Part shown: piece after piece, positions 1 through 36,411 of the stretch
Numbering within the stretch: the stretch's first letter is position 1
Layout: each line of letters starts with the position of its first letter
Assembly: GCA_018054005.1 (NCBI GenBank)
Contig: JAGPKI010000001.1
Location: 1 to 36,411, forward strand
From: Caldisericia bacterium
GTDB lineage: Bacteria > Caldisericota > Caldisericia > UBA6126 > JAGPKI01
Direction: 5' to 3'
DNA length: 36,411 nucleotides
Made by a program: the position numbers and the translations under genes
The notes under the pieces: generated by a model
Seen by the model: the letters and a program-made list of their open reading frames with translations, nothing else
What the model was told of the DNA's origin: nothing
Database searches by the model: none

Positions 1-2
1 TC

Positions 3-335
3 GAGATTTTAGGCATTGAGTGTGAACCAAAATATTCTGAGCCTCATTATGACATCATTCTTAAAATAAAAATGAAATCTGAAAAACTTTTTAATAAATT
101 TATGAATTTAGTTCAAGAGGTGTCTCCCATTGATTCATTCATTACACCCATTCCGTTTGTTCAAGAGGGATACAGTTTACCAATAGTAATGGCTGGTGGG
201 ACATTTACTCAAGGATCATCAATTGAGTTTTCTGCTGATGGATTTTACGCTTACCCGTTTAATATTTATTTTCAGGGTGGACTATATTTTGAGCAATCCA
301 GAATTTTAGCTGAAAAGTTATTATCAAACCTTTAA
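3..335 (+). CDS. hypothetical protein, probably 5'-truncated by the window edge (ORF track starts it at ATG 72)
   Basis: Frame 3 is open from nt 3 (EILGIECEPKYSEPHYDIILKIK-MKSEKLF...) and is in frame with the 72..335 ORF. No obvious SD precedes ATG 72. I recognise no family motif. The stop TAA at 333-335 lies inside the 5' boundary motif of repeat copy A. Confidence 0.4.
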   Translation, partial: EILGIECEPKYSEPHYDIILKIKMKSEKLFNKFMNLVQEVSPIDSFITPIPFVQEGYSLPIVMAGGTFTQGSSIEFSADGFYAYPFNIYFQGGLYFEQSRILAEKLLSNL

Positions 336-530
336 CATTCATGGCATTTTTGCCACAACACAAGCATGAAAATAATAACTTTAATCTTTCTCTTGTGCCA
401 CTTATATAATCTTGTATAAATGAACAATTAAAATTCAATCTCTTTATTAAATATAATTTTATAATTTTGGAGTTATTATTTTCGGAGGAAATAAGTTTAT
501 AAGTTTTATATTTTTTAAGCAATAAATTAA
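330..530 (+). repeat. Intergenic repeat family, copy A (core 351-492)
   Basis: By hand alignment, 351-420 matches 31873-31942 at 63 of 70 positions. It shares the 5' box GCATGAAAAT(A/G)ATA(A/T)CTTTAATC and the 3' box ATAATTTTGGAG(TT/AA)ATTATTTT(C/T)G(G/T)AGGAAAT with copies B, C and D. Confidence 0.85.
366..419 (+). CDS. candidate small hydrophobic peptide, 17 aa (MKIITLIFLLCHLYNLV), inside repeat copy A
   Basis: ATG-to-TAA frame translated by hand. Homologous open frames exist in all four repeat copies, and the substitutions are conservative (I/M/L, T/S, F/L/Y). There is no canonical SD upstream, so translation is unproven. Confidence 0.3.
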   Translation: MKIITLIFLLCHLYNLV

Positions 531-547
531 AAAAATATTCATTTTAA

Positions 548-590
548 ATGTCTGTAATGTAGCGTTTACAGACATAACGCTCTATTTTTT
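548..590 (+). terminator. two mutually exclusive hairpins, the second followed by a T-run (possible intrinsic terminator of the copy A transcript)
   Basis: Hairpin 1 pairs ATGTCTGTAA (548-557) with TTACAGACAT (566-575), 10 bp. Hairpin 2 pairs AGCGTT (561-566) with AACGCT (576-581) and is followed by CTATTTTTT (582-590). Confidence 0.3.
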
Positions 591-700
591 CTTGAGTAAA
601 TTAGAAAAGAACAGGAATTTTGCCGTATAATTATTCTACTCTAATATTTCGAGGAATAAATTTTACCTCTTCTGTTACAAAAACGAAATATGTAAATAAA

Positions 701-740
701 TAGGTTAATTTAGGTTAATTTAGGATAATTTAGGATAATG
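701..740 (+). repeat. 4 x 10-bp tandem repeat TAGG(T/A)TAATT
   Basis: The units are TAGGTTAATT, TAGGTTAATT, TAGGATAATT and TAGGATAATG, read directly. The period of 10 bp is one helical turn. The array lies about 150 bp upstream of the 894 CDS. Confidence 0.9.
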
Positions 741-893
741 CAAGCAGATAGTTGAAAAATGGATATAATATATATATTTGTTTATGTTTTTAAGAAAAAA
801 ATTTAAATATAGGATTAATATAAATATATAGTAATTTTAAGAGCAAAACATAGCAATTTTACAAATTTTTTTATTAAAGATGGAAGGTAAATT

Positions 894-2018
894 ATGAATT
901 TAAAGATGCCAAAGTTAGTAATAGGTGACCTTGATGTTAAAGTACCAATAATTCAAGGAGGGATGGGTGTAGGTATCTCTTTGGCAGGTTTAGCTTCAGC
1001 TGTAGCAAATGAGGGGGCTATTGGTGTAATTAGTTCAGCTGGTATCGGCATGCTTGAACCTGATTTTAGAACAAATTTCAAAGAAGCAAACAGAAGAGCA
1101 TTAAAAAATGAAATAAGGAAAGCAAGAAAAATGACTGATGGAATCATAGGTGTTAATATTATGGTTGCCCTTTCTGATTTTAATGATCTTGTATTAACAG
1201 CGTTAGAAGAAATGGTAGATATAATTTTTTTTGGAGCAGGTATTACTTTGAATAATCTCAAAACATTAGCTGAAGGCAAAATAGAAAAAATTACAACTAA
1301 GTTTGTACCAATAATTTCATCAGGGAAATCTGCAAGAATTATATTTCAGTGGTGGTCAAGACATTACAATTATGTACCTGATGCAGTAGTTGTTGAAGGA
1401 CCATTAGCTGGTGGTCATCTCGGTTTCACGAGAGAGCAGATCAATAATCCTAATTATGCTTTAGAAAAATTGTTATTAGATGTAATTTCAATAATAATTC
1501 CATTTGAAGATCAATATAGTAAAAAAATTCCTGTAATTGCTGCAGGAGGTGTTTATACAGGTGAAGATATTTATAAATTAATTAATTTAGGCGCAGATGG
1601 TGTACAAATGGCAACAAGATTTGTTACTACTTTTGAATGTGATGCATCTGATGAGTTTAAAGAGGCTTATATAAATTGTAATAAGGATGATATTGTAATA
1701 ATTGAAAGTCCTGTAGGAATGCCTGGGAGGGCTATTCGAAATAGATTTATTGAAGACATTTCTTTGGGAATTAAAAAACCTTTTAAATGTCCATGGAAGT
1801 GTCTTAAAACTTGCGATTTTACTAAATCTAAATATTGCATTGCACTTGCATTAACTAATGCTAAATTAGGTAATCTTGATGAAGGTTTTGTATTTGCAGG
1901 AGCTAATGCATATCTTTCAAATAAAATTATCTCAGTAAAAAAACTTATAGAAGAACTATCCGAGGAATACAAAATAGCAGCATTGAATGATTCTAAACTC
2001 TCTAATGCAAGATTATAA
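894..2018 (+). CDS. NAD(P)H-dependent flavin oxidoreductase of the nitronate monooxygenase / FabK-like (NMO) family
   Basis: 374-aa ORF. PIIQGGMGVGIS...GAIGVISSAG and IAAGGVYTGEDI...GADGVQMATRF are typical FMN-binding TIM-barrel motifs of the NMO family. A GGAAGG SD lies about 7 nt before the ATG. Confidence 0.8.
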   Translation: MNLKMPKLVIGDLDVKVPIIQGGMGVGISLAGLASAVANEGAIGVISSAGIGMLEPDFRTNFKEANRRALKNEIRKARKMTDGIIGVNIMVALSDFNDLVLTALEEMVDIIFFGAGITLNNLKTLAEGKIEKITTKFVPIISSGKSARIIFQWWSRHYNYVPDAVVVEGPLAGGHLGFTREQINNPNYALEKLLLDVISIIIPFEDQYSKKIPVIAAGGVYTGEDIYKLINLGADGVQMATRFVTTFECDASDEFKEAYINCNKDDIVIIESPVGMPGRAIRNRFIEDISLGIKKPFKCPWKCLKTCDFTKSKYCIALALTNAKLGNLDEGFVFAGANAYLSNKIISVKKLIEELSEEYKIAALNDSKLSNARL

Positions 2019-2085
2019 CTAATAATTATTTTTAGCTTTTTAAATATATTTAGCTGAAGTTAATTATGCATGCTATTAGAAATAA

Positions 2086-2243
2086 ACTTCTGAGAAATAA
2101 ACATCTAATAAGTATTTCTACCACAATAAGGCATGAAAATGATATCTTTAATCCTTTTATATTTTTTATATATTACTAAAAAACCTTATCTACATTACCA
2201 AATATAATCTTATAATTTTGGAGAAATTATTTTTGTAGGAAAT
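2086..2243 (+). repeat. Intergenic repeat family, copy B (core 2112-2243)
   Basis: GTATTTCTACCACAATAAGGCATGAAAATGATATCTTTAATCC ... AAATATAATCTTATAATTTTGGAGAAATTATTTTTGTAGGAAAT aligns to copies A and D. The upstream AACTTCTGAGAAAT is shared with copy C. Confidence 0.75.
2133..2207 (+). CDS. candidate small peptide, 24 aa (MKMISLILLYFLYITKKPYLHYQI), inside repeat copy B
   Basis: Hand translation. The N-terminal MKMISLILL is homologous to the other copies, while the C-terminus diverges. No SD. Confidence 0.25.
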   Translation: MKMISLILLYFLYITKKPYLHYQI

Positions 2244-2462
2244 TCAGATTAATTTAAGAAGAGAAAAAAACGTGAAAATAAGTTAAAAATTAGAGGAAAC
2301 AAAAGGATGCAAGGAAGAAGTTAGAGCGAAAATGATAAGATTTGTAAGGATTAAAAGCAAAACTAAGGAGTTTTTCAGAGCTCTCTTAATATGAATTTAA
2401 TATCATTTAGAAGAAGTGATTCACAATTAGAATAGAAAGACAATTTATTTAGTTTATAGGTG

Positions 2463-2490
2463 TTGACTTTTAATTTTTTTTAAATATTCT
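2463..2490 (+). promoter_or_regulatory. candidate sigma70-type promoter of the rpsP operon
   Basis: TTGACT (2463-2468), 16-nt spacer, TATTCT (2485-2490), about 50 nt upstream of the rpsP GTG. Confidence 0.4.
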
Positions 2491-2542
2491 ATTACTCACT
2501 TGCTCAAAAATAGTTAAATTTGTTGAGAGGAGAATTTGATTT

Positions 2543-2845
2543 GTGGTTAAAATAAAGCTTGTTAGAATAGGAGCGCCTCACAGACCAAGTTATAGGTTTG
2601 TTGTTATGGACTCGAGAAAGAGTGTTAAAAGTAATTATTTAGAATTACTTGGCACATATAATCCATTAGAAAGTGATGATAAAAAGAAGTTTATCCTAAA
2701 TGAGGACAAAACTCTAAAATGGCTCGAAAAAGGAGCACAACCTACTGAAAAAGTAAAAAGTATACTACGAAAAACATATATTTGGCAGAAATTTATCGCA
2801 ACGAAAAATCAAAAGGAGGATAAGTTAAATGAAACAGCTAATTGA
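2543..2845 (+). CDS. rpsP: 30S ribosomal protein bS16
   Basis: MVKIKLVRIGAPHRPSYRFVV is the canonical S16 N-terminus. GTG start preceded by a GAGAGGAG SD. Confidence 0.93.
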   Translation: MVKIKLVRIGAPHRPSYRFVVMDSRKSVKSNYLELLGTYNPLESDDKKKFILNEDKTLKWLEKGAQPTEKVKSILRKTYIWQKFIATKNQKEDKLNETAN

Positions 2846-3059
2846 GGAAATTGTTAAAACTTTGGTGGATCATCCAGAGCAAGTTTTTGTACAAGAAGTA
2901 GCAGGTCAACAATCTATTGTATATGAAATCAAAGTTGACCCAGCAGACATCGGTAAAGTTATTGGCAAGCAAGGGAAAACCGCCAATGCAATAAGGTTTC
3001 TTATAAGAGCAGCAGCTGCTAAAAACGGCAAGAATGCTGTTATAAACATTATTTCGTAG
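2829..3059 (+). CDS. khpA: KH-domain RNA-binding protein (YlqC/KhpA family)
   Basis: 76 aa with the KH GXXG loop (VIGKQGKTANAIR). It sits in the conserved position directly after rpsP, overlapping it by 17 nt. Strong AAGGAGG SD. Confidence 0.85.
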   Translation: MKQLIEEIVKTLVDHPEQVFVQEVAGQQSIVYEIKVDPADIGKVIGKQGKTANAIRFLIRAAAAKNGKNAVINIIS

Positions 3060-3068
3060 AGACCTTAA

Positions 3069-3482
3069 TTGGCTACAATAACTTTAAACAGAAAAGTTCT
3101 TATTAAGGTTATAGTTTCACAAGAATTTAAGGATAGCTTTATTAAGCAACTTGAGGTATTGATTAGCGAAATTAAAACCAACATTGAGAAGCTCAAATCT
3201 GAAGAAAGTAAACTGCTTCTCAATGTTGGTTCTTCTTTCAGCGCACAAGAGCTTGGAAACATTAGAGCAAGGATTTCAAAAGAGCGTGAATCTCAAGAAA
3301 CAGCAAAAAAAGAAATAGAAAATAAGATAGATGAAGTAAAAAATCTTGAAATCGGAACTCTATATCCTTATGCATCTATTGATGGAACTGTGGATATCAA
3401 GGAAGGAGACAATCTCTGGGAGAAGCTTAATGGAAGCGAGATTACTGTCAGAGACGGAATAGTTATTTCAATAAAAACCTAA
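3069..3482 (+). CDS. ylqD: YlqD family protein
   Basis: 137 aa with a coiled-coil middle. The C-terminal ...IKEGDNLWEKLNGSEITVRDGIVISIK resembles the Bacillus YlqD C-terminus as I recall it. It occupies the rpsP-ylqC-ylqD position. The TTG start has a weak SD, so the start is uncertain. Confidence 0.65.
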   Translation: MATITLNRKVLIKVIVSQEFKDSFIKQLEVLISEIKTNIEKLKSEESKLLLNVGSSFSAQELGNIRARISKERESQETAKKEIENKIDEVKNLEIGTLYPYASIDGTVDIKEGDNLWEKLNGSEITVRDGIVISIKT

Positions 3483-3484
3483 TT

Positions 3485-4246
3485 TTGGTTAAATATTTTA
3501 ACTACTTAACGACATTTCCAGAAATAATCGAAAGCTATTTTTCTTATAGCATACCTAGTAAAGCTATTAAGAAGAATTTAATAAGATATTCATGTATAAA
3601 TTTAAGAGATTATACAACGGATAAACATAAAACCACTGACGATTCACCTTATGGTGGAGGAGCAGGAATGCTCATGAAAATGGAGCCATTTTTAAGAGCT
3701 TTAGAAGAAAATAAATTAACTTCCACTACAATAATCATGCCTTCCCCAAAAGGAAAGATAATTACTCAAGAGTTAATTCAAGAAATAGCTTCTAATAGCG
3801 AGGCAATAACATTTTTATGTGGGCACTACGAAGGTATAGACGAGAGATTAAGCACTTTTGCTACATATGTTTTATCTATCGGAGACTATATTGTAGGAGG
3901 AGGAGAAATCTCTGCAATCGTTATTACGGATGCACTAATTAGACTTATTGATGGTGTTATAGGTAATCCTGCTTCATTAATAAATGAAACTTTTAGCAAA
4001 AAAAAATTAAGCGCTCCAGAATTTACAAAGCCAGCCGAATTTGAAGGTTTAAACGTACCCTCCATATTATTATCTGGTAATCATGAGAAAATAAAAAATT
4101 GGAAGGAAAAAGAATCTCTTAAATGGAGTCTTCTTTTAAGAGGAGAATTGATAAAAAAAAACGAACTTTCTCCATTAGATAAGAAGTATTTAAAACAAAT
4201 TAAGGATGAATTAGTAGAGCTTATTGATAATTTATTAGATGAATAA
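3485..4246 (+). CDS. trmD: tRNA (guanine37-N1)-methyltransferase
   Basis: TTFPEI..., SPYGGGAGMLMK and CGHYEGIDER are TrmD motifs. TTG is the only available start, 2 nt after the ylqD stop, implying translational coupling. Confidence 0.92.
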   Translation: MVKYFNYLTTFPEIIESYFSYSIPSKAIKKNLIRYSCINLRDYTTDKHKTTDDSPYGGGAGMLMKMEPFLRALEENKLTSTTIIMPSPKGKIITQELIQEIASNSEAITFLCGHYEGIDERLSTFATYVLSIGDYIVGGGEISAIVITDALIRLIDGVIGNPASLINETFSKKKLSAPEFTKPAEFEGLNVPSILLSGNHEKIKNWKEKESLKWSLLLRGELIKKNELSPLDKKYLKQIKDELVELIDNLLDE

Positions 4247-4823
4247 TATAATTATCGGTTTATTACATTATCCCGTATTAAATAAAAATGGCGAAGAAAT
4301 AACAACTTCAATTACACCTTTCGATATTCATGATATTGCGAGATCAGCTTATTCTTTTGGTGTTGATTATTTTTATATTGTACATCCATCTCTAAAGCAA
4401 AAAGCTGTATCTGAAAGAATTATAAATTTCTGGCAAAAAGGTTTTGGTAAGTCTTATAACCAGAGCAGAAGTTTAGCTTTTGATATAGTTAAGTTTGCTA
4501 TCTCTTTAGAGGAAGCTAAAGAATTAATAAGGGATCAATATGGAAAAAATGCAAAAATTATTTCAACAACCGCCCGTAAAATAGAAACGGAGAAATTAAT
4601 ATCCATAGAAGAGGCTTCAAAAATGTCAATAAATGAACCAATTTTTCTACTTTTTGGTACTGGATGGGGATTAACCTATAATACTTTACAATCAGGAGAT
4701 TTTATTTTAAAGCCCATAGAAGGAATTTCAGATTACAACCATCTTTCTGTAAGAGCAGCATCTGCTATTATACTTTATTTACTCAGTGAAAGTCGAAAAA
4801 ACTTTCTTAGATTGTTAGAATAA
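4239..4823 (+). CDS. predicted SPOUT-fold RNA methyltransferase (TM1570 / Methyltrn_RNA_4-like)
   Basis: 194 aa, overlapping trmD by 8 nt. Its size and its position after trmD recall the uncharacterised SPOUT protein that follows trmD in Thermotoga. This assignment is from memory and was not searched. Confidence 0.5.
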   Translation: MNNIIIGLLHYPVLNKNGEEITTSITPFDIHDIARSAYSFGVDYFYIVHPSLKQKAVSERIINFWQKGFGKSYNQSRSLAFDIVKFAISLEEAKELIRDQYGKNAKIISTTARKIETEKLISIEEASKMSINEPIFLLFGTGWGLTYNTLQSGDFILKPIEGISDYNHLSVRAASAIILYLLSESRKNFLRLLE

Positions 4824-4833
4824 ATATAAAACA

Positions 4834-5373
4834 TCAAAGTGGTTTTACATCTAAATGTAAGCCAGTTTTTAATGCTTCATAATTAATTTCAAAACTCTCT
4901 CCTTTGAATATAGTTGAAAGAGCTTTAGATAATGATTCAAAGCTAACAATATTTAGAATTTTTGTAGTATAACCTAAAATAATCATATTTGTTAGTATTT
5001 TAGAATTAAACTTTTCTTCGGCTATCTGTGTAAATGGAGAAGCATAAATTTTAAATGAATTGTCCTTTTTAAATGATTTAACCATAAAAGAGTCAACAAT
5101 CATTATTCCATTGTTCTTCAGATTTACACCATATTTCTTATATGCTTCTTCAGTTATAGCTATCAAGATATCAGGTACAAGAACACGAGGAAAAAAAATT
5201 TGCCTATCACTAATTATTACTTCGCTTTTCGTTGCACCACCTCTTGCCTCAGCACCATAAACTTGACTTTGTAGAACGTTCATTGATTCTAATACAGCCG
5301 CTTTAGCAAGAATTCTTGAAGCGAGAACTAACCCTTGACCTCCAGAACCACTGAAAATAATTTCAACTTTCAT
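4834..5373 (-). CDS. 2-oxoacid:ferredoxin oxidoreductase, gamma subunit
   Basis: 179 aa with the N-terminal SGSGGQG motif typical of OFOR gamma subunits. It is the last gene of a delta-alpha-beta-gamma operon. Confidence 0.88.
   Translation of the reverse strand: MKVEIIFSGSGGQGLVLASRILAKAAVLESMNVLQSQVYGAEARGGATKSEVIISDRQIFFPRVLVPDILIAITEEAYKKYGVNLKNNGIMIVDSFMVKSFKKDNSFKIYASPFTQIAEEKFNSKILTNMIILGYTTKILNIVSFESLSKALSTIFKGESFEINYEALKTGLHLDVKPL
4840..4870 (+). terminator. candidate intrinsic terminator for the plus-strand rpsP-trmD operon, embedded in the 3' end of the convergent gamma-subunit gene
   Basis: TGGTTTTACAT-CTAA-ATGTAAGCCA forms a 6-bp stem plus a G:U, a 1-nt bulge and 3 more bp. It is followed by GTTTTT (4865-4870) and starts 17 nt after the stop at 4823. 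Confidence 0.35.
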
Positions 5374-6177
5374 TTATTTCGCCTTACTAATTAATTTTTC
5401 TCTTTTTTCAATATATGTTTCTTTATCAATATTAACAAATTCACCTATTATAATCTTTTCATTTAACTCTTCTTGAGATATGTTTTTCGCTTTTTCAATT
5501 GAAATGAGATTATCCTTCTGCCACAAGAGCATTTCTCCGGGTGTTTTCATATCATTTAATCTTCCGTAATAAACGGGGCATTGGGTAACCACTTCTATAA
5601 CAGAGAAACCTTTATGAGTGATTCCGTTCTTAATATATTTTGTAAGTTGAGGAAAAAAGTATGTTCCAATTCTTGCAACATAGGTTGCACCTGCACCTTT
5701 TAAGAGTTCAACAGTGTCGAACTTATTTTCAATATTTCCCATAATTGCTGTTGTTCCTTTTTTGCCTTCTGGTGTTAAAGGTGATATTTGCCCACCTGTC
5801 ATCCCATAAATTGAATTGTTAAAAATAATAACAGTTAGATCGATGTTTCTTCTTGCTGCATGAATTAAATGATTCCCTCCAATAGCGAGTGCATCTCCGT
5901 CGCCTGTCATAACAATAACTTTTTTATCTGGTCTTGTAAGCTTTATACCTGTGGCTAATGGAATTGCTCTTCCATGTAACGAGTGTGCATTGTCAAATTT
6001 TGTGTACATCGGGGTTCTCGATGAACAACCAATTCCAGAAACAATTATTAAATCGTTTTCTTTCAAATTCAAATCTGCAATTGCCGTAAGAGTTGCTCTT
6101 AAAACTATTCCATTACCACATCCAGGGCACCATATAAATGGAAGCCTCTCTTTTCTAATTAAATTATCTACTTTCAC
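5374..6177 (-). CDS. 2-oxoacid:ferredoxin oxidoreductase, beta (TPP-binding) subunit
   Basis: WCPGCGNG N-terminus and the GDGD...GGNH TPP-binding motif. GTG start. Overlaps the alpha subunit by 14 nt. Confidence 0.9.
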   Translation of the reverse strand: MKVDNLIRKERLPFIWCPGCGNGIVLRATLTAIADLNLKENDLIIVSGIGCSSRTPMYTKFDNAHSLHGRAIPLATGIKLTRPDKKVIVMTGDGDALAIGGNHLIHAARRNIDLTVIIFNNSIYGMTGGQISPLTPEGKKGTTAIMGNIENKFDTVELLKGAGATYVARIGTYFFPQLTKYIKNGITHKGFSVIEVVTQCPVYYGRLNDMKTPGEMLLWQKDNLISIEKAKNISQEELNEKIIIGEFVNIDKETYIEKREKLISKAK

Positions 6178-7291
6178 TCGAGATTGCCTCTGTTTCTTTT
6201 AATATTTCTTCAGGAGTGATTAATTCCCCTCCAACTTTACTTATTAAATATACAGGTTTTGTATTACAGATTGCTCTTTTAATTTCATAATATAGCTGTC
6301 CCAAATTTAATTCAACGACAATGACTCTTTTTGCATTTTTCGTAAGGTTAAAAATTGTATCATCACAAAACGGAAATATAGTTTTTAACCTTATCAAACC
6401 AAATTTATTTTCATCATAATAATTTATTATTTCTTTAACAGTTCTACTCACAGCTCCATAAGCTACAAATAGAGTTTCAGCGTCACCATTAATAACTTCA
6501 TATTCAAAGAGTTCATTTTTATGCTTATCAATTTTCCGATAAATTCTCCTAATTAATTGATCTGCTACACAATATTCATCTGTTTGAAAACCAGATTCTT
6601 TGTGAACAAGGCCTGTTATACTTGTTCCAAATCCATCACCTAAATTAGCAATTATAGGGACATCGTCTACTATATTTCCGTATGGTAAATAATTTTCTCT
6701 GTCTGTGGGTGTTTTCCTATTAGTTATTTCTATATCTTCATTGTCATCGATTTCGACATTTTCTCTCATATGTGCTACTACTTCATCTGAGAGTAGTATT
6801 ACCGGATTTCTATAAGTTTCTGCAAGATTGAAAGCTTTTATAGTAAAATAATACATCTCCTTAACAGAATCTGGAGAAATTACTATTATAGGATGATCTC
6901 CATGAGTACCCCATTTGGATTGCATCACATCACCTTGAGCAATTTTTGTGGGTAAGCCAGTAGAGGGTCCACCTCTCATAACATTACAAACAACAATAGG
7001 GGCTTCAACCATACATGCATATCCAATTCCTTCTTGCATGAGTGAAAAACCTGGCCCTGAAGTTGCTGTCATTGATTTTGCTCCTGCAAGTGATGCTCCA
7101 ATTATTGATACAATGCTGGCTAATTCGTCTTCCATTTGTATAAAAACTTTGCCTTCTTTTGTAAGCAAAAAAGACAATATTTCAGCAATTTCTGTCGATG
7201 GAGTTATTGGATAACCCGCAAAATAGCTTAATCCAGCTTTTATTGCACCGTAAGCACATGCTTCTGAGCCTTGCCAGAGTTCTTTAATCAT
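6164..7291 (-). CDS. 2-oxoacid:ferredoxin oxidoreductase, alpha subunit
   Basis: 375 aa with GSEACAYGAIKAG...YPITPSTEI, typical of the OFOR alpha N-terminal domain. Confidence 0.9.
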   Translation of the reverse strand: MIKELWQGSEACAYGAIKAGLSYFAGYPITPSTEIAEILSFLLTKEGKVFIQMEDELASIVSIIGASLAGAKSMTATSGPGFSLMQEGIGYACMVEAPIVVCNVMRGGPSTGLPTKIAQGDVMQSKWGTHGDHPIIVISPDSVKEMYYFTIKAFNLAETYRNPVILLSDEVVAHMRENVEIDDNEDIEITNRKTPTDRENYLPYGNIVDDVPIIANLGDGFGTSITGLVHKESGFQTDEYCVADQLIRRIYRKIDKHKNELFEYEVINGDAETLFVAYGAVSRTVKEIINYYDENKFGLIRLKTIFPFCDDTIFNLTKNAKRVIVVELNLGQLYYEIKRAICNTKPVYLISKVGGELITPEEILKETEAISSESR

Positions 7292-7494
7292 TTGTTTTTA
7301 TCTTCCTTTATAACTTCTATTGCTAAATCAGGACATTCAAACTCACATAGAAAACATCCACTACATTTTGAAATGTCATCAATTTCTATTTCTTGCGTAA
7401 TGTTTTGTTTTAATACATTTTTAGGGCATAAAACTACACATATACCACAATTTTTGCATCTTTCTTTGTTAATTTTTATTTCTTTAATCTTCAA
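7288..7494 (-). CDS. 2-oxoacid:ferredoxin oxidoreductase, delta subunit (2x[4Fe-4S] ferredoxin)
   Basis: 68 aa with two CxxCxxCxxxCP motifs (CKNCGICVVLCP, CSGCFLCEFECP). TTG start. Overlaps the alpha subunit by 4 nt. Confidence 0.85.
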   Translation of the reverse strand: MKIKEIKINKERCKNCGICVVLCPKNVLKQNITQEIEIDDISKCSGCFLCEFECPDLAIEVIKEDKNK

Positions 7495-7533
7495 ATTTAT
7501 CTTCCATCTTTCAGCATAAATAAACCATTATTG

Positions 7534-7562
7534 TATTTAATATAATAAATATAAATTGTCAA
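7534..7562 (-). promoter_or_regulatory. candidate promoter of the oxidoreductase operon
   Basis: On the minus strand there is a perfect TTGACA (7562-7557), a 17-nt spacer and a weak TAAATA (7539-7534). It lies in the 71-nt gap between the sbcC stop and the delta-subunit start. Confidence 0.35.
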
Positions 7563-7565
7563 ATT

Positions 7566-10553
7566 TTAAGAGTTTTCATAATAAATCTTTGAAATACCGT
7601 TCTCTTTTACAACTCTTAGATGTGTTTCAAAATAGTCTTTTAATTCGTTCATATGTGTAATAACTAATATTTTTTCGAACTCATTAGTAATTTTTTCTAT
7701 ACATTCAATAAATCTAAATATACCTTCTCTATCCTGTGTTCCAAATCCTTCATCGATTATAAGCATAGAGAGTTTTGCTCCTGATTTATTCGCAAGCACA
7801 TAAGAAAGAGCAATACGAATAGCAATATCTACTTTAAATTTTTCACCACCACTAAACAATTCATAGGATCTATTTTCTCCTTCACTTGAAATTTCTATAT
7901 CTAAGGTTTCTTTTGAATCTCCCTTCTTTGTTTTTGATTCTACTTTAAAATAGACCTGCAACCTACCGTCAGAGATTATATCAAGAATTTGATTTGCCTT
8001 TTCTTCTATTTCTGGCAGTGTATTCTCAATTATAAAGGCTGGGATACCATTCTTTCCATATATTATAGATGCTGTCATTAAAAGTTTTTCGTCTTTTAAT
8101 AGATTTTCTAATTCTTTATTCTTGCTAATATAATCTTTTTCCATTTCCTTAAATGTTTTTATATTTTCTTCTTTTAAGGCTTGAGCTTTGATAAGATTAT
8201 CACGATCCAACAAGAGAGCATCCGTTTCTCTTGTGTAGTTATCCCTAAGTGTTACGATCTTTTCTATAAGAGATTCATCAACATTAATTAATTTAAGTTC
8301 ATCGGTTAATTTATTCATTTCATTTTGTACTATCTCTATTTTTTCTTTTAAACTATTTACAGTTGTTGTTAAAATCTCCTTTTCGTGAATTTTTTCATCT
8401 AATAACTTCTTTTTCTTTTCAACATACTGGAAATTCTCAATGTTGCTCTTTAATTCTTTATGTAAAGAAGCATCATAATGAATGTTATACAATTTCCTTT
8501 GAAGTTCATCCAATTTCTCTCTTGCTTCAAGAGCAAAATCTCTTGTTTCAAGTTTTCTTGATATGGTTAAAAGCTCCTTTGCAACATGTGGAAGCTTTTC
8601 TTCTGCCTCTCTTACTTTGGATAGTTGAGCTTGAAGTTCTCCTAAAGAAGTTAATAGGTAGTTTTCGGCTAAGAGTTTATTTAAATATTCGTTGTACTGC
8701 TTCTCAGTAGTTGTTCTCTTTGAATATAGTTCGATTAATTTACCTTCTTGTCTTGTTATATCTGATTGATAATGCATTTCGGCCGTTTTAATGCTTAACA
8801 ATTCATCATTCAATGAATAAGTTTGCTCTCTTGCATTTGTTAAGCTCGCTTTTTTTTCCATTAATTCTGCTTCTAAGAGTATAGATTTCTTTAAATTCTC
8901 CTTTAGTAATTCTTTTTCAATAATATTTTTTTCTCTAAGTTCTATTTTCTTTTTTGCATCCTCAATAAATTCTTTTTTTTGCTCTATTTCCCTTTTATAA
9001 TTTAAAATTAATTCTGTTCTTTTTTCTTCGCTTATATTCGAACCACATACTGGACAATGCTTTATTTCTCCTTCTTTTGATAATATTGCCAAACTCTCGT
9101 TTAATGAAGAAATAATTTTTATGGTTTCATCTATTTGTAACTTAATGGAGCCAATCTTACCTGATTCACTTAATAGATCAGCGTTTAGTATATCAAGCTT
9201 AGATTTGTTTTCTTTTATTGCTTTTAATTGTTCGTTAATAGTTTGCTCTTCCCTTAAGAATTTTTCAATATTTAGAATCTTTTCTTCGATTTCTTTCTTT
9301 CTGATTTTTGTATCTTCAAGATTTTTTCTTAAGTTTGCTAAGTCAGCTTCTGTAGTTGCAATAGCTAAATTGATATCATTTAAAGTTTTTTCAATCTCTC
9401 CTTTTTTCGCCCTGATTCTTTCCAATTCTTTTAGTTCGCTTTGAACTGATTGAATTTTAAGATTTATAGTCATGAATTTATCCTTTTCGCTCATATAAAT
9501 ACTTTTTTCTTTATCTAATTCGGCTTGCTTTAAGGATAATTCATGCTCCTCATCTGATATCTTTTTTTTAAGATCATCTATCTCTTTTTCAACTCTCACC
9601 TTATTTTCAAAACTCTCTGCCATTTTTCTTTCACGTTCTAAATAAGAAATAAACCTCTGGTAATTAGTTTCAATTTCATTTTGCAATAATATAATTTTTT
9701 GTGCTTCGTTAATCTGCTTTATGTATTTATCTTTTTCCTCTGTTAATGAATTTAAATTTTCTTCCTCTCTTTTTAATCTTTCTAAAATATTGGATTTTTT
9801 CACCATTTCTTGTTTTGCTATATCCAATTTTTTATAGGTTTCTGTAAGTTTCGCTTTCAAATCATTAATTTTGTCTTCTTTTTCTTTAATAACTACATTT
9901 AATTCAGATAATTCTTTCTCTAATACTTGTTGTTTATCTAGACTCTCTTTCATCGGTTTTATTAATGTTTTTAGAGAATCAATTTTAGAAAGTACTTCTT
10001 TTCTCTTATCACGAGCTAAATTACATAGTTTTTCATAAATATTAAGACCCAAAATGTCGTACAATAGTTCTTTTCTTTCAGATGGATCCTTTCTTGTAAA
10101 ACTATCTGCCTTTCCTTGCATAATCATTACAGAAGAAACAAATAGTTCGTAGTTTGCTTTTATAACTGAATATATTAATTCTTGGGTGGCTTTTATTGTA
10201 GATTTAGAGATATTTATCCACCCATCACCATTTTTTTTAAAAAACTCTAATTCAGTTGACTGTTTTACTTTATCTCTCTTTCTAATAACATTATACTGAA
10301 TACCGTCAACCGAGAAAAGAAAATCAGTTTTTAAGTAATGTTCTCCTGTAAAAATTAATCTATCACTATTATCTCCACTTTTACTCGTTCCTCTCGCTAC
10401 TCCAAAAAGTGCATAAGTCATCCCATCAAGAATGGATGATTTTCCAGCGCCATTATCGCCAATTATTACAGCTGAATGAAATTTGCTAAAATCAATCTTA
10501 GTCACTCCTTTATATGAAAGAAAGTTTTCTAAAGTTATTTCTTCAGGAATCAT
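7566..10553 (-). CDS. sbcC: DNA double-strand-break repair ATPase SbcC (Rad50 family)
   Basis: 995 aa with Walker A GDNGAGKSS, a very long coiled coil, a central CPVCG zinc hook, and C-terminal SGGEK plus LIIDEGFG. Confidence 0.92.
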   Translation of the reverse strand: MIPEEITLENFLSYKGVTKIDFSKFHSAVIIGDNGAGKSSILDGMTYALFGVARGTSKSGDNSDRLIFTGEHYLKTDFLFSVDGIQYNVIRKRDKVKQSTELEFFKKNGDGWINISKSTIKATQELIYSVIKANYELFVSSVMIMQGKADSFTRKDPSERKELLYDILGLNIYEKLCNLARDKRKEVLSKIDSLKTLIKPMKESLDKQQVLEKELSELNVVIKEKEDKINDLKAKLTETYKKLDIAKQEMVKKSNILERLKREEENLNSLTEEKDKYIKQINEAQKIILLQNEIETNYQRFISYLERERKMAESFENKVRVEKEIDDLKKKISDEEHELSLKQAELDKEKSIYMSEKDKFMTINLKIQSVQSELKELERIRAKKGEIEKTLNDINLAIATTEADLANLRKNLEDTKIRKKEIEEKILNIEKFLREEQTINEQLKAIKENKSKLDILNADLLSESGKIGSIKLQIDETIKIISSLNESLAILSKEGEIKHCPVCGSNISEEKRTELILNYKREIEQKKEFIEDAKKKIELREKNIIEKELLKENLKKSILLEAELMEKKASLTNAREQTYSLNDELLSIKTAEMHYQSDITRQEGKLIELYSKRTTTEKQYNEYLNKLLAENYLLTSLGELQAQLSKVREAEEKLPHVAKELLTISRKLETRDFALEAREKLDELQRKLYNIHYDASLHKELKSNIENFQYVEKKKKLLDEKIHEKEILTTTVNSLKEKIEIVQNEMNKLTDELKLINVDESLIEKIVTLRDNYTRETDALLLDRDNLIKAQALKEENIKTFKEMEKDYISKNKELENLLKDEKLLMTASIIYGKNGIPAFIIENTLPEIEEKANQILDIISDGRLQVYFKVESKTKKGDSKETLDIEISSEGENRSYELFSGGEKFKVDIAIRIALSYVLANKSGAKLSMLIIDEGFGTQDREGIFRFIECIEKITNEFEKILVITHMNELKDYFETHLRVVKENGISKIYYENS

Positions 10554-11785
10554 TGGGTTTCTTTAATTTCCTTTAGCAAATCAAAAGTTAATCTAACTAA
10601 CTCATCTTTGTTTTCTTTAATGAATGGGTCATCAGTTACAGATATATATCTATTAAGTGCATCAAGCGGATCTCCTTCATTTGTTAATCCGTCAATACGA
10701 GTTTGTTTTTTTGCTTTTCTTTCAATTTTTATGGTAGAAAGGATAAAACAATTATTAGATACAGCTTTTCGAATTTCCTGTTCATCAATTGAAATAGATG
10801 GATCATTAAGAATTATATTAAGTTTTACAATATCAGAAGTAGTGCATTTTTTCTTTACTTCTCTAATAATAACTTTTTTAATATCTTTATCATCTCCAAT
10901 TTCGACATTCAATGTAATAAATTTCCTTTGTTCTGGTATTGAAATAAAATTAGTTTCTAAGGAATTGTTATCAATCTCTAAAAGTATAAAACCATGATCG
11001 AAATCAGCTTCGCCAAAATCAATTGTGTCAATACTTCCACAATATGCAATATTTTTCAAATTATTAATATATTGAGGTTTATGTATATGTCCTAAAGCAA
11101 CATATGAAAATATATCATTATTAAGTAAATCTAAAGAAATATATATTTCGTTGCCTATAATCGCTGGTCTCCAGTTCTGATATATCGCTTCTCTAACTGT
11201 AAGATGCGCAGTTAAAATAGCTGGATAATTAGGATCTACCCCTTTTTCCAAATCAATTAAAAGGTTTTTAATCATTAGTTCCTTCAATTCTTCTTTTTCT
11301 TGTTCTTTAATAGAATAGTTTCTAAAAACCTCTTTCATCTTGTTTTTGTCAATGTAAGGTAAGCCAACCACCTGAACAATTCCCGATTTTGTATGTACTT
11401 GAAATAAAGACGGCTCATCTATTACGTAAATATTTGGTATTTTTAATTCTTTGAATATTTGTAAAGATGATATTCTTCTTATAGTAGTCAGAGAGTCATG
11501 ATTGCCAATCAGAAGAACAACAGAAATATTTGCTTCAAGTAATTTTACAAGTCTTTTCGTAAATTCATTTTGTATATAAATTGATGGTTCTCTTTGTTCA
11601 TATATATCACCAGCAATGAGGAACAAATCAACATTTTGATTAATAGAATAATCAATAATATAATCAAGAGATTTTAAAAAATCATTGACCCTTGTATTAA
11701 CTGGTAGAATTTCATCATTTTTTCCATAACTTTCTATTCCTAAGTGTAGATCTCCAGTATGAACTATTTTAATTCCATGATTCAT
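10550..11785 (-). CDS. sbcD: nuclease SbcD (Mre11 family)
   Basis: HTGDLHLG, AGDIYE, GNHDS and GHIHKPQ are calcineurin-like phosphoesterase motifs. It overlaps sbcC by 4 nt. Confidence 0.92.
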   Translation of the reverse strand: MNHGIKIVHTGDLHLGIESYGKNDEILPVNTRVNDFLKSLDYIIDYSINQNVDLFLIAGDIYEQREPSIYIQNEFTKRLVKLLEANISVVLLIGNHDSLTTIRRISSLQIFKELKIPNIYVIDEPSLFQVHTKSGIVQVVGLPYIDKNKMKEVFRNYSIKEQEKEELKELMIKNLLIDLEKGVDPNYPAILTAHLTVREAIYQNWRPAIIGNEIYISLDLLNNDIFSYVALGHIHKPQYINNLKNIAYCGSIDTIDFGEADFDHGFILLEIDNNSLETNFISIPEQRKFITLNVEIGDDKDIKKVIIREVKKKCTTSDIVKLNIILNDPSISIDEQEIRKAVSNNCFILSTIKIERKAKKQTRIDGLTNEGDPLDALNRYISVTDDPFIKENKDELVRLTFDLLKEIKETQ

Positions 11786-12015
11786 TTCTTTTGCTTAAGA
11801 CTTTCCTTTATCTGAAGATCGGCAGTCAAACTATAATTTTCATCATCTCTTTGCTCTATGACAACTTTTATTTTCCTTTTATCAATATCTAAGTATTTTG
11901 CAATAATAGAACCAAGCTCTTTTTTTAATACTCTAAATGAACCAGGGGAGAGAATTTCTCTATCTTGAGAAATTATTCCTTTAAGCCTTTTCGAGGCAAT
12001 ATTTCCACTTTTCAT
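11782..12015 (-). CDS. minE: cell division topological specificity factor MinE
   Basis: 77 aa, located directly after minD. The N-terminal KRLKGIISQDR resembles MinE. AAGGAG SD. Confidence 0.8.
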   Translation of the reverse strand: MKSGNIASKRLKGIISQDREILSPGSFRVLKKELGSIIAKYLDIDKRKIKVVIEQRDDENYSLTADLQIKESLKQKK

Positions 12016-12037
12016 AATATTTTATCTCCTTTAAAGG

Positions 12038-12850
12038 TTATTTCCTTTCAAATGTCTTTTTAACTTTGTTCCATAGATTCTCACTCTTAGAATCGTTTTC
12101 GCTATTAAGAGTAGTTACCGGTATTTTTTCTCCGGTTAACCTTTTTGCAATATTTATGAAAACAGACGATAAATCCTTATCCTTAGAAAAAGGAATTGGT
12201 TTACCGACATTAGAAGCAATAATTATTTTATAATTATCAGGAATTACACCAATCAATTTTACACCAAGAATTTCTATAATGTCCTGTATTGAAATTATTT
12301 CTTTCTTTTTTAGTAAATCTAAGTTAATTTTGTTTATTATAAGTTCTATTTTTCTGACTTTATCATTTTCTATAATGCCTATCACTCTATCTGCATCTCT
12401 TACTGATGAAACATCGGGATTAACAACAATAATTGCTCTATCAGCGTTTTTTACAGAGATACTAAATCCATATTCTATTCCCGCAGGACAGTCAATGATT
12501 GTATAATCATATCTTTTTTTAAGCTCATTTATTAATTTTTGAAAACTTTCTTTATCAATATCTTCTTTTTTATGAGCTTGTGAAGCAGCAAGAAGAAAAA
12601 GTTTTCCTTTTACTCTTTTATCTTCAGTTAGAGCTTCATCAAGGCTACATAAACCTCTAAGAACATCAACTAAATTCCTTTTAGATTTTGATTCTAAACC
12701 CATCACTATATCAAGATTTCTAAGTCCTATATCAGCATCCACGAGAGCAACGCTGTGTCCTAATTGAGCAAGTGCTACACCAACATTTGCTACTATTGTT
12801 GTTTTACCTACTCCACCCTTACCTGAAGTTACTACAATTGACTCATTCAT
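12038..12850 (-). CDS. minD: septum site-determining ATPase MinD
   Basis: Deviant Walker A SGKGGVGKTT and a ParA/MinD fold. The neighbours are minC and minE. Confidence 0.93.
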   Translation of the reverse strand: MNESIVVTSGKGGVGKTTIVANVGVALAQLGHSVALVDADIGLRNLDIVMGLESKSKRNLVDVLRGLCSLDEALTEDKRVKGKLFLLAASQAHKKEDIDKESFQKLINELKKRYDYTIIDCPAGIEYGFSISVKNADRAIIVVNPDVSSVRDADRVIGIIENDKVRKIELIINKINLDLLKKKEIISIQDIIEILGVKLIGVIPDNYKIIIASNVGKPIPFSKDKDLSSVFINIAKRLTGEKIPVTTLNSENDSKSENLWNKVKKTFERK

Positions 12851-13478
12851 CTAAAATTTTAGATACCACATTTATTTTTATTTCCTGGTCCATTACCTTT
12901 GCAAAACAAAAATTATTTTTGCTTTTTTCGTCAATAGAATCCAGTTCCAAAATTTTATCCCCTATAGACAAAGCAAGTGGGGTAAAACCATTCGCAGTTA
13001 TAATGCATCTTTCAATATCAGGGTGTCCTGCATGAGCTTCACCTCGCAATTTTCCATATATATATATAGATCCTGAAGAAATAACTGATGCACCAGGATT
13101 AACGTCGCCAAAAACAATTACATCTGAATTACTTTGAATAACCTGACCAGCCCTAAGAGTTCTCTCTATGACTAGTGGATATTCCAACTCCTTTTTTTCT
13201 TCTTTATCCTCTTTTAATCTATAGGGAGTAACTTCTAATTTTAATTTATCACGTATCAATTTTCTTGCCATTCCTATTTCATCAGAATCAAGAGGTCTTT
13301 TCATTCCATCAATAAATATGTTTGCACCAGTAAAAAACTTTTTATTCTCTTTTAGTTTTTGGATAGTCTTTTTTATGACCTTTTCATAATCTTTAAAATT
13401 AGTGTCTATTAAAATCAAAACACCATTTTCTATACCTCTAAACATAACAACATTATCAGGAGTAGCTCTATTTGCCAT
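12843..13478 (-). CDS. minC: septum site-determining protein MinC
   Basis: 211 aa with a C-terminal beta-helix repeat (VIVFGDVNPGASVISSGSIYIYGKLRGEAHAG). Located upstream of minD with an 8-nt overlap. Confidence 0.85.
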   Translation of the reverse strand: MANRATPDNVVMFRGIENGVLILIDTNFKDYEKVIKKTIQKLKENKKFFTGANIFIDGMKRPLDSDEIGMARKLIRDKLKLEVTPYRLKEDKEEKKELEYPLVIERTLRAGQVIQSNSDVIVFGDVNPGASVISSGSIYIYGKLRGEAHAGHPDIERCIITANGFTPLALSIGDKILELDSIDEKSKNNFCFAKVMDQEIKINVVSKILDE

Positions 13479-13483
13479 TATTT

Positions 13484-15265
13484 CTACCTCTTATTAGTAT
13501 TATATTCATTTTTATAATATAAAAGTATATTTTTCATATAAGGAGTTAGTTCACTTGCAAATTCATATTTTGAATTTTCAAACATTATTAGTGCTACAAT
13601 TTGAGGGTCATCGGCAGGAAAAATTGATATCAACCACAAATGTTCCCCATTGGGTCCTTCTGCAGTCCCAGTTTTAGCAGCTACTTTTACTCCATCAACA
13701 TTTAATCCATAAGCAGTTCCTCCTACTTCAGTTACACCTTTGAGATAATCTATTATAATATCACAATATTTATTTTCTATAGGATAATTCTCCTCTTTTA
13801 TATCATAATAATTGTAAAAAGTTTTATTGCTTTCAGTTTTAAGGAGTAAGTGTGGTACTACCTCCTTTCCTCTATTTGCAATTTTTAAGTAAAGTTTTGA
13901 CATTTGTAAAGGAGTCACGAGTATATATCCCTGACCGATACCAATATTCATAGAATCTCCCTCAAACCATTCATCTCCAATATACTTTTTCTTCCAGGTC
14001 GGACTACCTAAAAAGCCTTCATCTTCATAAGGTAGATCAATTCCGGTTTTTTTTGTAATACCTCCAAATTTAATTGCAAACTCGATAAAATTTTCAAATT
14101 TAAAATCTCTTGCAAGTTGGTAGAAAAATATATCACAAGAATATTTTAGTGCATCTTTTAAATTTAACCATCCATGAGAGGAAGGAAATACCCAACATTT
14201 ATATTTTTCTTCCATTCCTTTAATATTTAAAGAACCACTACATAAATATTTCGTTTCCAAATTTATGATATTTCTACTTAAAGCATATAATGATATAAGA
14301 GGCTTAAAGGTTGAGCCTGGAGGATATACCCCTTGTATTGCAATATTGAAGAATGCCCTTTTATTACTTAGTGATTGCCATTCTTCGTAAGATATATCTT
14401 TTGAGAATATATTTGGATCAAATGAAGGATTTGATGCACATGCAAGTATTTCTCCTTTTTTTGCATCAATTATAATTCCTGTACCATAATTATCACCAAT
14501 TACTTCTTCAACTTTTTTCTGTAAATTAAGATCAATTGTGAGAAATATATTTTCTCCCTTTTTTGATGGTTTTTCTTCCATTTCATCAAGAACTTTGCCA
14601 TTTGCACTGACAATTTGAACTATTTTGCCCTTCTCCCCATGAATTAAATTCTCATAGTATTTTTCTATACCAGATTTACCAACTCTCTCATTTAAAGTCA
14701 AATTATTATAAATTTCTAATTCAGAAGAAGAAGCTAATCCAGTGTAGCCTAATACATGAGCTAAAGTTTTTCCGTTAGGATAATAACGCTTATAGCTTTC
14801 CTCGATAGTTGCACCTTTCAAATTAAAAGATAATTCATTAAATCGAGCAATTTCTTCACTGCTTAAGTTACTTTTGATTAAGTAGGAATCATTATTTAAA
14901 TCTTTTTCTGATAATATTTTATTAAGTTTAGTTTTGTCTAAATCTATACACGAAGTTAAAATATCTGTAAAAGAATCAGTGTCTTTAATCATAGTTGGTG
15001 ATATATAAAGGTCAAAAGTAGGAAGATCTGTAGCAAGTTCTTTTCCGTTTCTATCAAATATAGTTCCTCTTGGACAATTTATACTTATATATCTTTTATG
15101 GTTATCGATCGAAAGATTAGTAAAGTAATCAGTGTTAAATCCTTGAATATTTATAATTTTAACCAATATTGTTACAAATAAGCAAATAATTGAAACATAA
15201 AGTAAAACTTGTTTCCAAAAAGCAATTTCCTGCTTTACTAGAGTTATCTTTTTATACTCATTCAT
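13484..15265 (-). CDS. mrdA: penicillin-binding protein 2 (elongasome transpeptidase)
   Basis: 593 aa with an N-terminal TM helix, the SxxK motif (GSTFKP) and the KTGT motif. It follows mreBCD. Confidence 0.9.
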   Translation of the reverse strand: MNEYKKITLVKQEIAFWKQVLLYVSIICLFVTILVKIINIQGFNTDYFTNLSIDNHKRYISINCPRGTIFDRNGKELATDLPTFDLYISPTMIKDTDSFTDILTSCIDLDKTKLNKILSEKDLNNDSYLIKSNLSSEEIARFNELSFNLKGATIEESYKRYYPNGKTLAHVLGYTGLASSSELEIYNNLTLNERVGKSGIEKYYENLIHGEKGKIVQIVSANGKVLDEMEEKPSKKGENIFLTIDLNLQKKVEEVIGDNYGTGIIIDAKKGEILACASNPSFDPNIFSKDISYEEWQSLSNKRAFFNIAIQGVYPPGSTFKPLISLYALSRNIINLETKYLCSGSLNIKGMEEKYKCWVFPSSHGWLNLKDALKYSCDIFFYQLARDFKFENFIEFAIKFGGITKKTGIDLPYEDEGFLGSPTWKKKYIGDEWFEGDSMNIGIGQGYILVTPLQMSKLYLKIANRGKEVVPHLLLKTESNKTFYNYYDIKEENYPIENKYCDIIIDYLKGVTEVGGTAYGLNVDGVKVAAKTGTAEGPNGEHLWLISIFPADDPQIVALIMFENSKYEFASELTPYMKNILLYYKNEYNTNKR

Positions 15266-15266
15266 T

Positions 15267-15740
15267 TTACCTATTATTTTGTCCTTTTATTCCAAAATTT
15301 AATAGATTAAATAAACCTTTAAGTATATTAATCAAAAAGACCCATATAACCAAATGAATTAATAAAGTAGATATAATTTGATAAAAACTACCATTCGAAC
15401 TTATAAGCCTTACTTCAAAAAAGAGAAAAATGATAGATATTAAAAGTGTCAAAATTATATTTTCTAAATTTAGAAATCTTTCCAAAATAAATAATGTTAA
15501 AATTGATAAAGAATATAATAAAAATAATGGTATTATTTCTACATCTAAAAGAAAAAACGATTTGAAAATTGTTATTACTATAAGGTATAGAAAAGCTCGA
15601 TCTTTAAATAATGAAGTTAAGAAATTAATGTAAAAAAGAGAAAAATCAAAAATTATAAATCCTTTTGCAAACATTGGCAAAGCTGAAACATCAAGTAAAA
15701 CAAAAAAAAGCCCTAAAATTATTGCTAAAAAATCAATCAT
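15267..15740 (-). CDS. mreD: rod shape-determining protein MreD
   Basis: 157-aa polytopic membrane protein immediately after mreC. Confidence 0.75.
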   Translation of the reverse strand: MIDFLAIILGLFFVLLDVSALPMFAKGFIIFDFSLFYINFLTSLFKDRAFLYLIVITIFKSFFLLDVEIIPLFLLYSLSILTLFILERFLNLENIILTLLISIIFLFFEVRLISSNGSFYQIISTLLIHLVIWVFLINILKGLFNLLNFGIKGQNNR

Positions 15741-16589
15741 TTAAATTATTGCTACCTCTGTTATTTTATAAAAGTCGATAGGTATATTCAAATAAGCTCG
15801 TCTATAAATGGATGGAGTATCTTCAATACTTTCTACTAAACCAACCAATAACCCCTTAGAAAGAGTCGATAACTCGCTTGTCACAATAGCATCACCTTTT
15901 TTAATTAAAGATTCGTCTTTCCTAATTTCAAAGTAAAGCTTTTTCTTTTTATTGTCAACAAATACAGTACCTAAACTATTTGTTCTTAAATTTCTAGCAC
16001 TTATCTTTGAGTCTGGATCCAATATTGAGAGAATTTTAGCATTATTATCTGTTAAGTCATAAACTCTTCCAATTAACTGATAAATTGTAGTGCTTAAGCC
16101 ATTTGTAGTTTTTATTTTTATAGGATAAATTACTGAACCGTTTAATTTTATACCATCTCTTGAACCTTTATTTATAGTAAAATTATTTGGCTTTAATGGA
16201 TCTCTTGATACTATTTCAGCAAATATACTTTTTGAGTCATAGCTATCTTTAATTTCAAGCAAAGATTTTAACCTAATATTTTCCTCAATATAATTCTCCA
16301 CTAAAGCATTTTTAACTTTAAGAACTCTATTCTGGTAATCTAATCTTTCCATCTTTTCTCTTATAGAGCCTAAAGTAGCTATAATACTAATGAACGAAGC
16401 TATATCAGATGCTGTATTTTTAAAAAAATTTGTAATAGGAGAAAAGAGTTTTAAGAAAAATCCTTCTACTTTCAATAGAGAATTAAAATCATATACTCTA
16501 AAAATTCCATAACCTGTTAGAATAACAAAAACTATAATAATAGTTATTATTATTCTTGATTTCTTAACTTTTTCTTTATTAGTATACAT
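15741..16589 (-). CDS. mreC: rod shape-determining protein MreC
   Basis: 282 aa with an N-terminal TM helix, then a coiled coil and a beta-rich domain. Its start overlaps the mreB stop (TAATG). Confidence 0.85.
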   Translation of the reverse strand: MYTNKEKVKKSRIIITIIIVFVILTGYGIFRVYDFNSLLKVEGFFLKLFSPITNFFKNTASDIASFISIIATLGSIREKMERLDYQNRVLKVKNALVENYIEENIRLKSLLEIKDSYDSKSIFAEIVSRDPLKPNNFTINKGSRDGIKLNGSVIYPIKIKTTNGLSTTIYQLIGRVYDLTDNNAKILSILDPDSKISARNLRTNSLGTVFVDNKKKKLYFEIRKDESLIKKGDAIVTSELSTLSKGLLVGLVESIEDTPSIYRRAYLNIPIDFYKITEVAII

Positions 16590-17629
16590 TAAAAATTATA
16601 TTTTACTTGTAGCAAAAATGGCCAAAATTTATTTAGATTTTCTACTATTTTACCGGCTCCTAGTGCAACACATAAAACAGGATTTTCTGCGGTGTTAACA
16701 ACTATTCCAGTGCCCTCCATTATATATTTATCTATTCCTCGCAGAAGTGCGCCTCCACCGGCTATAAATATTCCTCTATCAATAATATCTGCTGCTAAAT
16801 CTGGAGGTGTAATCTCTAATGTTGCCTTTATGAGATCAAGTATACTTATTAATACATCATTCAATGCTACTCTTGTTTCTTCTGAAGAGATAGTAGCAGT
16901 TCTTGGTAAACCATTGATTAGGTCTCTTCCTTTAACTTCAATTGTTCTTATTTCTTCTGTCGGGAATGCACATCCAATCTCCATTTTTATTTCTTCAGCT
17001 GCATAAGGGCTTATTAATAAATTATACTGTCGCTTCAAATATTGAAGAATTGCTTCATTCATTTCATCTCCAGCAACACGAATTGAATTTTTTGATACAA
17101 CTCCACCAAAAGATATTACCGCAACTTCACATGTCCCACCACCAACATCCACAATCATATTACCTGTTGGTTGTTCTATGGGTAGATCAGCTCCTAAAGC
17201 TGCAGCCATTGGTTCATAAACTAGCCTTGCTTCTCTTGCTCCAGCATGAAGGGCTGCCTCTATAACTGCTCTCATTTCTACTTCTGTAATTCCAGATGGT
17301 ATACCAACTACTACTCTGGGTTTAACTACATTGTAAAAACCTCTTTTCCCGCCTACTTTTGTAATTAAATATTCCAAAAGTTTCTCAGTAACTTCAAAAT
17401 TAGCTATCACTCCATCTTTTAATGGTCTAATAATTTGAATTGTATCTGGAACTCTTCCAGCCATTCTTTTTGCTTCAATACCCATCGCAATTATTTCTTT
17501 TGTTTCATTCCTTATCGCTATAATAGTTGGTTCTCTTAAAACTATTCCTCTGCCTCTGACATACACAACTGTGTTTGCTGTTCCAAGGTCAATTGCTATA
17601 TCCATCCCAAGCCTATCAAATAGTCCCAT
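16589..17629 (-). CDS. mreB: rod shape-determining actin homologue MreB
   Basis: IAIDLGTANT, DVGGGT and GGGALL are actin-fold motifs. I place the start at ATG 17629 (MGLFDRLG...) because GGAGG (17639-17635) sits 5 nt upstream. The ORF-track TTG at 17641 lies within that SD. Confidence 0.93.
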   Translation of the reverse strand: MGLFDRLGMDIAIDLGTANTVVYVRGRGIVLREPTIIAIRNETKEIIAMGIEAKRMAGRVPDTIQIIRPLKDGVIANFEVTEKLLEYLITKVGGKRGFYNVVKPRVVVGIPSGITEVEMRAVIEAALHAGAREARLVYEPMAAALGADLPIEQPTGNMIVDVGGGTCEVAVISFGGVVSKNSIRVAGDEMNEAILQYLKRQYNLLISPYAAEEIKMEIGCAFPTEEIRTIEVKGRDLINGLPRTATISSEETRVALNDVLISILDLIKATLEITPPDLAADIIDRGIFIAGGGALLRGIDKYIMEGTGIVVNTAENPVLCVALGAGKIVENLNKFWPFLLQVKYNF

Positions 17630-17674
17630 TTTAACCTCCAATTTTGAATTATATATCTATTATATACACTCTCT

Positions 17675-18232
17675 TTATTTATGCTTTAAAAGATTTAATT
17701 TATTTATTAATAAATTACTTAAGACTCCAACTAAATAACCCGTAATTATTCCTATTAAAACGAGAAAGGGTAAATACCACATTAAAGCTAACAATTTTGT
17801 GATAACAATTACAGTTATAAGCTGACCAAGATTGTGAAATATTGCACCAATACAACTCGTAAGGATAACACCAGCATCAAAAAAATTTTTAAATATTATC
17901 ATTGCAGCAAAACTTAATAAAGCTCCACTTAAACTTATTAGTAACGTTACTAAATTAAATTGTGGTTCAAACAACATAAATAATGGAACTTTTGCAACTG
18001 TTAAAAAAAAACTATCTAATTTTCCAAACAGATAAAGAGCACTTAAAACAATGATATTTGAAATACCAACCTTAAGGCTGTATCCACCAACAGGTATACT
18101 TATGAAAATCTCAAGATAATGAAGTATTATCTCTACAGAGAGAAAAATAGCCAAAACAACAAAACGAAAAGTCTTTTTATCATCTGAGTTTAATTTAAAA
18201 GTTATATTCATATATATTATTTTCGTTTTCAA
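17675..18232 (-). CDS. Gx transporter family / heptaprenyl diphosphate synthase component I-like membrane protein
   Basis: 185 aa with about 5 predicted TM helices. It is adjacent to apbE, a frequent pairing, and overlaps it by 38 nt. The start codon is uncertain. Confidence 0.5.
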   Translation of the reverse strand: MKTKIIYMNITFKLNSDDKKTFRFVVLAIFLSVEIILHYLEIFISIPVGGYSLKVGISNIIVLSALYLFGKLDSFFLTVAKVPLFMLFEPQFNLVTLLISLSGALLSFAAMIIFKNFFDAGVILTSCIGAIFHNLGQLITVIVITKLLALMWYLPFLVLIGIITGYLVGVLSNLLINKLNLLKHK

Positions 18233-19178
18233 TTAGGAGAAAACTTGCATCCGGAAAGTAATTCCTAACCATTTCTTTGCCTTTCTCGAATCCTGTAACA
18301 AATATTACAGTTGAAAGAAAATCTGCATCAATCCCCTTTTTTGCAATTACCACTACTGCTTGCCAAGGGAAAGAGGCATTTCCATTTTTTGGATTAATTA
18401 TATGGGTATAACGCCTTCCATCCTTTTCAAAAAAATTTTGGTAGTCAGCTGATGTAGAAATTGAAGAATTTTCTAAATTTACATAAGTGAGATTGTTTTC
18501 TTTTCTTGGGTTTAGTATTCCTATCTTTCTTTTTTTGTCACCGCTTACTAGAATATTTCCTCCAAAATTAAGATAATAATTATCTATATTATTTTTCTTA
18601 AGAAAATCACTTACTTTATCGAGAGTATAGCCCTTTAATAATCCACTTAAATTTATTATTACATTTTCTTTTAAAAGTTTAACGCTCGATGTTTTCTCGT
18701 CAATAGAGATATATTTATAGTTTACTATGTTTTTTGCCTTATCTAATTCATCATTTGAAGGTATTTTATATTCTTGTGTATTAAAACCATATAAGTTTTG
18801 TAACGGTTCAAAAGTAATGTCAAAAAAGCCTTCAGAAATTTCACAAAAATGTATAGCCCTGTTTAAAACATTGATTGTTTCGGCACTAACTTTGATACTC
18901 TGGTTAAAACCATATTTATTTATATTTGCTATCTCTGATTTTGGATTATATTTATTCAATTTTTCATCAGTTAAAAATACAATTTTTTTGGTTTCTTCTA
19001 TAATTTCTTCCTTATTTGAAGTTTCTCTTGGAATACTTATTTCAAAAAAAGTATCCATTGCGAAGAAAACATCAGTATAATCATTCTTGCTAAATAAAAC
19101 AGGAAATGTAAATGCTATAATTAAAAAAAGTATAATAAAAAAACTAATAAAATAAGTTTTCTGATTAATCTTTATCAT
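18195..19178 (-). CDS. apbE: FAD:protein FMN transferase (ApbE family)
   Basis: N-terminal signal/TM segment, then FFAMDT..., and STSADYQNFFEKDGRRYTHIINPKNG, which matches the ApbE SGDY...HIIDPxTG region. Confidence 0.85.
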   Translation of the reverse strand: MIKINQKTYFISFFIILFLIIAFTFPVLFSKNDYTDVFFAMDTFFEISIPRETSNKEEIIEETKKIVFLTDEKLNKYNPKSEIANINKYGFNQSIKVSAETINVLNRAIHFCEISEGFFDITFEPLQNLYGFNTQEYKIPSNDELDKAKNIVNYKYISIDEKTSSVKLLKENVIINLSGLLKGYTLDKVSDFLKKNNIDNYYLNFGGNILVSGDKKRKIGILNPRKENNLTYVNLENSSISTSADYQNFFEKDGRRYTHIINPKNGNASFPWQAVVVIAKKGIDADFLSTVIFVTGFEKGKEMVRNYFPDASFLLIENENNIYEYNF

Positions 19179-19228
19179 TAAACTACAATTAAAAAATTAC
19201 AGATAAATTCATATATTTATAATATTTT

Positions 19229-19256
19229 ATGATACTAAAACTTAAGTAATAATCAA
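19229..19256 (-). promoter_or_regulatory. candidate promoter for the apbE...sbcC block
   Basis: On the minus strand: TTGATT (19256-19251), 16-nt spacer, TATCAT (19234-19229), about 50 nt upstream of the apbE ATG. The sequence is AT-rich, so specificity is low. Confidence 0.25.
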
Positions 19257-19314
19257 GATAATATTTAATATCTTTAATATGATGATGTAATAAATTCACA
19301 AAAAATTCTTTTTT

Positions 19315-19485
19315 ATTTCTCCGAAAATAAAAACTACATAATAAAGAGATTATATTTGTTAAAAAGATTGAATTAATAATTATATAAGATTATACATAAA
19401 AGGATTAAAGATATTAATTTCATGTCTAAATCTTTTGTTTTTATATTAATGCACTCAAAACGGAATATTCTCACAGAAGTTATTA
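19315..19485 (-). repeat. Intergenic repeat family, copy C (most degenerate)
   Basis: The minus strand reads ...AACTTCTGTGAGAAT...GACATGAAATTAATATCTTTAATCCTTTTATG...AATTCAATCTTTTT...AAATATAATCTCTTTATTATGTAGTTTTTATTTTCGGAGAAAT. It aligns to the 5' box, the interior and the 3' box of the other copies. Confidence 0.65.
19373..19423 (-). CDS. candidate small hydrophobic peptide, 16 aa (MKLISLILLCIILYNY), inside repeat copy C
   Basis: Hand translation of the minus strand. It shares MK-x-I-S/T-LI, a Cys at position 10/11 and C-terminal LYN with copies A and D. Confidence 0.25.
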   Translation of the reverse strand: MKLISLILLCIILYNY

Positions 19486-19589
19486 TGGATGATTATTTGT
19501 AAAGTCAGGTTTAAAAAATTTTTCATATAGGTTAATTATAAAATTGAATTTTTTCACGTACAATAACATTTGGTAATAAATTTAGCTTT

Positions 19590-20636
19590 TTAAAAACTTG
19601 TGAAATCAAGACCATTTAGCATGCTTAAGATAGGTAAATATAGATTATAAACAGCTATTAGAATTATCATCCCCACTATGACAAGCATCACTGGCTCAAT
19701 ACTTTTTAAAATTCTTTCTCTTCTTTCCTCCACTTCCCTTTCTAAGACACTATTTGCAAATGTAAGATTTTCTGAAACTCTATTACTTTCTTCACCAATC
19801 TTTAAGAGAGAAAAAAGATAAGAATCAGAGGCAATAAAAGAAGAAAGTGAATCGCTTAAATCAGATCCTTCTAAAAGTTTACACCTTGCCAATTCAACTT
19901 CATCTCTTAAGCGTAAATTTGTTAGCGCTTCCTCAGAAATTTGTATTGCTTCCTCGATGCGAATTCCATTTTTTACGAGAAGTGCAAATTCACTGAAAAA
20001 TTTAAAATATTCTTTTTTTCTTACTATTTCTCCAAAGTACGGAATCCTAAGTAACAAGCTATCAAAGAAGAATTTATACCTGCTAACAAAGAATTTACAT
20101 ATGCAAATTAAAAGAATTAAACTGATTAAAAGAATGATCCAATACTCTTTTAGGAAATTTGAAAAAGTAATTATACGTAAAGTAGCCGATGGTAAGCTGA
20201 TATCAAGCATCTTAACTAGATCAACAATCATAGGAACAATATATGAAGTTAAAGCAATTACTACAAACACCGCTAAAATCAAAACAAAAAAAGGGTAAAA
20301 ACTTGCATTTTTCATTTTTCTTTCAAACTTTTCTTGTTTTTCAAGGAATGTATAAATGTTTTCAAGGAATTTACCAATATTACCTGATTCCTCACCACTT
20401 TTTATAGAAGAAATATAATAATTACTGAAACTTTTACTCTCCTCCTTGAGGGCATTACTAAAACTTGACCCCTCTTTTATTCTTTTAGATAAATTTACAA
20501 CCATTTTTCGCAAATTTTTAGATAGTTTAGATTTACTGATAATTGATAATGCATCTTGAATGAGATAATTCTGGTTTATTAGAATTGATAGTTCAAAAGT
20601 AAAATTTAAAATCTCTTTCTTTTTGAGTTTAATCAT
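19590..20636 (-). CDS. type II secretion / type IV pilus platform protein (GspF/PilC family)
   Basis: 348 aa with two GspF-type repeats and 3 TM segments. Its start is ATGA-coupled to the upstream ATPase gene. Confidence 0.85.
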   Translation of the reverse strand: MIKLKKKEILNFTFELSILINQNYLIQDALSIISKSKLSKNLRKMVVNLSKRIKEGSSFSNALKEESKSFSNYYISSIKSGEESGNIGKFLENIYTFLEKQEKFERKMKNASFYPFFVLILAVFVVIALTSYIVPMIVDLVKMLDISLPSATLRIITFSNFLKEYWIILLISLILLICICKFFVSRYKFFFDSLLLRIPYFGEIVRKKEYFKFFSEFALLVKNGIRIEEAIQISEEALTNLRLRDEVELARCKLLEGSDLSDSLSSFIASDSYLFSLLKIGEESNRVSENLTFANSVLEREVEERRERILKSIEPVMLVIVGMIILIAVYNLYLPILSMLNGLDFTSF

Positions 20637-21946
20637 TCCATTATCTTTAGAACTTCAGAGATACTTGTAGTTCCATTTTTTATTAGTCTAACTGCATTTG
20701 ATAGAAGAGTTTTCTTACAATCAGATTTAATTGATTCTACTAAATTTTGAGCAGATTCAAATTTATATATAAAATTTCTTGTCTTTTCACTCAACTCAAT
20801 AACTTCAAAAATTCCGATTCTCCCAGAATATCCTGTGTAGTTACATTGTTTACATCCATTTGCAAAATAAGCTTCTTCTAAATCAAAGATACCTCTTGAA
20901 ACAGGTTTTAGGGTTTTACAATTATCACACAATTTCCTGACAAGCCTTTGAGCAACAATTACATTTACAGATGAAGCTATAAGATATGGTTCAATCTTCA
21001 TTTCAAGAAGCCTCAAAATTATACTTTCACAGTTTTTTGTATGTATCGTTGTAAGAATCAAGTGTCCAGTTAAAGAAGCTTCGCATTCAAGTCTTGCAGT
21101 CTCACTATCTCTAATTTCTCCAAGAAGCACAATATCAGGATCCTGCCGTAATATCTTTTTTAGAAGCACTGGATATGTAAGCCCGATCTCTTCATTTACC
21201 TGTATTTGATTTAGATCCTTATCTACAATTTCTATTGGGTCTTCAATAGTTATTATATTTTTATCATTCTTTTCAAGATAATTTACCAAAACATGAAGTG
21301 TTGATGATTTTCCAGAGCCAGTTGGACCACTCACTATTATTGAACCACTCTTCTTATTCAAAGCTTTCTTGATTACATCTATGCTTCCAGAATCCATTCC
21401 GAGAGCTTCCATAGTTTTAAGCACCTGATCAGAAGGCAATATTCTCAAAGCTGTCTTTTCACCAAAAAGAGTAGGAATTACTGAAACTCTTATATCATAG
21501 TTTTTTCTATTAAATACAAAAGGAAAACCTCCTTCTTGGGGAAGTCTCTTTTCAGCAATGTTAAGTTTTGATCTTATTTTTATATGCGTTAACATACCTA
21601 AATATAGCTCTTTAGAGACCTCACCAACATTTTGTAAAACTCCATCAATCCTCAAACGGATTAATGCACTTCTCTCTTTTGGTTCCAAATGTATATCTGT
21701 TGCTTTCTTTGATATAGCTTGAATTAATATATTTTCAAAAGTTTCATCTGGGACTTCTTCATTACTTTCTAAACTGTTTATTTTTACGTCTTCTCCAAAG
21801 ATACTCTCTAAAACTTGCTTTATCCTTTCATTTACTTTTCCTCTTGTGATAACCAATGGAATATCATCTATAATCTCAACTGAATCTATTTCGTAATCGT
21901 CTATAATTTTTTTAGGTATTAAGTTTATTAAATTTCGACTTTCCAC
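20633..21946 (-). CDS. type II secretion / type IV pilus assembly ATPase (GspE/PilB family)
   Basis: Walker A GPTGSGKSST and the tetracysteine CDNC...CKQC. At 437 aa it is short for PilB. GTG start overlaps yqeG by 19 nt. Confidence 0.88.
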   Translation of the reverse strand: MESRNLINLIPKKIIDDYEIDSVEIIDDIPLVITRGKVNERIKQVLESIFGEDVKINSLESNEEVPDETFENILIQAISKKATDIHLEPKERSALIRLRIDGVLQNVGEVSKELYLGMLTHIKIRSKLNIAEKRLPQEGGFPFVFNRKNYDIRVSVIPTLFGEKTALRILPSDQVLKTMEALGMDSGSIDVIKKALNKKSGSIIVSGPTGSGKSSTLHVLVNYLEKNDKNIITIEDPIEIVDKDLNQIQVNEEIGLTYPVLLKKILRQDPDIVLLGEIRDSETARLECEASLTGHLILTTIHTKNCESIILRLLEMKIEPYLIASSVNVIVAQRLVRKLCDNCKTLKPVSRGIFDLEEAYFANGCKQCNYTGYSGRIGIFEVIELSEKTRNFIYKFESAQNLVESIKSDCKKTLLSNAVRLIKNGTTSISEVLKIME

Positions 21947-22440
21947 TTTTTTAGAAGCTTTTTTTCAAATAATCTTACGAATCTTGTCCAGCCTGAATCT
22001 TCTTTTTCATTTATTGGTTCTACATAAATTGCCTTAGCGCCTATTAACTTACCACCCAGAATATCCGTAAACACCTGATCCCCTATTACACAAACTTCAT
22101 TTGCATTAAGTCCAAGTCTCAAAAGAGCAAGTTTATAAAAAAATGTTAATGGTTTCAGTGTCCATGGTATATATTGAATATTTAAAGGTTTTGCTACTCT
22201 TAAAATTTTACTCTCTGAATTATTTGAAAGGATTATAATTTTAAAATAATTTTGCGCTCTATTTACCCAACCGAAAACATCCTTACTTAAATAAAGAGAT
22301 TTTCTCGAAATGAGAGTATTATCCACATCAAGAATTAATCCCTTTATTCCACTTCTCGTAAGTTTTTCAATTTCTATATCAGATACCTTTTTACAAAAGC
22401 AATCTGGTTTCAAAAAAGTAGCTATTTTTTTAAAGGACAT
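21928..22440 (-). CDS. yqeG: YqeG-family HAD-IIIA phosphatase
   Basis: 170 aa with the HAD motifs LDVDNTL, ILSNN and IGDQVFTDILGG. Confidence 0.8.
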   Translation of the reverse strand: MSFKKIATFLKPDCFCKKVSDIEIEKLTRSGIKGLILDVDNTLISRKSLYLSKDVFGWVNRAQNYFKIIILSNNSESKILRVAKPLNIQYIPWTLKPLTFFYKLALLRLGLNANEVCVIGDQVFTDILGGKLIGAKAIYVEPINEKEDSGWTRFVRLFEKKLLKKWKVEI

Positions 22441-22667
22441 TAGGAGTTTTCCAGGATCAAAGTTGGAATATCTTCCTTTAAAGCTTCTATAACTTCAAGA
22501 AATAGTTCAGAAAGATCTGTATTTGTTATAGCTTCCATTATGCAGTAATCTACTCCAGTTTCTGCCTGAGTAAGCAACACTAAACCATCAAAATTTTCTA
22601 AAGTGTTTTGAACAAACCACACATCTTTAGAGGGTATTTTTAGTTTATAAACTAAATCCTGTGCCAT
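22440..22667 (-). CDS. small conserved hypothetical protein (possibly DUF4911-like)
   Basis: 75 aa, tightly packed between mltG and yqeG (TAATG overlap). The family assignment is from memory only. Confidence 0.4.
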   Translation of the reverse strand: MAQDLVYKLKIPSKDVWFVQNTLENFDGLVLLTQAETGVDYCIMEAITNTDLSELFLEVIEALKEDIPTLILENS

Positions 22668-23663
22668 TTACTTTAGATATTTTTCTATGTTTCTTTGATG
22701 TTCTGAAAATGTCTTACCAAATGCATGACTACCATCACCTTTAGAGACAAAGTAAAAATATTCAGTATCAGCAGGGTATAGCACTGCAACAATTGATGCC
22801 TTACCAGGTGAACAAATTGGTGTTGGTGGAAGTCCTGAATATTTATAGGTATTGTATGGTGAATCGACCTGAAGATCATTTAAAGTTAGTACTGGGGCAG
22901 CTTTTTTTAAAACATATTCAACAGTTGAGCAGGCTTCTAAATTCCAACCTGCTTTAAGTCTATTTAAAAAAACTGATGCAATTATAGGGCGCTCTTCATC
23001 AAGTTGTGCTTCTCTTTCAACAATTGAAGCAAGTGTAACTACATCTTTAACTGACATATTCAATTCTTTTGCTCTTACAATCATTTTTTCATCAAAAATA
23101 TTCTCAAATCCTGAAAGCATTTGTAAAATTACTTTTTTTGCATCAGGCTCAGAAATAAGATATGTATCTGGAAAGAGAAAACCTTCAAGGTTACCATTTT
23201 TTATTTCCGATGAAAACTTAAAATCAAATTCATTTCCTCTCTTCAGAGCTAAATCAAGAAATTCATCTTTATTAACTAAATTTAAATCTGATAATCTTTC
23301 TGCAATTTTTTCAATGTCAAAACCTTCTGGTATTGTATATTTAATTAATTTTTCCTGACCTTTTTCGAGTATCGAAATGAGAGAATTTATATCTTTAATA
23401 TTTTCTATTCTGTACTCTCCTGCTTTAATTTTTTTGTCAGCGTTATTGAATTTCATATAAAGCTTAAACATTAATGGGTCTTTTATTAATTCGATATCTT
23501 TTAATTTTTTACTTATGTTATCAAGGTTTTCATCTTTTTCAATTGTGAATTCATAAACTTTATCTCTCTCTGGAGTTAATGAGTAAATAAAATAAGAATA
23601 AAATAATGTTCCTAAAAAACAAAAAGCAATAATAATAAGTAAAACTTTAGTCAGTACTTTCAT
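22668..23663 (-). CDS. mltG: endolytic murein transglycosylase MltG (YceG-like)
   Basis: N-terminal TM helix, IPEG..., LASIVEREA and YNTY...GLPP.PI..PG, which are YceG family signatures. Confidence 0.88.
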   Translation of the reverse strand: MKVLTKVLLIIIAFCFLGTLFYSYFIYSLTPERDKVYEFTIEKDENLDNISKKLKDIELIKDPLMFKLYMKFNNADKKIKAGEYRIENIKDINSLISILEKGQEKLIKYTIPEGFDIEKIAERLSDLNLVNKDEFLDLALKRGNEFDFKFSSEIKNGNLEGFLFPDTYLISEPDAKKVILQMLSGFENIFDEKMIVRAKELNMSVKDVVTLASIVEREAQLDEERPIIASVFLNRLKAGWNLEACSTVEYVLKKAAPVLTLNDLQVDSPYNTYKYSGLPPTPICSPGKASIVAVLYPADTEYFYFVSKGDGSHAFGKTFSEHQRNIEKYLK

Positions 23664-24075
23664 TCTTCTTTCTTCTTAAATAATCTTCTAATATTATTGA
23701 TGCCTCATACATATCTTTAGTATCTCTAAAATTTTTAGGACTTTCACCATGGGTTTTGAGAGACTTTTCGAATATTTTAGAAGTAAATTTCTCATCAAAT
23801 AAAACTATCAATTTATCAGGGTAATAAGCCTTAACAACTTCAGAAAAAGCCAAAACTTTTTCCGTTTGAATTGTGTTCAAACCCTTTAGATTTTTAGGTA
23901 GCCCAATAATAATTTCAGTTACTGTTTCAAAATTTACAATTCTCTCTCTAAGTATTTCTGGATTAGCATCAAATAATTCTTTCTTAATAACAAATTTTGG
24001 AAATGCAAAAATATTATCCTTGTCAGTTATAGCTACTCCGATATTTTTTTCTCCATAATCAAGTGCAACAATCAT
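23647..24075 (-). CDS. ruvX: Holliday junction resolvase-like putative nuclease RuvX (YqgF)
   Basis: 142 aa with MIVALDYGEKNIGVAITD, the YqgF N-terminus. It sits in the canonical position downstream of alaS. Confidence 0.88.
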   Translation of the reverse strand: MIVALDYGEKNIGVAITDKDNIFAFPKFVIKKELFDANPEILRERIVNFETVTEIIIGLPKNLKGLNTIQTEKVLAFSEVVKAYYPDKLIVLFDEKFTSKIFEKSLKTHGESPKNFRDTKDMYEASIILEDYLRRKKNESTD

Positions 24076-25023
24076 TTACATAATCCTCAATGCAAAATTC
24101 TCACAATTAGAGATACAGTATCCACATAAATTACACCTTGAATGATCGATAATTATTTCATTATCTCCTTTTGATAATGCAGAAAAAGGACAATTACTCA
24201 AACAATTATAGCAAAAGCTACACAATTCTTTCCTATAAAATAACTTTTTTTCTTTAAGGTTAAGTTTAATATTAAATGAATCATCATATTCATTATTAAA
24301 AATTGCTACATCTATTAAAAGTTCATCTTTATTTTTTATTCCAACTGCTACTGAATGTTTAAATGAAAAATTTTTAGCATAATTAAGTGCTGGTAATAAA
24401 CTTTTATAAAGTTTTCCTCCGCCCAATGGCTTCATAAGATATACTCCAAAATTCCCATTGTATAAATCTTTAATAGCATCCTCTTGCTCTTTAATTGTTC
24501 CGTCTTTGTACCCTATTCCTTCTAAATTAAAAATCGGGTGAACCACATCAAATTCAGGGTGCAGAATTAAATCTTTCGTTAGAGTCACAGAATGGGTGGA
24601 TACCCCGATGCTCCTTACTTTGCCCTGCTCTTTTGCTTTTATTATAGCTTCTAAGGCTGGTTTGTGGCCTTTTAAAGTAAGAGTTGAGTCCTGCTCGTGA
24701 AGCATAAAAATATCAAAATAATCTCTTTTAATTGATTTAAGTCCAAATTCGATATCTTCCATCATGCTCTCAAATTCGAACGAATAAGATTTCGATGTAA
24801 TTACAATGTTATTTTTTTTATATGTTGGGACATTAGCAAAATAATCATATGTCTTATAAAATTGAGCAGAATCAAAAAAATTTACATCACAATCTATTGC
24901 CTCTTCAATAAGGTTTTGTCCCTCTTTTAAGGATAAATTTGCTTGTAATGGACTCATCACGAGAGTACCGAAGCACATTTCTGAAACTATTAAATCACTC
25001 TTACCAAGCTTATTTTTCTTCAT
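24076..25023 (-). CDS. aldo/keto reductase fused to a C-terminal 2x[4Fe-4S]-type ferredoxin domain
   Basis: The N-terminal LGKSDLIVSEMCFGT is an AKR start. The C-terminal CSFCYNCLSNCP and CNLCGYCISNCE are cysteine clusters. Confidence 0.8.
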   Translation of the reverse strand: MKKNKLGKSDLIVSEMCFGTLVMSPLQANLSLKEGQNLIEEAIDCDVNFFDSAQFYKTYDYFANVPTYKKNNIVITSKSYSFEFESMMEDIEFGLKSIKRDYFDIFMLHEQDSTLTLKGHKPALEAIIKAKEQGKVRSIGVSTHSVTLTKDLILHPEFDVVHPIFNLEGIGYKDGTIKEQEDAIKDLYNGNFGVYLMKPLGGGKLYKSLLPALNYAKNFSFKHSVAVGIKNKDELLIDVAIFNNEYDDSFNIKLNLKEKKLFYRKELCSFCYNCLSNCPFSALSKGDNEIIIDHSRCNLCGYCISNCENFALRIM

Positions 25024-27613
25024 TTATTAGAAATGAAACTAAATTTCTTTTAAGATAATCAATAATCCCGCCAATACTATCTGAATTTATACTTCCAGTT
25101 TGAATGAGATTACCCTTTCCTCCACCTTTTATTGCAAATTTTTCTGACATATTTACTAAGACTTTTTGAAAATCAAATTCTTTGGATCCTGTGATAATTA
25201 AATTTGTAGAACCTTCTCTTGCATTACCAAGAATAATAAAAGTTTGTCCTTTTGATTTTTCCTTTATTAAGTCAGCCAAGTTTCTCAAATACTCAATTTC
25301 AGAGTTCTTAAAAGACTTATAAATAAACTTTATGCCATTGATTGCTTCACCCTCATTTAATGTCTCTTCTGCAACGTAGTTCATCAGTCTTTTTTCAAGA
25401 GTTCTTATTTTAGTAGTTTTCTCTTTATTCTCTTCGATTAATGCTTTAACTCCATCTAAAATGTCAATATTTGGGTTGTTGAGTAACTCCTTTAAATTGT
25501 TTAATATATGTGAATCCTCTTTAAACTTTAAATACGCTTTATTTCCACATACTGCCTCAATTCTACGTAAATTCGATCCAATACTTCCTTCTTTTAGTAT
25601 TTTAAAAACTCTTATTTCTAAAGTATTCTTAACATGTATTCCTGCGCATAGTTCTTTAGATATTTCATCTATTGAAACTACCCTTACAGTTTCACCATAT
25701 TTTTCTTTGAATAAAGCAGTTGCACCCTCTGAGAGAGCTTCCGAATATGGCATTTCTTTGGTTTCCACGTTATAGCTATTTTCAATTGCATCGTTTACAA
25801 TATCTTCGATCTCCACTAACTCTTTATAGTCAAGTCCTTTAAATGCATTAAAGTCGAATCTTAAATAATCTGAATCTACCAAAGAACCTGCTTGATTTGT
25901 GTACTCTCCAATTACTTTTTTTAAGGCATAATGAAGAAGATGCGTTGAAGTATGTGCTCTTTTTATACCCTTTCTGAATTCTTCAGAAACTTTAGCTAAA
26001 ACCTCATCTTCGAGACAAATCTCTCCATTTAAAAGGATACCTTTATGTATAATTAAGTCTGCTACAGGGGAAAATGTATTTGTTACTTTGAACTTGAAAT
26101 GATTTCCCTCTATTATTCCTTTATCTCCAACAGGACCTCCTTTTTCAGAAAAGAATGGAGTTTTATCAAGTATTAAAAATATCTCTGAATTATCAATCTT
26201 ACTTAGTTTTTCAAAAGAAATATTGTCTTTGACAATGCCTTTTACAACTGACTTTGTTTGTGAGGTTTCATAACCTAAAAACTCTGTTTTACCAATACTG
26301 TCACGAACTTGTATCCAATAGTCAGTTTCTTCCAAAGTTTTATCTAAATTACTCTCTCTTTTAGCTCTTTTAATCTGCTCTTCGTAAAGGTAATTAAACC
26401 TTTCTTCGTCAAGCTTCATTCCTTCTGCTTCGAGCATTTCTTTTGTTAGGGATACAGGAAAGCCAAAAGTATCATGTAGCTTAAAGGCTACATCACCACT
26501 AAACACTAATGTTGTTTTCTTTTTTTCTTCATTAAATATTCTTAAGCCTTCTTTTAAGGTTTTGTTGAATTGCTCTTCTTCTTTATTAACAACTAAATCA
26601 ATCCTGCTTTTAGCTTGATTAAGATATGTATAATAATTGCCCATTGTATTTATTACAACTGAGCATAGGTTAAATATAAAAGGCATATCGATACCAAGCA
26701 GATATCCTGATAGTTTAGTCCTGCGAATCAGTCTTCGCAGAACATAACCATGTCTTTGATTTTCAGGGAATACTCCATCAGCCACAAGAAAAGTTATAGC
26801 TCTTGCGTGATCTGCTATTAAATTAAATCTATCTCTTTCATATGACCTATTCTTCTTTGAGAGCTCTTCAACTCTCTCCAATATTGAATTAAAAATATCT
26901 ATATCAAAATTGGACTTTACACCATTTACAGCAGCTGATAATCTCTCTAACCCCATCCCCGTATCTATATTCTTTTTGGGAAGAGGCTTTAAATTGCCAT
27001 CCTTCTCTAAGTTAAACTCAGTAAAAACAAGATTCCATAGTTCAACAAATCTTCCGCATTCACAATTAGGGCTACAATCTGGCTTTCTACAACCAACATC
27101 TTCTCCAAGGTCAAAATATATTTCCGAGTCATATCCAGCTGGTCCGGTTTGAGCCATTTGCCAGAAATTTTCTTTAGATTCAATTATCCTGCCTTGTGGT
27201 ATTAATTTCTTCCAGATAGACTTAGCCTCTAAATCTTCAGGATAAACAGATATCCAAATTCTCTCCAAGGGAAGAGCAACATTATTTGTTAAAAACTCCA
27301 AAGCCAACGCTATTGCTTCATCTTTAAAATAGTCACCTATGGAGAAATTACCAAGCATTTCAAAAAAGGTGTGATGTCTTGGAGTTTTACCAACTTTTTC
27401 AATATCATTGGTTCGTAAACATCTCTGGACTGAAGTTAATCTCGTATTTGGAGGTTCTTCTTCTCCTAAAAAATACTTTTTTAGTGGTACCATACCAGCA
27501 ATAGTAAACATCAGTGTTGGATCATCAATAGGAAGTGGAGAAGCTAATACTTCTTTATGTCCTTTACTTCTAAAATAGTCAAGAAATGATGTTCTTAATT
27601 CATCTGTTTTCAT
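25010..27613 (-). CDS. alaS: alanine--tRNA ligase
   Basis: 867 aa with MKTDELRTSFLDYFRSKGH and the editing-domain motif HTSTHLLH. Confidence 0.95.
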   Translation of the reverse strand: MKTDELRTSFLDYFRSKGHKEVLASPLPIDDPTLMFTIAGMVPLKKYFLGEEEPPNTRLTSVQRCLRTNDIEKVGKTPRHHTFFEMLGNFSIGDYFKDEAIALALEFLTNNVALPLERIWISVYPEDLEAKSIWKKLIPQGRIIESKENFWQMAQTGPAGYDSEIYFDLGEDVGCRKPDCSPNCECGRFVELWNLVFTEFNLEKDGNLKPLPKKNIDTGMGLERLSAAVNGVKSNFDIDIFNSILERVEELSKKNRSYERDRFNLIADHARAITFLVADGVFPENQRHGYVLRRLIRRTKLSGYLLGIDMPFIFNLCSVVINTMGNYYTYLNQAKSRIDLVVNKEEEQFNKTLKEGLRIFNEEKKKTTLVFSGDVAFKLHDTFGFPVSLTKEMLEAEGMKLDEERFNYLYEEQIKRAKRESNLDKTLEETDYWIQVRDSIGKTEFLGYETSQTKSVVKGIVKDNISFEKLSKIDNSEIFLILDKTPFFSEKGGPVGDKGIIEGNHFKFKVTNTFSPVADLIIHKGILLNGEICLEDEVLAKVSEEFRKGIKRAHTSTHLLHYALKKVIGEYTNQAGSLVDSDYLRFDFNAFKGLDYKELVEIEDIVNDAIENSYNVETKEMPYSEALSEGATALFKEKYGETVRVVSIDEISKELCAGIHVKNTLEIRVFKILKEGSIGSNLRRIEAVCGNKAYLKFKEDSHILNNLKELLNNPNIDILDGVKALIEENKEKTTKIRTLEKRLMNYVAEETLNEGEAINGIKFIYKSFKNSEIEYLRNLADLIKEKSKGQTFIILGNAREGSTNLIITGSKEFDFQKVLVNMSEKFAIKGGGKGNLIQTGSINSDSIGGIIDYLKRNLVSFLINEEK

Positions 27614-29124
27614 AAAATAATGCTACTCTCAGCCATTTCAATGGGTTTATCGATATCTAATATTCTTAGCACAATATCTGCAACATCTCTTAAATAAGCA
27701 TTATCTTTAAGTTTTATCTCTTTTAAAGTACGGGGTAAATATAAAAAAGGTACTTTATTAGTTGTATGTGCAGTAATGGTATTACCATTTTCATCAATCA
27801 TCTCTTCAGCATTTCCATGATCAGCGGTAATTATTATGTCGTAAGAATCTTTAAAAACATTATATAGCCTTCCAATACAATTATCTACAGTTTCAACAGC
27901 AGATATAGCTGCAGAAAGCTTTCCTGTATGTCCAACCATATCACAATTAGCAAAATTTAATAGAATAAAGTCAAAACCTTTATCAAAATTCTTTATTAGT
28001 GCATCTGTGACCTCATAAGCTGACATCTCAGGCTTTAAATCATATGTTGGTACTTTAGGAGAAGGAATTAGAATTCTTTCCTCGTTTGGAAATGGTTCTT
28101 CTCTTCCACCGCTAAAGAAAAATGTTACATGTGCATATTTCTCGGTTTCAGCTATTCTAAGCTGAGTAAGCCCCTTTTTTGATATTACCTCTCCAACGGT
28201 ATTATGAAGCTCATCTTTTGGAAATAAAACTGGAAGATTAAAGGATTCATCATATTGAGTCATACAATAAAAATTAATATTAACAAATTTTTCTCTTTCA
28301 AAAAAATTAAAATCCTTAAAAGTTAAGGCTTGAGTTATCTCTCTCGCTCTATCGGCACGAAAATTAAAAAATATTAAAACATCACTATCTTTTAAGGGAT
28401 TTGGAGAGTTGTTAGACAAAATCACGCTTGGTTTTACAAACTCATCTGTCTCTCCACGCTCATATGCTGCTTTAATGGCTTCTTTAGGATCAGAATATGT
28501 AAGCCCTCTACCAAGAACAATTGCATCATATGCTAATTTTACTCTATCCCATCTTTTATCTCTATCCATTCCATAATAGCGACCACCAATTGTTGAAAAC
28601 TTTGCATCCTTAAAATTATTTGTAAATTCCCTTATATCTTCAACGTACTTCATAGCTACTGCAGGCTCGGTATCTCTACCATCAAGAAATGCGTCAATAA
28701 AAACTTGTTTCACATCGTAAAGCTTCGCACATTTGATTAAAGCTTTTAGGTGCTCTATATCCGAGTGCACTCGTCCATCTGAAAGCAGTCCCATTAGATG
28801 AAGATTTGTCTTTCTTGCTTTTTCCATAGCTTGGATAATTAGTGGATGCTTAAAAAATGTACCTTCTCTAATTGATTTATTTATCTTTGTTAAATCTTGA
28901 TAGACTATTCTCCCTGCTCCTAAATTTAGATGCCCTACTTCTGAATTTCCCATCTGTCCTTCTGGTAACCCTACAGCTTCCCCCGAGGCTAAAAGTTCAG
29001 TATAAATAGATTTACTCAGTAATGAATTATAATTTGGAGTATTAGCAAGCGTTATAGCATTTCTACTGGATGGAGCTGCTACACCCCAACCATCCATTAT
29101 AATTAAAAGAACTTTACTATTCAT
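27610..29124 (-). CDS. gpmI: 2,3-bisphosphoglycerate-independent phosphoglycerate mutase
   Basis: 504 aa with IMDGWG, NSEVGHLNLGAGR and ADHGNAE motifs. Confidence 0.95.
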   Translation of the reverse strand: MNSKVLLIIMDGWGVAAPSSRNAITLANTPNYNSLLSKSIYTELLASGEAVGLPEGQMGNSEVGHLNLGAGRIVYQDLTKINKSIREGTFFKHPLIIQAMEKARKTNLHLMGLLSDGRVHSDIEHLKALIKCAKLYDVKQVFIDAFLDGRDTEPAVAMKYVEDIREFTNNFKDAKFSTIGGRYYGMDRDKRWDRVKLAYDAIVLGRGLTYSDPKEAIKAAYERGETDEFVKPSVILSNNSPNPLKDSDVLIFFNFRADRAREITQALTFKDFNFFEREKFVNINFYCMTQYDESFNLPVLFPKDELHNTVGEVISKKGLTQLRIAETEKYAHVTFFFSGGREEPFPNEERILIPSPKVPTYDLKPEMSAYEVTDALIKNFDKGFDFILLNFANCDMVGHTGKLSAAISAVETVDNCIGRLYNVFKDSYDIIITADHGNAEEMIDENGNTITAHTTNKVPFLYLPRTLKEIKLKDNAYLRDVADIVLRILDIDKPIEMAESSIIL

Positions 29125-30298
29125 TAAGTTTTTTTATCGGAAGCAGCTCTTTTCCTTCTAAAAATTCAAGGGTAGCTCCGCCACCTGTTGATATATAAGT
29201 AAAACTATCCTCTAAACTAAATTCCTTAATTGAAGACCCAGTATCACCACCAGCTGCAATAATATGAGCACCATTTTCCTTTATTTCTTTTAAATATTTA
29301 TAAATTTCTACTGTACCTTTAGAAAATTCTTCTATTTCAAATATTCCAAGAGGACCATTAACAAGAATTGTTTTTCCATCCCAAAGTTCTTCCTTAAACA
29401 ATTTAATTGTAGCTGGACCAATGTCGGCACCTATTGAATCACTGGGAATTCTATCAATATCATAAGTTTCAATGTGTTTCGGCTCTGCTAAAGAATCTGT
29501 TACAACTACATCTATAGGAAGAATTATTTTCTTATCCAAAGACTTACTTTTTTCAAATATCTCTTTAGCTACATTTATTTGGTCCTCTTCAACAAGAGAT
29601 TTGCCAACTTTAACCCCCTTTGCTGCAAGGAAAGTAAAAGCCATACCACCACCAATGCATATTTTATCAAGCTTTGGAAGGAGTCGTTCTAAAACTCCGA
29701 TTTTACTTGATACCTTTGCACCACCCTGGAGGAGAATAAAAGGTTTAGATGGATTTACAAGTAATTTGGTAAGTTCATTAACTTCTCTCTCAAGCAAGAA
29801 TCCAGCATAAGAAGGGAGAAAATCTGTAATTCCATACACTGAACAATGTGCTCTATGTGCAGAACCAAAAGCATCATTTACATAAATATCAGCAAGTTCA
29901 GCCAATTCTTTAGAAAATGTTGGATCATTTTTTGTTTCTCTTGGATCAAATCTTATGTTTTCAAGGAGTATTAAATCTCCCTCTTTCATTGATTCTACTT
30001 CTTTTTTAACATTGTCACTATAAATTTCATCAAGCTTCTTTACATCTCTGCCAAGAAGCTCACTTAATCTTTTAGCGACGTTATCAAGTTTAAAGTGAGG
30101 CTCTTTATCTTTGGGTCTTCCGAGGTGAGACACAATTATTACTTTTGCCCCTTTGTCTATTAAATATTTAATTGTAGGTAAGGAAGCAACTATTTTAGTA
30201 TCGTCAAGAATGTTCCCATTCTCGTCAATTGGAACATTAAAATCATCTCTCAATAAAACCCTCTTCCCTTTTACTTCTGCATCTCTTATACTTTTCAT
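29117..30298 (-). CDS. pgk: phosphoglycerate kinase
   Basis: 393 aa with KRVLLRDDFNVP, SHLGRPK and GGGDT... motifs. Confidence 0.95.
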   Translation of the reverse strand: MKSIRDAEVKGKRVLLRDDFNVPIDENGNILDDTKIVASLPTIKYLIDKGAKVIIVSHLGRPKDKEPHFKLDNVAKRLSELLGRDVKKLDEIYSDNVKKEVESMKEGDLILLENIRFDPRETKNDPTFSKELAELADIYVNDAFGSAHRAHCSVYGITDFLPSYAGFLLEREVNELTKLLVNPSKPFILLQGGAKVSSKIGVLERLLPKLDKICIGGGMAFTFLAAKGVKVGKSLVEEDQINVAKEIFEKSKSLDKKIILPIDVVVTDSLAEPKHIETYDIDRIPSDSIGADIGPATIKLFKEELWDGKTILVNGPLGIFEIEEFSKGTVEIYKYLKEIKENGAHIIAAGGDTGSSIKEFSLEDSFTYISTGGGATLEFLEGKELLPIKKLNE

Positions 30299-30300
30299 AA

Positions 30301-31305
30301 CTAAATTGCCCCCTGTTTTGAAATAAAATTAAGCAAATCTGCAACTCTTACAGAGTAAGCCCACTCATTGTCATACCAGCTCAAGACTTTTATAAAGTCT
30401 CCCTCTAAAACATCCGTTGATAAACCATCAACAACACCAGAATATGTGCTCCCCTTTAAATCCATGGATACAATGGGGTCAAGAGTAAAACCAAGTATTC
30501 CTTTTAAATATGTATTTGATGCCTCCTCAAGAACCTTATTAACTTCCTCTTTTGTCGTCCCTTTTTCTACAAGACAAACAAAGTCGGTTATTGAGACAGT
30601 TGGAGTCGGGACTCTTAGTGAGATACCGGTAAGTTTTCCTTTCAATTCAGGGATTACTTCACCAACTGCTGTAGCGGCACCAGTTGTTGTTGGTATTATA
30701 TTTAATGCTGCTGCCCTTGCTCTTCTTAAATCTTTATGAGGTAAGTCCAATATTCTCTGGTCATTTGTATAAGAGTGAACAGTAGTCATAAACCCTTTTT
30801 TAACTTTGAAATTATCATTTAAAACTTTTACAACTGGTGCAAGACTATTGGTCGTGCAGGAAGCATTAGAAATAACATTATGTTTTTGAGGATCATAAGA
30901 AGACTCATTTACACCAAGCACTATAGTTATATCTGCCCCCTTAGATGGAGCCGTTACAATAACTTTTTTAACATTTCCCTTAATATGAGTAGATGCTTTT
31001 TCTTTTGAGGTAAAAGCACCAGTTGATTCAATTACTACATTGATTTCATCAGCCCATTTTAAATTATTAGGATCTTTTTCCGCTGAGACATAAATCTTTC
31101 TACCATCGATAATTATATAACTGTCTTCATACTTCACTTCACCCTTGTACACACCATAATTAGAGTCATATTTGTAAAGGTGAGCAAGAGTATGAGTATC
31201 AGTAATATCGTTTACTTGTACTATTTTTATCTCAGGGTAATTCTCCAAAATAGCTTTGCAAATTTGCCTTCCAATTCTTCCAAAACCATTGATTCCAATA
31301 TTCAC
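30301..31305 (-). CDS. gap: type I glyceraldehyde-3-phosphate dehydrogenase
   Basis: 334 aa with INGFGRIGR, the catalytic ASCTTN and WYDNEW. GTG start after an AAAGGAGGGG SD. Confidence 0.95.
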
Positions 31306-31353
31306 TTTTTCCCCTCCTTTAATTAATTTTAAAGAAAAAAGTATCCTTAAAAG

Positions 31354-31382
31354 ATTGTAATTTAAGAATGATTAAATTTCAA
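31354..31382 (-). promoter_or_regulatory. candidate promoter of the gap...pilC operon
   Basis: On the minus strand: TTGAAA (31382-31377), exactly 17-nt spacer, TACAAT (31359-31354), about 45 nt upstream of the gap start. Confidence 0.5.
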
Positions 31383-31407
31383 CAATTCAAGCTAACTTTG
31401 ATTAAAT

Positions 31408-31851
31408 CTATCCTATCATCTTTTGCATTTTGTAATGTGGAATGGTAACTTCTATAAATTCTTCGCTTACCTTTGTGTAACCAAGCTTCTCATAAAATTC
31501 TACAGCTGTTTTTCTTGAATTTAGGATAATTATCTTGCATCCTAAATTTTTAGCATACTCTTCGGCATAAATTACTAATTTAGTTCCTATTCCCTTTCCT
31601 CTAAAAGACTCATGAATAGCAACTTGCCTCATCTTAATTTCGCTATTGTTTAATGGAGTCAAAATCAAAACTCCAACTAACAAATTATTTAAAAATACTC
31701 CAATATGAAAGTCATATTTCTCGCTATCTAAGTTTTCATCAAATAGACTTAATTTTAAAGGTTTTCTTAATACTTCGTCTCTTAATTTGAGTTCTTCATA
31801 ATATTCTTTTGAATCCACTTTAATTTGTCTTATCTTTAATTTATCTTGCAC
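31408..31851 (-). CDS. GNAT family N-acetyltransferase
   Basis: 147 aa with acetyl-CoA motif A QVAIHESFRGKGIGTKLV. GTG start with a weak SD, so the start is uncertain. Confidence 0.8.
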   Translation of the reverse strand: MQDKLKIRQIKVDSKEYYEELKLRDEVLRKPLKLSLFDENLDSEKYDFHIGVFLNNLLVGVLILTPLNNSEIKMRQVAIHESFRGKGIGTKLVIYAEEYAKNLGCKIIILNSRKTAVEFYEKLGYTKVSEEFIEVTIPHYKMQKMIG

Positions 31852-32100
31852 TTTAACATTTCTTTGTATTTCTGCCGCAACACAAGCATGAAAATAATAA
31901 CTTTAATCCTTTTCTATTGCCACTTATATAATTTTGTTTAAATAAACAATTCAATTTCTTTAAATTCAATCTCTTTACTATAACTTAAGTTTGATTTTAA
32001 TAAACTCGAATAAATTTATCAATTAATTAAAAGGAGGATTAATTTTGGAGTTATTATTTTCGGATGAAATTATCTGTTTAAGTTTATTATATTCAATAAA
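31851..32100 (+). repeat. Intergenic repeat family, copy D (core 31873-32070; contains an internal 15-nt tandem duplication and an insertion)
   Basis: Near-identical to copy A over the 5' box, the mini-ORF and the 3' box (AATTTTGGAGTTATTATTTTCGGATGAAAT). The interior is about 56 nt longer than in A. Confidence 0.85.
31888..31941 (+). CDS. candidate small hydrophobic peptide, 17 aa (MKIITLILFYCHLYNFV), inside repeat copy D
   Basis: Hand translation. It has the same length as copy A. Six nucleotide differences give 4 hydrophobic-to-hydrophobic replacements and 1 synonymous change. No SD. Confidence 0.3.
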   Translation: MKIITLILFYCHLYNFV

Positions 32101-32241
32101 ATAAAATAAAATAAAAGAAGACCTAATACATATTTTAATTCAAAAATACATTATTGATTATATGTCGACTTAAACCTGTTTAATTATATAATTATTAATT
32201 TAAGAAGTAATAAGTAAAATTATCCTTTCTAAAACATTTAC

Positions 32242-32270
32242 TTGAAAAAGTGAATATAAATCCTTAGAAT
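32242..32270 (+). promoter_or_regulatory. candidate hisS promoter positioned for a leaderless transcript
   Basis: TTGAAA (32242-32247), 17-nt spacer, TAGAAT (32265-32270). The A of the hisS ATG (32278) is 8 nt after the -10 hexamer. There is no SD in between. Confidence 0.5.
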
Positions 32271-32277
32271 TTACCTT

Positions 32278-33549
32278 ATGAAATTTAGAAAACTACCAGG
32301 GACAAGAGATATATTGCCAGATGAAGCCTTAATCTGGGAAAAAGTAGAAAGTGTCATAAGGGAGACTGCAAAGTCTTATTCATTCTTTGAAATAACAACC
32401 CCTACATTTGAAAGTTCGTGTTTATTCACTCATTCCGTTGGAGACACAACTGACATCGTTACCAAAGAAATGTATACTTTTATTGATAAGGGTGGTAGAG
32501 AAATCACTCTTAAGCCTGAGGGCACTGCACCGGTAGTGAGAGCCTATATAGAAAACAATTTAAGCGCCGGTCCTAAACCAGTTAAGCTTTTCTATATAGA
32601 CCGTTTCTTTAGATATGAGCGTCCCCAAAAGGGGAGGTTGAGGGAGTTTCATCAGTTTGGAGCAGAGGTTTTTGGTAGTTCAAGTACTTTTGTTGAAGTG
32701 GAATTACTAAAGCTGTCTTTTGAAATTCTTGAAAAGTTGGGCTTTAACGAGCTTATTGTTGATATTAATACTATTGGTTGTAGAGATTGCAGCCCAAAAT
32801 ACAAAGAAGCCTTAAGGGATTATTTAAATAATCAAAAAGAAGAACTTTGTGATGACTGTAAAAATAGAGTTGAAAGAAATGTTTTAAGAGTTCTTGATTG
32901 TAAAAAAGAGAGTTGCAAAAAAGTATCCCAAAATGCACCAAAGATAATTAATTATTTATGTAATGATTGTAAAACCCAATTTGAAGAACTAAAAACCAAC
33001 CTTGATAAATTTGATATAAACTACAAATTAAACGAACACCTCGTGAGGGGTCTTGATTATTATGATAAGACAGTTTTTGAAGTTATATCTTCTTCGCTTG
33101 GTTCTCAAAACGCTCTTCTTGGCGGTGGTAGATATGACTACCTCGTTAAGGACTTAGGAGGTATTGATACTCCGGCATGTGGTTTTGCACTTGGTATGGA
33201 AAGACTAATAATGTTAATTATTGAAAAGAATTTAATTAAAATGCCCTCTGCTGCACCTTTTATTTACATTATTAATACTGGTAATAATGCATTAATTGAG
33301 TCGTTTAAGCTTGCTAATATTTTAAGAAAAGAAAATTTTATAACTGAGGTTGACCTTGAAGGGAAGGGAATTAAGAAAGGGCTTAGTTTTGCAGAGAAGA
33401 AAGGAATAAAAAAAGTAATAATAATCGGTGAAGATGAAGTTAAAAATGGTAAATATACATTACGAGATATGGATTCGCATAGTCAGGATACATATTTTTT
33501 AGATGACCTTATGAGCTATTTAAAATCCTTAAAGGTGGAAGAAGAATGA
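32278..33549 (+). CDS. hisS: histidine--tRNA ligase
   Basis: 423 aa with GTRDILPDE and class II motif 2 [16 protein letters not shown]. Confidence 0.95.
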
Positions 33550-35318
33550 AATATCGTGACTATTACTGTGGAGATATAGATGAGTCAATTGTTGGTAAAA
33601 ATATTACCTTATCTGGTTGGGTGGATAGAAAAAGAGAAGTAGGGGCAATAACTTTTATTTTACTTAGGGATAGAGCAGGCTTAGTTCAACTTGTTTTTGA
33701 TTCTTCACACTCTAAAGAATCTTTTTACATTGCAGGTAGCTTAAGTCACGAAGATGTTATAAAAATCAATGGTCTTGTTCGGGAAAGAGCACCAAAAGAT
33801 ATAAATAGTTCAATGAAAACAGGTAAAATAGAAGTACTGGTTGAAAATATAGAAATACTGAATAAAACAACAGGATTACCGTTTCAAATACAGAACTCAG
33901 AAAATATAACAGAAAATTTAAGACTTAAATATCGCTACATCGATTTAAGAAATCCGCAAGTATTTAAAAACATTTATTCCAGGCACTTTGTTTTACAGGT
34001 TGTAAGGAAGTTTTTTTCTGATAATGGTTTTATAGAAGTTGAAACTCCCTACCTTGGTAGAAGCACTCCAGAGGGTGCAAGAGATTATCTTGTTCCATCT
34101 CGCTTAAACCCCGGTAAATTCTATGCTTTAACGCAATCTCCTCAACTCTATAAACAGCTTCTTATGATCGGTGGTATCGATAAATATTTCCAGCTCTCCC
34201 GCTGTTTTAGGGATGAGGATTTTAGACTTGATAGACAGCCTGAATTTACTCAGATTGATTTCGAAATGTCATTTGTAACTGAAGATGATATAAGAAAGCT
34301 AATAGAAAATCTGATGAAACAAGTATTCAAAGAAGTTTTAGATATTGAGATAGTAACTCCTTTTCCTTGTATAAGTTATAATGATGCAATTTCAAAATAT
34401 GGTACTGATAAGCCTGACTTAAGGTTTCCGTTTGAAATTAAAGATTTAACTGATATTTTCTTAAATTCATCATTTGAGCCATATAAAAATGTTGCAATTG
34501 ACGGTGGAATAATTGGTGCAATAAATATTGACTCGAACTTGATATCTCTTTCAAGGAAAGACGAAGAGGAATTAATAAATATGATGAACTTTACAAATGG
34601 TTCTATAAAAACCTTAAGAGTTAGAGAAGAAGATATTTCATTTAGTGGAATAAAATTTCTCTCAAAAGAGCAGATTGAAGAGCTCACTAAAAGGCTTGAT
34701 TGCCATATAAAAGATACAGCTTTTATTGCTTCAGGTAAAGTTGAAGATGTCTATAAAATACTCGGAAATATTAGAACTGAAATAATAAAGAGGCTGCCAA
34801 AAGAGAAAAATGTATTCAAATTTGCATGGATAACAGATTTTAGCCTTTTTGATTGGAACGAAGAAGAAAAAAGTCTTGTTTCAAGTCAGCATCCATTTAC
34901 TCTTCCAAACATCGATGACTTCAATAAATATAAAGAAAATAATCCCTTAAAGATCAGAGCTAATTCATCTGATCTTATTTTAAATGGTTTTGAACTTGGT
35001 TCAGGAGGATTAAGAATAAATAATCCAAATATGCAAGTAGAGATATTTAAACTTTTAGGACTTACAGAAAATGATATCTATGACAAATTTGGTTTTCTAA
35101 TTGAAGCTTTGAGTAAAGGAGCACCACCTGAAGGTGGTTTTGCTATAGGTGTCGATAGACTTGTTATGCTAATTACAGACGCATCCTCCCTAAGAGATGT
35201 AATAGCATTCCCTAAAAACACCCGTGGTGCATCACCCTTAACCGGCGAACCTACCGAAGTAGATGAAAAACAACTTAAAGAATTAAAAATTCAAGTTATT
35301 AAGGAAGGCTTAGAGTGA
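33546..35318 (+). CDS. aspS: aspartate--tRNA ligase (bacterial type)
   Basis: 590 aa with [18 protein letters not shown] and [14 protein letters not shown] overlap with hisS. Confidence 0.95.
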
Positions 35319-36379
35319 ATAGAAAAGATATTTTAGAAAAATTAAAAGTACAAAATCTTGATGCTTTTTTAGTTACAAAGGGAGAGAATTTAAAGTTTTT
35401 AACCAACTTTTCAGGAATGGAAGGTTTTGCTGTAATTAATGCAAATGGAAGTTGCTATCTGATTACGGATAGTAGATATACTTTTCAGGCTGAAATGGAA
35501 GTTTTAGAAACAAAAGTAATAGAATATCAGTACAAAAATTTATTTGATAAAATTAGTGAAATCCTAAAAAATACAAAAAGAGTTGGTATTGAAGGTTCTA
35601 TGACTATCTCTTTTTATAATAAGCTTAAATCGAAACTTGAAAATATAGAATTTGTAGAGTATAGCAACTTCTTTGAAGAATTAAGGATGGTTAAGTCTCA
35701 GAATGAGCAGGATTTAATTGAAGCTTCCTCTAAAATTGCTTGTGAAGCTTATCTAAAAACTCTTGAGAGCGTAAAGGTAGGAATAAGCGAAACTGAGCTT
35801 TCAGCTATTCTTGAATATGAAATGAAAAAAAGAGGTGCCTCAAAAGCATCTTTTGACCTAATAGTTGCGTCAGGGTATAGAAGCGCAATGCCTCATGGTT
35901 TAGCTTCCGAAAAAATGATTAAAATGGGAGATATTATTACTTTCGATTTTGGTTGTTTTTATAAAGGCTATGCATCTGATTGCACAAGAACGGTTTCACT
36001 TGGTAGACCAAAAGATAACGAAACTCATGATATTTATAAAATTGTACTTGATGCTCAGCTATCTGCTCTTAGCAAAATAAAAGAAGGAGTTATATCAAAA
36101 GAAATAGATTTAGAAGCTCGTAATTTAATAACAAAAGCAGGTTATGGAGATAATTTTGGTCATAGCACTGGACATGGTGTTGGTCTTGAAATTCATGAAT
36201 TGCCTCATATTTCCATTGAATCTGAAACAGTTCTAAAAGAAGGTATGGTAATAACTGTTGAACCTGGAATATATTTAAATGATAAATTTGGTATAAGAAT
36301 AGAAGACCTTGTAATAGTTACAAAGAATGGTTGCAAGAACTTAACTAATTTAACAAAAGAAAATCTTATAGAACTATAA
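35315..36379 (+). CDS. M24B family Xaa-Pro aminopeptidase/dipeptidase
   Basis: 354 aa with the metal ligand pattern DFG...D...[13 protein letters not shown]...E...E. GTGA overlap with aspS. AGGAAGG SD. Confidence 0.88.
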
Positions 36380-36411
36380 AACTGAATTAAATTCTCATTA
36401 TGTCCTAGCCA

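Follow-up and report, generated by a model that had tools for sequence, protein, structure and literature searches.

A family of short modular intergenic repeats in Caldisericia and its likeness to non-autonomous mobile DNA

The described repeats to which the family reported here is most alike are REP/REPIN sequences and the non-autonomous derivatives of IS200/IS605 elements (PATEs, or IS605-type MITEs), which are moved by Y1 HUH transposases (TnpA, RAYT). Like our repeat, they are short, non-coding, intergenic and present in high copy number; they have asymmetric ends, with neither terminal inverted repeats nor target duplications, and they contain internal complementary segments able to form hairpins in single-stranded DNA. 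Furthermore, IS200/IS605-type elements are able to insert beside an existing right end, as our repeat does, and they insert directly 3' of a short sequence confined to the left flank, which here is TTTAA, the pentamer documented as the 5' target (TAM) of the IS605-family element ISAam1 (PMC11224200). In contrast to IS200/IS605-type elements, no strand bias was detected for our family, although local GC skew, the proxy used, reflects replication direction poorly (36 of 90 copies were co-oriented with positive skew; p = 0.07, not significant). We found no sequence similarity between the repeat and any described element.

Three further groups of elements invite comparison. The modular intergenic repeats of enterobacteria and streptococci (ERIC/IRU, BOX, RUP) and the Correia elements of Neisseria share with our repeat a size of 100–250 bp, an intergenic location, restriction to a lineage and an imperfect long-range complementarity, and they likewise drive genome plasticity; ERIC and BOX, the latter built from boxA-B-C, also occur as size variants that arise from internal insertions or optional modules. 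Correia elements and RUP, however, are bounded by true terminal inverted repeats and duplicate a TA, unlike the family described here. To our knowledge, none of these elements has the sequence, ends or target of this family, and whole-unit head-to-tail arrays are not typical of them. IS110/IS1111 elements also lack classical terminal repeats and a real target duplication, insert site-specifically and, in the case of IS1111, carry subterminal inverted repeats; their abutted-end, circle-like junctions resemble the tandem junctions of our repeat. In contrast to these elements, target information in our family lies on one flank only, and we found no DEDD transposase, no evident junction promoter and no covarying loops of the bridge- or seek-RNA kind. 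Finally, integron attC sites (60–140 bp) are likewise imperfect inverted repeats situated between genes, with a YYYAAC-like motif at one end, and direct copies of them likewise bracket variable gene blocks.

Repeat copies in the window and in the wider family

The window, that is, the whole 36,411-nucleotide stretch of Caldisericia DNA that was analysed, contains four copies of the repeat (Table 1). Each copy has a 5' box (CATGAAAWTRATAWCTTTAATC, matched exactly) and a 3' box in the same order, where shuffled sequences are expected to give 0.01 matches per box, and a profile HMM recovered exactly these four copies and no further ones. There are four intergenic gaps of more than 400 nt in the window, each occupied by one copy, and copies A and D share 86% identity across a stretch of 99 nt. 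An earlier, sequence-only reading of the window had proposed the four-copy intergenic repeat, its presence in every long intergenic gap and the close similarity of A and D, and these points are upheld. Where that reading saw conservation stop abruptly after GAAAT, the sharp edge is real, with information dropping from ~1 bit or more to less than 0.3 bit, but family-wide it falls directly after GGAGGAA; the extra AT is common to the window copies and occurs in only a minority of the other copies. The proposed B/C subfamily, based on a shared AACTTCTG(T)GAGAA, had to be given up, since this motif lies outside the element in B and is found upstream of no other copy, and is therefore no subfamily marker. 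The same reading had overlooked that the 5' and 3' boxes are mutually reverse-complementary.

Table 1. Repeat copies in the window and the inverted-repeat arms of copy A, with the positions of box matches and of the intergenic gap that each copy occupies
Feature	Position	Strand	5' box match	3' box match	Gap	Remarks
Copy A	336-490	+	365	464	336-893	Intermediate-length form, 155 nt; left end inside the flank TTTAA, directly behind the stop codon TAA (333-335) of a methionine-gamma-lyase-like gene upstream; right end GGAGGAA (484-490)
Copy A, left arm of subterminal inverted repeat	368-384	+				GAAAATAATAACTTTAA, part of the 5' box
Copy A, right arm of inverted repeat	467-483	+				TTGGAGTTATTATTTTC, part of the 3' box; followed by the terminal GGAGGAA
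Copy B	2102-2241	+	2132	2215	2019-2542	Short form, 140 nt, decayed ends
Copy C	19316-~19455	-	19424 (-)	19342 (-)	19179-19589	Short form; left module eroded, left end approximate
Copy D	31857-32068	+	31887	32042	31852-32277	Long form, 212 nt, with ~70-nt internal insertion module; TTTAA (5 nt) separates its left end from the start codon of a GNAT acetyltransferase gene (GTG, 31849-31851, -)

The repeat unit is modular and 130–240 nt long, running from CATCTC... to ...TTATTATTTTCGGAGGAA. Its ends are conserved, whereas the interior differs among copies in both sequence and length, there being short and long forms as well as a 3' extension module. Intergenic copies sit immediately 3' of a T-rich flank ending in TTTAA. 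The left-flank consensus is YNYTTTAA (AA 1.0 bit, TTT 0.5 bit, C at -7 and -9 ~0.6 bit); beyond -9 the flank has no information content, and no conserved module was found upstream of the left end, where the flanks are unrelated. Terminal inverted repeats are absent, the outer termini CATCTC... and ...GGAGGAA not being complementary. The sole inverted repeat is subterminal and 12–17 bp long, with the 5' and 3' boxes as its arms. The left arm begins at a distance of ~33 nt from the left end (8 nt in a truncated variant) and the right arm stops 7 nt short of the right end; in a set of 60 distinct copies, complementarity over the 17 pairs is 92%.

These arms lie 80–150 nt apart, whereas IS200/IS605-type elements have a tight subterminal hairpin at either end. 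Locally, there is a single hairpin, at the left end (TGGCA-TTTC-TGCCA, 5 bp; pairs 33-36/41-45, 79% paired); it is intact in about half of the copies, and no local hairpin is conserved at the right end, one long-range pairing joining both ends instead; such hairpins are weak compared with those expected at IS200/IS605 ends. There is also no target-site duplication, since a C stands beside the left end in 75% of copies and the corresponding C beside the right end in 25% (T in 53%), and these base distributions are incompatible with one. The junctions of nested copies and of the empty site described below are explicable without duplication, with an ambiguity of 1–3 nt.

The earlier reading had called for a family-wide search, and further copies were indeed found. 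The profile HMM identified ~130 copies in ~48 distinct flank clusters, on Caldisericia metagenome contigs and in one MAG; as the copies were gathered by an exact-word scan on the 5' box, these numbers carry an ascertainment bias on that box. The metagenome scan with the 5' box returned 109 DNA stretches, while a scan of 185,579 species genomes gave three copies in one Caldisericota MAG and otherwise single chance matches. No family copies were found in other phyla, and neither box had a match in viral contigs. The NMO protein encoded in the window is 100% identical to a protein of a 'Caldisericia bacterium' MAG; homologues of it at 79–81% identity are not syntenic and have no copies within 9 kb. 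An overlap with an ORF that exceeds 30 nt was seen in only three of 100 copies. A literature search found no repeat families described for Caldisericia. On balance, we think it probable that the four window copies belong to a lineage-specific family of short, modular, non-coding interspersed repeats that constitutes non-autonomous mobile ('selfish') DNA. The family is best read as a new non-autonomous interspersed repeat, most like IS200/IS605-type derivatives.

Insertion and persistence of the repeat

The repeat inserts, as shown by an empty site, nested insertions and precise head-to-tail arrays. Locus L099 is devoid of a copy that L046 and L083 carry at ...TTTAA/CATTTC...GGATGAA/C... (slashes mark the edges of the element), and TTTAA is kept in the empty site; this was the only true empty site recovered, and its flanks have diverged, so that it defines the ends to within 1–3 nt. 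Two inner copies lie inside an older, diverged copy, exactly at TATATAA/CATCTC...GGAGGAA/CTAAAT. Head-to-tail arrays, the longest of which (L049) comprises six units, have the constant junction GGAGGAAC/ATYTC (GGAGGAA/CATYTC) at several independent loci, and the number of tandem units is polymorphic (one in L068, two in L084). New copies can enter older copies or sit directly behind the GGAGGAA end of another copy.

A MITE-like mobile element had been among the possibilities raised from the window sequence, and of these it is the one that the evidence favours: the repeat behaves as mobile DNA, is sharp-ended, and is small, non-coding, dispersed and insertion-polymorphic (130–240 nt, ~130 copies, ~48 sites, one empty site and two nested insertions). 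It is not a classical MITE, however, as it has neither terminal inverted repeats nor a target-site duplication.

Within the species of the window, no insertion polymorphism was found, copies C and D being present in all same-species contigs, and paralogous copies differ by 5–30%. The repeat thus shows no sign of being active in this genome at present, and many copies have the appearance of old, immobile sequences. An orthologue of copy B was found in a strain whose NMO protein is 98% identical; the two copies are 94.9% identical, as against 94.6% for the flanking spacer. Copy B thus evolves like its neighbouring spacer and provides no evidence of selective constraint. The strong conservation of both arms could also reflect a cellular function.

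Alternative readings of the repeat

The repeat might be a multi-copy structured non-coding RNA, with an RNA domain closed by a long-range helix that joins the 5' box to the 3' box, although we regard this as unlikely. In one version, the repeat would be a scaffold resembling the omega RNA (reRNA) of IS605-type elements, with the sequence past GGAGGAA as guide. With its TTTAA left flank and a 3' end that gives way abruptly to unique sequence, the repeat does mimic the scaffold-guide/TAM layout of TnpB systems. RNAalifold predicts a 17-bp helix with two U·G pairs that can form on the + strand only; in 12 cells, a G-to-A change in the 3' arm converts G·U to A-U, and a few double changes fall in a second short stem (CACAAG/CTTGTG). 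However, the covariation score of 0.094 is not significant: shuffles give 0.093, and 185 of 500 equal or surpass the observed value. Changes on both sides occur at only one of the 17 long-helix pairs, a pair with 24 unpaired cells, and most paired columns are nearly invariant. Folding energies lie barely under those of shuffles (mean z -1.0 on the + strand and -0.6 on the - strand), and the two stems are mutually exclusive unless an unlikely pseudoknot is formed. Furthermore, the loci contain no TnpB-like ORF and no consistent promoter or terminator, and the orthologous copy B, as described above, changes at the rate of its spacer. Consistent with the initial impression that the repeat has no Rfam-type motif, Rfam gave no match at the gathering score for the whole window and nothing relevant at E up to 10 for positions 280-2560. 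Behind the suggestion of a structured RNA, we find the invariant inverted repeat alone.

It is quite unlikely that the repeat acts on the adjacent operon, be it as a portable promoter, as a regulatory cassette or by binding a nucleoid or regulatory protein. The co-orientation with the downstream operon that had suggested this is correct for all four copies in the window; a dimeric protein could bind to the conserved 12-bp inverted arms, and most copies have a perfect TATAAT just ahead of the 3' box, with a promoter scan giving TTAAAA-18-TATAAT in A and TCTACA-16-TATAAT in B. In the wider family, however, the co-orientation is lost, the downstream gene being co-oriented at 21 distinct sites and opposed at 23 (p = 0.88). 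Given this random orientation, the arrangement in the window is a coincidence. Among 41 sites, nine lie between convergent genes, 11 between divergent genes, and 12 and nine in the two tandem configurations. Promoter-like matches number 12, compared with 15.4 in shuffles, and rpsP has its own conserved promoter (TTGACT-16-TATTCT), which is separate from copy B and 220 nt downstream of it. Distances to neighbouring genes range from 1 to more than 1700 nt, and arrays of up to six units as well as nested copies are hard to explain for a regulatory site.

The copies do have a secondary effect as substrates and hot spots of recombination, which changes the number of tandem copies and adds or removes blocks of genes that lie between direct copies. 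For example, three states exist at the site of copy A: one copy in the window, two 100%-identical copies around two genes in L085, and two copies around a different gene in L138. These three states, the copy-gene(s)-copy arrays in L127 and L032, and the mostly direct orientation of nearby copies (24 pairs, compared with four inverted) would also be expected of an att-like or cassette site, at which a site-specific recombinase moves gene blocks in an integron-like or Xer-module-like manner. The moved blocks would often comprise genes for surface proteins with a Cu-amine-oxidase N domain, and Cu_amine_oxidN1 proteins do form the largest protein cluster in the loci; in addition, the left flank YTTTAAC is similar to the attC inverse core RYYYAAC. 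We nevertheless consider this decidedly improbable. No integrase or recombinase gene is linked to the copies in these loci, there is no attI, and the complementary GTTRRRY core is missing from the other end, which is GGAGGAA. The genes between copies are heterogeneous, have mixed orientation and include housekeeping functions, most copies are solitary and scattered over ~48 unrelated sites, and copies that flank a block usually belong to different subtypes. The polymorphism is explained by homologous recombination of the ordinary kind, acting between dispersed repeats. An integron attC proper was rejected for want of a core site, a YTTTAAC-like left flank being all that the repeat has of the paired cores, and of an integrase in the loci; a similarity of TTTAACAT to a dif/Xer site was also dropped, there being no second arm and no dyad symmetry.

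Least credible is the suggestion that the repeat is a small-gene module encoding a hydrophobic peptide (MKIITLILFLC...), such as a type I toxin or a leader peptide: although most copies have an ATG-initiated ORF of 10–18 codons that starts within the 5' box and whose first ~10 residues are conserved, the ATG belonged to the search pattern, so that its presence is partly forced, it is missing in eight of 73 complete copies and is preceded by CACAACACAAGC and not by a Shine-Dalgarno sequence, single-base indels and varying stops change the ORF length from 10 to 63 aa, and the 'codons' are conserved because they double as one arm of the inverted repeat.

Candidate mechanism and significance

As had been noted before, no transposase lies near the window copies, and the same is true across ~0.8 Mb of related copy-bearing loci. 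All-against-all clustering of 544 ORFs from these loci yielded cellular families only. Pfam scans of the ORFs between or next to copies likewise yielded cellular families, plus one rve-type IS; this had entered a copy with its own inverted repeats and was discarded as unrelated. No TnpB-like C-termini were detected in a motif screen of 1415 ORFs, and no left-part...ORF...right-part arrangement, as would mark an autonomous element sharing the ends, was present in the ~0.8 Mb of loci. The family thus differs from IS200/IS605 and REP-type systems in that no TnpA, TnpB or RAYT gene with matching ends, and hence no Y1 HUH transposase, was found in the sampled loci.

Returning to the reading of the family as non-autonomous mobile DNA, we infer that the inverted arms may be the recognition determinant for a transposase supplied in trans, which would recognise them in one of two forms, a single-stranded DNA hairpin or a pair of inverted binding sites. 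A single-strand mechanism of the HUH type (IS200/IS605-like) would fit best, because the ends are asymmetric, the target is confined to the left flank and there is no duplication.

There are two more far-reaching possibilities, which we hold to be rather improbable. One is that the repeat, as an IS605-type unit without a transposase, continues to produce a guide RNA; the other is that its copies are att-like sites at which an undescribed system shuffles cassettes of surface-protein genes. In the former case, each copy would be transcribed as a scaffold ending at GGAGGAA and running into the unique right flank, and a TnpB-like nuclease encoded elsewhere might use these RNAs together with the TTTAA motif, serving either the retention of the element or the regulation of nearby genes.

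Caldisericia are almost entirely uncultured, and the repeat family appears to be new for them. Extrapolating from the density in the window (one copy per ~9 kb), ~1–2% of the genome would consist of the family, which would explain why the assembly of MAGs from this lineage yields short contigs with ends close to copies. The family also lends itself readily to strain typing. Its copies mark places where close strains differ in gene content, often in surface-protein genes, and they matter for genome plasticity in a common anaerobic-digester organism. Although the family does not overturn current understanding, it adds a case of a TTTAA-targeting repeat without terminal repeats or duplications and, if its enzyme is found, could widen the known range of single-strand transposition systems.

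Copies in the window and beyond

The degenerate 5' box (CATGAAAWTRATAWCTTTAATC), the conserved segment near the left end of each copy, matches the window at exactly four places (365+, 2132+, 19424-, 31887+), against 0.01 expected from dinucleotide shuffles; the 3' box, near the right end, also matches four times (464+, 2215+, 19342-, 32042+), in corresponding order and spacing and again with 0.01 expected. A repeat finder and a MAFFT alignment give 86% identity between copies A and D over 99 nt, with copies B and C more divergent. All four intergenic gaps exceeding 400 nt contain one copy each, and a profile HMM applied to the window with E relaxed to 1 detects no fifth. The sequence-only reading, which had described a four-copy family occupying every long intergenic gap, is thus confirmed.

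That reading had also proposed counting copies in the genome and its relatives. Searched with the 5' box as an exact word, 185,579 species genomes gave 24 loci: 21 are single chance matches in unrelated phyla, and the other three are true copies that belong to one Caldisericota MAG. Metagenome contigs scanned in the same way yielded 109 DNA stretches, mostly from anaerobic-digester samples. Across all fetched loci (L-numbers below) the profile HMM detects about 130 copies, 73 of which are complete and non-identical, and the family occupies about 48 distinct flank clusters. It is absent from viral contigs. In keeping with the earlier remark that no Rfam-type motif is recognizable, Rfam yields nothing, whether at gathering scores or with E relaxed to 10, and we found nothing in the literature on repeats in Caldisericia. 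The product of the NMO gene, downstream of copy A, is 100% identical to proteins named 'Caldisericia bacterium' at NCBI; its next relatives (79–81% identity) are encoded without synteny and with no repeat copy within 9 kb.

Anatomy and insertion of the unit

The layout of the unit was derived from an alignment of many copies (see table). Two independent truncated variants lack the left module and begin CACAAGCATG right after TTTAA. Units with a short central region measure about 130–150 nt and those with the ~70-nt central insertion about 200–240 nt, while some copies carry a ~30-nt 3' extension terminating in a second GG(R)GGAA. On the right the unit ends abruptly, information content dropping from about 1 bit or more to less than 0.3 bit directly after GGAGGAA; on the left, information fades over nine positions and stays below the level within the element (AA 1.0 bit, TTT 0.5 bit), which is what a target preference should produce. 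Unnoticed in the sequence-only reading, the two boxes are reverse complements of each other: GAAAATAATAAC pairs with GTTATTATTTTC, and the pairing reaches 17 positions via C-G, U-A, two U·G and two A-U pairs, with 92% of the cells of this helix paired in 60 distinct copies.

Table. Repeat copies in the window, parts of the unit, and copper-amine-oxidase N-terminal-domain genes
Feature	Location or extent	Strand	Description
Copy A	336-490	+	refined coordinates
Copy B	2102-2241	+	refined coordinates
Copy C	19316-~19455	-	refined coordinates; left part eroded
Copy D	31857-32068	+	refined coordinates; ~70-nt central insertion present
Left flank	immediately left of unit		...YNYTTTAA; outside element
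Left module	24 nt		CATCTC(A/T)T(G/T)G(C/T)ATTTCTGCCACAA
5' box	follows left module
Variable stretch	after 5' box		contains TTATATAA
Central region	between variable stretch and 3' box		differs in sequence and length
3' box, then terminal GGAGGAA	right end of unit
Copper-amine-oxidase N-terminal-domain genes	L085 8219-9820; L138 2337-3329; L127 8465-12055; L084 4223-6370

Several observations show that the family inserts (slashes mark unit ends). A site occupied in L046 and L083 (...GTTATTTAA/CATTTC...GGATGAA/CAATAT...) is empty in its ortholog in L099 (...TATTTTTAA/AAAATAAG..., with nothing in between), in one orthologous pair. In L055, two copies are nested in an older, diverged copy, precisely at TATATAA/CATCTC...GGAGGAA/CTAAAT, where the uninterrupted family consensus reads TATATAACTAAAC; these define the unit as CATCTC...GGAGGAA, inserted after AA without duplication, apart from an ambiguity of 1–3 nt due to repeated letters. 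A 3-nt target duplication is absent, as C adjoins the left end in 75% of copies but occupies the corresponding right-hand base in 25%. Several independent loci hold head-to-tail arrays (six units in L049) whose junction is always GGAGGAAC/ATYTC, and a site with two units in L084 has a single one in L068. An ORF overlap exceeding 30 nt is seen in only three of 100 copies.

Class of element and alternative readings

The family is thus a non-coding, high-copy, intergenic unit with conserved ends, a variable interior and a target on the left flank only, which lacks terminal inverted repeats, makes no duplication, and inserts into and behind other copies. Among the four options offered earlier, a MITE-like mobile element is the best, although not a classical one: the missing terminal inverted repeats and duplication and the one-sided target are not the pattern of a DDE-type MITE. 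IS200/IS605-type elements such as IS608 and ISDra2 integrate 3' of a 4–5-nt sequence via a single-stranded intermediate with abutted ends. The repeat resembles these elements and their non-autonomous derivatives in having no terminal repeats or duplication, a left-flank target and insertions behind existing copies, and its TTTAA flank is the same pentamer as the target/TAM documented for the IS605-family element ISAam1 (PMC11224200). From this pattern and precedent, we infer that the repeat is mobilized by a HUH-type single-strand transposase supplied in trans; the role of the two complementary arms would be to juxtapose the ends or to make up the recognized structure. No partner transposase gene was found in the copy-bearing loci searched, local hairpins at the ends are weak, and no strand bias is visible by local GC skew, a poor proxy. 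The tandem junctions and the 3' extension closing in a second terminal motif would also be compatible with a rolling-circle (IS91/Helitron-like) or an IS110/IS1111-like route. Many copies appear to be old: divergence between paralogues is 5–30%, C and D are fixed, occurring in every same-species contig, and the ends of B are decayed.

A multi-copy structured ncRNA is disfavored. Covariation in the long helix is not significant (0.094 versus 0.093 in shuffles) because the helix is almost invariant; one pair has changed on both sides, yet shows 24 unpaired cells. Whichever strand is folded, energies fall below those of shuffles by only about 1 SD; Rfam offers no match; and a short stem around the 5' box (CACAAG/CTTGTG) shows a few double changes but competes with the long helix. 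Selective constraint on copy B is not evident, its orthologues being 94.9% identical between strains versus 94.6% for the surrounding spacer.

The proposal of a portable promoter or regulatory cassette fails when more sites are considered. Over distinct sites, the downstream gene is co-oriented in 21 and opposed in 23 (p = 0.88), a picture unchanged in the redundant copy set; all four neighbor configurations occur, with nine sites between convergent genes. The co-orientation of the four window copies with their downstream operons is therefore a small-sample coincidence (1 in 16). Promoter-like matches in the repeat are no commoner than in shuffles, and rpsP, downstream of copy B, has a good sigma-70-type promoter of its own, TTGACT-16-TATTCT (2463–2490), which lies some 220 nt beyond copy B and about 50 nt before the GTG start, is perfectly conserved in the related strain L138 and is probably the real operon promoter. 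The small-gene module can be set aside. There is no Shine-Dalgarno sequence ahead of the ORF MKIITLILFLC..., single-base indels give it lengths anywhere between 10 and 63 aa, and eight of 73 copies lack its ATG although the ATG belonged to the search word; its conserved 'codons' are explained by the inverted repeat, of which they form one arm.

Recombination and neighboring sequences

Copy A lies at a hot spot. A single copy stands there in the window, after the stop codon of a methionine-gamma-lyase-like gene; L085 (flank 96% identical) carries a pair of long copies, 100% identical, on either side of two minus-strand genes, and L138 (NMO protein 98% identical) has two around a different Cu_amine_oxidN1/SNase/LTD gene. 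Similar copy-gene(s)-copy arrays occur in L127 and L032, and nearby copy pairs are mostly direct (24 versus 4), whereas distant ones are mixed (5 versus 7). Homologous recombination between dispersed copies accounts for these states and for the direct pairs; a dedicated site-specific system may act at the copies, but neither a linked integrase nor a second core site is present. The largest protein cluster in repeat-bearing loci (25 ORFs) consists of secreted proteins that have a copper-amine-oxidase N-terminal domain; their genes often lie between direct copies and vary between close strains.

Other features adjoin the copies. About 55 nt downstream of copy A lies a 9-bp inverted repeat (546–590, TGTCTGTAA...TTACAGACA) followed some bases on by a T-run; if this is the upstream gene's terminator, copy A is within that gene's 3' untranslated region. 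Four tandem 10-mers (TAGGTTAATT twice, TAGGATAATT twice) occupy 701–740 in the spacer before the NMO gene. At 31849–31857, just 5 nt (TTTAA) separate copy D's left end from the called GTG start of the minus-strand GNAT acetyltransferase gene, so that the copy contains this gene's ribosome-binding site and promoter unless translation truly starts at an in-frame GTG 33 nt further in. Downstream of copy B, a purine-rich stretch of ~120 nt (2270–2392, GTGAAAATAAGTTAAAAATTAGAGGAAAC...AAGCAAAACTAAGGAGTTTTTCAGAGCTCTC) has no Rfam match and may be a separate conserved non-coding element or small RNA; it recurs in L138 (5370–5490), partly in L103 (~640–700), and in L059 (~6000–6135), an unrelated locus with no adjacent repeat copy.

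In L125 (4307–5700) and at the same locus of L047, a copy is split at AATTCAATTTCTC/GTTTCTTTACC by an rve-type (DDE integrase-core) insertion sequence that has inverted ends of its own (TTTGCCTCAYTTAAAATCTTGAT); having inserted into the copy, this sequence is unrelated to the family. A second repeat family, with a G+C-rich hairpin (GTCATTCCCGCGAAAGCGGGAATCCAGGAAGTATTT...; L125 3858–3915 and 4113–4165, also L032, L026, L076 and L093), often adjoins the left end of copies, indicating that these genomes carry several repeat families.

Two of the three copy-carrying MAG contigs are short (L006, 4.5 kb, and L022, 2.5 kb; MAG_4091), and copies are often no more than a few hundred bases from contig ends, which suggests that the repeat breaks up short-read assemblies of this Caldisericia lineage. 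Its general interest is modest, and would be greater if a guide-RNA or cassette-site role were demonstrated; the family is a new, lineage-restricted example of interspersed non-autonomous repeats, a known kind of element.
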